A stretch of DNA of 64,000 nucleotides, taken from positions 96,001-160,000 of the IMG/VR virus record IMGVR_UViG_3300044856_000216, one strand, 5' to 3'. The notes beneath the pieces were generated by a model that did no database searches, was not told where the DNA came from, and was given only the letters and a program-made list of their open reading frames with translations. Origin of the DNA: a virus. How positions within the stretch are numbered: position 1 is the first letter of the stretch; each line of letters begins with the position of its first letter. Positions 1 through 64,000 of this stretch are shown one piece after another. The position numbers and the translations under genes are program-made.

Positions 1-257
1 ATCTCTTCTGTTGGTTCACCAATAAGATTGTATCTTTCCTGTCTGTAATGCTCTGGATTATCAGTATGAACCTCTTCTACATATACTGCATTTCCCATTT
101 TACTTGCATCACATCCAAACCCACTTAATGCAAGTACAATCTGATACTTTGCTTCTCTAAATTCTAGTTTGAAAAAATCTGGTTTAATTACTACCAACTT
201 ACCTTCAATATTGTCACTTAATGGTTTACATTCGCTTCTATCAATTATTGTTTTCAT
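1..257 (-). CDS. hypothetical protein (C-terminal part lies left of the window)
   Basis: ATG (rc of 255-257) follows a GTGAGGT SD. The frame stays open to position 1 (MKTIIDRSECKPLSDNIEGKLVVIKPDFF...). It is absent from the ORF track only because there is no stop in the window. Confidence 0.6.
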   Translation of the reverse strand, partial: MKTIIDRSECKPLSDNIEGKLVVIKPDFFKLEFREAKYQIVLALSGFGCDASKMGNAVYVEEVHTDNPEHYRQERYNLIGEPTEE

Positions 258-303
258 ATTTTGTACCTCACTTTCTTTTCAAGAAACAGTTCTTTCCTTT
301 GGT

Positions 304-1188
304 TTATGCTACTGCCCCAACGCTGTCATACAATGTTTCGCTTACTCCAAAATCAAGTGCAACATCCTTAATAAGTTCATCGCCCCACTTATCATTAAAA
401 AATCCCCAACAATTGTCTTTTTCTTCCCAATCATCGGTATCTGCATCATATTCTTCTGTAATAATTCCGTACACTTCGCCAGTCAGATACTGATCATATA
501 CCTCAACTTCTCCTTCCATCCACTGATAAGCTGCTTTCTTCCAATTTCTATCAGTAATTTTTACATAATTTCCATTTTCATTTTGCAACATTCCACCAGT
601 TTCCATAATTGTCTTTTTATCTGTATAAATATATCCGACTTGACCAGAATCCCATCTATCACTAAATCCACCAGTATTCATTGTGATTCCGCTATGGTCA
701 TACAGATAAAGTGGAAGATATACAATGTTTGCGTGTTTCTCTAACAAATACCATTTATCTTTCTGTGGTAAAGCTTCAATCATATCATCGACTAACCAAT
801 CAAGTGATTCATATTCTTCTATTACATCAAATTTTGCTTCTCTGCTTGTGCCAAGTGGAAACCAATAATATGTTCCCCATAACTGCCACATCTGTTCATG
901 TCTGTCATATCTCAACTCAAGTCCATTAGATGCTTTCTTTGCCTTGATATAATTGATGATTGATTTATCTTCTACATTTTCCCTTATGAGATTATTTAAA
1001 AAGTCCTCATTGTCGTTGTAATCATTATCCTTATAATCTCCCAGTCTATAATCTCTATGCCAACACATCATTTTGCCTATTTGACCATCCCAATCGTACC
1101 GTGGATCAAGTGGTTCATTATCCTGTTCAATATGTAGTCTCATAAGCTTTCCGTTATCTTTATAGTATCTGTATTCTTTATCTGCCAT
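304..1188 (-). CDS. conserved hypothetical phage protein (~294 aa)
   Basis: ORF track 304-1197. The ATG at 1188 lies 9 nt after GAGG; the upstream TTG is less likely. Long ORF in a co-directional gene block. Confidence 0.75.
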   Translation of the reverse strand: MADKEYRYYKDNGKLMRLHIEQDNEPLDPRYDWDGQIGKMMCWHRDYRLGDYKDNDYNDNEDFLNNLIRENVEDKSIINYIKAKKASNGLELRYDRHEQMWQLWGTYYWFPLGTSREAKFDVIEEYESLDWLVDDMIEALPQKDKWYLLEKHANIVYLPLYLYDHSGITMNTGGFSDRWDSGQVGYIYTDKKTIMETGGMLQNENGNYVKITDRNWKKAAYQWMEGEVEVYDQYLTGEVYGIITEEYDADTDDWEEKDNCWGFFNDKWGDELIKDVALDFGVSETLYDSVGAVA

Positions 1189-1206
1189 ATCAATCAACCT
1201 CGCTTT

Positions 1207-1845
1207 CTATGCTATCTGCCTTACTATATCTTCAATGTTTCCATTCATTACAATCACAGCATCTTTGTTATCAGGATGTTCATTCATAAAATCTCTTAAT
1301 CCTTCAAACTTCTTATTGTCTGCATTTTCAATCATCTGCCTTACATCTTTATTGTGCAGCTTAATCAGATAAACCTTTTCATAATACTGTTTGAATAATA
1401 GATTTTTCTTTTCACAATACTGCTTAATCAAGTCAATCTGTTTCTGTTCCTCTTCTCTGATTGCTTCAACCCTTGCTTTCTCATTGGCTTCTGCTTGTTC
1501 TTTTCGCTTACGATTTCCAATCAGATGATTAAATAATGAGTTTGTTTCACACAGATTCTTAATAACTGCATTGTCAATGTCATATGCATCAGGATTATCT
1601 TTGTCAATCCACCATAAGAAATTATCAATCGTCCTGTTGAAATTCTCTTCAAAGATACATCTGTTACCAAGATTTCTGTTGTAAATTTCCTCTCCGTTTC
1701 GCTCAATCCGTAATGATATATATACATTTTCATCTGGTTTATTGTTATAGATAGTCCATTCATATCTATCCTGTCTGCCATATACGGTTAATCCGTATGC
1801 ACTGCATAGCTGCTTCTCTTCATTCTTTAAATATAAAAGTCCCAT
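1207..1845 (-). CDS. hypothetical protein
   Basis: ORF track 1207-1878, trimmed to ATG 1845, which follows GGAAGGAG. Confidence 0.65.
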   Translation of the reverse strand: MGLLYLKNEEKQLCSAYGLTVYGRQDRYEWTIYNNKPDENVYISLRIERNGEEIYNRNLGNRCIFEENFNRTIDNFLWWIDKDNPDAYDIDNAVIKNLCETNSLFNHLIGNRKRKEQAEANEKARVEAIREEEQKQIDLIKQYCEKKNLLFKQYYEKVYLIKLHNKDVRQMIENADNKKFEGLRDFMNEHPDNKDAVIVMNGNIEDIVRQIA

Positions 1846-1892
1846 TCTGTTCTCCTTCCTAATAAATAAGACAGACACATTTTGTTTGCGTC

Positions 1893-1910
1893 TGCCTTAT
1901 TATTCTCTGT
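1893..1910 (-). promoter_or_regulatory. copy of the ACAGAGAATAA motif (minus strand)
   Basis: rc reads AATACAGAGAATAATAAGGCAGAC. Lies between the stop of 1912-2157 and the start at 1845. Confidence 0.5.
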
Positions 1911-1911
1911 A

Positions 1912-2157
1912 TTAGTCTTCATCTTCTTCAAAATCAATATCATCTCTTTCAAATTCATCCGAATCAAAAAGATATTCTGCATTGGTTGCAACTGGAATTT
2001 CATCAATATGATCTTGTGCATAAGCAAATGCAATATCATACTGTTCTTCTTCTGTTTTACCTTCTAATAATTCTACAGGAATATCAATACCTGTATCTCC
2101 AACAAATGTATAAGCCATACTAATATGCAATCTTTTTGTTTTCTTTGTATCTGCCAT
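1912..2157 (-). CDS. small acidic protein
   Basis: ORF track. ATG 2157 follows AAAGGTGA. C-terminus is ...DSDEFERDDIDFEEDED. Confidence 0.6.
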   Translation of the reverse strand: MADTKKTKRLHISMAYTFVGDTGIDIPVELLEGKTEEEQYDIAFAYAQDHIDEIPVATNAEYLFDSDEFERDDIDFEEDED

Positions 2158-2202
2158 AATTATCACCTTTTACCTTTCTAAAATTTCACTGTAAATTACA
2201 AT

Positions 2203-2418
2203 TTACTTTGCTTTTTCGTTCTGAAATACAACGTCTGATATTTGTTTTATTAATCTTTCAGCATCATTAACTCTCCTTGCTAAAACATCATCTGTACAAA
2301 AATCCCATTGCTCATCTTCATTTACCTTTTTTATTATCTGTAACGACTGAGATAATAACGTGTTAATGCTTCCTAATGTTTTTAATGTATTATCTTTATC
2401 AATAATATGTTTTGCCAT
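2203..2418 (-). CDS. hypothetical protein
   Basis: ORF track 2203-2439, trimmed to ATG 2418, 9 nt after AAAGGAG. Confidence 0.55.
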   Translation of the reverse strand: MAKHIIDKDNTLKTLGSINTLLSQSLQIIKKVNEDEQWDFCTDDVLARRVNDAERLIKQISDVVFQNEKAK

Positions 2419-2432
2419 ATAATCACGCTCCT

Positions 2433-2780
2433 TTACCACTCAGGCTCTTTATCAATCAAGCCCAAGTAAAATTCATGCTTTGCTCCATCATTAAAATATT
2501 CTCGCAAATCAGCAAGTGTTTTAGCTCCATTTTTCAACGCTTTATAATCTGCAAGTACCATATCATCTGTATATTTTGTATACTCGTTCCTACCAATGCT
2601 TAATCTAAAAGTTTCACCTGTTCTAACCCAACCCCATTTCCCTGTATTTTTTGCTTTCGGATAAGCACCTATCATATACCCATATAAATCTGGATATTTT
2701 TCTGAATTTTCGCTATGCCAATCTTCAAGCTGTATTTTCGTTCCGTCTGATAAAACAGTCTTGTCAATTATTTTCTGCAT
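2433..2780 (-). CDS. hypothetical protein
   Basis: ORF track. ATG follows GAAAGGAAGG. Confidence 0.65.
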   Translation of the reverse strand: MQKIIDKTVLSDGTKIQLEDWHSENSEKYPDLYGYMIGAYPKAKNTGKWGWVRTGETFRLSIGRNEYTKYTDDMVLADYKALKNGAKTLADLREYFNDGAKHEFYLGLIDKEPEW

Positions 2781-3045
2781 AACACTCTACCTTCCTTTCA
2801 ATTCTAAACCTCGTATTTTCTGGATATGCTTCATAAATTCGTTTACACCAATTTTCATCCTTAATACATTCAGTTAGATATTTGTTATCAGGTGTGAAAT
2901 AATATGCCTTGCGTCCTTCTTCTGGTGAATCATCTATTGTATCTTTCCATTTTGTGATAATCACCATTTCATATTTTTTGTTTCCGTCATATGAAGTACC
3001 AGCTAAATGAGCTGTGTATAATTTGCATTTACTCATATCAGTCAC
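2764..3045 (-). CDS. hypothetical protein
   Basis: ORF track (GTG start); ATG at 3036 is an alternative start. Confidence 0.6.
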   Translation of the reverse strand: MTDMSKCKLYTAHLAGTSYDGNKKYEMVIITKWKDTIDDSPEEGRKAYYFTPDNKYLTECIKDENWCKRIYEAYPENTRFRIERKVECYAENN

Positions 3046-3217
3046 TAATCCTTTCTCTCCACGTCTTAATTCGTACAGGATAATTTACATTTTCTTCATA
3101 TGTTTTTAACTGTGCTTTTGCATCTGCATAATCTTCACAATTACATTCAATATCCCATCCATAACCACAATTTCCTTCAATTGCATAACAATCCTTTGTT
3201 TTTCTTTTATATGCCAT
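3038..3217 (-). CDS. 59-aa Cys-rich mini-protein
   Basis: Own translation: GGAGGAAAAATAATT-ATG, MAYKRKTKDCYAIEGNCGYGWDIECNCEDY...RISD*. Below the 60-aa track cutoff. Fills the gap between neighbouring genes. Confidence 0.5.
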   Translation of the reverse strand: MAYKRKTKDCYAIEGNCGYGWDIECNCEDYADAKAQLKTYEENVNYPVRIKTWRERISD

Positions 3218-3219
3218 AA

Positions 3220-3531
3220 TTATTTTTCCTCCTTAATATCATCAGTAAAATAAATGTATTTAAACCATGCACCGCCCCATTCAAGAGCAAGTTTTCCGTT
3301 TGATTTATTCACTAAATCTGAAATTATATATTGTGTGTTTCTATCCATACCACCAGTTGAACCAGACCAATTGATACATAGCTTAACCCCATCTTTATCC
3401 CAATATGTTGTTGTATATGGATCAGTTCCGTTGCCATCTCTATAATCATTTAAATCAATATTTGTTTGTGTTTTGACAAATTCGATTATTGCATCATGGT
3501 TCTTTTTATAAGTTGAATTATCAATCATCAA
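3220..3531 (-). CDS. hypothetical protein
   Basis: ORF track; packed in the minus-strand operon. Confidence 0.65.
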   Translation of the reverse strand: MMIDNSTYKKNHDAIIEFVKTQTNIDLNDYRDGNGTDPYTTTYWDKDGVKLCINWSGSTGGMDRNTQYIISDLVNKSNGKLALEWGGAWFKYIYFTDDIKEEK

Positions 3532-3932
3532 TATTCCTCCTCATAAAATTTAATTGTTCTTTCCTTTTCAGCTTCATATTTAACTTTATCAGTGAATAAT
3601 GTAAGATAAATATCACCCTCTGTATATGTAAACACTGCCATCTGTTCATCTGAATAAGCATAAGAACTATATCCGTCTACCTGAACCAAGTCGAATTTGC
3701 ATTTCTTTGCGAACTGGTAACTTAAATCAGACATCCAATGTCCACCTAACATGTAATTACCATTTCTATCTTTTGTCTCTTCCATGAAGTTTACATTTGC
3801 AATTCGTTTTGTATCTTCATTTAGTGAATATGAAGATAAATCTAGGTCTGCAATTTCATATTCGCTTTCTACTTTCTTTACTCCAAGTTTTCCAATTAAT
3901 TCAAAATATTCATTTCTCGGAACATATTTCAT
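3528..3932 (-). CDS. hypothetical protein
   Basis: ORF track 3528-3941, trimmed to ATG 3932 after AAAGGCAGG. Confidence 0.65.
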   Translation of the reverse strand: MKYVPRNEYFELIGKLGVKKVESEYEIADLDLSSYSLNEDTKRIANVNFMEETKDRNGNYMLGGHWMSDLSYQFAKKCKFDLVQVDGYSSYAYSDEQMAVFTYTEGDIYLTLFTDKVKYEAEKERTIKFYEEEY

Positions 3933-3950
3933 ACTAATCAACCTGCCTTT

Positions 3951-4361
3951 CTAATTAATCCAACTTTTTGTAACTGTGTCATATGTAGCTCCATTTGCAT
4001 CCTGATACTCAATATCATCTGAATATGTAAACACATAGCACTTGTGATTACTAATTGTTTTTATTTCTCTTTCACCATGCATAATTGCATATCTTTCTCT
4101 GAATCCTGCGTTATCACACATTGTACGCATTTCTTCATCTCGCTTTGGATTTCCACAAGCTGTCTGAACACATCCATATAGCCAACCATTCAAATAATCA
4201 ATGTTGTAACAATACTGTCTCCATGAATCTGAATCATCAGTGAATACATAGAAACTCTCTCCATCGTCTCCTCTTGTAATCCGTGGATAACCAAAGTTTG
4301 CAATAAATGCCCGTAAATTGTCTTTAATCATTTCCATTTCATTTTTTGTGAAATCATACAT
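3951..4361 (-). CDS. hypothetical protein
   Basis: ORF track 3951-4376, trimmed to ATG 4361 after GGAGGAAACGATT. Confidence 0.65.
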   Translation of the reverse strand: MYDFTKNEMEMIKDNLRAFIANFGYPRITRGDDGESFYVFTDDSDSWRQYCYNIDYLNGWLYGCVQTACGNPKRDEEMRTMCDNAGFRERYAIMHGEREIKTISNHKCYVFTYSDDIEYQDANGATYDTVTKSWIN

Positions 4362-4384
4362 AATCGTTTCCTCCATTTCCTGTA

Positions 4385-4424
4385 ATAAAAATAGGCAGCT
4401 AGGTATTTATTCTCCTAACTGCCT
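4385..4424 (-). terminator. intrinsic terminator-like hairpin
   Basis: AGGCAG...CTGCCT stem (imperfect inner pairs), followed on the minus strand by ATTTTTATT. Confidence 0.5.
4400..4417 (-). promoter_or_regulatory. GAGAATAA motif copy inside the hairpin loop
   Basis: rc reads TTAGGAGAATAAATACCT, 46 nt upstream of start 4361. May be coincidental. Confidence 0.3.
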
Positions 4425-4428
4425 TTGA

Positions 4429-4569
4429 TTAATTACTAGATAATGAATTGCACAGTTTCCGTACTGGACAATTCTCACATACACTATTATCATTAAGTGT
4501 ATCTTCTACACAATTTAAGCATACAACGTCTACTGCATCCAATATTGCATTTTCTTTTTCTTTATCCAT
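4429..4569 (-). CDS. 46-aa CxxC...CxxC mini-protein
   Basis: Own translation: GGAGTAATACAGA-ATG, MDKEKENAILDAVDVVCLNCVEDTLNDNSVCENCPVRKLCNSLSSN*. Confidence 0.45.
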   Translation of the reverse strand: MDKEKENAILDAVDVVCLNCVEDTLNDNSVCENCPVRKLCNSLSSN

Positions 4570-4613
4570 TCTGTATTACTCCTTATCTTGAAATTTTAGT
4601 TTCAAAGCTAAAT

Positions 4614-5150
4614 TTAACTCAATGCTGCAAATCTTTCAGATACGATTTTAAAGCCATTTGCCTTTAAAACTTCCACTGCTTTTTCCGTATCTTTTTTAAC
4701 TTTACGATTATGTTTAAGAATTAAGTTTTCCATTTTATCGTAATCTTTTGAGTCATAATATGTATGCTTAAATCTAAATCTAAGTTTCGCTATTTCTATT
4801 GCCTTTTCTAATCCTTTATTTGTCCATATCTGCTCAAAATGATAATTTGCTGGATTTTTCACTAAGAATACATAGCATTTATCTGCTACAGGTAACAGTT
4901 TTTCTCTTACCAATTTATCAAAAGCATCATCATATGTTGCAATTTTATTTAATTCTTTATGCGAGTTTATATCTTCTATATCGACATTCTCTGATAAAAT
5001 AATATATTCTATTCTGTTTACCCAATGAATCCCTTTATGATAATAATATATTCCATTACCATCACATTCTGTAAAAATACACCATCCATTTTTGTTGATC
5101 AATTCTATCTGATCATTATTCACATCAGAAATTTCTGTATATTTTACCAT
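4614..5150 (-). CDS. hypothetical protein
   Basis: ORF track, 178 aa. Confidence 0.7.
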   Translation of the reverse strand: MVKYTEISDVNNDQIELINKNGWCIFTECDGNGIYYYHKGIHWVNRIEYIILSENVDIEDINSHKELNKIATYDDAFDKLVREKLLPVADKCYVFLVKNPANYHFEQIWTNKGLEKAIEIAKLRFRFKHTYYDSKDYDKMENLILKHNRKVKKDTEKAVEVLKANGFKIVSERFAALS

Positions 5151-5192
5151 CTTTATTCCTCCAATTTCTTAGTAAATCTTAGTTTCATTCGG

Positions 5193-5477
5193 CTAATACG
5201 CTAATACAGATGTATAATAATCTAACTCAGCTTCATCTAATCCATATTCTTCAGCAGATTCAACGTCTTTCAGTATATTAAAAATCATATCTATTGTCAT
5301 ATCTAACGTATATGATTCCCAATATTCTTCTTTTGTTAAATCATCATCTTCTGAACCGAGAAAATAAAATGCGTTATCACCAATTCTACAGCAAATGCCA
5401 ATACATCCTGCATATTCTTCTTCGATTGAAACAGTTCCAGATTCAAAACCATTTCTAATCATTTCTCTTGTAATCAT
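5193..5477 (-). CDS. small acidic protein
   Basis: ORF track; D/E-rich 94 aa. Confidence 0.65.
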   Translation of the reverse strand: MITREMIRNGFESGTVSIEEEYAGCIGICCRIGDNAFYFLGSEDDDLTKEEYWESYTLDMTIDMIFNILKDVESAEEYGLDEAELDYYTSVLAY

Positions 5478-5520
5478 GTCCTATCCTCCAATCTTCTAAA
5501 GAAATGCGAATTTATTTGCC

Positions 5521-5655
5521 TTATCTAAATACATCAATACAAGATAATGGTACATTTAATTCACTTGCTAATTTCTTTCGTGCATTAAATTCACTTTCGG
5601 CTTCTACTTCATAGCTTTTCATTGTTACTGTACAAAATAATTTCCATTTCATCAT
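5521..5655 (-). CDS. 44-aa hypothetical protein
   Basis: ORF track 5521-5706, trimmed to the ATGATG that follows GAAAGGAAGG. Confidence 0.4.
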   Translation of the reverse strand: MMKWKLFCTVTMKSYEVEAESEFNARKKLASELNVPLSCIDVFR

Positions 5656-5687
5656 AATTACCTTCCTTTCTAAAGAAACACGCATAT

Positions 5688-5909
5688 TTAGTGCCAACTT
5701 TCGCAAGTAGAATTTCTGTCAACTAATCCTTCTACTTCTGTACAATATCCTTCATAAGTTGTACAAGGATTATACGCACTGCATCCGTCACAACGCTTGC
5801 ACTTTCGCTTTGAACTGCTTACAATATGATACATATTCGGTTCTACATATTTCTCTTTAATGTCTTCCCATTGTTTTTGAGTTACTTTTAAATAAGCATT
5901 TACAATCAT
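5688..5909 (-). CDS. Cys-rich small protein
   Basis: ORF track. ATG follows GGAGGT. Confidence 0.55.
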   Translation of the reverse strand: MIVNAYLKVTQKQWEDIKEKYVEPNMYHIVSSSKRKCKRCDGCSAYNPCTTYEGYCTEVEGLVDRNSTCESWH

Positions 5910-5949
5910 TTTCTCTTACCTCCATTTTTAATGAGATACACAAATTTCT

Positions 5950-6198
5950 TTACTCTGTATCGCATAATGTATATCCCATTCCTGCTAATACATCTGGTGC
6001 ATTATCATAATTGATTTCCTCAAAATCTTCTTCCATCCATGATAAAGTGCCCTTACAATCACATTCAGGACAAGTATCATTTCCGTGATTTATCAGCATT
6101 ACTCTTCCGCAGTTACTGCACACCACAAAATCGCAATATTCACTTTTATTTTCATTTGTAACTCTGTCTAATACAATATTTACAATATTTTCATCCAT
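5950..6198 (-). CDS. zinc-ribbon-like small protein
   Basis: ORF track. Two Cys pairs: CSNC and CPEC-DC. Confidence 0.6.
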   Translation of the reverse strand: MDENIVNIVLDRVTNENKSEYCDFVVCSNCGRVMLINHGNDTCPECDCKGTLSWMEEDFEEINYDNAPDVLAGMGYTLCDTE

Positions 6199-6244
6199 TT
6201 TTAATCACTATTTACCTTCCTTAAAATCCATAGGAAACACGCAT

Positions 6245-6496
6245 TTACTCAGTTACTCCCAGCTCTACCATACAGATATAAAAATATCCATCTCCGTTTC
6301 TCTCTTTAAAACATAATGAATCTTCATAACTTTCATCTTTTACATAGCGAAAATCATTATCATCAATATATTCTTCTTTTCTCTTTTTCATATCTACAAG
6401 AGCTTTCTCTTTATTTGTGAATAATTTCATATCACATCCTTCTACACAATCAACATCTCCGTCCATATTGTAATTCTTTTCATATACTAAAAACAT
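6245..6496 (-). CDS. hypothetical protein
   Basis: ORF track 6245-6574, trimmed to ATG 6496 after GAGGTGATTAT. Confidence 0.55.
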   Translation of the reverse strand: MFLVYEKNYNMDGDVDCVEGCDMKLFTNKEKALVDMKKRKEEYIDDNDFRYVKDESYEDSLCFKERNGDGYFYICMVELGVTE

Positions 6497-6530
6497 ATAA
6501 TCACCTCTACCTTTCCGAAGAAACCATTTA

Positions 6531-7313
6531 CTACCAGCTAATCTCACAAGTTTCCTTATTAAAGAAATAAGCATGATTACTTAATACCTCTTCGGGTTCA
6601 ACTTGTGTTTTATTTACCTCACGAACCATATTTGAATACATTTCCATATCTGGATTATTGTCAATGTGAATAATACATTCGTGAATACTTGATGGAAGAA
6701 TTACAAGGTTACTATTATATTCCCTTGCAATATTGCTTAATAACTCCTTGTCACAAATTGCAACTGCTCCATTTACCTTTTCCTTATTTGTAACAATAAT
6801 CATTTTTGCTTCATTCAAATTAAGAAGTTCGTCACACCCTATCATATCGGCAATCATCTTTGCCATATCTTCAACAAGAATATTTTCTTTTGCATTTAAC
6901 AATGCTCTTGCAAAAATCTCATCTTCGCTTACTTCTTTAAACATCCCTGGCTTTACCTTGTATGTAGCATCTTCTGCGACTTTTACCCTGACATACATTT
7001 CCATATCAAGATAATCCCTCTTTAAAATATTTTCATTTGTTTTTCTCTGTAAACAAAGTTGCAAGTTATTTTTTGCATAATCCCACTTTACGATCTTATC
7101 CGTATTTATATCCATTTTTGGAATGTTTTCATAAATATTAATAATTTCACTTACACACTCATCTACTGTATAATTTAAGTCGGGATAAATAGTAGGTCTT
7201 ATTGTACCTTCACCTATAATTATTCCGACTTTTTCAATTCCATTTTTTACCACTGTTGTACTTTCTGCCTTGTATCCTCTGTTATTTAACTCTGCAATAA
7301 TTTTATTCATCAT
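6531..7313 (-). CDS. conserved hypothetical protein (resembles DUF5688-type proteins of Firmicutes mobile elements)
   Basis: ORF track, 260 aa. The ...LVILPSSIHECIIH...VNKTQVEPEEVLSNHAYFF pattern is recalled from that family; not searched. Confidence 0.6.
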   Translation of the reverse strand: MMNKIIAELNNRGYKAESTTVVKNGIEKVGIIIGEGTIRPTIYPDLNYTVDECVSEIINIYENIPKMDINTDKIVKWDYAKNNLQLCLQRKTNENILKRDYLDMEMYVRVKVAEDATYKVKPGMFKEVSEDEIFARALLNAKENILVEDMAKMIADMIGCDELLNLNEAKMIIVTNKEKVNGAVAICDKELLSNIAREYNSNLVILPSSIHECIIHIDNNPDMEMYSNMVREVNKTQVEPEEVLSNHAYFFNKETCEISW

Positions 7314-7357
7314 AATTTTTTACCTGCCTTTCTTCTAATGAAATATCCATTTACTCT

Positions 7358-7576
7358 TTACTCTAAATCCAAATCATCTTCATCACAAACAGATCCGCAC
7401 TGTCCATCTGATGTAAGAATTAAGGCTCTATAATCATTTCCTCTAAATGATGCTATGCCTTTACCTTCTTCAATATATCCAATGTATTCTCCATACATAT
7501 CACCTGATGGTTGAAATACAATTTTCATATCTTCATCATAGTCATCCAACATTCTTTTTAATTCACCAACTGTCAT
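7358..7576 (-). CDS. small acidic protein
   Basis: ORF track, 72 aa, D/E-rich. Confidence 0.6.
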   Translation of the reverse strand: MTVGELKRMLDDYDEDMKIVFQPSGDMYGEYIGYIEEGKGIASFRGNDYRALILTSDGQCGSVCDEDDLDLE

Positions 7577-7582
7577 ATTTAA

Positions 7583-7918
7583 TCACTCACTTTCATTTTC
7601 AAACTCGTCAATAAACTTTTGTGTAAACCTACCTACTTTGTAAGTTCCATAGTTTACCTTTACCTCATCCGTAATTTCCAGATATCCGTTCTCAACCATT
7701 GCATCAATCAGATCAGGGCAATCTGTGCTTAAAAATGATTCTCCCTCATCAAGTGAATACTGTGGAATATTGATTGTTACATCTCCATACAATTCGCCTT
7801 TTTCATCACCACTTGCAACAAACGCAAGAACTGCTTTTCTATGGAACATATCTGCGTATGTATCTACTACAAAAGATACTTCGCAATCATTTACTTTTAT
7901 TGTTTTCATTTTCATCAC
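7583..7918 (-). CDS. hypothetical protein
   Basis: ORF track. Confidence 0.65.
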   Translation of the reverse strand: MMKMKTIKVNDCEVSFVVDTYADMFHRKAVLAFVASGDEKGELYGDVTINIPQYSLDEGESFLSTDCPDLIDAMVENGYLEITDEVKVNYGTYKVGRFTQKFIDEFENESE

Positions 7919-8367
7919 TCCTTACTATTTGCGCCATCTGCAAATCCATCATCGTAACCCTTGTTATACATAGGATTCTCAAACTTTGTATTCGCTATTG
8001 GTGAATCTTCTTCAATGCCAAAGAAAGATTTCTCTTCCTCTGACATTTCACAGATTTCGTCAAAATATTCAAGAGCACTTTCTCTGTCGTCAGAGATAAG
8101 TCCATCTTTGAAGAGTGTTGCAAGTTCTTCAAGTCTGCATCGTGGGATATATCCCTCTTCAGTTTTGTATCTAAAAGCATCAATCGCTTTTGCTAATGCT
8201 TCTGCTTTTGATATTGGTGAAAATTCACCAAAGTTGTAATAGACATATGTCCATACCCATTCACCTTTTGCCTTGTCAAGCCTATTGACTACCGCATATT
8301 CATCCATCCGTGTTTTACGGAGAATTAATGCATAATCACCTTTTTCCATTATTACTTCATATTTCAT
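7915..8367 (-). CDS. hypothetical protein (sits where a HicB partner would be)
   Basis: ORF track. Starts 5 nt after the HicA-like stop. No HicB motifs recognised. Confidence 0.65.
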   Translation of the reverse strand: MKYEVIMEKGDYALILRKTRMDEYAVVNRLDKAKGEWVWTYVYYNFGEFSPISKAEALAKAIDAFRYKTEEGYIPRCRLEELATLFKDGLISDDRESALEYFDEICEMSEEEKSFFGIEEDSPIANTKFENPMYNKGYDDGFADGANSKE

Positions 8368-8372
8368 TTTTA

Positions 8373-8600
8373 TTACCTCCTACTACTAATTTTTGACAAT
8401 AACTCTCTGCCACCCTTTAGCGAATGCCTTTTACATTCACCAAGCCATAGCATTCTATTTAACGACTCTGGAAGACTTATTACATCTCCCTTTTCATTCT
8501 CATATATGTAATGAGAACCTGATTTCCGTTTGATATGGTATCCGTTCATCTCCATTACTGGATTGACGACACGGATATCACTATGCCATCTTTTGCTCAT
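8373..8600 (-). CDS. hicA: HicA-like mRNA-interferase toxin
   Basis: ...NGYHIKRKSGSHYIYENEKGDVISLP... matches the HicA/YcfA core (G-S-H followed by a beta hairpin). 75 aa. Confidence 0.65.
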   Translation of the reverse strand: MSKRWHSDIRVVNPVMEMNGYHIKRKSGSHYIYENEKGDVISLPESLNRMLWLGECKRHSLKGGRELLSKISSRR

Positions 8601-8694
8601 TTGTTTTCTCTCCTTTTATTTATTTGACCGTATAGCCGTTATCCCAGCTATTATGCATTATTTATGCATATACCATAACTATGCACTTCCTTTG

Positions 8695-8712
8695 CATATA
8701 GTTATTCTCTTA
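8695..8712 (-). promoter_or_regulatory. GAGAATAA motif copy (minus strand) upstream of hicA
   Basis: rc reads AGAGAATAACTATATGCAAAGG, 100 nt upstream of start 8600. Followed by four TATGCA(T/C)-type repeats. Confidence 0.5.
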
Positions 8713-9630
8713 AATTGCCTTCTTTCTTGTTACTTTTTTCTTTGTTGCTGTAAATGGGCTTTCCATTTCGTATCGAACAATTTCAGACAGATAATCAAAA
8801 ATCTGTGCCTGTGTTTTGTCCATGATATTTTCAACAAAGTATTCAGTTCCTTTACAATGCTTAATCAATGCTTGTTCCATCTCATCTGTTCTGCCTTCGC
8901 AGTAAGCATATAATGCTTTCAAGGCACGAATAATTTTTGCAGTATATGCTTTTCCGTTGTAAGAATCTGCATAACCATTCCAACCAAGCTTTCCAAGCAG
9001 AGTAAGCATTGAATCAAGAAGTTCAGGATTTGTCTTTGACAACTTTACTCCATCAGAAATAGATGTAAGCGTTCCTACTGTGTTTTCATTATCATCATCT
9101 CCTTTTACTGCAACATTATTTTTGTGACAAATTTCCTGTAATTTCACATAATCTCCCTTACCGCCTGCAATAGCAGCCTTGTAAATATCCATAGGTTGCA
9201 TTTTCGCTCTATCCTGTGACTGGTTAATAAACAAATCAATCGCTTCCTCAAGAGAACATTCCATAATTTCAACAACTACAGAATCCATTTTCGCTTTGAA
9301 AGCTCCATAAATTCTGTGCTGACCATCAATAACCCATAATCTTCCTTTGTAAAATAATACCTTCGGAACATCCCATTTGTACTTGTTATATGCATTACCA
9401 ATTGTATATGCTCTTGTAAGTTTTAATCTTCTCTGCCATTCAGGAATATGGATATACATTGGATCTACTACAAGCTGAAGCTTATCTCCAACCATACTGT
9501 TTCGTTTTGCGTCCTTAATCATCCGTGAAATATAATCAGTTTCCATTTTGCCGGTAAATCCTTCTGCGTTCCGTGCTTCCTGCATTTCCATTTCTGCTTC
9601 TTTTGCTGTTAAATAAACTCTCTTACACAT
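8710..9630 (-). CDS. ParB/sulfiredoxin-fold nuclease-domain protein (DGQHR motif)
   Basis: VIDGQHRIYGA motif. 306 aa. Confidence 0.7.
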   Translation of the reverse strand: MCKRVYLTAKEAEMEMQEARNAEGFTGKMETDYISRMIKDAKRNSMVGDKLQLVVDPMYIHIPEWQRRLKLTRAYTIGNAYNKYKWDVPKVLFYKGRLWVIDGQHRIYGAFKAKMDSVVVEIMECSLEEAIDLFINQSQDRAKMQPMDIYKAAIAGGKGDYVKLQEICHKNNVAVKGDDDNENTVGTLTSISDGVKLSKTNPELLDSMLTLLGKLGWNGYADSYNGKAYTAKIIRALKALYAYCEGRTDEMEQALIKHCKGTEYFVENIMDKTQAQIFDYLSEIVRYEMESPFTATKKKVTRKKAI

Positions 9631-9661
9631 AATTGTGCCTCCTTGATTAATAATTTTTGGT

Positions 9662-9695
9662 ATAAAAATAACGGCTTGCCTTTTGACAAACCGTT
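9662..9695 (-). terminator. intrinsic terminator
   Basis: AACGG(c)TTG...CAA(a)CCGTT stem, followed on the minus strand by ATTTTTATA. Confidence 0.6.
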
Positions 9696-9701
9696 TAGTA
9701 A

Positions 9702-9971
9702 CTAAATTAAAGGCTCATTCAACCCTAACTCTTTGCGGATTTCCGTTGTCCAGTACTTAACATCCTCAAGCTCTTCTCCGTTCTCTATATCTGCGTCAAG
9801 ATTAGTGAGCAAGTACTTGATTGTATTATTTGGCTCACCTTTCTCTTTACTTGACTGGAATTCACACAAGTAATTATATGCATTCTCTGCAATCTCAATT
9901 GGTGCGAAACCGCCTTTCCAATGAGCGTTTGCATAATCAGCTATACAATAGAAATCTTTATAATCTAACAT
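9702..9971 (-). CDS. hypothetical protein
   Basis: ORF track 9702-9980, trimmed to ATG 9971, 9 nt after GGGAGG. Confidence 0.6.
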   Translation of the reverse strand: MLDYKDFYCIADYANAHWKGGFAPIEIAENAYNYLCEFQSSKEKGEPNNTIKYLLTNLDADIENGEELEDVKYWTTEIRKELGLNEPLI

Positions 9972-9972
9972 A

Positions 9973-10116
9973 TTAATCAACCTCCCTTCTACCTGTAATA
10001 GTCAAAGTAAAATTCTGTCTTGCTACTACAGTAATTTTTGTGTAACCTTTTCTTTTCAATGAACGGATTGCCTTCCGCTCGTTGTACATTGGAACGTTGA
10101 ATAGTGTGTAACTCAT
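9973..10116 (-). CDS. 47-aa hypothetical protein
   Basis: Own translation MSYTLFNVPMYNERKAIRSLKRKGYTKITVVARQNF...; ATGA overlap with the upstream gene. Confidence 0.4.
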   Translation of the reverse strand: MSYTLFNVPMYNERKAIRSLKRKGYTKITVVARQNFTLTITGRREVD

Positions 10117-10238
10117 GCTGCATCCTCCTTTAATAATACATATTCAAGATAATCAGTTTCCGTTGCGAATAACTGATATCTACTTTCGCTTTTCAGCCAT
10201 CCCATATAGCCGTTGGGTACAGTGTATCCTTTAATCAT
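10113..10238 (-). CDS. 41-aa hypothetical protein
   Basis: Own translation: GGAGGAAAAA-ATG, MIKGYTVPNGYMGWLKSESRYQLFATETDYLEYVLLKEDAA*. Confidence 0.4.
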   Translation of the reverse strand: MIKGYTVPNGYMGWLKSESRYQLFATETDYLEYVLLKEDAA

Positions 10239-10247
10239 TTTTTCCTC

Positions 10248-10427
10248 CTACAGTAATGCGGATAATATCTCCGCAAAGCTCTTGTGTGGTTTAGTTTTGT
10301 TTCTCTGTTTGCGTTTTGACGCAAGCTCTTCTGCATACTTCATATTTGAGTACGCAATTTCTGCCTCTGGTCTTGTGTCTATAATCTCTGCTCCGTTGTA
10401 AGCACGGTACATAATTGCTTTCTGCAT
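10248..10427 (-). CDS. 59-aa hypothetical protein
   Basis: Internal ATG (10427) of track ORF 10248-10550, preceded by GAGGAGGAACTGTAAA. Confidence 0.45.
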   Translation of the reverse strand: MQKAIMYRAYNGAEIIDTRPEAEIAYSNMKYAEELASKRKQRNKTKPHKSFAEILSALL

Positions 10428-10428
10428 T

Positions 10429-10569
10429 TTACAGTTCCTCCTCTCTTGCTGTGCGTAAAATCCGTGTGATTTCACTTTCAGTTGTTGCGTTTTTGATTTT
10501 GTTAATTGTTGTTTCGCTATAGCAAAGCTGTTTAGCAATGCGGATAGCATTATATTTTATTGCGCCCAT
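10429..10569 (-). CDS. 46-aa HTH-like mini-protein
   Basis: Own translation MGAIKYNAIRIAKQLCYSETTINKIKNATTESEITRILRTAREEEL*. Its ATG is the last 3 nt of a GAGAATAAATAAATG motif copy. Confidence 0.4.
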   Translation of the reverse strand: MGAIKYNAIRIAKQLCYSETTINKIKNATTESEITRILRTAREEEL

Positions 10570-10584
10570 TTATTTATTCTCCCT
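10567..10584 (-). promoter_or_regulatory. GAGAATAA motif copy (minus strand), here acting as SD plus spacer for the ATG at 10569
   Basis: rc reads AGGGAGAATAAATAAATG. Confidence 0.4.
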
Positions 10585-11077
10585 TCTGTACGTAATCAAA
10601 TCTTTCAATTACATCATCTGTGTAATTTGTCTCTGGATTGTAAATTAGATATGTTATTATTGTGTTTCCCTTCGTGCAGTCAACACTTTCATATGAGATA
10701 TAGCTTTCGTCCTCAAGACTTCCGTTTTTCTCATCGTCTATGACTGTTCCAATGCATTTTTCTATGATTAATTTGCCTTGTCTATTAGCAAGGATATCTT
10801 CTGTAAGTTCAGAAGAGTCATAGACTTGGCAGATATTATTCTGTGTTTCTGTTTTGCTTGGGATTACATTTGGCTCAAAATCGTAACTATCAGTTGATGT
10901 GTTGATAGTCAGTTTATTTTTGCTTGTATAGTAATCAATTGATTTGATATCAGCGAGTGACATATATTGTTTTGCGTTTGGCTCAACTATTTTCTGTGTA
11001 GACATTGTTTTGCCTATTAAAAAAGCACTCATTACGAGTGCTGATGTGATAAATGTGTATGCTATTTTGCGTTTCAT
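10574..11077 (-). CDS. membrane-anchored or secreted protein
   Basis: ORF track trimmed to MKRKIAYTFITSALVMSAFLIGK... (basic N-terminus plus hydrophobic helix) after AGGAGGTAAACGCAAA. Confidence 0.6.
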   Translation of the reverse strand: MKRKIAYTFITSALVMSAFLIGKTMSTQKIVEPNAKQYMSLADIKSIDYYTSKNKLTINTSTDSYDFEPNVIPSKTETQNNICQVYDSSELTEDILANRQGKLIIEKCIGTVIDDEKNGSLEDESYISYESVDCTKGNTIITYLIYNPETNYTDDVIERFDYVQKGE

Positions 11078-11100
11078 TTTGCGTTTACCTCCTTTTGGGC

Positions 11101-11129
11101 ATAAAAATAGCACCCGGAAATTGGGTGCT
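11101..11129 (-). terminator. intrinsic terminator
   Basis: AGCACCC-GGAAATT-GGGTGCT hairpin, followed on the minus strand by ATTTTTAT. Confidence 0.65.
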
Positions 11130-11159
11130 TGGTGGGTGCGTTGGTTATATTTGACGCAG

Positions 11160-11462
11160 TTACATTGTTTTTAATTTCGCTTGAAGTTCTGCTATTTGGG
11201 CCTGGACTTCTTGCTTTGCCTGCTGCTTCTCTATATAATTACTATCTGGGATGAATTCCATTATCTCATCAGGCATACATTGAAAATAATCGCAAATACG
11301 ACAAATAATTTCTAATGTTACAGATTCATTATTAATTAATTTTTGCATAGTACCACCACCAATATTGGCAGCTATTTTAAATTCTTTTTGTGTTAAATTA
11401 TTTTCTTTTAGCTTATTAAAAAGCCTAGTATATTCAATACGCATTTTCTTATATGCCTCCAT
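11160..11462 (-). CDS. XRE-family helix-turn-helix regulator with C-terminal coiled coil
   Basis: ...LTQKEFKIAANIGGGTMQKLINNESVTLEIICRICDYFQCMPDEIMEF..., typical of the Cro/CI HTH_3 fold. Confidence 0.8.
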   Translation of the reverse strand: MEAYKKMRIEYTRLFNKLKENNLTQKEFKIAANIGGGTMQKLINNESVTLEIICRICDYFQCMPDEIMEFIPDSNYIEKQQAKQEVQAQIAELQAKLKTM

Positions 11463-11543
11463 CAGTTATTCACCTCCTATAATAGCATATAATTTCGCTT
11501 TTGTAAAAGGGCAAAGTTGTCCCTTGCCCTTAATTTCCGTAGA

Positions 11544-11804
11544 CTATTTAACCCCAAAACTTTTTAATGTCTGAGGTTCAAGAGTGGCAACCATATAATA
11601 AAACAATGCATTCAGATATAATTCATCATCTTTTGCTATATGTTCCCAATTTTCCCTTGTTTCTTCTGCGGTTGCTTTCAGACCACCGCCATATTTTTGC
11701 CAAATAGTATCTCTGCTACCTACAGACATATCACGCAAATGGTTATCCATTTGACGCAAAGACTCCATCCGTTGAGCGGTGTTCCAATCGTTAATTTTGA
11801 GCAT
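11544..11804 (-). CDS. hypothetical protein
   Basis: ORF track 11544-11834, trimmed to ATG 11804 after AAGGAGGG. Confidence 0.55.
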   Translation of the reverse strand: MLKINDWNTAQRMESLRQMDNHLRDMSVGSRDTIWQKYGGGLKATAEETRENWEHIAKDDELYLNALFYYMVATLEPQTLKSFGVK

Positions 11805-11958
11805 AGTAATGCCCTCCTTTTGTTTTTTAGGCACACTGTACCTATCTACAATGTTACCATAAAATCAGCCTCCTTTTCAATTTCCGTTTCGCTACTGCTC
11901 ATCGGTTACGGACTCACACCGTAAGACGGAAGGCAGAACTTAATCTGCCTTTATATAA

Positions 11959-12204
11959 TTATCCAAAACATAATGTTATTTTGCGTTCTGTATAAGTACG
12001 CAACTCATTATTCCAGACTGTGCCTTCTGTATGCGAATATGTGCATGGCAAACCCTCATATTTTAAATCCGCAAGACATATATCTTTTAATTTTTTATTA
12101 GGCAATTCTATTCCTAGATCTGCCTTTATAAGTTGAGATATTATATCTTTTGCCTTATAGTTACCTTCTGCATCTGAATGAATTGTTGTTTGCATATTAA
12201 GCAT
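11959..12204 (-). CDS. hypothetical protein
   Basis: ORF track. ATG follows GGAGGT. Confidence 0.55.
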   Translation of the reverse strand: MLNMQTTIHSDAEGNYKAKDIISQLIKADLGIELPNKKLKDICLADLKYEGLPCTYSHTEGTVWNNELRTYTERKITLCFG

Positions 12205-12206
12205 GA

Positions 12207-12368
12207 TTATACCTCCTGCAAATCTAATTTAATCATGTCTATAACTACAGTTCCCTTATATTTCAAAGGTTCATTATAAAAGGCATTCCAACCCTCTTTG
12301 ATTTTTTCAAGCTGTTTTTGAGACAGCCACATGTCAAGCATGTTTTCTATTAAAGCCTGATTATTCAT
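12207..12368 (-). CDS. hypothetical protein
   Basis: ORF track 12207-12398, trimmed to ATG 12368 after AAGGAGG. Confidence 0.5.
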   Translation of the reverse strand: MNNQALIENMLDMWLSQKQLEKIKEGWNAFYNEPLKYKGTVVIDMIKLDLQEV

Positions 12369-12382
12369 GACGTAAGTCCTCC

Positions 12383-12565
12383 TTAATCTCTGAAACACTC
12401 TTCAAAGTCGCAAAGTGCCATTTCCCTATAAATTCCAGACGCACCGCCAAAAGTTCGTGCATATAAAAGCGCAAACTTATTTCGTGCATACTCTTTTGAA
12501 AATACGCCTATATTATAGGCAAGTCGAATAGAATATAATTCTTGTGAAAATTTGTCTTTCATCAT
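12383..12565 (-). CDS. hypothetical protein
   Basis: ORF track. Confidence 0.5.
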   Translation of the reverse strand: MMKDKFSQELYSIRLAYNIGVFSKEYARNKFALLYARTFGGASGIYREMALCDFEECFRD

Positions 12566-12576
12566 ACTATTTCCCC

Positions 12577-13062
12577 TTAATCTCTAATATTTGAGGCAGT
12601 CCAGCCAGCGTTGCCTTTTCCGTACCAATGAGCCTCTTCAGTTACCTCGTTCCACTCAAGCGGATTATTAATCTGATGTGTGTTAATCCGTGAGCCAGTT
12701 CCTTTTTTATGCAAAGCATATGTTTTCATCATGCTTTTACAACTATCAAAGGACAGATTTTCCCTTTGAACCGTAGGAATATAGCCTAGCTTTTCACACG
12801 CAGACTTTACCCACTTATAAATCGGATGGTCTGCATTTACAAGCACATCTTGCCAATATCCGCAGAAAATATGGACTGGCAATTTACCATTGAAAAGCGC
12901 AAAATCATCGCATACCCAGAAAACACGCTTTTCGTTTTCGTTGGTGTATCTACCGTAGATTGCACCTGGTAACACCTTAAAATCGCAAGGCAGATTTGTA
13001 ACAGTTCCCTTACATAAACGCACATAAAATTTTGGTGCGTGTACGTGGTTATTTTTTGGCAT
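12577..13062 (-). CDS. hypothetical protein
   Basis: ORF track, 161 aa. Confidence 0.65.
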   Translation of the reverse strand: MPKNNHVHAPKFYVRLCKGTVTNLPCDFKVLPGAIYGRYTNENEKRVFWVCDDFALFNGKLPVHIFCGYWQDVLVNADHPIYKWVKSACEKLGYIPTVQRENLSFDSCKSMMKTYALHKKGTGSRINTHQINNPLEWNEVTEEAHWYGKGNAGWTASNIRD

Positions 13063-13110
13063 GGTTTCACCCCCCTAAAATTAGGCGCACTTGTAGTGCG
13101 ATTTTTGAAA

Positions 13111-13163
13111 TAGGCAGGCAGGGAATCGAACCCTGCTCACCTAGCACTTGCGTACTACTACCT
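13111..13163 (-). ncRNA. 53-nt tRNA-like mini-element (acceptor stem plus T-arm, no D-arm; GCAA-tetraloop hairpin in place of the anticodon arm)
   Basis: rc: AGGTAGT-AGTAC(GCAA)GTGCT-AGGTGAG-CAGGG-TTCGATT-CCCTG-CCTGCCT-A. The T-arm is canonical. The acceptor pairs 6 of 7 (one G.U, one mismatch). Confidence 0.4.
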
Positions 13164-13166
13164 AGA

Positions 13167-13988
13167 TTATTTTGCAGCCTTTTTGTCCTCAGACTTTACT
13201 TCAGGCTTGATAACCTCATGGTATTTCTCATTCGCAAGGACAACCGAACACAAGTCGGTAATACTTGCTACTTGCTGAGCTTTAGTCAGATTAAGGTTGT
13301 AGTTATACGGCTCATAATTCACCGTTTTATTACCTAAATCATCCTTGCCAGTCTTAATCTTTCTACTAGCGTTACCGCCAAAAGAAGCGACAAAATGATG
13401 TAATAACCACTCATCAATAAATGAACGCTTGCAAGTAACTGGATAGAAATACTTACAATCCTCATTGTTAAAAATCTCAACAATCAACGGACGGAGATAC
13501 TCTTTGAATTGTTTAAGCCCTGAACCTTTTGTGTAAAATGTTTTGATAGCATCAGCAATTTTCTTTGCTCTTTCATCTGAAAGAAAATCAGAATTAAAAG
13601 CTATAATATCAATAGATTTATAAATCTGGTGCGCTAATAAATTGATGTGAATACGGTCTGTCAGTGGTAAAGCGGTCACTGTATCAAGTGACATGCAAGC
13701 CTCTACTTCCTTGCGGAGATCTACGACATTGTCCCGCTTAGAGATAAAGTCCCCTGCATCTACTCCGAGCTTCTCAACGACAACCCCAACCTCAGCGGTC
13801 AAAGCATCTACACCGACAGCTACGCTCTCAAACTTTTCGCGTAAGTCTTTAAAAGCCTTCTCAGCCTTTGCAAGCTCAGCATGACGAACGACAGTTTTTA
13901 CTGCATCCATAACCAAAAAGTTGTTCTTTTTGCAAGCATCGAGATTGATTGCATCGCTTGTGATTGTAAATAATTCAGATTTTAACAT
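13167..13988 (-). CDS. hypothetical protein, visibly higher G+C than its neighbours
   Basis: ORF track 13167-14003, trimmed to the second ATG (13988) after GGAAGGA. First gene of the leftward block. Confidence 0.7.
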   Translation of the reverse strand: MLKSELFTITSDAINLDACKKNNFLVMDAVKTVVRHAELAKAEKAFKDLREKFESVAVGVDALTAEVGVVVEKLGVDAGDFISKRDNVVDLRKEVEACMSLDTVTALPLTDRIHINLLAHQIYKSIDIIAFNSDFLSDERAKKIADAIKTFYTKGSGLKQFKEYLRPLIVEIFNNEDCKYFYPVTCKRSFIDEWLLHHFVASFGGNASRKIKTGKDDLGNKTVNYEPYNYNLNLTKAQQVASITDLCSVVLANEKYHEVIKPEVKSEDKKAAK

Positions 13989-14078
13989 AAATAGTCCTTC
14001 CATCCTAGTTTTAACGTGGGGACATCCACGAAAATTTAATAGTTTTCAATGATTTTTTGCTGGAATAATTCCAGCGAC

Positions 14079-14143
14079 TGCGCTATAATGGAATTGAACC
14101 ACTACAAAAGATTTTATAAAAATCCAATGGTGCCAACTAGCGC
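14079..14143 (-). ncRNA. 65-nt tRNA-like element / degenerate tRNA (anticodon loop TTTATAA = UAU, D-arm missing)
   Basis: rc: GCGCTAG-TT-GGCACCATT-GGATT-TTTATAA-AATCT-TTTGT-AGTGG-TTCAATT-CCATT-ATAGCGC-A. T-arm and anticodon arm are good, but only 9 nt sit where a D-arm should be. Confidence 0.4.
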
Positions 14144-14364
14144 ACTATTCACCGACTAAGGTTACTTATATTTTTTTAAACCGATTGAAGTAAAACAAGT
14201 TTTCGGAGCTTTTAAAACTTGAGTTTTTCGCACTAGCTCATACGGATATAAGCTATTTTGTAAACCAGTATAAAACCAAAACCTAACAACTAAATGTTTT
14301 TTACTGGCTTGTATGTAAAATCTATACGAATACAGATTATAGAAAAGTTGTGCTATGTATTGGT

Positions 14365-14456
14365 ACTTGCTAACGGATATATGCTATATATACATTAGCT
14401 TGCACCCCGTCAAATATGTTTAGGTAAAATTAGTTCATGCCCCTGAACTTGCTAAC
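14365..14456 (+). repeat. direct repeat ACTTGCTAAC x2 (14365-14374, 14447-14456)
   Basis: Identical 10-mers 82 bp apart in ORF-free DNA. CTTGCTA recurs at 14701 and, inverted, at 14713. Confidence 0.5.
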
Positions 14457-14700
14457 TACATCTCATGCAATAGCTGTCTGCAATGTTATTATATAGGTTT
14501 ACCAAGGTTTACACCTACAATTCTATTAGTACCATTCTACCATTCTACGGTGGTACTAAGACAGTTAAGTTCGCTGTCGTGGCTTTAGTCTATATAACCG
14601 TTTTGACATACGTTTTAAATACGTCTATTCCGTCATCTGCTGTGCGGTGCTTTGCTCGTGTGGTCTATGACCTTTTTATTATAGCTAAGCAAATAGCTAT

Positions 14701-14719
14701 CTTGCTATCATGTAGCAAG
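14701..14719. promoter_or_regulatory. perfect 7-bp inverted repeat CTTGCTA-n5-TAGCAAG
   Basis: Read directly from the sequence. Operator-like. Confidence 0.4.
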
Positions 14720-14900
14720 TGGTACTTTATTAACTTGTCAATCACTACTGAATGAAGTAGTAATTAGGTTTCCGACACCCTTAACGTATGGACTTATAAA
14801 AGGGGTTTTGCCCCTTGCCCTTTCGGACAAGTCAATAATAATACAAATTTTGGGATTTTGCAATACATTTTTTAGGATTTTTATTATTTTGTTAAAATTG

Positions 14901-14922
14901 TATAGTTTTGGTATAGTTTTGG
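14901..14922 (+). repeat. tandem repeat TATAGTTTTGG x2
   Basis: Read directly from the sequence. An inverted copy, AAACTATACC, lies at 15024-15033. Confidence 0.6.
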
Positions 14923-14930
14923 TGTGTGTT

Positions 14931-14949
14931 ATTGTGAATTATTCACAAT
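14931..14949. promoter_or_regulatory. perfect 9-bp inverted repeat ATTGTGAAT-t-ATTCACAAT
   Basis: Read directly from the sequence. Abuts the DnaA-box cluster. Confidence 0.5.
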
Positions 14950-14950
14950 T

Positions 14951-15011
14951 TGTTGATAACTATGTGGATAAGTTTTAGTTGATTGTTGATAACTTATAAA
15001 AATGTGGATAA
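14951..15011 (-). promoter_or_regulatory. cluster of four co-oriented DnaA boxes (2 perfect, 2 one-mismatch)
   Basis: TGTGGATAA (rc TTATCCACA) at 14963-14971 and 15003-15011. TGTTGATAA at 14951-14959 and 14984-14992. Confidence 0.65.
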
Positions 15012-15200
15012 CTAACGATAACGAAACTATACCAGATAATAATATCAATATTATCTAACATAGTTTTTAAAACTATATATAATGGTTTTATAGTTCTAAA
15101 AAAATGACTAATATATATCTATTAACCATTCTTTTTTGCCTAACCGGGGGTAGTTAAAACTAACTAATAAGGTTGGAAATGCAGCAAGCCCTATAGCTGA

Positions 15201-15520
15201 TTCATCTACACACCAACTCAAAAATCCATCCTTTCCAATCCTCAAAATCCCCAACAAAATCAAGCAAAATCCCAATCCCCCTCCCTCAAACCACTTATCG
15301 CACCTCATATCGTCAAATCCCACTAAAATCAAGCATTTTCCCAGCTTCACAACTCAAAAATCAAACCCTCATCCCACCAAAAATCCACCCACAATTCCAA
15401 AATCTTCCTTATTTATAGGCACTTTTACCGATAACGTTTTTTCACCTCAAAATCGCCCAAATCATCTCTCACCACACTCCCTATACAGGGGGTACTCAAA
15501 AACTACACACAAAATCACTC
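15201..15520 (+). repeat. G-depleted C/A-rich tract with at least 10 CAAAA(A)TC repeats
   Basis: By my count, only 10 G in 15201-15480. Repeat copies start near 15219, 15243, 15255, 15265, 15324, 15355, 15378, 15398, 15448 and 15510. Confidence 0.7.
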
Positions 15521-15523
15521 CAA

Positions 15524-15541
15524 TAAGAGAATAACTATATA
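15524..15541 (+). promoter_or_regulatory. GAGAATAA motif copy
   Basis: ATAAGAGAATAACTATATAA, 55 nt upstream of ATG 15582. Confidence 0.5.
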
Positions 15542-15581
15542 ACCAATACAAAAAATAATTATTCAACTTAAAGGAGAAAAC

Positions 15582-16565
15582 ATGAATACATATTTAATAC
15601 CAACAACAGCAGCTTATTGCTATGAACCTTATGATCATATCTATCTTGTATATGCCAACACCTCACTAGAAGCATATAGAAAAGCACAAACAGAATTACA
15701 AGGTAAATACATACCACTAAAATTGCCATTTTATATTTATGAATCATACCCATTTGAATTATATAAACCAGATGACACTGCTACTTTCCCATTTCCAGAA
15801 TCTCAAAAATATGATATACTTACAGAGGCGTTTAAAAATACAAAAGGAGCTGAGCATATGGGACATTTTAATGTAAACTGGAATGAATATACTGAACTTT
15901 TATCTAAAAAAGCAGATAAAGAAATTTGGTCAAATCCGACTTATCCTAATAATGGTATATTAACTAATTATCTAGTTCATACCTATAAACGTCTTAGAAC
16001 AGAAAGACAAATTATAAGAAAAGATAATTATGCTTTATTTAATACAGGACTCTTTACCAAATATTATGAATCAATATATGCATATTCTGACCAGGAGTAT
16101 AATGTATCATTTCTTACTGGACATGAATTAAATCAACATGGAATATCTGAACGTCCACAAAAAGCCAATTATTTTGAAGATCCTTCTCTTCTATTGTTTG
16201 ATTGGCATTACCCAATAGATATACATTTCAAGCATATTTTGGAAGATGAAAAGAATAAAGAAAGATTACCAAAAGGATTTTTAGAAAAAGAAAATAAAAT
16301 GTGTATCTTAACAGGCGCAGTTGAATTAATGAAACGTAGAGTCTCAGCAAATTATAAATTAGCAATTCCACAATGTTACGAAGATAAAATCCAATTATTA
16401 CTTCCATTATGTTTAGATACAGATGAAGGTAAACCAGATCTTGCATTGGCGGTTACAAAATTAGATAATTGTTATCAAGGATATACTTGTTTAACGCTTG
16501 ATATGGCATATAACAATGCTCGTCTCATAGCTAAACCAGAATCAAGTTGGCTATATTCTAAATAA
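15582..16565 (+). CDS. conserved hypothetical protein (C-terminal half resembles a DUF3825-type domain)
   Basis: AAAGGAG-5 nt-ATG; 327 aa. The ...ALFNTGLFT...AIPQCYEDKIQLLLPLCL...LTLDMAYNNARLIAKP pattern is recalled from that family; not searched. Confidence 0.7.
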   Translation: MNTYLIPTTAAYCYEPYDHIYLVYANTSLEAYRKAQTELQGKYIPLKLPFYIYESYPFELYKPDDTATFPFPESQKYDILTEAFKNTKGAEHMGHFNVNWNEYTELLSKKADKEIWSNPTYPNNGILTNYLVHTYKRLRTERQIIRKDNYALFNTGLFTKYYESIYAYSDQEYNVSFLTGHELNQHGISERPQKANYFEDPSLLLFDWHYPIDIHFKHILEDEKNKERLPKGFLEKENKMCILTGAVELMKRRVSANYKLAIPQCYEDKIQLLLPLCLDTDEGKPDLALAVTKLDNCYQGYTCLTLDMAYNNARLIAKPESSWLYSK

Positions 16566-16577
16566 AAATTAACATTT

Positions 16578-16612
16578 AAGACAGATTAATTACTTAGTCT
16601 GTCTTATTTTTA
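16578..16612 (+). terminator. intrinsic terminator
   Basis: AAGACAGA...TCTGTCTT stem followed by ATTTTTAT. Confidence 0.7.
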
Positions 16613-16856
16613 TGCCCAAAATACACCAACACTCTCTAACGTTCGTATTGCCTCAAATAAGCCATTTTAATTTTTAGTCAACAATCTCTCCACACACTTT
16701 CTTTTACATACCTTAAAAGCCAAAATACAAGATTATATTTTTTAACTTCAAATCCCAAACCATACAATATAGCCAAATATATCATCAATAATGCAACGTA
16801 TTTTATACAAAATGTATAACATTCATTCTCATAATACCCTCTACAAGCTGAAAATC

Positions 16857-16886
16857 TACTGTCCTGACAGTGTGTAGAAAATTCTA
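16857..16886 (+). promoter_or_regulatory. 30-nt conserved intergenic element, copy A (hairpin TACTGT-n4-ACAGTG plus AGAAAATTCTA)
   Basis: 25/30 identical to 20794-20823. Confidence 0.5.
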
Positions 16887-17094
16887 ACCTACTACCCTTA
16901 CACTTTATTGGCTAAACAATATATTTTTCAAATCTACTATTCCAATAAGAAAAAATAACAATATATGTAATATGTGCGTATATGCGTATATGCGCCAGCA
17001 TAGATATAGTCCCTTGATAGGGACGGTCTTTTCGCAGCGTTAGCAAGAAAAGAATATCTTTAGGGTAGACAACTGATAACAAGCCAATATCAAA

Positions 17095-17112
17095 ATAGAG
17101 AATAATATGTCA
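17095..17112 (+). promoter_or_regulatory. GAGAATAA motif copy
   Basis: AATAGAGAATAATATGTC, 26 nt upstream of ATG 17124. Confidence 0.45.
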
Positions 17113-17123
17113 AGGAGGCAAAC

Positions 17124-17558
17124 ATGATCAAATTACAAAAATATTCATATCTTTCTCATAAATATTTAATATTAGATACAATTGAAGATTGCTTTTCTAA
17201 AAAAGATCTTAATTTTATGCATATACCACGAGAAGAAATAGGATATATAGAATTTATTCGCAAGGATAAAATCATAATCATTTCATATCTACACATTTAC
17301 ACTTCATATAGACATAAACATTATGGTTATCAGGTAATAGATTATTTATTTTCTCATTATAAGTTCAAATGTATCGTAGGTGAAACTTTAAAAGAATCAA
17401 GAGGATTTTGGAACAAGTGCATACGTAAATATAATGGCATGAGAAGAAATATCTATTACAGTGACAATTGCACTTCATTATTTGTTATTCCAAGACAAAA
17501 AATAAGCTATAAGCAGATATGGGATCTATTGGATTACTCATATAACATAATTTATTAA
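17124..17558 (+). CDS. hypothetical protein (weak GNAT-like motif)
   Basis: GGAGG-5 nt-ATG. ...YLHIYTSYRHKHYGYQVIDYL... loosely resembles acetyltransferase motif A. Confidence 0.65.
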   Translation: MIKLQKYSYLSHKYLILDTIEDCFSKKDLNFMHIPREEIGYIEFIRKDKIIIISYLHIYTSYRHKHYGYQVIDYLFSHYKFKCIVGETLKESRGFWNKCIRKYNGMRRNIYYSDNCTSLFVIPRQKISYKQIWDLLDYSYNIIY

Positions 17559-17621
17559 GAAATATATTGGAATGAATTATGATCAAAAGAGAAAATAATG
17601 TATTAAAAAAGGAGGAATTGT

Positions 17622-17999
17622 ATGATTACAGAAAACGAAATACCAAAATATCTCAAGCAGAAAGAAAGTAATATCTCAAAGAGTAATCGTAAATCAAAGC
17701 ACAAACATCATTATGAAGAATGTCTGATTCAATACAGAACCACATTTATAGGAAAAACTTGTCTTAATACAGGTTTATATACCTACTGTACTATTTGTGG
17801 AAAAATAAATGAGCGATTCAAGGAAAATAAATCTATTGTAAAAGATTATATCAGAACAGTAGATACTCCAATAGGTAAATGTTACTCTCATATTCCTGGC
17901 GAGGAATTATATGAAAAATATCATGACAAATTACCAGTATTCTTTGTAGAGGATATTTTTAAAGAGAAGTATGTTGATTTGGAGCAAAATAATAATTAA
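17622..17999 (+). CDS. hypothetical Cys/His-containing protein
   Basis: AAAGGAGG-6 nt-ATG. ORF track. Confidence 0.7.
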   Translation: MITENEIPKYLKQKESNISKSNRKSKHKHHYEECLIQYRTTFIGKTCLNTGLYTYCTICGKINERFKENKSIVKDYIRTVDTPIGKCYSHIPGEELYEKYHDKLPVFFVEDIFKEKYVDLEQNNN

Positions 18000-18017
18000 A
18001 AAGAGAATAGAATTATA
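18000..18017 (+). promoter_or_regulatory. GAGAATAG motif variant
   Basis: AAAGAGAATAGAATTATAGG. One mismatch in the core. Confidence 0.35.
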
Positions 18018-18117
18018 GGTACGTCATATATGTACCCAAATGAAACCATCAATCCAAAACACCATGTACCTAAATCAATCAATAACAATCAAATAAAAGA
18101 AAGAAGGAATTATTATA

Positions 18118-19119
18118 ATTGGGGTATATTCTATAACAAATTTGAAAACTAAAAAATTATATATTGGAGAAAGTCTTGATATTGATAAAAGATGGATTAA
18201 TCATAAAAATGATCTTTTAAATAACCAACACGCTAATTATTATCTTCAACAAGATTTTAATAAGTTTGGGAAGGCATTTTTTAAATTTGAAGTTCTGCAA
18301 GAAGTTGAAAGAGATAGTATCACTATTACTCAATCCAAATTATTGATGTTAGAAAATGCTTATATAGAAAAATATAAAAATGAAGATTATGAATTATATA
18401 ACATAGAAAATACACTAGAAGATGTTCTTTCAAATAAAAGGAAATTATTGGTTTGCGAAGAAATTGCAAATTATGTTGTAGTGTCTCAATTTTTAAAAAA
18501 TAAATATGTATATGATTATACAAATAAAAGATTTAATTATTGTCAAAGAGATACAATTGAAAATTTAATATTATCTAATTCTTCCATCAAAGGGAAAGAA
18601 AAAGCAAAGCAAGTTGCAAACATAATATTAAAAGAGTTAATTGATCAGAATCTATATGAAAACTTTATAATAGAAAACACTTACTCTATTTATCTATATC
18701 ATAAAATTCAAGAACGTAAAATTATAGAAATTAATTCTAAAGGTCGAGAATATATATTAAGTCATTATGACTTTAATTCGTTTTTATTAAGAAAAAGAAC
18801 TTCTGAAGCCAAATTTTATATACAACAATATCCCTCTGAAAAGAAAATTAAACCAGAAGATCAAAATAGAATACAAGATGTTTGGCATAAACTTAAAGAT
18901 AAATGCATTCTACCACCAGAAAATAAATACAATGATTTTCGAGATATGCTTATAAAATTAAATTTAATTATTATTGATAATAATAAGAGAACACGAGCAA
19001 CTGAATTTGCAATGAAAAATAAATATTTTTTAGTTGTTAAATATAATAAAGCTAAAGATATTTATCAATATGTTATATCTCAAGATGGTTTAAGGTATAT
19101 TTTAGCAAATATAAAATAA
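18118..19119 (+). CDS. GIY-YIG homing endonuclease (I-TevI-like), non-canonical AUU/AUA start
   Basis: (I)GVYSITNLKTKKLYIGESLDIDKRWINHKNDL...YELYNIENT aligns with the I-TevI N-terminus. The GIY motif (18121-) lies upstream of the first canonical start (TTG 18142). The only in-frame candidates after the stop at 18094 are ATT/ATT/ATA/ATT at 18109-18120. Start position is +/-9 nt. Confidence 0.8.
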   Translation: MGVYSITNLKTKKLYIGESLDIDKRWINHKNDLLNNQHANYYLQQDFNKFGKAFFKFEVLQEVERDSITITQSKLLMLENAYIEKYKNEDYELYNIENTLEDVLSNKRKLLVCEEIANYVVVSQFLKNKYVYDYTNKRFNYCQRDTIENLILSNSSIKGKEKAKQVANIILKELIDQNLYENFIIENTYSIYLYHKIQERKIIEINSKGREYILSHYDFNSFLLRKRTSEAKFYIQQYPSEKKIKPEDQNRIQDVWHKLKDKCILPPENKYNDFRDMLIKLNLIIIDNNKRTRATEFAMKNKYFLVVKYNKAKDIYQYVISQDGLRYILANIK

Positions 19120-19315
19120 AATTTTTAAATTTACAGAGTAATTTGTGAAACAAATTGCGCTGTAAATAGTCTGTCTTATTAAATAAGTTATATATCTTCT
19201 TTCAGTTCAGTTGACCTACACAAAAGTGTAGTCAAAATTCTCATATTTTAAAATTGGACGTACACAAAAGTGTAGTTTACTGAACGCTCGTAAAGGCGTT
19301 TCTCTTTAAATAGAA

Positions 19316-19333
19316 ACAGAGAATAAATAAATA
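19316..19333 (+). promoter_or_regulatory. ACAGAGAATAA motif copy
   Basis: ACAGAGAATAAATAAATA, 39 nt upstream of TTG 19358. Confidence 0.55.
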
Positions 19334-19357
19334 TCACATATAAAGGAGTATTTTTAA

Positions 19358-20164
19358 TTGCAACAAAAAATAGAATATTTTACACGTTTCCCTAATGGCT
19401 ATATCCAAGGGAATATCAAAACAAAATATGGAGTTAGTAGGAAATTTTATATCACATACATACTTATAGATAAATACAGATCGTATGAAGACTATAGTTG
19501 GATTACTATTCGTAAAGTAATGGAATTCTATGGCTATAAAACAACCAAACATAAACCAAAAGCATTTCACGAAATTCTCGATGTATTAGAATATATGGTT
19601 AATAATAAAATGATTGAAGTAAAACAAGACCTTGATTCTATAGGATATGATACTGGAATTGAGATTAAGATAATTCCTGAAAATTTTGATCCGTGTAAAG
19701 ATTTTTCAAAACTCACATCATCTCAATATGATTTTATAATGATGAATGAATCTTCTATAAATAGAGAGAATATATTAGTAGCCTTTCTATATATTAATTC
19801 TTATATTTATCTACGACAAAGAGATAAAAATGGCAATGAGCTATCATCAAAACCACAAGACAAGCCAGAAGCCTTTTGGCGAAGTATAGATTCTATGTCG
19901 AAAGAACTTTCTATGTCAAAAGACACAATTAATCAATGTATTCAATATCTCACATCTTCTATTGGCGACAAAGAACCACTTCTAATCAAAAAAGAAGTCG
20001 GTAGTGTTCAGCCTGATCCCAAAAAACCACCACAAAATGTACCAAATATATATGTACTTAATAAAGAAGGATATGAGCAAGAAATTGAATGGGCTATTGC
20101 TAAGATGTTAGAAATCTATAATGTAGACTCATTTGGAGAAATCAAAAACGGCAATAAGTCGTAA
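19358..20164 (+). CDS. hypothetical protein (possible winged-helix DNA-binding / replication-organiser type)
   Basis: AAAGGAG-9 nt-TTG; 268 aa. The function guess is weak. Confidence 0.65.
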   Translation: MQQKIEYFTRFPNGYIQGNIKTKYGVSRKFYITYILIDKYRSYEDYSWITIRKVMEFYGYKTTKHKPKAFHEILDVLEYMVNNKMIEVKQDLDSIGYDTGIEIKIIPENFDPCKDFSKLTSSQYDFIMMNESSINRENILVAFLYINSYIYLRQRDKNGNELSSKPQDKPEAFWRSIDSMSKELSMSKDTINQCIQYLTSSIGDKEPLLIKKEVGSVQPDPKKPPQNVPNIYVLNKEGYEQEIEWAIAKMLEIYNVDSFGEIKNGNKS

Positions 20165-20169
20165 CTAAA

Positions 20170-20187
20170 ACAGAGAATAAACATATG
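20170..20187 (+). promoter_or_regulatory. ACAGAGAATAA motif copy, ending in ATG-TAA
   Basis: ACAGAGAATAAACATATGTAA. Confidence 0.55.
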
Positions 20188-20261
20188 TAACAAATTAACG
20201 CAGCACTCAAAGGAGCTGATCGCAATGAATAATAATTTTAAAACAAAAGGAGAACTAATTA

Positions 20262-20462
20262 ATGAACAGAACTGTAACTATCGAGTCAAAGAACCATAAA
20301 TATGCAAATACATATGGGGGAAATATTTGTATATCAGATTTTTGCACTAATTATGAAGGCAGTCGAAATATTGCAGAACGTATTGAATCTAATTGGCGAT
20401 TTGATAAGGAACATGCAAGAAACAGAGCTATATTAGATGATTATAAGGAGAGACAAAAATAA
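20262..20462 (+). CDS. hypothetical protein
   Basis: AAAGGAG SD. ORF track. Confidence 0.55.
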   Translation: MNRTVTIESKNHKYANTYGGNICISDFCTNYEGSRNIAERIESNWRFDKEHARNRAILDDYKERQK

Positions 20463-20770
20463 TGGCAGATATAAATATGAGTGTATCAATTGAGGAGCAG
20501 GAAATTTGTATTAATGCAATGCGTGATGAAAAGTTTGCAACAATATATGCTTCCGATTCTACATATATTACGAAATTGGACAAGTTATGTAAGGAAAGCC
20601 CTGATATGTACTCTCTTATCGAAGATACAGGTAGAGGTAAAAAATATTTATTAAAGGATAAAACGCTTATCAGCTTTAGGGCAAAGAAAACAACAAGAGT
20701 TATGACAGATGAACAAAAGAAAGCTTCTGCTGAAAGACTCCGCAAGGCTCGTGAGAATAAAAGTGTCTGA
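20462..20770 (+). CDS. hypothetical protein
   Basis: TAATG overlap with the previous gene. ORF track. Confidence 0.6.
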   Translation: MADINMSVSIEEQEICINAMRDEKFATIYASDSTYITKLDKLCKESPDMYSLIEDTGRGKKYLLKDKTLISFRAKKTTRVMTDEQKKASAERLRKARENKSV

Positions 20771-20793
20771 GATACCCTTTCTAGCCAGAAATT

Positions 20794-20823
20794 TACTGTT
20801 CTGACAGTACACAGAAAATTCTA
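20794..20823 (+). promoter_or_regulatory. 30-nt conserved intergenic element, copy B
   Basis: TACTGTTCTGACAGTACACAGAAAATTCTA. Confidence 0.5.
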
Positions 20824-20908
20824 CCATTACTCTTGAAGAAATACTCGTCTAAGAATTACATTTTTCAAATTACAATAAACAACAATAAATAGAAAGAAGG
20901 ATTACATT

Positions 20909-21262
20909 ATGCTGAGAAATTATTATCAAGGAACAATGATTACAGTTGAGTTACCAAAGAATCAATATAAAGGTTATGTGGTTGATTGCGTATACAGATA
21001 TGTCAAGGATATGAATAAGTACGCATTGAGCATGTGGCTTCGTAATACTGAAGTTGACGACAGAATGCAGATTTGCTCACAGGAAATTAATACTCAATAC
21101 ATTACAAGCACAAGAGAGAATATAAAGAAAGATGTGTGTGCAATCGTTGAGCAAGCTGCCAATAGTTCATATTTTGACAAGTCGATTGAGACTTATGAGT
21201 ATACACAGAAATGTTTTGAGCGTGGCAATGCTGAATTTGAGAATGAGGAGAACAGACCATGA
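20909..21262 (+). CDS. hypothetical protein
   Basis: GAAGGA SD. ORF track. Confidence 0.65.
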   Translation: MLRNYYQGTMITVELPKNQYKGYVVDCVYRYVKDMNKYALSMWLRNTEVDDRMQICSQEINTQYITSTRENIKKDVCAIVEQAANSSYFDKSIETYEYTQKCFERGNAEFENEENRP

Positions 21263-21489
21263 GCTGTCCATATTGTAGAGGAATAGGTGAACATGATTAC
21301 AGATGTCCTCTTTGGCAGCCAAGTAAAAAGGCAAAAGTTAAATGTGGTTATTGTGATGAGTATATTCTTGAAGGTGACGATTACGTTGAGATTAATGGAT
21401 GGGCTTATCACAAAGACTGCTTAACTGTTAATAGGTTGCTTGATTTAATGGGAGTTATTACAAAGGAGATGTCGTATGAGTTGGATTAA
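21259..21489 (+). CDS. zinc-ribbon small protein
   Basis: CPYC...CGYC. ATGA overlap with the previous gene. Confidence 0.6.
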   Translation: MSCPYCRGIGEHDYRCPLWQPSKKAKVKCGYCDEYILEGDDYVEINGWAYHKDCLTVNRLLDLMGVITKEMSYELD

Positions 21490-21607
21490 GAAAAAGATAA
21501 AATGGATTATTTATAAGCTTGATAGATTTGTACCTAAGATACATGACTTGCCTGACGTTGTGTATATTAAGTGGATGGGCGAAGAGTTCATTATTAAGAA
21601 GTATTAA
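21476..21607 (+). CDS. 43-aa hypothetical protein
   Basis: Own translation: AAAGGAGATGTCGT-ATG, MSWIKKKIKWIIYKLDRFVPKIHDLPDVVYIKWMGEEFIIKKY*. Confidence 0.4.
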   Translation: MSWIKKKIKWIIYKLDRFVPKIHDLPDVVYIKWMGEEFIIKKY

Positions 21608-21625
21608 ACGGAGAATATATAAATG
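21608..21625 (+). promoter_or_regulatory. GAGAATAT motif copy, ending in ATG-TAA
   Basis: ACGGAGAATATATAAATGTAA, 41 nt upstream of ATG 21652. Confidence 0.5.
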
Positions 21626-21651
21626 TAAAGAAATTTAAAAGGAGGAATCAT

Positions 21652-23079
21652 ATGGTCAATTATGAACCAGAGTTAATGTACGCATTGGATTCTAAAGGTG
21701 AATATGCTGATTGGAAGAATGTTTACAATGTAAGTGGCAGTGACGTACTTTATTGTCCTATTTGTTTAGGAAGAGTCAAACTTTGGAATGGACAAGATCC
21801 AAATAAGACCTATCAAAAACAAAGATGTTTTCATCATATTGATGGAATGTGTTCACAAGAAAGTAGAATCCATTTTGCTTATAAAACATGGTTACTTAAG
21901 CAAGGAAGCAAATTTAAAGTAGGTGAAACTATATATGAAGTTACTAATTCAGAAATCGAAAAAACGTTTCATACTAAATTTGGTGGCTATCGCCCTGATA
22001 TTACTGTAGAAACTACAGAAGGAAAAAGCTTTTATATTGAAATAGCAGATACAAATAAGAAAACCAATGATTATATCGAAAAATGGGATGAGCTTGGATG
22101 TGATGTTTTGGAATTAGATGTAAATGAACAGCTAATAAAAGCTACAATCGCAGGAATTCCAGAATTTAACATCATCTACTCTTCTTCTACTGGCGAATGT
22201 TATATTAAACATTATACGAGACAAGATTATGATGATTTAATCACAGAAAGAAAAATTTATTGGAAACGAAAGGGTCTTATCAAATATAAAATCCAATGGG
22301 AACGATTAGATTGGTTTTGGAAAAAACTCCAAGATTTTTATTCTGGAAATTCTAAAATTAATGTTTTAATTGATGCATTTAGGCAAATGGATTCTGAAGA
22401 CCAACGTTTTATATGTAAAAGGATGCGAGGAAAACACTCATCATTAAAATATGAATTAGAGAATAATTATACTGATAAAAAAGATATTGAAAAAGCTCAT
22501 TTACAACATATTAGTACCACTATTAAAAAGCTTAACCAGGAATTTGGCTATAGTAGTTCTAATCCTTTAGATAGTACATATTTATTTAGAAAAGATAAAC
22601 ATGTTATTTTTAAAGACAGTCCAATATGGGAAAACCGTTCTTATTTATATATTTATAATTATATTACTGAAGAAGATGTTTATAACTATTTTCATCCAAT
22701 TATGGAAGAATATTACAAGGAGCACACAATTCCATTATTAGAGAGTATCCAAAAAAAGAAAATATGCTTTGAAGAAAATGAAAACTATATAAATAACTAT
22801 TTTATTCCTAAATTCAAAAAAATACAAAAACAAATTAATAGATGTTCTAACACTTGTTGGTATGTTAAAAGTTCTGTTACTGTTTATGGATATACTCATG
22901 AATTTAAAATAATTATTAAATTTTTAAATTGTTTTGAGGAACATATATATTTGAATTTTAATGAAAAATCTCAGAATAATATTGATATTAAAAATCTTAT
23001 ATCTTCTAAAATGAATAATATGATTGCTAAAGCAAAAGAAGGATTAAATAGTAATATTAGAATTATGGAGGAACGTTAG
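21652..23079 (+). CDS. CoiA-like (PD-(D/E)xK nuclease-fold) N-terminal domain protein, 475 aa
   Basis: LYCPICLGRV...CFHHIDGMCSQESRIHFAYKTWLL...GGYRPDITVETTEGKSFYIEIADTNKKT...LGCDVLELDV follows the CoiA family pattern. The C-terminal 300 aa are unassigned. Confidence 0.65.
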   Translation: MVNYEPELMYALDSKGEYADWKNVYNVSGSDVLYCPICLGRVKLWNGQDPNKTYQKQRCFHHIDGMCSQESRIHFAYKTWLLKQGSKFKVGETIYEVTNSEIEKTFHTKFGGYRPDITVETTEGKSFYIEIADTNKKTNDYIEKWDELGCDVLELDVNEQLIKATIAGIPEFNIIYSSSTGECYIKHYTRQDYDDLITERKIYWKRKGLIKYKIQWERLDWFWKKLQDFYSGNSKINVLIDAFRQMDSEDQRFICKRMRGKHSSLKYELENNYTDKKDIEKAHLQHISTTIKKLNQEFGYSSSNPLDSTYLFRKDKHVIFKDSPIWENRSYLYIYNYITEEDVYNYFHPIMEEYYKEHTIPLLESIQKKKICFEENENYINNYFIPKFKKIQKQINRCSNTCWYVKSSVTVYGYTHEFKIIIKFLNCFEEHIYLNFNEKSQNNIDIKNLISSKMNNMIAKAKEGLNSNIRIMEER

Positions 23080-23080
23080 T

Positions 23081-25948
23081 ATGACAAACAATAACGGAGT
23101 TTACATACCATCTATTGATGCAAAGGATATTTATTTATCAGCACATTACATTGAGGAAAATCCAGAAGGATATAATTTAAAGCTTAAAGATGGACAATAT
23201 AATTTACGAAAATTTATTAACACACTTGATTATAGCTTGGATCTTATAGAACTAAAAGATATTTATTATAGAAAATTCAGGAAACATGATTTTTCATTTA
23301 GAATTAAAAAACACGATTATTCTGTAAATGTAATTAATCTCACATTTAAGTATTCTGTAAAAGAATGGAATCAGATGAACAAAAATACTTTTGTCAGACT
23401 TGGATACGATTATAGGAATCTCTCTTTCGAAGATGGTATTGCTAAAAATAGTGAAGGTGAAATTGTCGGAATTAAGACGAATGAAAAAATTGAAAACCCA
23501 ATTGATATACCAAAGCCATTTGTTAAAAAGCAGGTAAATATCTATGATAAAAAGGATAAAACTGTTATTAAAGAGATTCAAAAGCAGTACCATAAAAAAG
23601 GCGAACCTAAGACTATAAAGACAAATGCAGAACTTAGAACTGAGTTGTATAAAGATGGATTTATCTGCAATGGTACTAAATATTGTCGAATGAAACGCTC
23701 TACTGGTTCAGCAAGAGTTGGTAAATGTCTCTTTATCAGAGAAGATTTATATGAACCAATTTTAAAATTCAGTTCAGGCGGTCTTAAATACAGCCAAGGA
23801 GATCCGATTGATTTAGCTGCATATGAGGGATATATTGCTCTCCCATCTAGTAGCATTATTGATACCATTCCAATTAAACCAGAAAATATTCTTTTAATTG
23901 ATGATTATGACAGCGTGTTTAATGAGGACGTAATCGAGACTCATGATGAAGATGGATGGCTTAAAACTACTGAAAAGAATTGTGAAATTACAAATACAAT
24001 TTGGGATGGTCAGTCTCTTATGGATATATCTCTATTTGGTGATTATTCAGAATATGGTATGCTTCTACTTAGAAATCTAATGTTCAAGTCTTGTTGTTTC
24101 AACTGTAATATCCAACAATGGTTTAAAGATAATAATATAACAGATGTGTCTCAGCTTAATGGTAAAACAAGAGCTACACGCATTGAAGATGTAAAGTTAA
24201 TTACCACACCTAACAGTATTAAATATTTGAAATTTAGTACATGGGATGAATGGCTTGACCACTTATATCCTGATTTTGGTGTTGTAAAGCATGATAAGAA
24301 AACTCACTTCTTTGGCGGTCGTTTGGTACAGACTCATTATCAGTTGCTCAATACCCTTCAGATGTCAAAAGATGAAGTAAGAGAATTCTTGCAAGAATCA
24401 TTTGACTTCGCACAAATGCTTAGAGATAGACCAGAAGTTGTACGCTATTACATTAAATATCCTGATATTGATGAAATGTCACCTATGGATAAACCTATGA
24501 GTAGCAAGAATGATGTGGTTTATAATTTAATGTGTGTAAATGATAATTTTACCAAGACAAAATATTATCAAGACTTTTTACATGATTTATTGGCATCATA
24601 TTACAAGAATCTTAAAAATGGACATATTTATGTAAATGGCAATTATTCTACTCTTCTTGGTAATCCAATAGAGATGCTACAGCAATCAATCGGTAAGTTT
24701 GAAGGAAAAAGTCAAATTGGAATTGGTAATATACATAGTACACGCTTTGAATATAATAAAACTCTTCTTGCCAGTCGTTCACCTCATGTTACAATTGGAA
24801 ACATTTGGCTTCCATATAATACAGAGAATAAATTGATAGATTGCTATCTCAATCTTACAAATGAAATTGTGTGTATTAATTCCATTGGAGAAAATGTATT
24901 ACAGAGACTATCGGGTGCTGATTTTGACAGTGATACAGTAATGTTGACAGATAATGAAAAACTCATTCGTGCAGCAAAAAGAAACTATCAGTTGTTTAAA
25001 ACACCAACTGCGAATGTTGATTCTACGAAGAAAAAAAGATATTATACACCAGAACAGCAAGCAGATCTTGACATCAAAACATCTGTAAATAAAATCGGTG
25101 AGATTGTTAATCTATCTCAGGAATTAAATTCTTTACTTTGGGATAAGATGTATCATGGTGCTACTTATAATGATATTAGGGAGTTATATTATGATATATG
25201 TCAATTAGATGTAATGTCTGGAATTGAAATTGATAAGGCAAAGAAAGAATTTATTATCAACAACGGTAAAGAGTTAGATAAACTACGTGAAAAGTATGAT
25301 GAACTTTTGCGTGAGTATGAAGAGAATGAAGAAGGCGAATTAGTAAGAGGCAAAAAGCGTATGCCACACTTCTTTTCTCATATTTCTAAGCAAAAGGGAT
25401 ATTATAATCCTGATAAAAAACATTATTGTAAATGTCACACTTCAATGGACTATTTACAGACTATTATTAATGGATTCAAAATTAAGAATCCATATAAGAA
25501 GGATTGGCTTCCATTTGTATCTATATTAGACAACTCTTTATTTAGGACATCTAGCATAAATCAAAAACAGATAAATCGAATTTATAGTATTTTAAAGAAA
25601 TACATAAATGAAAGGAAAAATATATTTGCCATTGATTCTGACTCAAAAGAAGAACGAAATGATAAAGCAAATAAGCTTAAAGTTGATTTAATTGCAGATA
25701 TTGAATCAGAAACAATTGGTTTTTCAACATTATATCGTTTACTTTCTTCTCTTGAAGATAAAGAAAATTCTCAAATCAAAAATCTTTTATTAGAAGTTTT
25801 GTATCTTTGTGGTAATGATAGTTTTAATAAAGCTGTTATCCAATCTAAAAATGAAATTCTCCAATTAGAAGATAATGGATCTGACATTAAATTATTTAAT
25901 ATTGGGTTTAAAATTACAAAAAAACAAGTAAATTCGGAAATCGAGTAA
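23081..25948 (+). CDS. YonO-like single-subunit two-barrel (DPBB) DNA-dependent RNA polymerase
   Basis: SRSPHVTIGN (nt 24773-24802) lies ~40 aa upstream of GADFDSD (nt 24914-24934). This is the same arrangement as NRAPTLHRLG...NADFDGD of RNAP beta-prime and of YonO/RdRP-type enzymes. 955 aa. An HU-like gene lies downstream, as with yonN/yonO in SPbeta. Confidence 0.75.
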   Translation: MTNNNGVYIPSIDAKDIYLSAHYIEENPEGYNLKLKDGQYNLRKFINTLDYSLDLIELKDIYYRKFRKHDFSFRIKKHDYSVNVINLTFKYSVKEWNQMNKNTFVRLGYDYRNLSFEDGIAKNSEGEIVGIKTNEKIENPIDIPKPFVKKQVNIYDKKDKTVIKEIQKQYHKKGEPKTIKTNAELRTELYKDGFICNGTKYCRMKRSTGSARVGKCLFIREDLYEPILKFSSGGLKYSQGDPIDLAAYEGYIALPSSSIIDTIPIKPENILLIDDYDSVFNEDVIETHDEDGWLKTTEKNCEITNTIWDGQSLMDISLFGDYSEYGMLLLRNLMFKSCCFNCNIQQWFKDNNITDVSQLNGKTRATRIEDVKLITTPNSIKYLKFSTWDEWLDHLYPDFGVVKHDKKTHFFGGRLVQTHYQLLNTLQMSKDEVREFLQESFDFAQMLRDRPEVVRYYIKYPDIDEMSPMDKPMSSKNDVVYNLMCVNDNFTKTKYYQDFLHDLLASYYKNLKNGHIYVNGNYSTLLGNPIEMLQQSIGKFEGKSQIGIGNIHSTRFEYNKTLLASRSPHVTIGNIWLPYNTENKLIDCYLNLTNEIVCINSIGENVLQRLSGADFDSDTVMLTDNEKLIRAAKRNYQLFKTPTANVDSTKKKRYYTPEQQADLDIKTSVNKIGEIVNLSQELNSLLWDKMYHGATYNDIRELYYDICQLDVMSGIEIDKAKKEFIINNGKELDKLREKYDELLREYEENEEGELVRGKKRMPHFFSHISKQKGYYNPDKKHYCKCHTSMDYLQTIINGFKIKNPYKKDWLPFVSILDNSLFRTSSINQKQINRIYSILKKYINERKNIFAIDSDSKEERNDKANKLKVDLIADIESETIGFSTLYRLLSSLEDKENSQIKNLLLEVLYLCGNDSFNKAVIQSKNEILQLEDNGSDIKLFNIGFKITKKQVNSEIE

Positions 25949-26066
25949 GTCTCAGATAACGAATTTCGTGACCAAATTTATTTTACATAGGAGAGGGTAG
26001 TTTTCTGCTTATTATTTTTTTATGATTACTACCCTACTTCATTGTATTTCAAAGGAGTGATTTACA

Positions 26067-26390
26067 ATACAACAAGAAAAAAAATATTACAATCAACGAT
26101 TTATAATAAATCAAATTCAAAATGATACTGGCTGCTCTGAAAGAGATATTGGAAGAATATTATCGTCTTTGCGAGATTTGGTAAAGGATAAACTTAGTGA
26201 TAGTGAAGATAGTGAATTAAAAATATTCCCTGGACTAAAAGTAACTTCAAGATATATACCAACTGAGCAGTCTAATCTTAATTTCTGTAATAATGGAACA
26301 ATCAATTCTGATTTTCTATTATATCTTGATGGCGAATTCAGCCATAGATTCAAAGAAGAAATAAAACAATTACATAAAGTAAAACAATGA
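26067..26390 (+). CDS. HU/IHF-fold DNA-binding protein, apparent AUA start
   Basis: ...FIINQIQNDTGCSERDIGRILSSLRDLVKDKLSDSEDSELKIFPGLKVTSRY... fits HU helix1-helix2-beta arms. Helix 1 lies upstream of the first canonical start (TTG 26169). In-frame stop at 26058. AAAGGAG-9 nt-ATA at 26067. Confidence 0.6.
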   Translation: MQQEKKYYNQRFIINQIQNDTGCSERDIGRILSSLRDLVKDKLSDSEDSELKIFPGLKVTSRYIPTEQSNLNFCNNGTINSDFLLYLDGEFSHRFKEEIKQLHKVKQ

Positions 26391-26414
26391 AATCAGCTTT
26401 TCTTGGCTGATAAA

Positions 26415-26432
26415 ACAGAGAATAATAAAATG
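26415..26432 (+). promoter_or_regulatory. ACAGAGAATAA motif copy, ending in ATG-TAA
   Basis: ACAGAGAATAATAAAATGTAA. TTGGCT lies 17 nt upstream of TAAAAT in this copy only. Confidence 0.55.
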
Positions 26433-26532
26433 TAAACACCTTAAGTATATATTCATTGTACTTTACCTTTCTATAATCGGTGACTGTACTACAGTTCTTG
26501 TAGTATGGTCACTGATAATTCTTAAATATTAT

Positions 26533-26606
26533 AGCGGAATGACGAGCAATGGAAGCTCACTTGGCTCATAACCAAGAGTATGCAGGTTCGAGTCCTGTTT
26601 CCGCAA
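26533..26606 (+). tRNA. tRNA with CAT anticodon, initiator-like (A1:A72 mismatch)
   Basis: AGCGGAA-TG-(AC)GAGC-AATGGAA-GCTC-A-CTTGG-CTCATAA-CCAAG-AGTAT-GCAGG-TTCGAGT-CCTGT-TTCCGCA-A. Two extra nt precede the D-stem. Confidence 0.75.
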
Positions 26607-27435
26607 CTCTCCTACTTGTAGGCGGCAGGTTTCGTGTCGTTAAATAAACTTAGCAATAAGGATAAAGCAGGAATGTCTTTAGTTTGCATAAGACACTGCG
26701 ACTGCGCATAGTAGTTTGACGGAAAACACAGATAATCTATACCAAACCTAAAATCAGAGGGCTACTGCTAATGATATGGCTTGGTAGGGGTGATGAAAAA
26801 CGCCCTGTATTAACATGGAAACATGGGTATAATTACTGTCTTATTGGTGCGATTTCCGCAAGAAAAAGTGCTGATATTGATTGTTGTAATGTTTCTTAAT
26901 GCGAAAGCAAGGAACAGAACAATAAAGCAAGTCGATAGCAAGACGAACAGAATGGTGATGATTGGGCTGTACTCAAAAGGTACAGATGGTCAAATGTACA
27001 CCTCATCGTTCATATCATGCAAAAACAAATTACAACATACTTTTGAAATAAAAATATAATGCATATTTATATTAAAAGCAAATTAATATTTAAAGAATAA
27101 GCAAAAGTGTGTATGACCGCAAAGAGACAAACAACTTATTCATCTGCAATATGATGACATATAGCACTCGCAAGGTACTATATGAGAAAATACAAGTAGA
27201 CGCAACCGTAAGAGATTTGCACTCTCTGAACCCCGCAAGGGACGATGTATCGAAAGGAAATCTATAATGCTTTGTGGTAAGAGTTTGCCAATTTTCGCAA
27301 AATTGGTGTTGTTGTTACCTACAGTCTAATCGACTGTGTGATAAATTGTGTCCAACCACAATAGATGGTAACGTGTTAGGTCAATATCTCAGCCTAAAGA
27401 AATAAAGTCTCATACTTCGGTATGGGATTTTTTTA
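26607..27435 (+). ncRNA. candidate large structured non-coding RNA (~830 nt; GOLLD/ROOL-like genomic context)
   Basis: No SD-led ORF. Flanked by two tRNAs. Many short helices with GNRA loops and several perfect 6-8 bp hairpins. Ends at a UUCG-loop terminator. Confidence 0.45.
27408..27435 (+). terminator. intrinsic terminator (UUCG tetraloop)
   Basis: TCTCATAC-TTCG-GTATGGGA followed by TTTTTTT. Confidence 0.8.
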
Positions 27436-27439
27436 TTTT

Positions 27440-27514
27440 GAGTGTGTAGCTCAGTTTGGCAGAGCACGTGACTTTTAATCACGGTGTCGATGGGTTCAAA
27501 TCCCTCCACGCTCA
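27440..27514 (+). tRNA. tRNA-Lys (TTT) with an imperfect T-stem
   Basis: GAGTGTG-TA-GCTC-AGTTTGGCA-GAGC-A-CGTGA-CTTTTAA-TCACG-...-ATGGG-TTCAAAT-CCCTC-CACGCTC-A. Two T-stem mismatches. Confidence 0.75.
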
Positions 27515-27550
27515 CTACTATCCTACTTTGTAGGAAATAAATTAAAGGAT

Positions 27551-27721
27551 GTGAAAATTATTTTATTAATTAACAAAACAGAAGCTTTTGCAATGAGGGA
27601 GCTTATTGGGAAAGAGAATGTGAAAAAGACTTATAGTGGTCATGCAAAATACTATCTGGTTGAAGATGACCAGAATTTAAAAGCTTTGAGTGATTATAGA
27701 AAAAGTAAAATCGTTGGATAG
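27551..27721 (+). CDS. 56-aa hypothetical protein
   Basis: Own translation (GTG start): MKIILLINKTEAFAMRELIGKENVKKTYSGHAKYYLVEDDQNLKALSDYRKSKIVG*. The start codon is uncertain. Confidence 0.45.
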   Translation: MKIILLINKTEAFAMRELIGKENVKKTYSGHAKYYLVEDDQNLKALSDYRKSKIVG

Positions 27722-27755
27722 AGACGAAATCTAAAACGAAAGGTGGTCGGAAACC

Positions 27756-29195
27756 ATCGCAAAGAAAAAACATGAAGTAAAAGTAGAAATTATTGGAGGT
27801 AACGCTGAAGGTGTTACTGGTAGTTGTACTCGAATAAAAACTTCTGAACATTGCTATCTTTTTGAGTGTGGAATGATTCAAGGCAATCATACTGTGCTTG
27901 AAAATTATAGAGCCAATATGAAATATATTCAAAAAGTAAGACCACAAGAAGTCGAATTTATTATTGTTGGACATCTTCACGCAGATCATATAGCCATGAT
28001 TCCAACATTATATGCTCGTGGAAAATGTAATGCAAAAATAATTGTACCTAAAGGTTCAACTTCGATTCTAAAAGAAATGTGGCTTGATTCTTCATATATT
28101 AATTGTAGAGATATTGAAGTCATAAATCTTAAAAATGAAAGAAATTATGAGCCGTTTTATACTGAAGATATTGTATATAAAGCACTCGAATTTGTTCAAG
28201 AGATTGATTCTGATAAGATAGTAAATTTATCTGATGAACTTGCTATTAGATATACTGACGCAGGGCATGTTCTTCTATCTAAGCAATGTGAAGTATATAT
28301 AAACGGAGGTTCACATACTAGAAAAATTCTGTTTTCAAGTGATCTCGGTAATATTGCCACACAAGATACAAGAGTTTTTGTTGAAGATTTTAAACCTGTG
28401 TCATCGGCTAATATTGCAATAATGGAATGTACTTATTGCAGCAAGGAAAGACAATGTACTAAAGAAACATATAAAAAAGATATAGAAAAAATCAAATCTG
28501 TTATAGAACAATATTGTGTTGACAATAATGCAAGAGTTCTTATTCCGTCATTTTCACTTGACAGAACTCCATATATCTTATGGATTTTATATTCCTTATT
28601 TGGAAAAGATGCAAATTTCAAAGTACCAATTTTAATTGATAGTCCATTAGCAAATAGATTGTTAGACTGTTACTCTTCTATTCTTGAAGGTGATAAAAAA
28701 GAATTATTCGATGAAATGATGTCATGGAAGAATGTTCAAAGAATTATTCAACCAGAAAACAGTAAGGCAGCTATTGCAGACAAAGGTGCAAAAATCATTC
28801 TTAGTAGTTCAGGAATGTTGACAGCAGGGAGGTCAATTAAGTGGACTCAGAGTATTTTACCAAGAGAATCTGATTGTATCTTATTTATGGGATATTCTGG
28901 TGAAGATACATTAGCATGGAAAATAAAACATGGTAAAGATAACAAAACAATTAATATTAATGGCAAACCTTTTAAGAATAAGGCGCAGATTTACGATTTG
29001 AAGTCATTTTCTAGTCATATGCAGCGACAGGATATGATTAATTATTACAAATCTATAAATTGTGAAAAAATTTATTTAGTTCATGGTGATTCAAATAAAA
29101 TTGAGTTTAAACATGATTTAGAAGATGCAATATCTGATTGTCTTAAAACTACAAAAGTTATTGCTGTTAATAGCGGTACAAAAATCTCATTATAG
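27756..29195 (+). CDS. metallo-beta-lactamase fold / beta-CASP-type nuclease, apparent AUC start
   Basis: HLHADH motif. The N-terminal strand VKVEIIGGNAEGVTGSCTRI... lies upstream of the first ATG (27873). In-frame stop at 27732. AAAGGTGG-9 nt-ATC at 27756. Confidence 0.75.
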   Translation: MAKKKHEVKVEIIGGNAEGVTGSCTRIKTSEHCYLFECGMIQGNHTVLENYRANMKYIQKVRPQEVEFIIVGHLHADHIAMIPTLYARGKCNAKIIVPKGSTSILKEMWLDSSYINCRDIEVINLKNERNYEPFYTEDIVYKALEFVQEIDSDKIVNLSDELAIRYTDAGHVLLSKQCEVYINGGSHTRKILFSSDLGNIATQDTRVFVEDFKPVSSANIAIMECTYCSKERQCTKETYKKDIEKIKSVIEQYCVDNNARVLIPSFSLDRTPYILWILYSLFGKDANFKVPILIDSPLANRLLDCYSSILEGDKKELFDEMMSWKNVQRIIQPENSKAAIADKGAKIILSSSGMLTAGRSIKWTQSILPRESDCILFMGYSGEDTLAWKIKHGKDNKTININGKPFKNKAQIYDLKSFSSHMQRQDMINYYKSINCEKIYLVHGDSNKIEFKHDLEDAISDCLKTTKVIAVNSGTKISL

Positions 29196-29221
29196 AGAAA
29201 TATTACGAAATTGGAGGCTAA

Positions 29222-29860
29222 ATGCCTATGAATAAAGATTATTTACAGTTAGAGTTTGATAATTTAGGAAGTGAAGCAAATTACAAACTTGCAGATCCGA
29301 CTCTTGTTGATTATTATAAGCGATTAAATAATCGTGAAATTCTTATTAATCAGGATATTGATGACGGAATTGTAGAATGGACTCAAGAAATAGTTGAATG
29401 GAATAGAGAAGACAAGGATATAGCGATTGCCGAAAGAAAGCCAATTAAGATTTGGATTAATTCAAATGGTGGTTCTCTTAATGCAATAAACGAGCTTATT
29501 AATATCTGTAATCTTTCTAAGACACCAGTTTATGCTATTGGAATGGGAAAATGTTACTCCGCAGGAGGGCTTTTGCTTATGGGTATTCCAAGGGGTAACA
29601 GATATATTTTGTCATCTACTGAAGCACTTATTCATGATGGCTCTACAGGCAGTTACGGAGACACTGGCAAGGTACTTGATGATTTAGAGAGAACTAAGAA
29701 AATTGAGGAAGATACAAAACAGTTTATTTTAAGTCATACAAAGATTACTGAGAGTGAATATGATAAAAATTATCGTAAAAATTGGTGGTTAGATGCTAAC
29801 GAAATTATTGAAAAAGGCGTGGCTGATCACATTATTACAAATATTGAGGAATTATTTTAA
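29222..29860 (+). CDS. ClpP-family serine protease
   Basis: GKCYSAGGLLLMG (Ser), LIHDG (His), WLDANEIIEKGVADHII (Asp region). Confidence 0.8.
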   Translation: MPMNKDYLQLEFDNLGSEANYKLADPTLVDYYKRLNNREILINQDIDDGIVEWTQEIVEWNREDKDIAIAERKPIKIWINSNGGSLNAINELINICNLSKTPVYAIGMGKCYSAGGLLLMGIPRGNRYILSSTEALIHDGSTGSYGDTGKVLDDLERTKKIEEDTKQFILSHTKITESEYDKNYRKNWWLDANEIIEKGVADHIITNIEELF

Positions 29861-29887
29861 GGAGAGCGCACTGCTCTCCTATTTTAT
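29861..29887 (+). terminator. intrinsic terminator GGAGAGC-n5-GCTCTCC-TATTTTA
   Basis: Read directly from the sequence. The same stem recurs at 56861. Confidence 0.7.
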
Positions 29888-29909
29888 TGGAGAAAAAGGA
29901 GATTGAAAA

Positions 29910-30137
29910 ATGGCAGCTAGTAAATTAAAGTTCACAAGAACAACTACAGACAAATTAACAGTAAAGGCAGGTACACTCTCAGAGGATTGTACTACTATTA
30001 CATACACAGATGAGAATGATATGGAGCAGGAAGTAAAAGTAGCTGATCTGCTTACTTCATTTAAGAATCAGGTAATTGATTTTACTGTTGCATTAAAAAC
30101 AGATGAGGAGCTAGATGTTCCGTCTGATGAAGAGTAA
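29910..30137 (+). CDS. hypothetical protein
   Basis: AAAGGAG SD. ORF track. Confidence 0.6.
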   Translation: MAASKLKFTRTTTDKLTVKAGTLSEDCTTITYTDENDMEQEVKVADLLTSFKNQVIDFTVALKTDEELDVPSDEE

Positions 30138-30145
30138 GAAGGGAT

Positions 30146-31360
30146 GTGATTACCATAACTTCTTATAAAAGATTTGAGGACGAAACAGATGAGGAGCTTA
30201 TATATAGAATCTGTAAAGAAAAAGATAAAATTGGTTCTTGGCAAAATGTAGCAGATGTGATTAATGAACTTACTGGTAATGATTATGGCGAAAGCACCTA
30301 TCGTAAAAAATACCAAGCGTTTAAGAAAATGTTGAATGCTAATCAATCAAAGTTTGTTGATTCTGACGCACAACTAAAAGAGATTGAAGTTCAGAAACGT
30401 GAATTAGAAAAAGAACGTAAGAAACTTCAAAGTGAAAAAATTGAATATAATAGATGGTTACGTGAAGACGCAAGAGATGAAATGATTGTAGAGAAAATTG
30501 AAAATGCTATATCTACTCTACCTCAGCTATCTACACCTACTCGTATTCCGTCAATGCCTGTATTCAATAAAAAATCTTGGATTCTTGCCATCAGCGATTG
30601 TCATTATGGATGTGAATTTGAGATAAAAGATTTTTATGGAAATATTATAAATGAATATTCACCTGAAATCTTTGAAGAAAGAATGACTTGTCTGTTTAAT
30701 CAAGTTATTGATAAAATAGATGAACTTGGAATTGATGAGTTATCAATTGTAGAACTTGGTGATGGTATAGATGGACTTCTCAGAATGTCACAACTTATGA
30801 GATTGAGATATGGTGTGATCGAATCAAGTATTCGTTATGCTGATTATTTAGCTAATTGGCTGAATAAATTAAGTGGTTATGTACGCATAAAATTTCAAAT
30901 GGTTTATGATTCTAATCATAATCAGTTGAGATTATTAGATGGAAAGAAAAATACATTTCCAGATGAGAATGTTAGTAAAATCATGATAGCTCTTATAAAA
31001 GAGAGATTAAGTGGTAATGAAAATATTATTATTCTTGAAAATCCTACTGGTATGACTTATTCTATGATGTCAACATATTGTGTTGTAGGTTTTCACGGAG
31101 AGAAAAAGAATCTGAAAAATAACCTATTAGAGATGTCTCGTACTTATGGAGTCCATATTGATTATACTATTTCTGGACATATTCATCATGACAACCTTAA
31201 AGAGATTGGAATGGATTCTGCTACTCTTTCAGTAGGTTCTGTAATTGGCATAGATCCATATGCTATGAGATTAAATGCAGCCTCAAATGCTTCATGCTCT
31301 ATGTTTGAGTTTAAAGAAGGTATGGGAAGAACTGCGGAATATGTTTTTAAATTGAACTAA
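30146..31360 (+). CDS. calcineurin-like metallophosphoesterase with N-terminal helical domain
   Basis: SDCHYG, LGDGIDG, DSNHNQ, GFHGE and SGHIHH motifs, in canonical order. Confidence 0.8.
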   Translation: MITITSYKRFEDETDEELIYRICKEKDKIGSWQNVADVINELTGNDYGESTYRKKYQAFKKMLNANQSKFVDSDAQLKEIEVQKRELEKERKKLQSEKIEYNRWLREDARDEMIVEKIENAISTLPQLSTPTRIPSMPVFNKKSWILAISDCHYGCEFEIKDFYGNIINEYSPEIFEERMTCLFNQVIDKIDELGIDELSIVELGDGIDGLLRMSQLMRLRYGVIESSIRYADYLANWLNKLSGYVRIKFQMVYDSNHNQLRLLDGKKNTFPDENVSKIMIALIKERLSGNENIIILENPTGMTYSMMSTYCVVGFHGEKKNLKNNLLEMSRTYGVHIDYTISGHIHHDNLKEIGMDSATLSVGSVIGIDPYAMRLNAASNASCSMFEFKEGMGRTAEYVFKLN

Positions 31361-31437
31361 ACAACAATTGTAGTCCACTGTTCGGCTCAGTTTGGAGCAA
31401 TTGTGAAAGCAGATATTCACAGCTACAATTAATATAC

Positions 31438-31493
31438 GACTAATATATTATTCATTTTTGCTTATTTTGGCGTTTTTAGGTAATATATTAGTC
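31438..31493 (+). terminator. 13-bp perfect inverted repeat GACTAATATATTA-n30-TAATATATTAGTC followed by TTTTT
   Basis: Read directly from the sequence. The large loop makes terminator function uncertain. Confidence 0.35.
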
Positions 31494-31645
31494 TTTTTGG
31501 TTAATGAAACCACTATCAGAGGGAGTGTACCTTATATGGACGCTACCCTCTTATTATTTTGGCAATAAATTAAAATATTGCCGAAAAAATATAAATAAAG
31601 CACTCAAAAAAATATAAATGAAGATTAAAAGGAGATTTTTGAACA

Positions 31646-31933
31646 ATGGTAAAAAATGACGTATTAAGAAATGTAGCAGGTAAGTTAGAAGGATGTTCTC
31701 AGAAAGACGTAGAAGCTGTTCTCTCAGCTTATGCAGAGGTTGTAATTGAGACTCTTACAAATGATAAGACAGAGAAAGTTCCTCTGATTGGAATTGGAAA
31801 CTTTACCGCAAAGCATGTAGATGAGAAATCTGGTATTGTTCAGCTTGGTGAAAACAAGGGTTCTACATGGCATAAAGATGCCGAGGATCAGTTAGCATTT
31901 AAGATTTCTAAGTCAGTAAAGACACTTGCATAA
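31646..31933 (+). CDS. HU/IHF-family DNA-binding protein
   Basis: MVKNDVLRNVAGKLEGCSQKDVEAVLSAYAEVVIETL...IGIGNFTAKH... Confidence 0.8.
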   Translation: MVKNDVLRNVAGKLEGCSQKDVEAVLSAYAEVVIETLTNDKTEKVPLIGIGNFTAKHVDEKSGIVQLGENKGSTWHKDAEDQLAFKISKSVKTLA

Positions 31934-31944
31934 TCTGAAAGGTC

Positions 31945-32547
31945 GTGAATTGTTTGAAGAAGAAAAATAAATATGAAGACATTCAGATGGTTGATCTTGA
32001 GGATAAAGTTGATGACATTGTAAAAATTTATATTAACAGACTTTATCATACTGATAAGACTGTTGGTGTAATTGTAAATAAAGAGATTGCTGAATATATT
32101 TTGGATATTCTTATTAGACTTGACGAGACAAGTATTAAAGAGATTGACCTTGTTGATTATATGAATATAGACGAATATTTAGTATCTGTTGATGATGATG
32201 GCGTAATCACCGTTGTTCCTATTGAGGACTTTTGTGTTCTTGATAAAACAGATATTTTCTACATTGATATGGATGGTGATATTAAACAGGATGTCATTGA
32301 TTATTGTGTAAATGAGGATAAGGAAGTTATTCTGTTTGGACAGGAAGATGATTGTGACTGCGATGGTGATTGCGAAAACTGTCCTGCACATGATGAGACT
32401 TATTTACATACTTCTGAAGATGGAAATGCTCACGGATTTACTGCTAGTAGGTCAGATGGCGACTCTTATATGAGTTATTCGTTTTATTCTAGTGATGAGT
32501 TAAGTCATGAAGATATTCAGAAGATGTTAAAGGCTTTTGGATTTTAG
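31945..32547 (+). CDS. acidic hypothetical protein
   Basis: ORF track (GTG); ATG 31987 is an alternative start. D/E/C-rich. Confidence 0.6.
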   Translation: MNCLKKKNKYEDIQMVDLEDKVDDIVKIYINRLYHTDKTVGVIVNKEIAEYILDILIRLDETSIKEIDLVDYMNIDEYLVSVDDDGVITVVPIEDFCVLDKTDIFYIDMDGDIKQDVIDYCVNEDKEVILFGQEDDCDCDGDCENCPAHDETYLHTSEDGNAHGFTASRSDGDSYMSYSFYSSDELSHEDIQKMLKAFGF

Positions 32548-32554
32548 ATTATTT

Positions 32555-32587
32555 AGAGTGTGTGGTGTATGCTACGCACTCTTTTTG
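32555..32587 (+). terminator. intrinsic terminator
   Basis: AGAGTGTG...CGCACTCT followed by TTTT. Confidence 0.65.
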
Positions 32588-32590
32588 TAT

Positions 32591-32674
32591 GGGTGGATAT
32601 GCCTAGAGGCGAGGGCAAGAGACTGTAAATCTCCCACATAAGAAACACCGTAGGTTCGACTCCTACTCCACCCA
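32591..32674 (+). tRNA. tRNA-Tyr (GTA), long variable region
   Basis: GGGTGGA/TCCACCC acceptor, TGCC/GGCA D-stem, CTGTAAA anticodon loop, GTAGG-TTCGACT-CCTAC T-arm. The 15-nt variable region shows no obvious stem. Confidence 0.8.
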
Positions 32675-32865
32675 CTATTGTCAGAAAGAGAAATCTTTCT
32701 TCTATTAAGAACATCCATATAAGGAGCGTATGGCGGTGAGTTGACATCGTTAACAACTTGGGTGAACCTCAAGAGTGGTCAAGAGTGATAAAAACTCTTA
32801 TAAAAGTGTAAGGCTTTTGTATAATGGGCAAGCATTTAAAATCAATTACATAGTAAATAAATTAG

Positions 32866-32904
32866 AGAAGCGATTTAGTCCACTACTATCTCGCTTCTTT
32901 TTGT
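32866..32904 (+). terminator. terminator-like hairpin upstream of int
   Basis: AGAAGCGA...TCGCTTCT followed by TTTT. Confidence 0.5.
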
Positions 32905-32926
32905 ATACGAAAGGAAGTGAGATTTA

Positions 32927-33961
32927 ATGAGTAGAAAAATACAACACAATAATATTGTTACTGATGAGTTATTGACTCAGTGTAATAAAGAGAATATAGA
33001 GTTAGGAAATGATTTTTTGGATTATCTTCGTTCAGTTGATAGATCCCCAAATACAATCAATGCGTATAGACGTGACCTTTACATTTTTTGGGTTTATCTA
33101 CTTCAGCATTGTGACAACAAATTTTTTATTGATTTATCTAAAAGAGACATTGCTCGTTATCAGAGTTTTTGTCTTACTGAATATAAATGGTCGCCAGCTA
33201 GAATGCGTAGAGTAAAATCTACTCTCTCATCGCTTTCAAATTATGTAGAAGCTATATTGGACGATGAGTATGAAAATTTTAAACCAATTATACGCAAAAT
33301 TGAAAATCCTGCAAATGAAAAGGTATTCACTAAAACTGTATTATCTGATGAGCAAGTACAGGGAATGCTTGATTATTGGGTTGAAAAAGGTAAATATGAC
33401 AAGGCTTGTATTTTAGCATTAGCTGCATTTAGTGGCAGACGTAAGAGTGAGTTACCACGATTTAAAGTATCTTATTTCGATGATGAAAATATCATATACG
33501 GTTCTTTATATAAAACACCTGAAAAGATCCAAACAAAAGGAAGAGGATCTCGCGGAAAAATGTTAGTGGCATATACACTTGCAAAACCATTTAAGCCATA
33601 TTTCGATTTGTGGATGAATTATAGAAAAGAACACGGAATTGAATCAGAATGGTTATTTCCCAAAAAAGTAAATGGAGAATATATAGATGAACCTATGGAT
33701 TCAAGTACTCTTGACAGTTGGGCTGATACATTTAGTAAGCATTTAGGAGAAGACTTCTATTTCCACAGTCTTCGTCACTTCTTTACAACTTCTTGTTCTC
33801 GAAGCGGTCTTCCTGATGATGTAATTCAAATGTTAGTCGGTTGGAGTTCGCTAGATATGGTATCAGTGTACAAGGATATTGATGCAGATGAGCAATTTGC
33901 AAAATATTTTGCTGATGGAGAAATAAAACAAGTAGAACAAAAATCACTTTCTGATTTGTAG
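32927..33961 (+). CDS. int: tyrosine recombinase / integrase (XerC/D-like)
   Basis: ...FHSLRHFFTTSCSRSGLPDDVIQMLVGWSSLDMVSVY... (R-H-R-Y catalytic region). N-terminal SAM-like domain pattern. Confidence 0.85.
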   Translation: MSRKIQHNNIVTDELLTQCNKENIELGNDFLDYLRSVDRSPNTINAYRRDLYIFWVYLLQHCDNKFFIDLSKRDIARYQSFCLTEYKWSPARMRRVKSTLSSLSNYVEAILDDEYENFKPIIRKIENPANEKVFTKTVLSDEQVQGMLDYWVEKGKYDKACILALAAFSGRRKSELPRFKVSYFDDENIIYGSLYKTPEKIQTKGRGSRGKMLVAYTLAKPFKPYFDLWMNYRKEHGIESEWLFPKKVNGEYIDEPMDSSTLDSWADTFSKHLGEDFYFHSLRHFFTTSCSRSGLPDDVIQMLVGWSSLDMVSVYKDIDADEQFAKYFADGEIKQVEQKSLSDL

Positions 33962-34276
33962 AAGATGCTGATAAAGCTTTTTGTTTAACACTTCGAATAA
34001 ATACTATACTGTTATCAGTATTTATAGGTATGCTTAATCCTAAGTTATGTAGCGAAAAAAGTGAAAGAAAGCACTTACAAATGAACAAAAATCGTTAGAG
34101 GTTTTTACTAGGGCGGTGCGTGCATTAAACTAGATTTGAGCTTTTGTAAAAAATATCAGATATTTTTTAAAGAAACAACAAGGAAGCATGAATGGATTGT
34201 CTAACTTTCTATTCTAAATAACTGGATGTGTACAGTCCAATATCAGCTAGTTAGTGCTTTATGCTGATTTTCTAAT

Positions 34277-34351
34277 GGATCGTTCGCCTAGTTGGTTATG
34301 GCACTACCCTGTCACGGTAGAATAACATGGGTTCAAGTCCCATACGATTCG
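34277..34351 (+). tRNA. tRNA-Asp (GTC)
   Basis: GGATCGT...CTGTCAC...ATGGG-TTCAAGT-CCCAT-ACGATTC-G; clean cloverleaf. Confidence 0.9.
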
Positions 34352-34355
34352 TTTT

Positions 34356-34426
34356 GGGGCATTAGTCAAAAGGTAAGACAACGGGTTTTCATCCCGTGAG
34401 TATCGGTTCGAGTCCGTTATGCCCTA
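34356..34426 (+). tRNA. tRNA-Glu (TTC)
   Basis: GGGGCAT...ACGGG-TTTTCAT-CCCGT...ATCGG-TTCGAGT-CCGTT-ATGCCCT-A. One T-stem mismatch; short D-arm. Confidence 0.8.
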
Positions 34427-34490
34427 TTATAATTACCATTTAGGAATTTAACCTATATAAATAATTATTATATGTAGAGGAGCACATATT

Positions 34491-35252
34491 ATGGCATTAA
34501 TTGATAAATATACAAATGATGAATTCATAGATTTTGTAAAAAATTCTTTTTCTTATCGAGAATTAGCAAGAAAAATTGGATATAAATCTTATTCTGGTGA
34601 TTTATCTCAAATATTAAAAAATAAAATTTTTGAATTGAATCTTTCTACAAATCATTTTGAAAGAGATAAAACAAAAGATATTACTAGAACTTTTGATAAT
34701 ATTTTTTGTAGTAATTCAACGGCAGATCAGAAAACATTAAGAAAGTGGTATTTTGATGGACATTATACCCCTTATAGTTGTAAAATATGTGGTCAATTAC
34801 CAGTTTGGAATGGAAAGGAATTAGTATTAACTCTTGATCATATAAACGGAAATAATCATGATGACAGATTGGAAAATTTAAGATGGGTATGTCCAAATTG
34901 TGATAGACAGTTAGATACTTTTGGTGGGAAAAATATAAGTAAAAAAAATAATAAGAAATATTGTTTAGATTGTGGAATTGAAATTGGCAAAAAATCTACT
35001 TATTGTAAAAAATGTTCTCCTAAACATCGTAAAAATTTATACGAAGTAAAATTAAAAAAATCTGTGTTATATGAATCAGGTATCACTAGAGATAGATTAA
35101 AAGATTTGGTGCGCCAAAAATCTTTTGTAGATATTGGAAAAATATACGATGTATCAAATACTACAATAAAAGAATGGTGTAAAAAATTTAATTTACCATT
35201 TAGAAAAAAAGAAATTGAATTATATACAGATAACGAATGGGAAAATATATAA
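34491..35252 (+). CDS. HNH homing endonuclease inside the tRNA cluster
   Basis: LDHINGNNHDDRLENLRWVCPNCDRQL HNH core, plus extra Cys pairs. Confidence 0.85.
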   Translation: MALIDKYTNDEFIDFVKNSFSYRELARKIGYKSYSGDLSQILKNKIFELNLSTNHFERDKTKDITRTFDNIFCSNSTADQKTLRKWYFDGHYTPYSCKICGQLPVWNGKELVLTLDHINGNNHDDRLENLRWVCPNCDRQLDTFGGKNISKKNNKKYCLDCGIEIGKKSTYCKKCSPKHRKNLYEVKLKKSVLYESGITRDRLKDLVRQKSFVDIGKIYDVSNTTIKEWCKKFNLPFRKKEIELYTDNEWENI

Positions 35253-35473
35253 TTCAAGAACGAAATGCTGCGTTCAAGTCACGCCAGAGTCATTGTGCGG
35301 TAAACCTGATGTGAAAACCTATTTTTTGGATGCATACGAAATTTAGGTGTGTAAGCTCAACACTTGCTACCGCCCTATCAAATTATCCGTGGGCAACAAC
35401 TACGCAGATTATTTTGATAAAGTCGTAATGAAAATAGTTTCATTTAGTTTAGAGAAAGATAATTTTTTAAGAA

Positions 35474-35506
35474 AAGAGTCATTTCCTTTGGAGATGGCTC
35501 TTTTGT
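35474..35506 (+). terminator. intrinsic terminator
   Basis: AAGAGTCA...TGGCTCTT followed by TTGTT. Confidence 0.55.
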
Positions 35507-35511
35507 TATAT

Positions 35512-35585
35512 ACGTCTTTAGTTTAATTGGTTAGAATATCAGACTCCAAATCTGAGAGATGTGGGTTCGACTCCTACAGGGCGTG
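35512..35585 (+). tRNA. tRNA-Trp (CCA)
   Basis: ACGTCTT...TCAGA-CTCCAAA-TCTGA...GTGGG-TTCGACT-CCTAC-AGGGCGT-G. Confidence 0.85.
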
Positions 35586-35672
35586 TTTGTGTCAACTAAG
35601 ATATATGCATATTCTTAGACTATACTGGTGTATAGGTGGCACTAAAACTGTGACGACAGTTGACTTGTTTAT

Positions 35673-35687
35673 ATGGTTCAAATCCAT
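35673..35687 (+). ncRNA. orphan T-arm-like motif ATGG-TTCAAAT-CCAT
   Basis: Canonical T-loop, but I could not fold a complete cloverleaf around it. Confidence 0.3.
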
Positions 35688-35757
35688 TCGCCTTATATAT
35701 GAAAGAAATGAATGTGTAAATTTTAAGTATGATATAAGGTCAGGCGTTGGTATAAGC

Positions 35758-35772
35758 GAGGTTCAATTCCTC
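35758..35772 (+). ncRNA. orphan T-arm-like motif GAGG-TTCAATT-CCTC
   Basis: As above. A possible acceptor, TTTAAGT/ACTCAAG, gives only ~60 nt. Confidence 0.3.
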
Positions 35773-35823
35773 TACTCAAGTCTTGAATGTGTGAATTGCA
35801 CTTTCATTGGAAAGGAGAATTGT

Positions 35824-36000
35824 ATGGTAGGTATTAAAATTTTTGATGAGAACAAAATTGATACTTCGTCTACTGAAATAAGAGAAAAAGTGGCTAAAGC
35901 AATTTCAGATTATGTTTTTGATAATTGGTATGATGTTGTTTGTATTGAAAATTCGGATGATACTGAATGTCATGAAGTATTATTTAAAGTAACACTGTAA
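35824..36000 (+). CDS. 58-aa hypothetical protein
   Basis: GAAAGGAGAATTGT-ATG. This is the 3-prime part of track ORF 35527-36000, whose 5-prime part crosses tRNA-Trp. Confidence 0.5.
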   Translation: MVGIKIFDENKIDTSSTEIREKVAKAISDYVFDNWYDVVCIENSDDTECHEVLFKVTL

Positions 36001-36222
36001 TTAGCCATTTGATTTAAAAATATTTCTTCTTCCACATTTATTGCATATCACACTTAAAGTATAAGTGTTATCTTCGTTTCTGCTTATTTTATTTGCAGAG
36101 CATACTTCTGTATTTATTTTTTCTACAACAAATCTATTGGAAAGTGCATGTTGTGGAACTATATATTCCCACTCTAATTCTGTATTGCAATTTTCGCAAT
36201 TTATTTTTCCTGATAGTTTCAT
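36001..36222 (-). CDS. zinc-ribbon small protein
   Basis: CENC...CNKC. An isolated minus-strand gene. Confidence 0.6.
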   Translation of the reverse strand: MKLSGKINCENCNTELEWEYIVPQHALSNRFVVEKINTEVCSANKISRNEDNTYTLSVICNKCGRRNIFKSNG

Positions 36223-36282
36223 TTTTATATTCTCCTGTTACTTGGGTTGGATTAATTATAATTCATGATTTTGAAAAATGCA

Positions 36283-36300
36283 ACAGAGAATAAATATATA
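36283..36300 (+). promoter_or_regulatory. ACAGAGAATAA motif copy
   Basis: ACAGAGAATAAATATATAG. Upstream of the HNH/terminase block. Confidence 0.55.
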
Positions 36301-36455
36301 GCCAACTATGAGAGGATTGTTACTGTTTCGGTTGCAGGTAGTTGGATTATAGAGTGAGAAGCTGAAGAAGTCATGAGCTTCAGTATAGTAGATACTCGCA
36401 CTACTCTCTCACTCTATTTTAATTGGTTTTGCGAGTGGAAAGCGAGACATGAATT

Positions 36456-37712
36456 ATGGGATATACACATGGAACTTCTTTAGATTCTAAAACAAGAATA
36501 TGTACTAAATGCAATAAAGAATATCCAAATACAAATGAATATTTTTCTTACACAAATAAGAAAATTGGTAGATTAAATGCGGTATGTAAAAGCTGTCAAT
36601 CAATAATTAATAAAAAACAGAAGTTAAGATTAATAGAACAAAATAAAAATAGAAATCTATTTTATGAAGGCACTCGTCATTGTAAAAAATGTGGGCGTGA
36701 CTTACCAAATAATAAGTTATATTTTTCAATTGATTTAGCCTGTGTAGATGGATTAAGAAGTGTATGTAGAGAATGTAGTAAAAAAGAATCTGGATTTTTA
36801 GATCCTGATTATATTGTTCATGAAAAATGGACTAAATCAGAAGATAAATTAATGTATGAAAATTATAAAGATTTTACTGGTGAAGAATTACAAACTATAT
36901 TCTTTCCGAATAGAACGGTTAGATCTATCGAATGTCATGCAGGTGTACTTGGTCTTGTAGGGAAAAATTACGAAACACAACATAGAGCTAATATCGCTAG
37001 AAGTTTAAAGTGCAGTGAAAAACTAAAAGGAAGAATTATTTCACAAGAGGCACGAGATAAAATTTCTGCTACTAAGAAAGAATATTATAAAACTCACGAT
37101 AGTTGGTGGAAAGGTAGAAAACGAAGTCCTGAACAATGTAAAGCTATTAGTGAGCGTATGAAAGGTAAATGGGCTGGTGACAAGAATCCACGACATATTA
37201 ATCCTTTAAATGGAGAACTTAATGGTCGTTGGAAAGGCGGTATCTTACCGACATACACGGAACTTCGTTCTGATACAAAAGATTGGTTTAATGAATCAAT
37301 GGAATTTTGTAATTATAAATGTGTAATTACTGGTGGAGAATTCGATAATGTACATCATACTACTGCTTTTAGAGATATTGTTGATGAAGTTTTTAAGTTG
37401 ACTGGCATAGAAGTCAAACAACAAGTATGTGATTATAGTGAAGATGAATTTCAACATTTAAGAGACGAATTAAAGGATTTACATATAATTTATGGGTTTG
37501 GAGCTTGTATAAATAAAGATGTACATAAGCTATTTCATGATAATTATGGATACACCAAATTCTCTCCGTATGATTTCTTGGATTTTGTATATAGAATTGA
37601 TATTGGGGAATTTGACGGATGGTTTAAGAAAAACAATTTACAAATAAATATTAACTACGATTATGTAGAATATTTGGAAAGCACTCTTACTGTTATTGCA
37701 GAGAGTGCTTAA
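36456..37712 (+). CDS. HNH endonuclease with NUMOD3-like repeats and N-terminal zinc fingers (terminase-adjacent)
   Basis: Repeats GRIISQEARDKIS and GRKRSPEQCKAIS. ...NVHHTTAF...NKDVHKLFH. Several CxxC pairs. Confidence 0.75.
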   Translation: MGYTHGTSLDSKTRICTKCNKEYPNTNEYFSYTNKKIGRLNAVCKSCQSIINKKQKLRLIEQNKNRNLFYEGTRHCKKCGRDLPNNKLYFSIDLACVDGLRSVCRECSKKESGFLDPDYIVHEKWTKSEDKLMYENYKDFTGEELQTIFFPNRTVRSIECHAGVLGLVGKNYETQHRANIARSLKCSEKLKGRIISQEARDKISATKKEYYKTHDSWWKGRKRSPEQCKAISERMKGKWAGDKNPRHINPLNGELNGRWKGGILPTYTELRSDTKDWFNESMEFCNYKCVITGGEFDNVHHTTAFRDIVDEVFKLTGIEVKQQVCDYSEDEFQHLRDELKDLHIIYGFGACINKDVHKLFHDNYGYTKFSPYDFLDFVYRIDIGEFDGWFKKNNLQININYDYVEYLESTLTVIAESA

Positions 37713-37743
37713 TTTATTGAAAAAAAAGGAGGTGGTCGTTAGT

Positions 37744-38964
37744 TTGGCTACAAGAAAAAACACTACGCAACCAGTTAAATTAACGGCTGCTGAAGCTAGA
37801 GAAAAAGTTGAAGAATTACAGTACAAGCTTGATAAATATGCAGGTACTGCTCATTGTCCTATGTGTGATAAGCATAAGGATATAGAAACAAAATTTTATT
37901 ATGATACAGATCCTTTACTTGGTGGAAAAAGTTTTTCGAGAATCTGTCGTGATTGTGCTCGTAAAATTGCATTACGAGTTGACGAGCGAGGTGAAGAACA
38001 TGAGCCAACAAAAGAGAGTGTGCAGAAAGCATTATATTATCTTAACAAGCCTTTTCTTGAAACTGTATGGAATGCAAGTATTCAAGAATCTGAAAATATG
38101 GTTACAGGAAAAAGTAAGGAAAACGTCTGGACTTCATATATTAAAAACATTAGTATGAAAAATTATGTTGGTATGGGATACATGGATTCTGACATGTTCA
38201 AAGAGAAAATAGTTTACAAAGATGAAGAGGTTACACAAGAGAATAAAGAAGACGAATTATCTGAAGATGTCGTTGAAATGTATAAAAAGAATAAACGAAC
38301 AGTTCTTAGATTTTTAGGCTATGATCCTTTTGAAAATGAACCAATTTCAGAACAGCCTATTCTCTATTCTAAGCTTGTTGGATATTTTGATGAGTCTGTA
38401 AAAGATGACGGATTGAAGCTTGAAGCTGTAATTGAAATTGTGCAAAGTTTTAAGGATGTAAAAACAATCAATGATACTATTTCGCAATACAAGAAACAAC
38501 TTGGTAGTAATCCAGGTGTTATATCAACTATTAAATCTTTAGCTGAGACAAAACAAAAGATGATATCCTCTGCTCTTGCACTAGCAAAGGATAACGGAAT
38601 ATCTGAAAATAATAACAATAGAAAAAGCAAAGGTGCTGGTACTCTTACTGGTATCATAAAAGAATTACAAGAAATGGATTTAGATGGTTCTGAGGTAAAT
38701 ACATTCGATTATGAAACTAATATGGCAATCGAAGATATTATGACAAGAAATCATCAGAACCAATTAAAACAATTAAATCCTGATGAAAACGATTGGGAAA
38801 AAGAAGTTATTCATCAAAAAGGATTGTTATTTAATCTTCAAAAAGAAAGAGATAATGCAGTTGAATTTAGTAGGTTATTGAAAAAGGAAAATAAAGACCT
38901 TAAAGATTTCTTATTTGAAAAAGGTCTTATAGATGAGAAAGGGCAAGTAATCGAAGATGGCTGA
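37744..38964 (+). CDS. putative terminase small subunit / packaging accessory protein (zinc-ribbon, coiled coil)
   Basis: GGAGGTGG-8 nt-TTG at 37744 is preferred over ATG 37696. Lies immediately upstream of, and overlapping, terL. Function is inferred from position only. Confidence 0.5.
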   Translation: MATRKNTTQPVKLTAAEAREKVEELQYKLDKYAGTAHCPMCDKHKDIETKFYYDTDPLLGGKSFSRICRDCARKIALRVDERGEEHEPTKESVQKALYYLNKPFLETVWNASIQESENMVTGKSKENVWTSYIKNISMKNYVGMGYMDSDMFKEKIVYKDEEVTQENKEDELSEDVVEMYKKNKRTVLRFLGYDPFENEPISEQPILYSKLVGYFDESVKDDGLKLEAVIEIVQSFKDVKTINDTISQYKKQLGSNPGVISTIKSLAETKQKMISSALALAKDNGISENNNNRKSKGAGTLTGIIKELQEMDLDGSEVNTFDYETNMAIEDIMTRNHQNQLKQLNPDENDWEKEVIHQKGLLFNLQKERDNAVEFSRLLKKENKDLKDFLFEKGLIDEKGQVIEDG

Positions 38965-40879
38965 TGATAAAATTGTCCTGATGGGTGATTCTATAAATGA
39001 ATTTACTCCAAAGAATTTTACTTTTTTCAAAAAACCTACTTATTATGATATGTCTGAATTAAAGTTAGAGGGTTTAAAAAAATTCTCTGAAATAATTCAG
39101 TGGGGGCGCAGAAACCCAGTAAAATTCTGCGAAAGATTTTTCGGTATCGAATTTCTTGACTATCAGAAATATGTATTTATGATGTCATGGATTACACCAA
39201 ATGTTGTTTGGTGTATGAGTCGTAATGCTGGTAAGACAACTCTAGGTAGCCCATTTTTGATGGCTAAAACAATGTTACTGCCCAAATTTGAAGGATACAT
39301 TTTATCAAGCACAGGTTCTCAGAGTATAGGTATGATGAAGAAGATTGAATCTATTGCAAAAAAAGAAATCGCTTCATTTACTGGTTTAACAGATGTATTT
39401 CTGAACGAACTTGTAAAAAGTTCAAACAGCGAGGGCTTTCGACATGATCCAGCATCTTACTCCTTTAAACTTTATTCAGGATCGAGCTTGGCTACGGTCA
39501 ACTCAAATTTTGATGGATCTCGTGGTCGAAGAAGCCGACTTAATTTTTATGACGAGGCATCGTATGTATCTGAAGATATGTTCGCTGCTACTCTTCCATT
39601 CGTCACTCAGAACAGTGACTTCGCTCTTGGTGGTGATGTTGATGTAACATTACTTCCACCAAATTTCCCGAATCAAGTTGTGTGTGCAAGCTCAGCAGGT
39701 TCTATGGATGATGTTTTTTATAAAAGATATAAAGAAGCTGCAATGCATTCTATGGCAGGTGATAAGAATTATTTTTGTGCAGATATAGATTGCGAGGTAA
39801 TTCTTCATGCTACATATAATGGAAAGATATATCCTGTTCCATTGCTTACACAAGCAAAAATTGATTCAGAAATGAAAATGAATCCAACTAAGGCTACTCG
39901 TGAATATATGAATAAATTTGATTCAGATCTTGGTGATGATATTGCAGTTAAGAAATCACAAGTTCTTAGAAATAGTGTTGTTAGACCACCAATGCTTGTT
40001 AATGACGACAATTCTCTTATGGTTATCTGCTTTGATCCAGCAAAAAAAAGAGATAACAGCTTTGTATTAGTTGGTAAATTACATAGAGATGACAAACGTG
40101 GTTGGTTATTGGATGTTGTTAATGGCATCAATTTAATTGATAAAGAAACAAAAAAACCTCTTACAACTCCTGAGCAAGTGGCTATGTTGCAAGATATCGT
40201 TGTTAGATATAACGGGTATGGTGTACCTGATTATAAGAATATTCATGGTATATATATTGATGCTGGTTCTGGTGGTGGAGCTACGCAAATATGTGATTTA
40301 CTTTTTGATAATTTTTATGAGAAAAATCATAAAGGCGAAAAAGATTATGAGCATCACGGATTAATTGATGCAAGCTATGATTATGCAATTCCATATGTAA
40401 AAAGGTATCCAGATGCTATTGATATTATCCGTATGCGTGAACCAGCTAAATATAAAGCAATTATGTATTCACAATTATGTGAAATGATCGATCAAGATTT
40501 GATTAGTTTTACGGCAGAATATGATTATCATGGCAGTTTAACAATGTTAGAAGAAAATAACGGTGAAGTTATCGAAAAAAATTATAAATTATCTTTTGAA
40601 GAAGAACTTGGATTAAAGCAACTTGACGCAATGAAAGAAGAAGTGACTCATATGTACAAGTACAAATCTTCTAATGGAAATATTAGATATGATCTTGCTC
40701 CTGGTTTTGAGAACATTCTTCATGATGATAGATCGTATTGTCTCGCTTTAATGGGACACGCCTTATTTACATTAAGAAGTCAAGATATTGTACGTCAGAA
40801 AAAGCGCACTCAATCCCCATCCGACATAATAAAATATTTTCATGTCAGAGCACCAAAGAAATCTACTAGATACTCATAG
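38957..40879 (+). CDS. terL: terminase large subunit
   Basis: Walker A-like SRNAGKTT and Walker B-like LNFYDEAS. 640 aa. Position upstream of the portal. Confidence 0.85.
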   Translation: MADDKIVLMGDSINEFTPKNFTFFKKPTYYDMSELKLEGLKKFSEIIQWGRRNPVKFCERFFGIEFLDYQKYVFMMSWITPNVVWCMSRNAGKTTLGSPFLMAKTMLLPKFEGYILSSTGSQSIGMMKKIESIAKKEIASFTGLTDVFLNELVKSSNSEGFRHDPASYSFKLYSGSSLATVNSNFDGSRGRRSRLNFYDEASYVSEDMFAATLPFVTQNSDFALGGDVDVTLLPPNFPNQVVCASSAGSMDDVFYKRYKEAAMHSMAGDKNYFCADIDCEVILHATYNGKIYPVPLLTQAKIDSEMKMNPTKATREYMNKFDSDLGDDIAVKKSQVLRNSVVRPPMLVNDDNSLMVICFDPAKKRDNSFVLVGKLHRDDKRGWLLDVVNGINLIDKETKKPLTTPEQVAMLQDIVVRYNGYGVPDYKNIHGIYIDAGSGGGATQICDLLFDNFYEKNHKGEKDYEHHGLIDASYDYAIPYVKRYPDAIDIIRMREPAKYKAIMYSQLCEMIDQDLISFTAEYDYHGSLTMLEENNGEVIEKNYKLSFEEELGLKQLDAMKEEVTHMYKYKSSNGNIRYDLAPGFENILHDDRSYCLALMGHALFTLRSQDIVRQKKRTQSPSDIIKYFHVRAPKKSTRYS

Positions 40880-40890
40880 AAAGGAGAAAC

Positions 40891-42567
40891 ATGGACGAAC
40901 AAAAAATAGAAAACTCCTCTTCTACTGTTTCTCCACCCAAGAGAAAACGTGGAAGACCACCTAAAAATAAAAATGTAAATTCTACTTCTAATTCTTCTCA
41001 GAAAAAATCATATGAAATAGAATCTAAACCAACAGAAATATTGGTAAAAAATAATGATAAAAAAAAAGAAAATTTCTCATCTCGTCCTCGAATGATTAAT
41101 TACGAAGAAGCAAAACAGTTACTTCTTCAGGATGTGAAAAAATCAACATCTCGCTCATTTACTCAGTATACAAAATCCCTTGTAAAACAGTATATGCAAA
41201 ATCCACAAACTAATAAAGATCGTATTCGTGGATTATCACAGTATCTTTTCAGAGCGAGTACTTTGTATCGTAAAATTATTCTCTATTATGCGTGTATGCC
41301 TTTGTATAACTATTATGTAATAGAAAAAATAGATTTAACTAAAACATACAATGCCAACAAATCTATGAAAAATTACAACAATATCATACAAAAATTACAA
41401 CAGATAAATTTTAAGAACGAATTTGCTCAGATGATTGCATTAGCGATATTAAATGGTGCTTATTATGGTTTTGTATATGATACAGGAGATGGTCTATTCT
41501 TTCATTCGTTAGATCCTCAATATTGCAAAATAAAAGGTAAAGATGGTAATGGAAACTGGATTATAGCATTTGATATGTCATTTTTTTCACAGGGTTCAAA
41601 TTCAGAATTTGTAGAAGGTGTCAATGGTGATACTACAGGTTGTTGGGATGAAATTTTTCAACAAGCTTGGCAAGAGTACCAATCTGACAAGCAAAATAAA
41701 CGTTATGCAATTCTTCCGACTGAAAGAACTATGTGTTTATTGGCGAGTCTTGATGACGAATTTGATTTATGCTTGCCGTTTTTCTTAGGTATTTTTCTAC
41801 TTCTTATGGATTGTGAAGATTATGCAGATATTATGGCTGATAAAACGGCTCTTGAAAATTATAAATTGTTAGTCAGTAAAATTCCATTTATGGACGGAAA
41901 AGATGCTGCAATTGATGATTTTAAACTTTCTCTCGAATTAAGTGAAGTTTTTCAAGATATGATTGATGCAATTTTACCATCAAATATTGGTTCAGTAAGA
42001 TCTCCTATGGATTTGGAAGTTGTTGATTTTGAGAAGTCAAATACTACTTCTGATACTGATATGTTGTCAAAATCTATTGAAAATGTCTTTAACAATGCGG
42101 GTGCTTCACAATTAGTTGTTGCAGGTGGATCAAGTTCCAACTCTATCGGACTTAAACAGGCAATTGCAAACGATGCTTCTCTAACATTTACATGGGTTTC
42201 ACGTCTTGAAAATAATTTTAATTATTGGCTAACACAAAATGGATACAATGGATATATGTTCTTCTTTCATAGGCAGACTTGGTATAACAGAGATGATTAT
42301 ATTAATGAATTAAAAGAGTCTGCAACATTAGGTAATAATCCTTTACTTTATCTTACTGCTCTTGGTCAAACTCCTTATGAAGTTGAATGTGGACTTAGAA
42401 TGTCTATACAAAGTGGTATAAGGGATATGTTAGTACCGTTAAAAACAACCTATACCGATTCTGGTAATACTGGTGGTTCACCTACTAAAAGCGATGATGA
42501 TTTAAGTTCAGAGGGTGTTGCTAGTCGTGAAGGTGAAAAAAACGAAGGAACTAAAGCAAATGGATAA
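40891..42567 (+). CDS. putative portal protein with basic AT-hook-like N-terminal extension
   Basis: 558 aa, directly after terL. N-terminus PPKRKRGRPPKNKN. Confidence 0.55.
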   Translation: MDEQKIENSSSTVSPPKRKRGRPPKNKNVNSTSNSSQKKSYEIESKPTEILVKNNDKKKENFSSRPRMINYEEAKQLLLQDVKKSTSRSFTQYTKSLVKQYMQNPQTNKDRIRGLSQYLFRASTLYRKIILYYACMPLYNYYVIEKIDLTKTYNANKSMKNYNNIIQKLQQINFKNEFAQMIALAILNGAYYGFVYDTGDGLFFHSLDPQYCKIKGKDGNGNWIIAFDMSFFSQGSNSEFVEGVNGDTTGCWDEIFQQAWQEYQSDKQNKRYAILPTERTMCLLASLDDEFDLCLPFFLGIFLLLMDCEDYADIMADKTALENYKLLVSKIPFMDGKDAAIDDFKLSLELSEVFQDMIDAILPSNIGSVRSPMDLEVVDFEKSNTTSDTDMLSKSIENVFNNAGASQLVVAGGSSSNSIGLKQAIANDASLTFTWVSRLENNFNYWLTQNGYNGYMFFFHRQTWYNRDDYINELKESATLGNNPLLYLTALGQTPYEVECGLRMSIQSGIRDMLVPLKTTYTDSGNTGGSPTKSDDDLSSEGVASREGEKNEGTKANG

Positions 42568-42582
42568 TTAAGGAGAAAAAGG

Positions 42583-42765
42583 ATGAAGCAGAATTTTATA
42601 AAGACATCGGATTCTGAAACAGCTTCTAAGATGATAAATCTTGGTTTTCAGAAAATTGATGAACAAAATGGTATTTATACTTTTTTGAATACTGGAACAA
42701 TTCAGTTTTCAAATGATGATATAGATAAAAAGAAAATTCAGTACAGTAATATGCTGAGTATTTAG
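42583..42765 (+). CDS. hypothetical protein
   Basis: AAGGAG SD. ORF track. Confidence 0.55.
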   Translation: MKQNFIKTSDSETASKMINLGFQKIDEQNGIYTFLNTGTIQFSNDDIDKKKIQYSNMLSI

Positions 42766-42815
42766 CCACTCTCTTATTGGGAGTGGCATTTATTATACCA
42801 AGAAAGGAGGAAGAA

Positions 42816-44513
42816 ATGCAACATAAATATTTTACAGTAGAAGATTTAATTAGATTCTGTGAACAAAAGAAAATGTATAATTTTTCTTCAAAAGAATCTG
42901 GCAAACCTATTGTTATACAGGCAATTCAAGACTTCTCTTCTGCCGATGTTGAAGAAACGTCAGATAATAAGTTATATGCAAAAGTACGTGTGTGTCACAC
43001 ATTACTTAATCGTAACGGAAGTTATATATCAGAAGATTCTATGAAAGCGGCTATGCCTAGTCTTAAATATTCTCCATTGCTTGCAAATATACATCAGTTA
43101 GATGATGGAACATGGGATTTCCATTCACATGATTATCACATTGAAAAAGATGAAAATGGTAATGAGACGATTGTATATGATGAAAAACAGGTAGGAACTT
43201 TTACAGCAGATGAACCCTATCTCGAATATGACAAAGATATGGATAAAACATATGTTGTTGCTCGTGTAGCTATTCCTGAATCGTACACTCGTTGTGCTGA
43301 TATTATTCGTGAGAAAAATGGTACGAAGGTAAGTTGTGAACTTATTGTCTATGAGTGTTCTTATAATGCAAAAGAAAAATATCTTCAGTTAGAAGATTTT
43401 GAATTTGCAGGCTGCACTTGCCTTGGTTCTGAAAAAGATGGGACGCCTATTGGTGAAGGAATGCTTGGGAGTAAGATAACTCTTGAAGATTTCAGTGAAG
43501 AAAATAACAGCTTAATTAAATTTAATAAAAAAATGGTTGAACTACAAGCAAGGCTTGAAAAACTTGAGACTGCTTGTTTTGACAATAAAGAAAATAATTC
43601 TAAGGAAGGAGGAAACGAAAACTTGAATAAATTTGAAGAATTATGTCAGAAGTATGGAAAGACAGTTGATGATATCACATTTGATTATAAGAATATGTCC
43701 GATAATGAATTAGTCGAAGCGTTTGCAAAAGCATTCGATGAAACCGATTCTACTGATGATGGAAGTGAGGGTGTTGATACTCCTTCTGGCAGTGAAACAA
43801 TTGCTGATGAAAATGAAGAAGGTGAAAATAATCCTAGTGAATCCAATTCAGATGAGAGTAAAAAAAGTGAAGCTACAGAAGACGAATCAAAGAAGAAAGT
43901 TAATAATGCGTTAACAAGAACTTTTGAAATAAGTCATGAAGATATTCGTTATGCTCTTTATAATCTTTTATCTTCATATGAAGAGGCAGATAATGAATGG
44001 TATTACATTACTGGGGTATTTGATTCATATTTTGTATATGAAAGTTGGGATGGTGGAAAAATCTACGGTCAAAAATATACAAAAGATAATAATACAGTTT
44101 CATATGATGGAGAGAGATACACATTACATAAAACATATCTTACAGATTCCGAATATGCAGAACTTGAGTCTATGCGTTCAAATTATACAGAGCTTAAAGA
44201 ATTCAAGGAAAATGTAGAAAAGAATGAACTTCATTCTAAGAAAGAATCTTTGCTCGCAGATGAAAAATATTCTGTTTTATCAGAAAATGAAGCATTTATA
44301 GAATTAAAGAAAAACATGGATAATTATTCTCTTGATGATTTAGAGACAAAGGCAAAAGTTATTTTTGCTGATTATGTATCATCTATTGGATCATTTTCTG
44401 CCAAACCTGAAGCTTCAAAAAATCCAGTTCTATTTATGTCCAATTCTAATTCAGAAAAGGAATCCAAAAAGAAAGCACCTTATGGTGGGATTTTTGAGAA
44501 ATATAACAACTAA
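42816..44513 (+). CDS. putative head scaffold / maturation protein with acidic central region
   Basis: ORF track trimmed to ATG 42816 after AAAGGAGGAAGAA. Position between the portal and the capsid candidate. Confidence 0.45.
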   Translation: MQHKYFTVEDLIRFCEQKKMYNFSSKESGKPIVIQAIQDFSSADVEETSDNKLYAKVRVCHTLLNRNGSYISEDSMKAAMPSLKYSPLLANIHQLDDGTWDFHSHDYHIEKDENGNETIVYDEKQVGTFTADEPYLEYDKDMDKTYVVARVAIPESYTRCADIIREKNGTKVSCELIVYECSYNAKEKYLQLEDFEFAGCTCLGSEKDGTPIGEGMLGSKITLEDFSEENNSLIKFNKKMVELQARLEKLETACFDNKENNSKEGGNENLNKFEELCQKYGKTVDDITFDYKNMSDNELVEAFAKAFDETDSTDDGSEGVDTPSGSETIADENEEGENNPSESNSDESKKSEATEDESKKKVNNALTRTFEISHEDIRYALYNLLSSYEEADNEWYYITGVFDSYFVYESWDGGKIYGQKYTKDNNTVSYDGERYTLHKTYLTDSEYAELESMRSNYTELKEFKENVEKNELHSKKESLLADEKYSVLSENEAFIELKKNMDNYSLDDLETKAKVIFADYVSSIGSFSAKPEASKNPVLFMSNSNSEKESKKKAPYGGIFEKYNN

Positions 44514-44533
44514 AAATTTAAAAATAATTTATT

Positions 44534-44560
44534 AGATCGACTTTATGTCGGTCTTTTTTA
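44534..44560 (+). terminator. intrinsic terminator
   Basis: AGATCGAC-TTTAT-GTCGGTCT followed by TTTTT. Confidence 0.65.
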
Positions 44561-44586
44561 TTGCAAAAAATAAGGAGGATTTATTA

Positions 44587-45096
44587 ATGGTAAACGCATA
44601 TTTAAAAGCCGTAGAAAAGCACATTGTTGCAGAATCAACAAATCTTAGTGCAACAAATTATGGCAGACATATTTTTAATGTAAAAGCTTCTGAAGATATC
44701 GACAATGGAAAAGTCGTAGATATCGACAAGATGAAGTATGAGAAAAATGAATATTACACAATGGTTGAGCCTACTGCTACTTCTCGTGTAGGTTTAATTC
44801 TTTCAGTTGCAGTCGGTGCAGATGAAAAGCCTTTAGCTGCTACTCATGAATACAACTTCTATAACGGCAAGGATGAAATTATGAGGGTATATGAACTTGC
44901 AGCAGGTGATAGATTTACTATTTCCGCAAATGGTATCTCTGGAACTCCAAAGGTAGGTTCTGTAATTGAGGCAGAGGGTTACAACTTAAAGGTTGTTGAA
45001 GGAGAGTCTACTGCAACATTTAATGCTGAAATCATTGAAGAAATTAAGCGCACAGGTGGAACATTTTACAAAGTTATTGTTCGTAAGAATGGCTAA
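44587..45096 (+). CDS. hypothetical head-module protein
   Basis: ORF track trimmed to ATG 44587 after TAAGGAGG. Confidence 0.6.
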   Translation: MVNAYLKAVEKHIVAESTNLSATNYGRHIFNVKASEDIDNGKVVDIDKMKYEKNEYYTMVEPTATSRVGLILSVAVGADEKPLAATHEYNFYNGKDEIMRVYELAAGDRFTISANGISGTPKVGSVIEAEGYNLKVVEGESTATFNAEIIEEIKRTGGTFYKVIVRKNG

Positions 45097-45118
45097 TTAA
45101 ATAAGGAGGACATACATA

Positions 45119-46225
45119 ATGAAGAAGAATTTCTTAAATTTCAGTGCTGATATTAAGAGTGCATTTGAAAATGATGAAACAAAATATATGGGATTTTCAC
45201 AGCTTTTAAAAGATTATGCCAAGGGTGAATTTGAGTCAGGTATTTCGAAAGCTGACGCAGACAAGGAAATCAAGGAAACTTTTAGACTTATCATGGGTCT
45301 TGATGAAAAGGCTTCTGCAAAAGAAATCCGAAATGCGATTAGACGTAATAAAAATGAGATTTTTGAGGTTATTGAAGATACAATTGAAGATCTTTTAACT
45401 TCTGGTTGGCAGGATAACGAATTCTTTAATGATTTTGTTGAAACAAAAAATCTTGCAATGGATGATACAAATGAATTTGAATCAGAGGACAAAACTGTAT
45501 TAACAGTTGGTAAGCTTTCTGGTAATCATTGGGATCTTGATCGTCAGAGACTTGGTATTAATGAGACATTCCGTGTCCCTACATACTGGGTTGGACTTTC
45601 TGTATACGAGGAGTTTGAGCGTGTTATGACGGGTCGTTCAGATTGGTCAAAACTTGTAAATAAGATTTATGAGGCTATGGATCAGTATGTTCAGAGTCTT
45701 GTTTATAAGGCAGTGATCTCTGCTGGTACACAGGTTCTCCCTGGTTCAGAGCAGTTTTATAAGACAGCAGCTCTTGATAAAGCAGCTAAGACAACTTTCG
45801 TAACAATGATTGAGGATGTTCAGGCAGCTAACCGTGGTGCAGAAGTTGTTATCATGGGTACAAAGACAGCTCTCTCAAGACTTTTTGACCTTGCAGATGT
45901 ATCTTGGATTAGTGAGGATGACAAGAAGGATCGTAGAAATCTTGGTCGCCTTGGTATCTGGGAAGGAACTCGTGTAGTAGAAATTCCACAGGTATTCGCA
46001 AAGAATGATACTTCTACAAAGATGGTAGATTCTAATGTACTTTTAATCATGCCTATAGCAGATAATAAGTTTATTAAGCTTGTATACGAGGGTGATTCTC
46101 AGATAAAAGAGGTAAATGATTCTACTGAAAAGAATGATATGACATATGAGTTTAAGTATATGACAAAACTTGGAGTAGGTACTATAGTAAATAGATACTT
46201 TGGTACATGGAATATTGTAGCCTAA
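45119..46225 (+). CDS. putative major capsid protein
   Basis: 368 aa. AAGGAGG SD. Followed by a strong terminator. Called from position and size only. Confidence 0.5.
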   Translation: MKKNFLNFSADIKSAFENDETKYMGFSQLLKDYAKGEFESGISKADADKEIKETFRLIMGLDEKASAKEIRNAIRRNKNEIFEVIEDTIEDLLTSGWQDNEFFNDFVETKNLAMDDTNEFESEDKTVLTVGKLSGNHWDLDRQRLGINETFRVPTYWVGLSVYEEFERVMTGRSDWSKLVNKIYEAMDQYVQSLVYKAVISAGTQVLPGSEQFYKTAALDKAAKTTFVTMIEDVQAANRGAEVVIMGTKTALSRLFDLADVSWISEDDKKDRRNLGRLGIWEGTRVVEIPQVFAKNDTSTKMVDSNVLLIMPIADNKFIKLVYEGDSQIKEVNDSTEKNDMTYEFKYMTKLGVGTIVNRYFGTWNIVA

Positions 46226-46236
46226 TATTGGCTTTT

Positions 46237-46275
46237 AAAACGAGAGTTTATATTTTATAGACTCTCGTTTTATTT
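46237..46275 (+). terminator. intrinsic terminator (11-bp stem)
   Basis: AAAACGAGAGT...ACTCTCGTTTT. Confidence 0.75.
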
Positions 46276-46300
46276 AGATTGGAAAGAAAGGAATTTATAT

Positions 46301-46846
46301 ATGGCAGTAACTAAGAAAGCAACTACAAAGGCAACTACTTCTACTGTTACAGAAACTGAAGTAAAAACAACTAAACCAAAAACATTTTCTCAGACAGATA
46401 CAATTTTATGTAGGTCTGTAACCCCAGGTTGGCTGGGAGTTCCAGGAAAATCAGGAATGTATTATGTTTTTGCCAATTATGGAGATGAAACAGAAATAGA
46501 ATATGGAGATCTTTTTGCATTAAAAAATAGTCATTCAAGATATATTTATGATCCTTTATTTGTCATTGAAGATGAGGAACTTTTAGAAAATCCTCGTTGG
46601 AAAGATATATCTGAATTTTATTCAGATAAAGTTTATGGAATGGATGATATTAATAATGTATTAAATAAACCTAATAATGCTTTTAAAAATACACTTACAA
46701 CACTTCCAAAAGGCTTATTAAAAGCAATTACTGTAGAGGTTGCAAAGCGTATTGAAGATGGTACTTTTGATTCTATTAGAAAAATCAAAGCTCTTGATGA
46801 AGTCTGTGGTACAGATTTCGGAAAAATGATTAATACGGCTGATTAA
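46301..46846 (+). CDS. hypothetical structural-module protein
   Basis: ORF track. Confidence 0.65.
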   Translation: MAVTKKATTKATTSTVTETEVKTTKPKTFSQTDTILCRSVTPGWLGVPGKSGMYYVFANYGDETEIEYGDLFALKNSHSRYIYDPLFVIEDEELLENPRWKDISEFYSDKVYGMDDINNVLNKPNNAFKNTLTTLPKGLLKAITVEVAKRIEDGTFDSIRKIKALDEVCGTDFGKMINTAD

Positions 46847-46860
46847 AAAGGAGGTAATAT

Positions 46861-47319
46861 ATGCCTTCTCTTAAATACGAAGATATATACAAAAGAGCAT
46901 TAACAATGATTAATGACCTTGAACTTGCAACTTATACAGAGGAAGATTTCTATAGTATTCTCTGTGAATGGTTGCATACAACTGCTTCTTTCCCACTTCT
47001 TAGAAAAAAATTTAGTGTATATTCTTTTGATGATGAAATTATGAGTATCAATTTCACATTAACAAACAGTGTAGATGATTTCTATGATTCTGAATTTGTA
47101 AAAACTATTTTAGCAAAAGGAATTATCATTAGTTATTTCCCATCAAAATTAGAGAATACAAAGAACTTAGCAACTATGATTGGTGGCAAGGAAGAAAAAA
47201 AACTTATAGATAATTATTCAAAAAATATGGAAAGGCTCACACAGTTAAAGCGTGAATGGGAACTTGAATTGTCTCGTCATACCTATTATTTTGGTGAGTA
47301 TGGTGGTTCTAATGGATAA
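46861..47319 (+). CDS. hypothetical head-tail joining region protein
   Basis: AAAGGAGG SD. Called from position. Confidence 0.6.
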   Translation: MPSLKYEDIYKRALTMINDLELATYTEEDFYSILCEWLHTTASFPLLRKKFSVYSFDDEIMSINFTLTNSVDDFYDSEFVKTILAKGIIISYFPSKLENTKNLATMIGGKEEKKLIDNYSKNMERLTQLKREWELELSRHTYYFGEYGGSNG

Positions 47320-47659
47320 ATTAGTTCCACATAAATATGGAGAATTTAAAATTTCTCAAGTTAATTACTATAAGCAGAAATTACGAAAAAAAATATTCTG
47401 GTTAGTTTTATATACAGATAAAAACACAAAAGCTGATTTTGAAAATATAGATGTTGTGGAATATCATAAAAATCTATTATTTGAAATTTCTAATTGTAAT
47501 AAACTACTACTCTATCCAAAGGATTTTGTAGAAATTATTAACAGTCTTGAATGTGCATTGTCTGTATTACAGTCAGAAGAATTTAATTTTAACAAATATA
47601 AGAAACTTGTGTTTGATGCTGGGGCTTTGCTTCAGAGAATGAAAGTTGGTGATGAGTAA
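47312..47659 (+). CDS. hypothetical protein
   Basis: ORF track 47252-47659, trimmed to ATG 47312, which overlaps the previous stop (ATGGATAA). Confidence 0.55.
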   Translation: MDKLVPHKYGEFKISQVNYYKQKLRKKIFWLVLYTDKNTKADFENIDVVEYHKNLLFEISNCNKLLLYPKDFVEIINSLECALSVLQSEEFNFNKYKKLVFDAGALLQRMKVGDE

Positions 47660-48957
47660 TGTCTGCATATGATTTTTACCAACGAAAAATGAAAGTTAAT
47701 GGAAACTCTACTGGGAAGAATTGTTCCACCCTTGGCGAAAAATTAAAATCTGATTCAGATAAAATCATGGAACTTACGTGGAACAACGATATCCAGAGTA
47801 AAATCTGTTATATATACGACTTCTATCATGATGATCAGCCACGGTTAGCTCAAGGCATGACGTATGAAAACACAACTAAAACACGCATAGATGCAAAGTT
47901 TATTGTTAAATCATATCAGTCAATGGATAAAGACCAAGTTGAATATTATATTCAATTTAAACCAACACAGAAAACACATTTTTCTGAAGGCGACGAACTT
48001 TACTATTTTGAAACTGATTATCGTAAAAAATATCATAATGATAATTTTATCGGTTTATTCATTGATATACCAAATGATGAAAATATCTATGAAAAATGGA
48101 TGATTCTTCGTACTGAACCAGCAAATCAATTCCCAAAGTATTTAATTCTTAAATGCAATTATGAATTGATGTGGATTGAGAATAATGGTGTAGAAAAAAT
48201 CAAGCGTAGAATGTGGTCTGTTTTAAAAATGCAGAGCAGCTACAACAGCGGGCTTTGGACTGATTTGCGATTTACTTCGCAGGAAAACCAAGATAAAGTA
48301 TGGCTACCATTAAATCCAATCACTGAAAAGATTTGGTATACAAATGAATCATCAAAGAATATGCGTGTGCTTGTTAGTTCTTTTACTGACAATGCAATAG
48401 CATGGCAGATTAGTAAGGTTGAAAATGCTCAACCACTTGGGGTTCAGAAATTAACTCTATATCAAGATTTCTTTGATCAACACAGAGATTATATCGAAAA
48501 AGATTCTGACGGAAATATTATTGGTATGTGGGCAGACTATTTCGATTCAGAAATTGCCCCAACAGATCCAAATACAAAACCAACTCCATCCCCAGTTACA
48601 AATATCTTGGCTACGATTACTTCATCAGTGTCAACAATTAAAGTTGGTGGCTCTTATCGAACACTTAATATCAAACTCTCAAATGATTCTGGTGAAGATG
48701 TTACTAATACATTTGATGATAAAAAATCAAATTTCGAATGGCATTTTGAAATAGACAATGAGGAATATAAAGGTATTATCAGAAATGATATTTCTTTCTG
48801 TCAGATGAAAATAAAGCTTCCTGATGATTATGAACAAGATAATCAGAAGAAGGATAATTATGATTATGTTGGTAAAGTTCTGACTATTTATTGCACTATT
48901 GCAAATGAAACTATTACAATTGAAAGTAATAAGTTACAATTAGAAATAACAGATTAA
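47659..48957 (+). CDS. hypothetical structural protein (432 aa)
   Basis: TAATG overlap with the previous gene. ORF track. Confidence 0.7.
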   Translation: MSAYDFYQRKMKVNGNSTGKNCSTLGEKLKSDSDKIMELTWNNDIQSKICYIYDFYHDDQPRLAQGMTYENTTKTRIDAKFIVKSYQSMDKDQVEYYIQFKPTQKTHFSEGDELYYFETDYRKKYHNDNFIGLFIDIPNDENIYEKWMILRTEPANQFPKYLILKCNYELMWIENNGVEKIKRRMWSVLKMQSSYNSGLWTDLRFTSQENQDKVWLPLNPITEKIWYTNESSKNMRVLVSSFTDNAIAWQISKVENAQPLGVQKLTLYQDFFDQHRDYIEKDSDGNIIGMWADYFDSEIAPTDPNTKPTPSPVTNILATITSSVSTIKVGGSYRTLNIKLSNDSGEDVTNTFDDKKSNFEWHFEIDNEEYKGIIRNDISFCQMKIKLPDDYEQDNQKKDNYDYVGKVLTIYCTIANETITIESNKLQLEITD

Positions 48958-48966
48958 GGAGGCGAT

Positions 48967-49626
48967 ATGATAGAAGATAAAATAGTATCTAAAACTGATT
49001 TGCTAAATAAACTTCGAGCATATAGAAAAACTCCTGATGACGATAATATTGTTTACAAACAAAAAATTAAAAAGGCATTATTGTCGAATCCTTATCTGTT
49101 GTATGCTCTTAATGAAAAAGATTTAGAATCCGAACTTTTTAATGATAAGGGAAATATAAATTGGGAATGGGATGAAAAAAATAAAAAATATGAACCGCTT
49201 GGAGAATGGGATAGATATTTTGGAAGCAATTCAAATATCCGTCCTTTTTTATTTATTCCAGATACTCAAACGGGAGTAAAACATTATATATGTTATCAAG
49301 TTGGTTTTGATGAAATTCCAAGATATTCTCAAATAAATAAAAATACAGAAATAACATTCACAATATTTGTTCATGGAAATGACCGTATGGATAAACTTAC
49401 AGGCTTACCTCGTCATGATTTAATAGCTTCTATTATACGAGAACAATTTAATTGGTCTAATATCTTTGGATTACAGACAAAATTAATCTCATCTAAAGAA
49501 TCTATGACAGATAATAACTATGTAGTAAGAACATTGGTATTTCAGATTTACTATGATATTAATGGAATTACATATAGCCCGTTTGATGAGCAATCGTACA
49601 TAAGGAACAACGAATCTTGGCAATAG
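48967..49626 (+). CDS. hypothetical structural protein
   Basis: AAGGAGG SD. Confidence 0.7.
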   Translation: MIEDKIVSKTDLLNKLRAYRKTPDDDNIVYKQKIKKALLSNPYLLYALNEKDLESELFNDKGNINWEWDEKNKKYEPLGEWDRYFGSNSNIRPFLFIPDTQTGVKHYICYQVGFDEIPRYSQINKNTEITFTIFVHGNDRMDKLTGLPRHDLIASIIREQFNWSNIFGLQTKLISSKESMTDNNYVVRTLVFQIYYDINGITYSPFDEQSYIRNNESWQ

Positions 49627-50549
49627 GCAAGGAAGAACACTATGAGAATGATGAACTAAAGATATATCGTGGTGAAGATTTTATAGTTCAAAAACATATT
49701 ATCTTACATCAACCTACATTGGGTGAAATATGTGATTTTTCAGAGAAAGATTATTATTCAATGTTGTATAACTTTACAGCTACGCCACAATCTTTAAAGG
49801 TGCAATTATGGGAAGGTGGAATAGATTATACTGAAATACAACCATTTCAATTATTCTATACACTGCTCTATAAAGCATTCCCAATTAAAAAAACTTCTAT
49901 TATATTTGGAGATTTAGATTTTTCTAAATTTCAGGTTCGACAAAAAGAAGATGATGATTCAATTTTTTTGTATCAAGCAATTCCTACAGGGAATATCTAT
50001 GAATTAATTGGTAGTAATATAAAGGGCAAAAAGTTACATCATTTTACAAGTTTAATTGATGCTGCAAAATTCGTTAATACAGATGAAGATACTTTAATAA
50101 ATCAATTATCAGAAGATAATAGATTCGGCAATTATATCTTCGATGAGGTATCTTTAGAACCAGTAATAATAGATGAATTTACCTATAATATGATAATTGA
50201 TTATCTTTGCAAAACACATTTCATTGAAAGAGATTTTAGAATTCCAGCTAATAATTCTACTAAAATGGTATTAATAGAAGATGCAAAAGAAGAAATGGAA
50301 CGAGCAAAAAATAAAGAATATCATTCTCAATTAAAAAATATGATATCCGCTATGATCAACTCAGAAGGATTTAAATATAATCATGAACAAGTTTGGAATA
50401 TGAAAATTAATGCGTTTATGGATTCTGTAAAACGTATAGGAAAAATTAAAAATGCACAATTATTGTTGCAATCTGGCTATTCTGGTTTCGGAATAAGCTT
50501 TGATGATATAGACAAAAAACAAATAGATTGGCTTGGAGAACTCGATTAG
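49617..50549 (+). CDS. hypothetical structural protein
   Basis: TTG start overlapping the previous gene. ORF track. Confidence 0.6.
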   Translation: MAIGKEEHYENDELKIYRGEDFIVQKHIILHQPTLGEICDFSEKDYYSMLYNFTATPQSLKVQLWEGGIDYTEIQPFQLFYTLLYKAFPIKKTSIIFGDLDFSKFQVRQKEDDDSIFLYQAIPTGNIYELIGSNIKGKKLHHFTSLIDAAKFVNTDEDTLINQLSEDNRFGNYIFDEVSLEPVIIDEFTYNMIIDYLCKTHFIERDFRIPANNSTKMVLIEDAKEEMERAKNKEYHSQLKNMISAMINSEGFKYNHEQVWNMKINAFMDSVKRIGKIKNAQLLLQSGYSGFGISFDDIDKKQIDWLGELD

Positions 50550-50562
50550 AGTTCTTTTTTAT
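50538..50562 (+). terminator. intrinsic terminator
   Basis: AGAACTC-GATTA-GAGTTCT followed by TTTTTT. Confidence 0.7.
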
Positions 50563-50591
50563 TGCCACAAAATTATTAAGGAGGAATAAAA

Positions 50592-51392
50592 ATGGCTAAC
50601 TTTAACCCAAATGAATTAATTCTTGAGAAAATTAGAGCCGTAGAGGAATATGATCCTGCTACAATGGAGCTTACTGGTAGATATACACAGGTCGAAGATC
50701 CATCTCTTAAAACAAGTGCCGATGGTACAGATGTTACTGATGCGATGGGTACACCAATCCAGACATTCTATCAGGCACAGAAAGGTACATTTGATTTCAC
50801 TAACTCACTCTTCTCTCTTGACCTTGCTGCTTCACAGTTTGGTTCAACAAAGGCTGTAGCTTCTGATACAAATAAGATTAAGATGCCTGTATCTGAGACA
50901 ATTGCAATTGTAGCTGGTGCAACTGTAGAGCTTAAATATGTTCCAGTTGGTACAAAGGGTGCAGAGGTTAAGTATGTTAAGGTTATTAATGATAATAACA
51001 CATTCGGTAAGACATATACTGTATCTGCTACAAAGGGTGAAGACAAGTTCACTATTGATGCAGCTAACAGAACAATTACTCTTCCAGAGGGAACAACTGG
51101 TCGTGTATTTGTAAACTATGAGAAGGAGACAGCTACAGCAGTTCAGGTAATTAAGAGAACTGATGGTGTACCAGAGGTTAAGACACTTCTCATTCATGCA
51201 ATTTTCCACGATCCATGTAATAAGAACCTTGTATATGCTGGTGTTATCCGTTGTCCAAGAGCACAGATTGATCCATCAAGTGTAGAGCTTTCTCTTAAGT
51301 CTGATGGTAAGCATCCAGCTTCTTATGTTCTTAATAAGGAGTACTGTGCTGAGGATGGTAAGCTTTTCGATATCTTAGTATCTGAGGACTAA
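50592..51392 (+). CDS. putative major tail (tube) protein
   Basis: AAGGAGG SD. 266 aa, flanked by terminators (the signature of an abundant structural protein). Function is guessed. Confidence 0.4.
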   Translation: MANFNPNELILEKIRAVEEYDPATMELTGRYTQVEDPSLKTSADGTDVTDAMGTPIQTFYQAQKGTFDFTNSLFSLDLAASQFGSTKAVASDTNKIKMPVSETIAIVAGATVELKYVPVGTKGAEVKYVKVINDNNTFGKTYTVSATKGEDKFTIDAANRTITLPEGTTGRVFVNYEKETATAVQVIKRTDGVPEVKTLLIHAIFHDPCNKNLVYAGVIRCPRAQIDPSSVELSLKSDGKHPASYVLNKEYCAEDGKLFDILVSED

Positions 51393-51402
51393 TTTAAAAA
51401 AT

Positions 51403-51432
51403 AAGAGTGGTTGAAATATACCACTCTTTTTA
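51403..51432 (+). terminator. intrinsic terminator
   Basis: AAGAGTGG...CCACTCTT followed by TTTAT. Confidence 0.7.
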
Positions 51433-51448
51433 TGAAAGGAATTATTAT

Positions 51449-51790
51449 ATGTCATTAGAAAATAACGCAATTTGCGCAATATGTGGAAAACCTTATAGAG
51501 TTTGTCATACATGTCAGAATATTAAAACTTATACTCCTTGGAGAACAGTAACTGATACTCTTCCACACTATACAATTTATCTTGCAATTTATGAATATAA
51601 TAAAACAAAAGATAAAGCAAAAGCAAAAGAAGAATTATTAAAATGTGATTTATCCGAGTTGGATAGTTTTGATAAAGATGTTAAAAAGGTCATTAATGAA
51701 ATTTTAGGAGAAAATAAAAAGACAGTTAATACTACTCCTAATAAAGAACAGACTTCAAAAACTGATAATAAGCTGGTACATAAGAAATGA
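51449..51790 (+). CDS. Cys-containing hypothetical protein
   Basis: ORF track 51407-51790, trimmed to ATG 51449 because the upstream part lies within the terminator. Confidence 0.6.
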   Translation: MSLENNAICAICGKPYRVCHTCQNIKTYTPWRTVTDTLPHYTIYLAIYEYNKTKDKAKAKEELLKCDLSELDSFDKDVKKVINEILGENKKTVNTTPNKEQTSKTDNKLVHKK

Positions 51791-51902
51791 TTATATTGAA
51801 TAGTAAGTTGAATTTTTTAATTGTATAGGGTTACGCATTTACTATTCAGTATTTTGTGTAGCCCTATTTTTTACGCTTATAAATAGAATGGAGTGAACGG
51901 AT

Positions 51903-52136
51903 ATTAAAGAATATAGTGACGTATTTAATTGGGAATACGATTCAGAAGATGTAATTTACATTCCTAATATGACTCAAAACTGTATGTATTTAAGTTCACC
52001 TTTGTCACGAGGGAAATTAGTTGATATTTTTCCAGGCAGAAATAAACGTGTTGTTTTTGCTTGGCTAAGATCAAAAGAAATAAATGAGTTATATAAAGAA
52101 TGGAATAGTAAGAAAATTGAGGAAGAGGAGGATTAA
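51903..52136 (+). CDS. small hypothetical protein (77 aa if the AUU start is used; 55 aa from ATG 51969)
   Basis: Own translation ...NMTQNCMYLSSPLSRGKLVDIFPGRNKRVVFAWLRSKEINELYKEWNSKKIEEEED*. GGAG-9 nt-ATT at 51903. Confidence 0.45.
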   Translation: MKEYSDVFNWEYDSEDVIYIPNMTQNCMYLSSPLSRGKLVDIFPGRNKRVVFAWLRSKEINELYKEWNSKKIEEEED

Positions 52137-52139
52137 CTG

Positions 52140-52514
52140 ATGAAGGAGTTTTTAGGAAGCTTAGATTGGATGACACTGCTCTCTGCTATTTGGACAGTAA
52201 TTTTAGTTCCGATCGGGACACAGATTTATAAATATCTGAAAACAAAGAAACTTGATAAGTATGCCTTGATTCTTTATAGAGAAGTTAAAAATGCTGTCAA
52301 GTCAGTATATGAAACAGAGGTCAAAGACATAAAGGGCACTGACGCATGGACTAAGGATAAAATGAATGAAGTAAAAGAAATTGCAAAACAGAAAGCAATT
52401 CAGGCACTTAATCAGTCAGTATATAAATGTCTCAAAGAGGCTAATAGTGATTTCGAGGATTATTTAGATTCACTCATTACAACCTCATTGTATGATCTTA
52501 AACATGAAAAATAA
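52140..52514 (+). CDS. holin candidate (one N-terminal TM helix)
   Basis: LDWMTLLSAIWTVILVPIGTQIY. Lies directly upstream of the endolysin. Confidence 0.5.
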   Translation: MKEFLGSLDWMTLLSAIWTVILVPIGTQIYKYLKTKKLDKYALILYREVKNAVKSVYETEVKDIKGTDAWTKDKMNEVKEIAKQKAIQALNQSVYKCLKEANSDFEDYLDSLITTSLYDLKHEK

Positions 52515-52531
52515 AATATGATAAATAATTT

Positions 52532-52556
52532 AGAGACTTAAAGAGTCTCTTTTTTA
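52532..52556 (+). terminator. intrinsic terminator
   Basis: AGAGACT...AGTCTCT followed by TTTTT. Confidence 0.65.
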
Positions 52557-52585
52557 TTGTAGAAAATTAGGAAGGAGGAATCACT

Positions 52586-53545
52586 ATGATTTCAAATTGT
52601 GGAAAAGATGAACGAGGTCGTTATTCTGGTGGAAAAGCTGGCGACCAGAGTGGTACTGAATGGTATATTCGTTCTTGGTATAATCATAATTGGAAATGTG
52701 TAATCAGATTTCCTGCGAATGTGCGTGAGCAGTTAGCTCTTAATGCAGAAAAGGCAGCTAAGAACAATTTAATTGGATATGACCAGAATGCGCGTCTCTC
52801 ATATTACAATCATCTTAAAGCTAGTAACTGGGATGCAAGTAAAATTACAATAGCTTGTGAAGCTGATTGTTCAGCAGGTGTTTCAGCAAATATTATAGCG
52901 GCTGGTTATAAACTTGGAATTTCAACATTAAAGAATTTCAATAAATCCAATACTACTTCTACTCTTCGTGCAGCTTGCAAAGCAGTTGGCGCAACGATAC
53001 TTACAGATTCAAAATATTTAACAAGTGATGCATATTTACTTAGAGGAGATTTGATTCTTAAGGATGGAAGTCATGTATGTACTAATATTACAAATGGTTC
53101 GAAGGCTTCTACTTCTACTCCAAAACCATCTACTTCTACTCAGTCAAAGCCAAGTGGAAATTCACTCGTAAGATTAGGACAGCAACACGCTATTAATTTT
53201 ACAGGACATACAATTGCTGTTGATGGACTTGTCGGAAAAGAAACCAACAGAATGAAAGCTAGAGTTTTACAACATGCTATCAACCTTGATTATAAAAAGG
53301 GTATTGGGGAAGATGGAATATTTGGTCGCAAGTCTAAGTCAGCTCTTGGCTCTCATTATGTTAAAAAGGGAGAAAGACAGTATATGGTAACTGCGGCTGA
53401 GATACTTATGTATCTTAATGGTGTTGATCCGAATGGTGTAGAATGTCCTGGCAAATATGGTAATGGTCTTGTAAGAGCTTCAAAACAGAAATTTGGAGAT
53501 GATGGTCTTAAAATTACAGCATCTGAATTCCTCAAGTTGATATAA
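52586..53545 (+). CDS. endolysin (N-terminal catalytic domain, S/T/P linker, C-terminal PG_binding_1-like domain)
   Basis: Linker SKASTSTPKPSTSTQSKPSG. C-terminus VDGLVGKETNRMKARVLQHAIN...EDGIFGRKSKSAL. Confidence 0.75.
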   Translation: MISNCGKDERGRYSGGKAGDQSGTEWYIRSWYNHNWKCVIRFPANVREQLALNAEKAAKNNLIGYDQNARLSYYNHLKASNWDASKITIACEADCSAGVSANIIAAGYKLGISTLKNFNKSNTTSTLRAACKAVGATILTDSKYLTSDAYLLRGDLILKDGSHVCTNITNGSKASTSTPKPSTSTQSKPSGNSLVRLGQQHAINFTGHTIAVDGLVGKETNRMKARVLQHAINLDYKKGIGEDGIFGRKSKSALGSHYVKKGERQYMVTAAEILMYLNGVDPNGVECPGKYGNGLVRASKQKFGDDGLKITASEFLKLI

Positions 53546-53572
53546 GGAAAGGCTCAGATGGTGTAATATGAA

Positions 53573-54058
53573 ATGGATGAAATAAAAGCATTAATGAATT
53601 TAGATTTTCCAACTGTTATCTTGGGCGTATTTATAATAATCTTGGGATTAGATAAAATAGTATTCTTGATTCAAAAAGCAAAGAAAACCCTACGTGTAAA
53701 ACTTGGCTATGAAATTGATAAAGAGACACTTGACAAAAGAATAGACACTTTGGAAAAACATGATAACTGGCAGTATAAAGAGATAACTAAAATGTCTGAA
53801 GGTATAGAGAATATTGAATCCGAGTTATTAGATAATAACTTGGAGAGAAAACGTAAATATATTTTGGATTTTTGTTCTTCTCTGTCAAATGGTCAGAAAC
53901 AAAATAAAGAGGCTTTCAATAATGTCTTCAAGACATATAAAAAGTATGAAGAACTGCTTACAGCTCATAAGATGGAAAATGGTCAAGCAGAGGAAAGTAT
54001 GAAATTTATTTCTGAAAAGTATCAGGAATGTCTACGAAATATGGAGTTTAAGTCCTAA
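53573..54058 (+). CDS. membrane protein with coiled-coil tail (second holin or lysis accessory candidate)
   Basis: FPTVILGVFIIILGLDKIVFLI TM helix. The start codon is uncertain. Confidence 0.5.
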   Translation: MDEIKALMNLDFPTVILGVFIIILGLDKIVFLIQKAKKTLRVKLGYEIDKETLDKRIDTLEKHDNWQYKEITKMSEGIENIESELLDNNLERKRKYILDFCSSLSNGQKQNKEAFNNVFKTYKKYEELLTAHKMENGQAEESMKFISEKYQECLRNMEFKS

Positions 54059-54117
54059 TATTTTTATTATATCATAAAATCCAGTAATTCAACTTATGAA
54101 TTTCTTCCTTATTATAT

Positions 54118-54351
54118 ATGTATAGAAAAACAGATTATACACAGACTAAATACATGAAGAATGAAATAGGCAGATATAGGTATCAACAGAATATGTCAAT
54201 ATCAGAACTTGCGAGACGTACAGGATTGTCAGCAACTGCAATATCTAATCTTGAAAATGGATATACATCTGATATACTACTCTCTCATGCTATATCTTTA
54301 TCTCATGCATTACATGTTGATTTGTACGATTTGTTTTGTATTAAAAGATAA
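54118..54351 (+). CDS. XRE-family HTH protein
   Basis: ...MSISELARRTGLSATAISNLENGYTSDILLSHAISLSHALHVDLYDLF... Confidence 0.75.
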   Translation: MYRKTDYTQTKYMKNEIGRYRYQQNMSISELARRTGLSATAISNLENGYTSDILLSHAISLSHALHVDLYDLFCIKR

Positions 54352-54365
54352 GGAGAATTGTTGAT

Positions 54366-54542
54366 ATGGAGAAGACATTTTACAACGTAATCTGTGAAGA
54401 ATTGGAATTATTAGGAGGCAAAGTAATTCATATTGATAAGAACTTTGGAGATATGAATGAAGTACATAATTTCGTAATAAGTAATATAGGTAAATATCCT
54501 AATGCACATTGGGAACTACGACCTATCACATTTAGAATTTAA
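54366..54542 (+). CDS. 58-aa hypothetical protein
   Basis: Own translation: TAAGGAGAATTGTTGAT-ATG, MEKTFYNVICEELELLGGKVIHIDKNF... Confidence 0.5.
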   Translation: MEKTFYNVICEELELLGGKVIHIDKNFGDMNEVHNFVISNIGKYPNAHWELRPITFRI

Positions 54543-54552
54543 TATTAAAGGA

Positions 54553-54584
54553 AAGAGCAGTTTCTTCGGAGGCTGCTCTTTTGT
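54553..54584 (+). terminator. intrinsic terminator
   Basis: AAGAGCAG...CTGCTCTT followed by TTGTT. Confidence 0.65.
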
Positions 54585-54606
54585 TATGTAAGGGGAGTGA
54601 AAGGAA

Positions 54607-55053
54607 ATAACAAAAGCTAAATCGAAATATCATGTAGATATTTCAGAACAAGGTAAGAAAAATCGAACATATAAAGGCGTGACTTACGACAGCCTAACGG
54701 AGCTTAGATTTTTGCAAGAATTTATTGAGCCTAGAATGAAAAGTGGAGAAATATTATCATATGAACGCCAAGTAGAATATGTTCTTCAAGAAAAATTTAA
54801 ATATAATGGAAAGACAATTCTACCAATTAAATATCGAAGTGATTTTAATGTAACATGGGCTGATGGTACTTTACAGGTTTTCGATGTGAAAGGAAATCCC
54901 GATTCTATGTCGTTACTTAAAAGGAAAATGATGTGGTGTAAATATCCAGAGACTAATCTTACATTTATATGCCGTAATTTAAAATACGGTGGATGGGTAG
55001 AATTTGATACTTTAAAGAAACTTCGTAAAGAAGCTAAGAAAGCAAAGTCATGA
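54607..55053 (+). CDS. DUF1064-type protein, apparent AUA start
   Basis: ITKAKSKYHVDISEQGKKNRTYKGVTYDSLTELRFLQEF...YRSDFNVTWADGTLQVFDVKG fits DUF1064. The KSKY N-terminus lies upstream of GTG 54679. In-frame stop at 54598. GGGGAG-9 nt-ATA at 54607. Confidence 0.6.
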   Translation: MTKAKSKYHVDISEQGKKNRTYKGVTYDSLTELRFLQEFIEPRMKSGEILSYERQVEYVLQEKFKYNGKTILPIKYRSDFNVTWADGTLQVFDVKGNPDSMSLLKRKMMWCKYPETNLTFICRNLKYGGWVEFDTLKKLRKEAKKAKS

Positions 55054-55244
55054 CAGACAATGAGATACATAAGTATCTAATAAAACATAACTGGGCTGTT
55101 AATTCTCATGAGTTTATATCAATTATGAACGAAAGCCCTCAGATAGAACGGACTGAATATAATAGTCAAAATAATATATTAACTGTTTACACTCACGACC
55201 ATGTATTTTCATGCAAGTGGGTGTTGAATGAGATAAAGGAATGA
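55050..55244 (+). CDS. hypothetical protein
   Basis: ATGA overlap with the previous gene. ORF track. Confidence 0.55.
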   Translation: MTDNEIHKYLIKHNWAVNSHEFISIMNESPQIERTEYNSQNNILTVYTHDHVFSCKWVLNEIKE

Positions 55245-55849
55245 AAGGAATATTAATTATGGAAAAGATTACAATTAAAAATTTTATAGATGAATATAAT
55301 AAGCGTGACACAGAGTCATTAAAGGAACAGTATATTAAAGATAATCTTGAAATTATACCTTATGTGCCATTTATTAGAAAGGATGCACTTATCGGTAATT
55401 TGCTCAAAATAACTATGATTGACGAAAAAACTGGTAATGTAAAAGTAAACTCTTCTGCTGAATATCTTTTAAAGACAAGAATTTTAATTGAGAATTATAC
55501 AAACCTTACGGTTGAGACAGATGGATTCTATGAGGAATATGATGAGCTGAAGAAATCTGGATTATTTACCATTTTACTTATTGGTGATGATAATACTGCA
55601 CCGCTTATTCCGATTGAAGAAATTGCAGAGTTCAATCATTTACTATCTATTAAGAGAAATGATGTGCTTACTAATCGTTATGAGATTCACAGCTTTATTA
55701 CAGAACAGGCAGATAGATTCAAGGCTCTTGTCGAAGCTACTCTCACACCATTTATAGATACATTAAGTAAGAAACTTGATGAGATTCCAAAAGAAGATTT
55801 AGATAAAGTTGTTGAGTTTGCTAAGAATGGTGGATTTAAAGAGGTATAG
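55241..55849 (+). CDS. hypothetical protein
   Basis: ORF track; ATG 55259 is an alternative start. Confidence 0.65.
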   Translation: MKGILIMEKITIKNFIDEYNKRDTESLKEQYIKDNLEIIPYVPFIRKDALIGNLLKITMIDEKTGNVKVNSSAEYLLKTRILIENYTNLTVETDGFYEEYDELKKSGLFTILLIGDDNTAPLIPIEEIAEFNHLLSIKRNDVLTNRYEIHSFITEQADRFKALVEATLTPFIDTLSKKLDEIPKEDLDKVVEFAKNGGFKEV

Positions 55850-55852
55850 AGT

Positions 55853-56047
55853 ATGGATTTATTTGATTTAATATATAATAATATTTATACGATAGATAAA
55901 ACATTTGATAAACCAAATAACTTTGAAGAAATTAGAAAAGAGATTATTTCTATTATAAAAGAAAATAATCTCTCTCTTAGTCAGTCTGCAATGGTGTTCA
56001 ATTCTATTATAAAAAAGTTGGGGAATACACCAATCAACGAATTATAA
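55853..56047 (+). CDS. hypothetical protein
   Basis: ORF track. Confidence 0.55.
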   Translation: MDLFDLIYNNIYTIDKTFDKPNNFEEIRKEIISIIKENNLSLSQSAMVFNSIIKKLGNTPINEL

Positions 56048-56206
56048 TTATTTGTTTAGGTATTTTAATATCTCGCTATGGATTTTCTTAAAATTTTCTA
56101 TTTGTTGTTCAAGTGTAACTTCAGTAGATCTTTTTAGTAGATTATTTTGATGAATATATTCTAATGCCAAATCGTAAGCTGCTTTATTAGTAAGTTCTGG
56201 ATTCAT
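56048..56206 (-). CDS. 52-aa hypothetical protein (convergent, minus strand)
   Basis: Own translation: GGAGGTATTACAT-ATG, MNPELTNKAAYDLALEYIHQNNLLKRSTEVTLEQQIENFKKIHSEILKYLNK*. Confidence 0.5.
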   Translation of the reverse strand: MNPELTNKAAYDLALEYIHQNNLLKRSTEVTLEQQIENFKKIHSEILKYLNK

Positions 56207-56419
56207 ATGTAATACCTCCGTTTTTTTTGTTTTGTATTATATCATGGATTTAGGATTTATTCAACGAAGTAAAGAAATTCAAATTTCATGAGGAGATTAT
56301 TTATGTCCAAAAAGAAAAAAAAGAAAAACAAAGTTAAGTTAATACCTCGTAATATAAATACAACCACTCCTGGATTATTTGATTGGAGTGAATTATTTCG
56401 AAGGAGGAAAAATAATATT

Positions 56420-56638
56420 ATGATTGCAGCAACAGAAGCTAGAAAAATTACAGAAGAAAGCCGTTCTATGTTACAGAAAACTATTGATGAGATTGATTAT
56501 TATATTGATGATGCTATTCATGAAGGTAAACATACAGTTATGATTGATGGCTTTATTAGTAAAGAAACTGTTGAAACTTTAAGGGAATATGGTTATGCAG
56601 TAATGGAATCTGATACACGTTTTCAGGTGGTATGGTAA
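56420..56638 (+). CDS. hypothetical protein
   Basis: ORF track 56288-56638, trimmed to ATG 56420 after AAGGAGG. Confidence 0.55.
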   Translation: MIAATEARKITEESRSMLQKTIDEIDYYIDDAIHEGKHTVMIDGFISKETVETLREYGYAVMESDTRFQVVW

Positions 56639-56815
56639 ATGATAGGTGGAATATTATACGGACTTCTATGTGGATGGATTCTTACATTATTCAATGTAGA
56701 TAATATCTGCATAGAAGTTCTACAACCGATTGTTCCTTTTGTATTAACTACAGCTCATTATTATTTTGTGTTTGGAGTTGTAGGGTTAATATACGGAATT
56801 ATACACAATGATTAA
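56639..56815 (+). CDS. 58-aa two-TM membrane protein
   Basis: Own translation MIGGILYGLLCGWILTLFNVDNICIEVLQPIVPFVLTTAHYYFVFGVVGLIYGIIHND*. Confidence 0.5.
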   Translation: MIGGILYGLLCGWILTLFNVDNICIEVLQPIVPFVLTTAHYYFVFGVVGLIYGIIHND

Positions 56816-56826
56816 ATATTTAAGCT

Positions 56827-56856
56827 CTATGCGTGTCAAAGCGTATAGGGTTTTTC
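56827..56856 (+). terminator. intrinsic terminator
   Basis: CTATGCG...GCGTATAG followed by GGTTTTT. Confidence 0.6.
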
Positions 56857-56860
56857 TTAT

Positions 56861-56890
56861 GGAGAGCGGTTATACTGCTCTCCTATTTTA
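56861..56890 (+). terminator. intrinsic terminator GGAGAGC-n9-GCTCTCC-TATTTTA
   Basis: Same stem and tail as 29861-29887. Confidence 0.65.
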
Positions 56891-56926
56891 GTGTAAAAAT
56901 AGTGAAATTTTTGGAGGTGATTGGAA

Positions 56927-57454
56927 TTGGCAAAAAATATATATACAGATTTTAAAAAGAAGTTAGACAGAATTGAAAATCATATTGCAGAAGAAATTGC
57001 TCCGCAAGCAAATGAACTTCTAAAAGAATCTGTTAGATATTCATTGATAGATTGGTATAACGATTACACTCCACAGTCGTATGAAAGAACATATAACTTC
57101 ATGAAAATTCTCGATTCTACAAGAACAATAGGTAAAGGAAATGTTCTTCATTTTTCAGTAGATTCAGGTGCAATGGATAATTATATCGGTTGGGCTGGGT
57201 ATGGTTGGGGAAATACCTATGATGCACCAAGAGAAGATGGAAAATATTCTAATAAAAAAGGTAATCATCAGAAATTAAATGCCAGCCTTGCATTTGATTA
57301 TATGTTTATGAATGGTGAACATGGTCATGGTCATTGGATGATGCATAGATCCATCCCTCCATATATGTATGTAGAGCGAGATATCGAAAGTGGATTTAAT
57401 GGTCGTTTAGACAAAATTATAAATAAAAGAGTTGATGAAATTTTAAGAAAGTGA
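56927..57454 (+). CDS. hypothetical protein upstream of the tape measure
   Basis: ORF track 56921-57454. The TTG at 56927 lies 9 nt after GGAGG. Confidence 0.65.
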   Translation: MAKNIYTDFKKKLDRIENHIAEEIAPQANELLKESVRYSLIDWYNDYTPQSYERTYNFMKILDSTRTIGKGNVLHFSVDSGAMDNYIGWAGYGWGNTYDAPREDGKYSNKKGNHQKLNASLAFDYMFMNGEHGHGHWMMHRSIPPYMYVERDIESGFNGRLDKIINKRVDEILRK

Positions 57455-57463
57455 GGAAATTAA

Positions 57464-60400
57464 ATGCCAGGAATGTATAAATATAGCATGGAGATTGAAT
57501 CTAATGTCAAAAAGTTACTTTTGGACACAAAAGAACTCCAAGACAGAATGGATACTCTCGAAGGCAAAGAATATAAAATCAACTTAAATATTGATGAGAA
57601 AAAACTTGGAAATGTAATTTCCAATCTCGAAAAAATGCTTGACTCTCTTGGTAAGGGAACAGGTGATTTCAAACAGTTTGAGAATTTATCAAAGGAACTA
57701 TCAAGTATTGTATCAGAAGTACAGAGTTTAAGTAAAGCTTTTGGTAAAGTAGATGATTCTGGTACGAAGACATTACTCTCTTCTATCCAAAATATTGATA
57801 AATCACTTTCTGAACTGAGTCAGAATATTCTCAATGTTAATAAAAACATGAGTAATATGGGTGGCAATACGAGTGGTGCTGTCAAACAAGTGGAGAATAT
57901 TAGTGATGCGTATCAAAACGCTGCAAAAGAAGCTGAGAAATTGGCTGATGCACAAAGTAAAATTGGACAGAAAACGAATATTTCATTAGGTGACTCTAAA
58001 GAGCAATCAACAGAAATTGACTTATATCATAATTTAGAAAAGAGAAAAGTTACATATGATGAAATAATTGATAAAATTCAAACAATCATATCTCTTAAAG
58101 AAAAAGAAAAATCGTTAAGCAAAACTTCTGATGATACGAAACTCTACCAAAAATTATATGACGAAAATGATATCAATTGGGCTGGTGATACAGAAGGTAC
58201 TATTAATAGAATATCAGATAGATTAAAAGAAATTTATATAAAATATAATGGTAAAATATCTTTAATTAATGAAAATGATATTCAAGAAGCCGCTTATCTG
58301 TTAGACATACTAAAAGGAGCAGGTGAATCACCTAATCTAAATAAATCTCAAGAAAAATTTTATCAGAATAAAAAATTTTCAAACGATTCATTGTTTGATA
58401 ATATTCATGTTGATTCTCAAAAAACAGGAGAAATAGATAAAATCAACACAGAGTTGTCAGAAACATATCGTTGGTTTAATCAACTTGAGGGTGTATCTCT
58501 TAATGAAAATATAGCAAACGAAATTAAATCATTAATATCGGATATGCAAATTGGTGGAAAAAATGCTAATGAATATGCTAATGATTTATTAAAAATATTT
58601 AATATAGAAGTTGGCTCTAATTCTGTTGTCGAACAGCAAAATAAATTGCAATCTGAATTAAAAGAAACTGAATCACAGGCTGAAAAGACTACTATGGCTG
58701 TTAAAGAGGTATCTTCTACTGCTTCTACAGAGCAAAAGAAAGACGCATTTCCTTCTACCGAAGCTACTGCTTCTGTTGAGAAAACAACACAAGCAATTAG
58801 AGAAGAAAATAATGCTTTGGATGAAACAGTAAGTAAAGCCAAACAGGCGGCTTCTGAATCGACAAAAACTAGAGATATTGTTAGCCAGAATTGGTATCGT
58901 GAAAAAGGAACAGTTGTAGGCAAAGATTCAAAAGGCAACGATATAACTCGTGATGCTGATGAATTTTCTTTTGTGGAAAGATTAAAAAATGGTCAGTTAC
59001 AAACAGTTCTGGCTACATATGATGAGGAAACTGGCAAATGGGCAGAACAAGTTATTAATGTCAGAACTGCTTTTGAACAGGTAGAAAAAGCTATTATCAG
59101 TGCAGATAATAAGATTGCTTCTTTAGAGATAGCAAAAGAAAGGACTCTTGCATCTCATCCAGGGTACGATGCTACTGCTGATGATAATCAGATTGCCATT
59201 GAAAGAAAAAAGAGAGATGAATTACAAGCAACTCTTAATCTTTATGGCAGCGAAAAGGAATATGTTTTTGAGATTGAAGCTGCTACAAAGAGAATTGCTG
59301 ATAATCAGAAAAGACTGAATAATAAGAAACAGTCACAGACTAATTTAAGACAAGCAGTTTCTGATGAAAAGGATGCAAAAGCCAACGAACAAGCAAATAA
59401 ACGTGACGCAAAACAGGCACAAATTGAGGCAGAGAATATTAAATTAGCAGAACAGAAATCTATTTACAATGAGTTGATTGATTCTATTGATAGATATTCT
59501 ACAGTTTCAAAACGAATTGAAAGTGGCAAGGCTTTTGAGGGTGACTACGAAGAAGCTGCAAGATTGCAAGAAAAGATTGAAGAACTTCAAAACAATCCTA
59601 TTTTATCACAAGAACAGTTGGATGCTTCTCAGCGTAAGTTGGAGAAAATTGAAACTACATTAGAAGATATTGCAACTGCAAAAGCAAAAAGTGACTCTAT
59701 TAAAGTTGATTCTGAAAATGTCAAAAATATTCAAGCTGAATGGGATAAAAATATAAAAGCAATCCAAGATTATATGGATGCTATGACAAAACTCAATAAT
59801 CTTAAAGCTAAGGATAAAGGTACTGGTAGTGAAGCAAATCAGATTGCGTTACAGACACAGAATGTTGAGGAATTAAAACAGGCTGCATGGGATGCACGAA
59901 AGAATTTGTCTTCTATACAAGCAGAAAATCCTGATATCATCGCATGGAAACAATGGGTTGATATGATGGAACTATTCGATCAAGCTTCTAAAGGTTCTGC
60001 TGAATCAGCCGCAAAACTCAAAGATGTATTAGACAACATAAAAGCTCCATCTCTTGATAAATATGAGAATAAACTAGCATCTTACCAGACTAAGAAAGGT
60101 GCTTATAATGCTACTATCGCAAGGTTTAACGATGGTGGTTGGACAAGTGATGAATATTTAAAGAATGTACAGGCTGTCAAGGATGCTGTTAATGAGTATG
60201 AAACTCTGCTTAATGAATTAAAGGGCAAAGATGCTAGTTTGGTGACAAGTGATGATATTTCTAAATTGGACGAGTATGAAAAGAAAATCAAAGATGCTAT
60301 CGCTACTGTCACTAATATGTCAGCTGCTGAAAAGGGATATAACTTTGTTTCAGGTCAGAAAGAATTAGACAAGATTCACAAGCTTCTCAATGAAAATAGT

Positions 60401-61807
60401 AAGATGTCTTCTGAGGCAAAAGCTAAAATCAAGGCTTACTATACGGAAATTGAAAGTGGTAATCCTAGCATGAGTTTGGATAGAATTCATGGTGAGATTA
60501 TGAAGATTTACAATGCTGAAGTTGAAGCTGGTCGTGCTGGCAGAAGTTTCTTTGATACATTAAAGAATAGTGGATTTCATCAATTAGCTGCTCAGATGTC
60601 AGGTATGTTTGGATTTTATGATGTTATTAATATTGGGAAACAAGCGATTAGTACAATTGTAAGTCTTGACGATGCTTTAGTTGATTTAAAGAAAACTACG
60701 GCAATGAACAAAACTCAGCTTGAGCAATACTATTATGACGCTAATGATGTTGCGAAACAGATGGGTGTAACTACAGAAGAGATTATTAACCAAAGTTCCG
60801 CTTGGTCTAGGCTTGGATACAATACTGCTGAAGCTTCTACGGAAATGGCAAAACTTAGTTCTCAGTTTGCTTCTATTTCTCCTGGAATGGGAGTTGATGA
60901 AGCTCAGAGCGGATTAGTCTCAATCATGAAAGCATGGTCAATAGATCCAGATCAAGTAAAGTCTGAAATTATGGACCCTATAAATCAGCTTGGAAACACA
61001 ATGGCTGAAGACAACCAAGATATTGTAGAGGGTATGGAACGTTCTGCCGCTGCACTTGCTGCTGTTGGTACTTCTACAAAAGATGCTTTTGCTTTATTTT
61101 CAGGTATACAAGAAGTTTTGCAAAATGCAGAAAAAAGTGGTACTTCCCTCAAGAGCGTTGCCTTACGACTGCGATCTTTTGACGAAACGACAGGAGAATA
61201 TTCTGAGGATTTAGCAAATATCACAGGCGAATTAATAGATTTAACTAAAACTGCTGAACATGCAGAAGGAGTTTCTATTTTCAAACCTGGTTCAACTACA
61301 GAGTTCAAAGATTTAACTGATTATTTCAGAGAGATTGCAGGTATCTGGGATGAGATGACACAGAAGCAGCAAAATGATTTTCTTATCAAGGCTTTTGGTC
61401 GTAATCAAGCTCAAGCAGGTGCTGCTCTTATTCAGAACTTTAAAGCTGTTGATAAAGCTCTCGCTGAAATGGGTGAAAGTGCTGGCAGCTCGGATAAAGA
61501 AATGGAAGCTGTAGAATCCTCTCTTTCTTATAAAATCAACGCACTTAAGGAAACTTGGGTTGGCTGTGTGCAAGATATGATAGACAGAGGAGACTTAGGT
61601 ACAATTGTAACTGGTCTTACAAAAGTCTCAGAAGCTATTACTTTCTTACTTGATAAATTGGGTATTCTTGGCTCTATTGGATTAGGAGCAGGAATATTCT
61701 CAGGAATTAAAAATGTCGGTGGGAATAAAATGCATTTCCCGATGAATATACTCGACAACATACATAATTTACTTTGGATACAAAGGTTTAGAGTATGTTA
61801 TCCGTGA
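57464..61807 (+). CDS. tail tape measure protein (1447 aa)
   Basis: Long coiled-coil-rich ORF. Core ...TTEEIINQSSAWSRLGYNTAEASTEMAKLSSQFASISPGMGVDEAQSGLVSIMKAWS... is typical of TP901-type tape measure proteins. Hydrophobic C-terminal segments. Confidence 0.8.
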   Translation: MPGMYKYSMEIESNVKKLLLDTKELQDRMDTLEGKEYKINLNIDEKKLGNVISNLEKMLDSLGKGTGDFKQFENLSKELSSIVSEVQSLSKAFGKVDDSGTKTLLSSIQNIDKSLSELSQNILNVNKNMSNMGGNTSGAVKQVENISDAYQNAAKEAEKLADAQSKIGQKTNISLGDSKEQSTEIDLYHNLEKRKVTYDEIIDKIQTIISLKEKEKSLSKTSDDTKLYQKLYDENDINWAGDTEGTINRISDRLKEIYIKYNGKISLINENDIQEAAYLLDILKGAGESPNLNKSQEKFYQNKKFSNDSLFDNIHVDSQKTGEIDKINTELSETYRWFNQLEGVSLNENIANEIKSLISDMQIGGKNANEYANDLLKIFNIEVGSNSVVEQQNKLQSELKETESQAEKTTMAVKEVSSTASTEQKKDAFPSTEATASVEKTTQAIREENNALDETVSKAKQAASESTKTRDIVSQNWYREKGTVVGKDSKGNDITRDADEFSFVERLKNGQLQTVLATYDEETGKWAEQVINVRTAFEQVEKAIISADNKIASLEIAKERTLASHPGYDATADDNQIAIERKKRDELQATLNLYGSEKEYVFEIEAATKRIADNQKRLNNKKQSQTNLRQAVSDEKDAKANEQANKRDAKQAQIEAENIKLAEQKSIYNELIDSIDRYSTVSKRIESGKAFEGDYEEAARLQEKIEELQNNPILSQEQLDASQRKLEKIETTLEDIATAKAKSDSIKVDSENVKNIQAEWDKNIKAIQDYMDAMTKLNNLKAKDKGTGSEANQIALQTQNVEELKQAAWDARKNLSSIQAENPDIIAWKQWVDMMELFDQASKGSAESAAKLKDVLDNIKAPSLDKYENKLASYQTKKGAYNATIARFNDGGWTSDEYLKNVQAVKDAVNEYETLLNELKGKDASLVTSDDISKLDEYEKKIKDAIATVTNMSAAEKGYNFVSGQKELDKIHKLLNENSKMSSEAKAKIKAYYTEIESGNPSMSLDRIHGEIMKIYNAEVEAGRAGRSFFDTLKNSGFHQLAAQMSGMFGFYDVINIGKQAISTIVSLDDALVDLKKTTAMNKTQLEQYYYDANDVAKQMGVTTEEIINQSSAWSRLGYNTAEASTEMAKLSSQFASISPGMGVDEAQSGLVSIMKAWSIDPDQVKSEIMDPINQLGNTMAEDNQDIVEGMERSAAALAAVGTSTKDAFALFSGIQEVLQNAEKSGTSLKSVALRLRSFDETTGEYSEDLANITGELIDLTKTAEHAEGVSIFKPGSTTEFKDLTDYFREIAGIWDEMTQKQQNDFLIKAFGRNQAQAGAALIQNFKAVDKALAEMGESAGSSDKEMEAVESSLSYKINALKETWVGCVQDMIDRGDLGTIVTGLTKVSEAITFLLDKLGILGSIGLGAGIFSGIKNVGGNKMHFPMNILDNIHNLLWIQRFRVCYP

Positions 61808-62183
61808 GATACACGGTGATAAACACCCTATAACGTCTGAATAGACTTGTATGCCATAAACATACAACTGGGAATTACGTCAAACTCACACTACTCTCCT
61901 ATTTTGGTAACAAATTAGGCTATAGTGACAATGTGTGAACTCGTATGGTCAGGTCGGAAGCTTCCTTATTATAAGGAATAACCGCCACAGTAATGCTATG
62001 GGTGAGATTCAGTATATGAAATGATACTGATGAGAATAGACATTCGATGCTATTATGGAGCGTAGCCATAAAATTATGAGTTAGGAACTTATCTCCTACT
62101 TCTACGTTAAGTTTGAACCAATTGTTCCTTGGTAGATAAGATGGAACAAAAAGAAGTAAATCTCGATTTCTTTCGAGGTAAAA

Positions 62184-62201
62184 ACAGAGAATAATAAAAT
62201 A
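62184..62201 (+). promoter_or_regulatory. ACAGAGAATAA motif copy
   Basis: ACAGAGAATAATAAAATAG. Points into the antisense of 62266-62346. Confidence 0.5.
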
Positions 62202-62265
62202 GAGAGCAGATTACTCTACTCTCTTATATATGAAAATGATATAATATTCCCACCAGATTTTCTAA

Positions 62266-62346
62266 CTACGCACAAAGCTTAATGACAATAATTAATGCCA
62301 CTATTGCTATGATAAAACTTGTACTAACCTTTATCTTACACTTCAT
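62266..62346 (-). CDS. 26-aa hydrophobic peptide (type I toxin-like)
   Basis: Own translation: GGAAGGAGACAATTACC-ATG, MKCKIKVSTSFIIAIVALIIVIKLCA*. Confidence 0.4.
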   Translation of the reverse strand: MKCKIKVSTSFIIAIVALIIVIKLCA

Positions 62347-62490
62347 GGTAATTGTCTCCTTCCTATGTTAATAAATCCTATTGGGATTTGCATTGAAAGG
62401 CGTAATGCTCAAGCTAGTGCCCGATACAACGACCTATGTAGTTATACTTATCTGGCTCTCCAACACTTATCTTTTGAATAAGTTTTCCAC

Positions 62491-62508
62491 ATGGAGAATA
62501 ATAAAATG
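62491..62508 (+). promoter_or_regulatory. GGAGAATAA motif copy
   Basis: CATGGAGAATAATAAAATG. Points into the antisense of 62583-62762. Confidence 0.5.
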
Positions 62509-62582
62509 AGGACTGTCGTGATGACCAGCCCTCATTTAAGGAATAAAAGGAAATAAATTATGACTTATACAAAAGAATAAAA

Positions 62583-62762
62583 TTATTTAGATTGATGTTT
62601 GTCTTTTGCAATCATGTGAGTTATGTATTTTACTTTCTCATTACTGAGTTCAGGATGTTTGCAAATCAGTATTGTGACTACTAATTTGAGAATCAAATAT
62701 CCAAAGTAACATACTCCTACACTGCCTAAGACTTTCAATAATTGTGTTAGACCTACTAACAA
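62583..62762 (-). CDS. 59-aa small membrane protein (holin-like or toxin-like)
   Basis: Own translation: GGGAGGGTAGAA-TTG, MLVGLTQLLKVLGSVGVCYFGYLILKLVVTILICKHPELSNEKVKYITHMIAKDKHQSK*. One residue below the track cutoff. Confidence 0.5.
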   Translation of the reverse strand: MLVGLTQLLKVLGSVGVCYFGYLILKLVVTILICKHPELSNEKVKYITHMIAKDKHQSK

Positions 62763-63119
62763 TTCTACCCTCCCTTCTGTAGAAATTTCATAACATTAGG
62801 GAAATCGTATTGCCCAGAACGGGCTGAATTTATTTCCAAAATAGTGTTTGATTCTACGCAAACACTCCCACATGGTAACTAAAGAAAAGTACCAAGCACT
62901 TGCCGTGACGATGGACTGCAATGTGGTCATACAGTCGTAGTATGCTTGGTGCTATTATACCATGTAGTATTTTTGATTAACAGATAGAACATTTTGTCGA
63001 TTTTTGGAACACAAAAATAGAATATTTTGTGAAATTGAGTTCACATCTATTTACAAAATTTAGTATCTGTGTTATCTTCAAAATAGTAAAAATTTTCAAT
63101 TTTTGAAGGAGGTAACACG

Positions 63120-64000
63120 ATGAAAAATTCTAGTAAAGAAAGAACTCTACAGTGGATAAATACTCAGAATAAAAAGGGTAATATATCCTTTGAACACCGT
63201 TTACAGCGTCCGACTGGGCAGTGGAATAATCGCATGAAAAGTCTATTGATTCATAGTTTATTAAGTGGTATTCCAGTTAATCCAATTTATGTTGTAGAGG
63301 AAGAAAATGTAATCTATCCGTTAGATGGCTCTCAGAGAACATCAACTTGTATTGATTATATTAATGATGTATTTTCATTAAGCAAAGATACTCCAAATAT
63401 ATCTATTGCTGTAAAAGAAAATGGAGAACAAACAATTAAGGAATATGAAATTGCAGGAAAGAAATTTAAAAAGCTTGATAACGAGGTGAAAGAAACCCTT
63501 CTTGCTTGTACCTTAGAATTCTGCACACTGTCTGATTATACAGATGAGGAAGTAAAAATCATGTTCGCTCGTCAGAATTCAGGAAAACCTTTGAATGGTA
63601 AATTGCTTCGTGTGGTTCATGAATCAGATGAGTTCAGCGAAATGGTCTACTCTCTCGCTAATCATCCATTTATGGATAAAATCATGTCAAAGACACAGCG
63701 TAAGAATGGAACAGACAGAGATACAATTATTCAAGCTATGATGCTTATCTCTTCTAATCAAGAACAGGAATTTACATCTTTTAGAACAAAAGATATTGAT
63801 ACCTATGTAACTGATTATGCAGATCAGTATCTTGATAGAGCTGATACTTTAAAAGAGGCTATGGATAGATTTAATGAAGCATTTGATGGTGAAATAAAAA
63901 TTCCATCCACAAGTATCCCACAAATTTTATATAGTGGTTATAGAATCGTTAAAGATAAGAAGTCATTCTCTCGTCTCGTAGAAAAGGTGTCTGAATTTAT
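63120..64000 (+). CDS. DUF262 (ParB-like, GmrSD N-terminal type) domain protein, truncated by the window end
   Basis: GAAGGAGGTAACACG-ATG. ...FEHRLQRPTGQWNNRMKSLLIHSLLSGIPVNPIYVV...YPLDGSQRTSTCIDYIN (DGxQR motif). No stop before 64000. Confidence 0.7.
   Translation, partial: MKNSSKERTLQWINTQNKKGNISFEHRLQRPTGQWNNRMKSLLIHSLLSGIPVNPIYVVEEENVIYPLDGSQRTSTCIDYINDVFSLSKDTPNISIAVKENGEQTIKEYEIAGKKFKKLDNEVKETLLACTLEFCTLSDYTDEEVKIMFARQNSGKPLNGKLLRVVHESDEFSEMVYSLANHPFMDKIMSKTQRKNGTDRDTIIQAMMLISSNQEQEFTSFRTKDIDTYVTDYADQYLDRADTLKEAMDRFNEAFDGEIKIPSTSIPQILYSGYRIVKDKKSFSRLVEKVSEF

Follow-up and report, generated by a model that had tools for sequence, protein, structure and literature searches.

GOLLD RNAs are among the largest non-coding RNAs of bacteria and phages; the structure of their cage was solved in 2025. 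In the general plan, a 5' domain that varies precedes a 3' domain conserved in all members, and the linker is variable and unstructured (PMC12286853). The env-38 GOLLD, from a marine metagenome, forms a 14-mer cage as seen by cryo-EM (PDB 9MEE; Kretsch et al. 2025, PMC12286853). This cage has D7 symmetry, is stable at nanomolar concentrations and holds the disordered linker inside; its half-shells are joined by two symmetric self-kissing contacts, made by the P21a and P21b loops, and every conserved loop other than L11a takes part in a contact (PMC12286853). The expression of another GOLLD rises in phage lytic growth (PMC12286853). The GOLLD of S. agalactiae, with ~700 nt, assembles into a 12-mer, and its 3' domain alone mostly into a 10-mer; it lacks P9, P11a-c and P21b (reviewed in PMC12990946). 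In some of the GOLLDs found in tRNA arrays and phages of Mycobacterium, the linker contains a tRNA, as far as the work of Morgado et al. (2020) is described in PMC12286853 and PMC12990946.

Here, we describe an RNA in a 64,000-nt stretch of viral DNA (positions 96,001 to 160,000 of IMG/VR record IMGVR_UViG_3300044856_000216), called the window below. The segment from about 26608 to 27435 on the + strand is very probably a GOLLD-family RNA of ~790-830 nt, representing a divergent subfamily of large uncultured phages. Coordinates refer to the window unless a locus is named, and the features are collected in Table 1.

Locus and match to the GOLLD model

The slot that holds the RNA is flanked by tRNA-Met and tRNA-Lys; four further tRNAs are no more than 8 kb away, and phage-type genes (terminase, protease, exonuclease and integrase) lie close by. 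A preliminary description of this DNA had placed an RNA candidate between tRNA(CAU) and tRNA-Lys, and ARAGORN and Rfam agree on both of these tRNAs and on the + strand. The UUCG-loop terminator that it saw just before tRNA-Lys is recovered by the pattern scan as 27404-27431 plus a T-tract, with its end 4 nt 5' of the tRNA. Three terminator-like sites occur in the region against 0.6 expected in the pattern scan, and the terminator is kept in most homologues, those with canonical GOLLDs included. The 13-bp hairpin that had been noted upstream is likewise present in the sequence. It lies outside the GOLLD RNA: a related phage locus (L006) carries the same hairpin directly 5' of tRNA-Lys with no GOLLD between them.

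Table 1. Features of the GOLLD locus and its flanks, in window coordinates
Feature	Position	Strand	Basis or remark
Conserved 50-nt element	26386-26435	+	Hairpin ATCAGC..GCTGAT, then motif AACAGAGAATAATAAAATG (26414-26432)
13-bp hairpin	26480-26522	+	Seen in sequence; upstream of tRNA array
tRNA-Met (CAU)	26533-26607	+	ARAGORN; Rfam tRNA 47.6 bits; CCA not encoded
GOLLD 5' domain	26608-26949	+	342 nt, compact; covarying fold
5' hairpin	26611-26624	+	Covaries by eye: CCUAC/GUAGG, CCCAU/AUGGG, UCUAU/GUAGA; misaligned by MAFFT
String GTCGTT-AAATAAA-hairpin-GGATAAAG	26636-26667	+	Common to env-38
GAAA-capped hairpin CATG-GAAA-CATG	26814-26825	+	Sequence; resembles L11a of env-38
Hairpin TGC-GAAA-GCA	26900-26909		Sequence
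GOLLD conserved 3' domain	26950-27395	+	Rfam RF02032, covariation; ends with terminal AUCUCAGCCU
First hairpin of 3' domain, UCAAAAG loop	26950-27011	+	
Hairpin CTGTAC-n7-GTACAG	26967-26985		Sequence
A/U-rich variable linker	27012-27115	+	Poorly alignable among homologues
L20 hairpin	27140-27157	+	
CGCAAG hairpin	27158-27184	+	Further helices beyond
Remodelled P21 module	27202-27248	+	Stem enclosing two hairpins, replacing canonical P21a/P21b pair
P21-module hairpin AGAG-AUUUGCA-CUCU	27211-27227	+	RNAalifold, covarying
Hairpin CCC-GCAA-GGG	27232-27241 (27231-27241 in P21 module)		Sequence
Hairpin CCAATTTT-CGC-AAAATTGG	27288-27306		Sequence
Hairpin ACAGTC-n5-GACTGT	27321-27337		Sequence
Hairpin ATTGTG-n6-CACAAT	27345-27362		Sequence
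Intrinsic terminator	27404-27439	+	12-bp stem, UUCG loop, U-tract; pattern scan
tRNA-Lys (UUU)	27440-27515	+	ARAGORN and Rfam; downstream flank of GOLLD

Further upstream, the motif copy that had been reported near 26415 belongs to a repeated element. On its + strand, the window has five copies of the motif AACAGAGAATAATAAAATG where 0.25 would be expected; the copies, at 19315, 20169, 26414, 62183 and 62490, align with each other and often follow directly after a hairpin. The element at 26386-26435 is 88-93% identical in three related loci (L001, L006 and L033), with different DNA on one or both sides, and a sigma-70 scan gives only TTGGCT-17-TAAAAT, at chance level. The recurrence and the changing flanks suggest that the element, which precedes the tRNA-Met/GOLLD unit, is a probable phage-specific promoter and mosaic module boundary. 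At the junction at 26380, the mosaicism of the genome is strong. One relative (L002) is 98% identical over 26380-29236 and has nothing in common with the window upstream of 26380; another (L025) shares the upstream 955-aa gene region and lacks the GOLLD cassette.

In a permissive Rfam scan of 26300-27800, GOLLD (RF02032) matches 26950-27395 on the + strand with 87.7 bits and E = 5.4e-23, across model positions 1-416 of 416. Because RF02032 models the conserved 3' half of GOLLD only, the variable 5' domain would correspond to the 342 nt that precede the match (26608-26949). The score falls under the Rfam gathering cut-off for GOLLD of 150 bits, which is an annotation cut-off and not a biological property. 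A standard Rfam scan therefore reports no GOLLD here, and at gathering thresholds the whole window returned six tRNAs and nothing else. That the match falls below 150 bits is the reason for speaking of a divergent subfamily; given the E-value, the synteny and the helices that are kept (see below), we read the score as a sign of divergence rather than exclusion. Highly conserved (upper-case) model positions are identical in the window in 84 of 123 cases (68%), compared with 30% of the other positions. The conserved strings of GOLLD are all present, namely the UCAAAAG loop, AGCAAAAGU, CUCGCAAGG, GUG-GAUAA and the terminal AUCUCAGCCU, and GUGGAUAA is found with a 1-nt insertion that makes it read GUGUGAUAA.

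The preliminary description had left the choice between an RNA of GOLLD or ROOL type and a new class, and had named Rfam models and covariation in homologues as the means of deciding. The GOLLD part of that proposal stands, with the E-value of 5.4e-23 over the full-length model and with covariation that supports both halves of the RNA in 20 homologues. The other parts fell: ROOL gave no match at E <= 10, introns and tmRNA were unmatched as well, and the RNA is a member of a known family, neither a ROOL nor a new class. The accession cited there for GOLLD (RF01998) was in error, RF02032 being the Rfam accession. Every hairpin that had been listed is found in the sequence where it was placed (Table 1), and the covariation-supported consensus structures include most of them. 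The RNA is assigned to the + strand because the fold of 26608-27400 is better there (z = -3.78 against dinucleotide shuffles, versus -1.76 on the - strand) and because many invariant G-U pairs are compatible with the + strand only.

The two domains and the P21 module

The RNA fits the two-part GOLLD plan, with a 342-nt 5' domain that has a covarying fold of its own and an A/U-rich linker. Both of its domains are structured, and the selection acting on it is purifying. For the 5' domain, RNAalifold on 20 homologues yields 86 pairs, with 97.9% of cells paired. Compensatory double changes fall on 46 of these pairs; shuffles give 32.9 +/- 2.3, with 0 of 500 matching the observed values, and slid controls give 3-8. 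For the 3' domain, the Rfam consensus structure was mapped onto the 20-homologue alignment, in which 87.7% of cells are paired and 31 of 88 pairs are doubly changed (17.3 +/- 2.0 in shuffles, with 0 of 500 reaching it; 0-5 in slid controls). Eleven of the 13 helices of the Rfam model are kept, being paired in 75-100% of cells.

The two helices that are not kept as aligned surround the P21 module. Helix 6 is only partly kept, and helix 7 is paired in just 3.8% of cells as cmscan aligned it. RNAalifold recovers helix 7 with a register shift of 1-2 nt, as a stem enclosing two covarying hairpins whose loops both have a GC core (UGCA and GCAA). In the cmscan alignment, the first of these hairpins appears as an insertion 5' of P21a, and P21b of the model appears as deleted; the canonical GOLLD of a sister phage (L033) aligns to both model P21 hairpins. 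The topology of P21, a stem with two hairpins, is thus kept, and the module is remodelled. Elsewhere in the 3' domain, UGCA of L20 (27145-27148) is complementary to UGUA at 26995-26998 and forms a candidate loop contact. The variable pair of this contact is GC in 18, AU in 17, GU in 37 and AC in none of 72 unique sequences, with an uncertain match to the published partner J13/15 (= L15).

How closely does the 5' domain resemble that of env-38? The env-38 sequence used here is the construct from the supplement of PMC12286853, of which 816 of 833 nt were recovered, so that its residue numbering is unreliable. The construct starts with GGTCGTCAAATAAATACGAAAGTAGGATAAAGTGGAAT, and 26636-26674 of the window reads GTCGTTAAATAAACTTAGCAATAAGGATAAAGCAGGAAT; the two starts are alike in the series GTCGTYAAATAAA..GGATAAAG..GGAAT. 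A local alignment of the 5' domain to that of env-38 gives z = 2.9, a score reached by 8 of 300 shuffles. This z equals that of the 3' domains, which the covariance model establishes as homologous, and cross-domain negative controls have z near 0. A covariance model of part of the domain (R1, 26641-26732) matched the window's own sequence and nothing else among 29 loci that include the canonical-GOLLD ones, and nhmmer profiles of both domains, run against all loci and env-38, found their own subfamily only. Sequence-only methods thus cannot bridge GOLLD subfamilies. The missing links agree with the known variability of GOLLD 5' domains, and they also mean that 5' homology rests on modest evidence. 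The similarities of sequence and position offer modest support for a 5' domain homologous to that of env-38.

The window RNA and env-38 both lie directly downstream of a tRNA-Met, have two domains with a variable internal linker and are of similar total size (~800 nt in the window, 833 nt in env-38). They share a similar 5' string (GTCGTYAAATAAA-hairpin-GGATAAAG), a GAAA-capped hairpin like L11a and a 3' domain that fits one and the same covariance model as far as the terminal UCUCAGCCU. The differences are that the 5' domain of the window RNA is ~80 nt shorter (342 versus 420 nt), that its P21a/P21b module is remodelled, and that overall sequence similarity is beneath nhmmer detection. The S. 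agalactiae GOLLD resembles the window RNA in having fewer peripheral helices and no P21b, which in the window is apparently absent in the alignment to the Rfam model. It differs in host and sequence, and next to P21a the window RNA carries an additional hairpin, which is not a simple loss. The Mycobacterium GOLLDs, as described in the two papers cited above, likewise lie within tRNA arrays of mobile elements; unlike in those with a tRNA in the linker, ARAGORN found no tRNA inside the linker of the window RNA (27012-27115). ROOL (RF03087) is also a large ornate phage RNA found near tRNAs, and forms a cage. Its model, however, is unmatched by the window even at E <= 10, and its 5' and 3' parts are intertwined, whereas the window RNA consists of two separable domains.

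Sister phages, cassette behaviour and alternative readings

Relatives of the phage were retrieved with the beta-CASP nuclease protein encoded downstream of the RNA, which gave 66 viral loci (L001-L066), mostly on phage contigs of 80-196 kb. The whole RNA is common to 23 of the 66, at 73-98% identity, and the remaining loci have different DNA in the same slot. Three of these hold GOLLDs that pass the Rfam cut-off, with 172.4 bits in L033, 176 in L048 and 173.2 in L021 (172-176 bits, against 87.7 for the window). Like the window RNA, these canonical GOLLDs precede the same beta-CASP gene by at most ~1.7 kb, and a tRNA directly follows each of them; in L033 and L021 a tRNA-Met lies ~400 nt before the 3' domain, and L033 and L048 share the terminator of the window RNA. 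They differ from it in keeping both P21 hairpins of the model, and neither their 5' nor their 3' domain is detectably similar in sequence to that of the window. Canonical GOLLDs at the equivalent position provide strong independent support for the GOLLD assignment.

Other relatives have no GOLLD in the slot, including L001, L006 and L025. In L001, whose beta-CASP protein is 100% identical, a protein gene occupies the GOLLD position. Compared with the L006 group, the window has an insertion of ~900 nt (26524-27425) that corresponds exactly to tRNA-Met, GOLLD and the terminator stem. Together, the insertion relative to L006 and the protein gene in L001 identify the RNA as an accessory element, and it is a presence/absence cassette of ~900 nt among near-identical phages. 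Among phages with 97-100% identical beta-CASP protein, the slot may contain the cassette, a canonical GOLLD or a truncated one, or lack the RNA. The truncated form, in L044 (3315-3435), covers model positions 307-415 only and lies 47 nt after a tRNA-Met; it looks like a deletion derivative of a canonical GOLLD such as that of L048. The tRNAs flanking the slot are also swapped among L001-L066 (at about 3480-3650 and 2570-2750 of the loci). The downstream tRNA is Lys, Thr, Asn, Pro, Ile, Ser or Met; the upstream one is Met or Asn, is replaced by a degenerate tRNA-like sequence, or is missing.

More than 119 viral contigs contain a 22-nt signature of the subfamily, as do two genome records, a contig of an Anaerotignum MAG and Eubacterium segne BX4. 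The latter is a cultured isolate that carries the full RNA, with 97.5 bits, between tRNAs on a 340-kb contig. The carriers are viral contigs of 80-220 kb, mostly from human-gut metagenomes. The subfamily members tested score 87-100 bits (E 1e-21 to 1e-25), none of them above 100, and when 60 kb were searched, Rfam's filters dropped four of seven. The presence of the RNA in an isolate genome as well as in more than 119 viral contigs shows that it is maintained. Among 50,697 GenBank phage records, blastn of the region returned tRNA-Lys matches only, and tblastn with the terminase reached only Bacillus phages, at 25% identity; the records searched thus contain no cultured relative of the phage. 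The part of the GOLLD alignment of Kretsch et al. consulted here has no E. segne accession and no Eubacterium or Lachnospiraceae names.

The beta-CASP/RMMBL nuclease gene itself appears to start well before its first ATG (27873). A conserved in-frame extension (..KKKHEVKVEIIGGNAEGVTGSC..) extends upstream as far as an ATC codon (27756), which a strong Shine-Dalgarno sequence, GAAAGGTGG (27740-27748), precedes by 7 nt. Of 16 loci compared, 14 keep the ATC, L056 apparently having ATT and L050 being unaligned. The pattern points to a start codon that is non-canonical and conserved, and that may serve translational control. The probable start at 27756 puts the gene ~240 nt after tRNA-Lys, and not 320 nt downstream as had been reported. 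An association of the RNA with this gene had also been implied; relatives with 97-100% identical beta-CASP protein lack the RNA, and an obligatory functional link to the nuclease was rejected because the gene is conserved in loci without GOLLD.

Several other neighbours deserve mention. Between tRNA-Lys and the beta-CASP gene is a 56-aa ORF (27551-27721) with no family match, and a counterpart of 37% identity lies just after the GOLLD/tRNA unit in a Eubacterium segne locus (L068, 1281-1448). Just upstream of the slot, a gene at 23081-25948 encodes a 955-aa protein that matches phrog_8308, of unknown function, and has no Pfam match. This protein also shows a weak match, at residues 601-680 around a GADFDSD motif, to a PHROG annotated as RNA-dependent RNA polymerase, and we presume that it may be a YonO-like single-subunit RNA polymerase. 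Distant homologues of it precede GOLLD in L070 and in L121, apparently an E. segne provirus. One relative, L037, has a skipping-rope RNA (RF02924) at 7681-7749, ~3.7 kb downstream of the beta-CASP start, with 49.5 bits against a cut-off of 36.7; the window has no match to this family at the gathering threshold.

If the low score reflected decay, the RNA would be a GOLLD pseudogene that no longer folds or functions. The sub-threshold score, the dispensable nature of a cassette that is missing from near-identical phages and the genuinely truncated remnant in L044 would all be in keeping with decay. However, homologues up to 25% divergent hold 88-98% of the pairs by way of compensatory changes, more than 119 copies of the subfamily are full length or nearly so, and the RNA of the window is full length, with both domains and the terminator intact. 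We consider the pseudogene reading very improbable.

Slightly less probable still is that this large structured RNA belongs to a new class without relation to GOLLD and lies in the tRNA array by chance. Such a class would explain why no Rfam family besides the tRNAs reaches its gathering score in the window, why sequence-only searches gave no link to canonical GOLLDs, and why the covariance model of part of the 5' domain drew a blank at canonical-GOLLD loci. It is opposed by the GOLLD match at E = 5.4e-23 across 416 of 416 model positions, by the 11 of 13 model helices that are kept with covariation, by the 68% agreement at invariant-type positions, and by the sister phages that hold canonical GOLLDs in the equivalent slot.

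The chance that the region instead encodes a small protein, with incidental hairpins, appears negligible. A 78-aa ORF with an ATG (26823-27059) does exist and is retained, in versions of 74-135 aa, in the closest relatives only; it is lost in L028 (95% identical) and in every more distant homologue, no ORF common to the whole RNA family was found among the homologues compared, and substitutions track base-pairing rather than codons. The protein-coding reading was rejected for lack of a conserved ORF, and in that sense the earlier view of the region as ORF-free holds. A different known large RNA is just as implausible: size and phage/tRNA context would suit ROOL too, but ROOL, group I and II introns, tmRNA and RNase P were absent among the 14 matches of the permissive Rfam search of 26300-27800 (E <= 10), and ARAGORN found no tmRNA.

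Proposed expression, assembly and role

The GOLLD RNA and the phage tRNA array would be transcribed together, with the element at 26386-26435 as the probable promoter. The 5' end of the RNA may be freed by 3' processing of tRNA-Met, a step suggested by the lack of an encoded CCA, and the intrinsic terminator (27404-27439) would set its 3' end. By analogy with the env-38 14-mer and the S. agalactiae 12-mer, it is likely that the RNA self-assembles without protein into a closed homo-oligomeric cage, in which the 5' domains would form the caps and the 3' domains the equatorial rings, with the linker facing inward. The copy number of the cage is unpredictable here, because the elements that differ between the 12-mer and the 14-mer also differ in the window RNA. 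P21 is the equatorial contact site and differs between those two assemblies.

As to the role of the RNA, we can tentatively suggest that it serves the phage in lytic growth in some accessory and dispensable way connected with tRNA or translation, a suggestion with somewhat less than an even chance of being right. A broader proposal, which we think rather unlikely, is that the subfamily constitutes a structurally distinct GOLLD variant, with a compact 5' cap and a remodelled P21, whose cage could differ in stoichiometry or geometry from the solved ones, combined with a ~900-nt plug-in cassette that is swapped or lost among near-identical phages. Natural plus/minus phage pairs and a cultured host, Eubacterium segne BX4, are thereby at hand for testing GOLLD function.

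The subfamily makes up a large GOLLD clade, in uncultured phages mostly from gut metagenomes, that is invisible to routine Rfam annotation. With members at 87-100 bits against a cut-off of 150, and some dropped by filters, GOLLD is commoner in such phages than annotated. Because P21 differs between the 12-mer and 14-mer GOLLDs, the window sequence is a sensible target for cryo-EM. The variants with and without the discrete tRNA-Met, GOLLD and terminator cassette offer a ready comparison for studies of function, and one subfamily member, which the cultured isolate Eubacterium segne BX4 carries in its genome, provides an experimental handle on the family.
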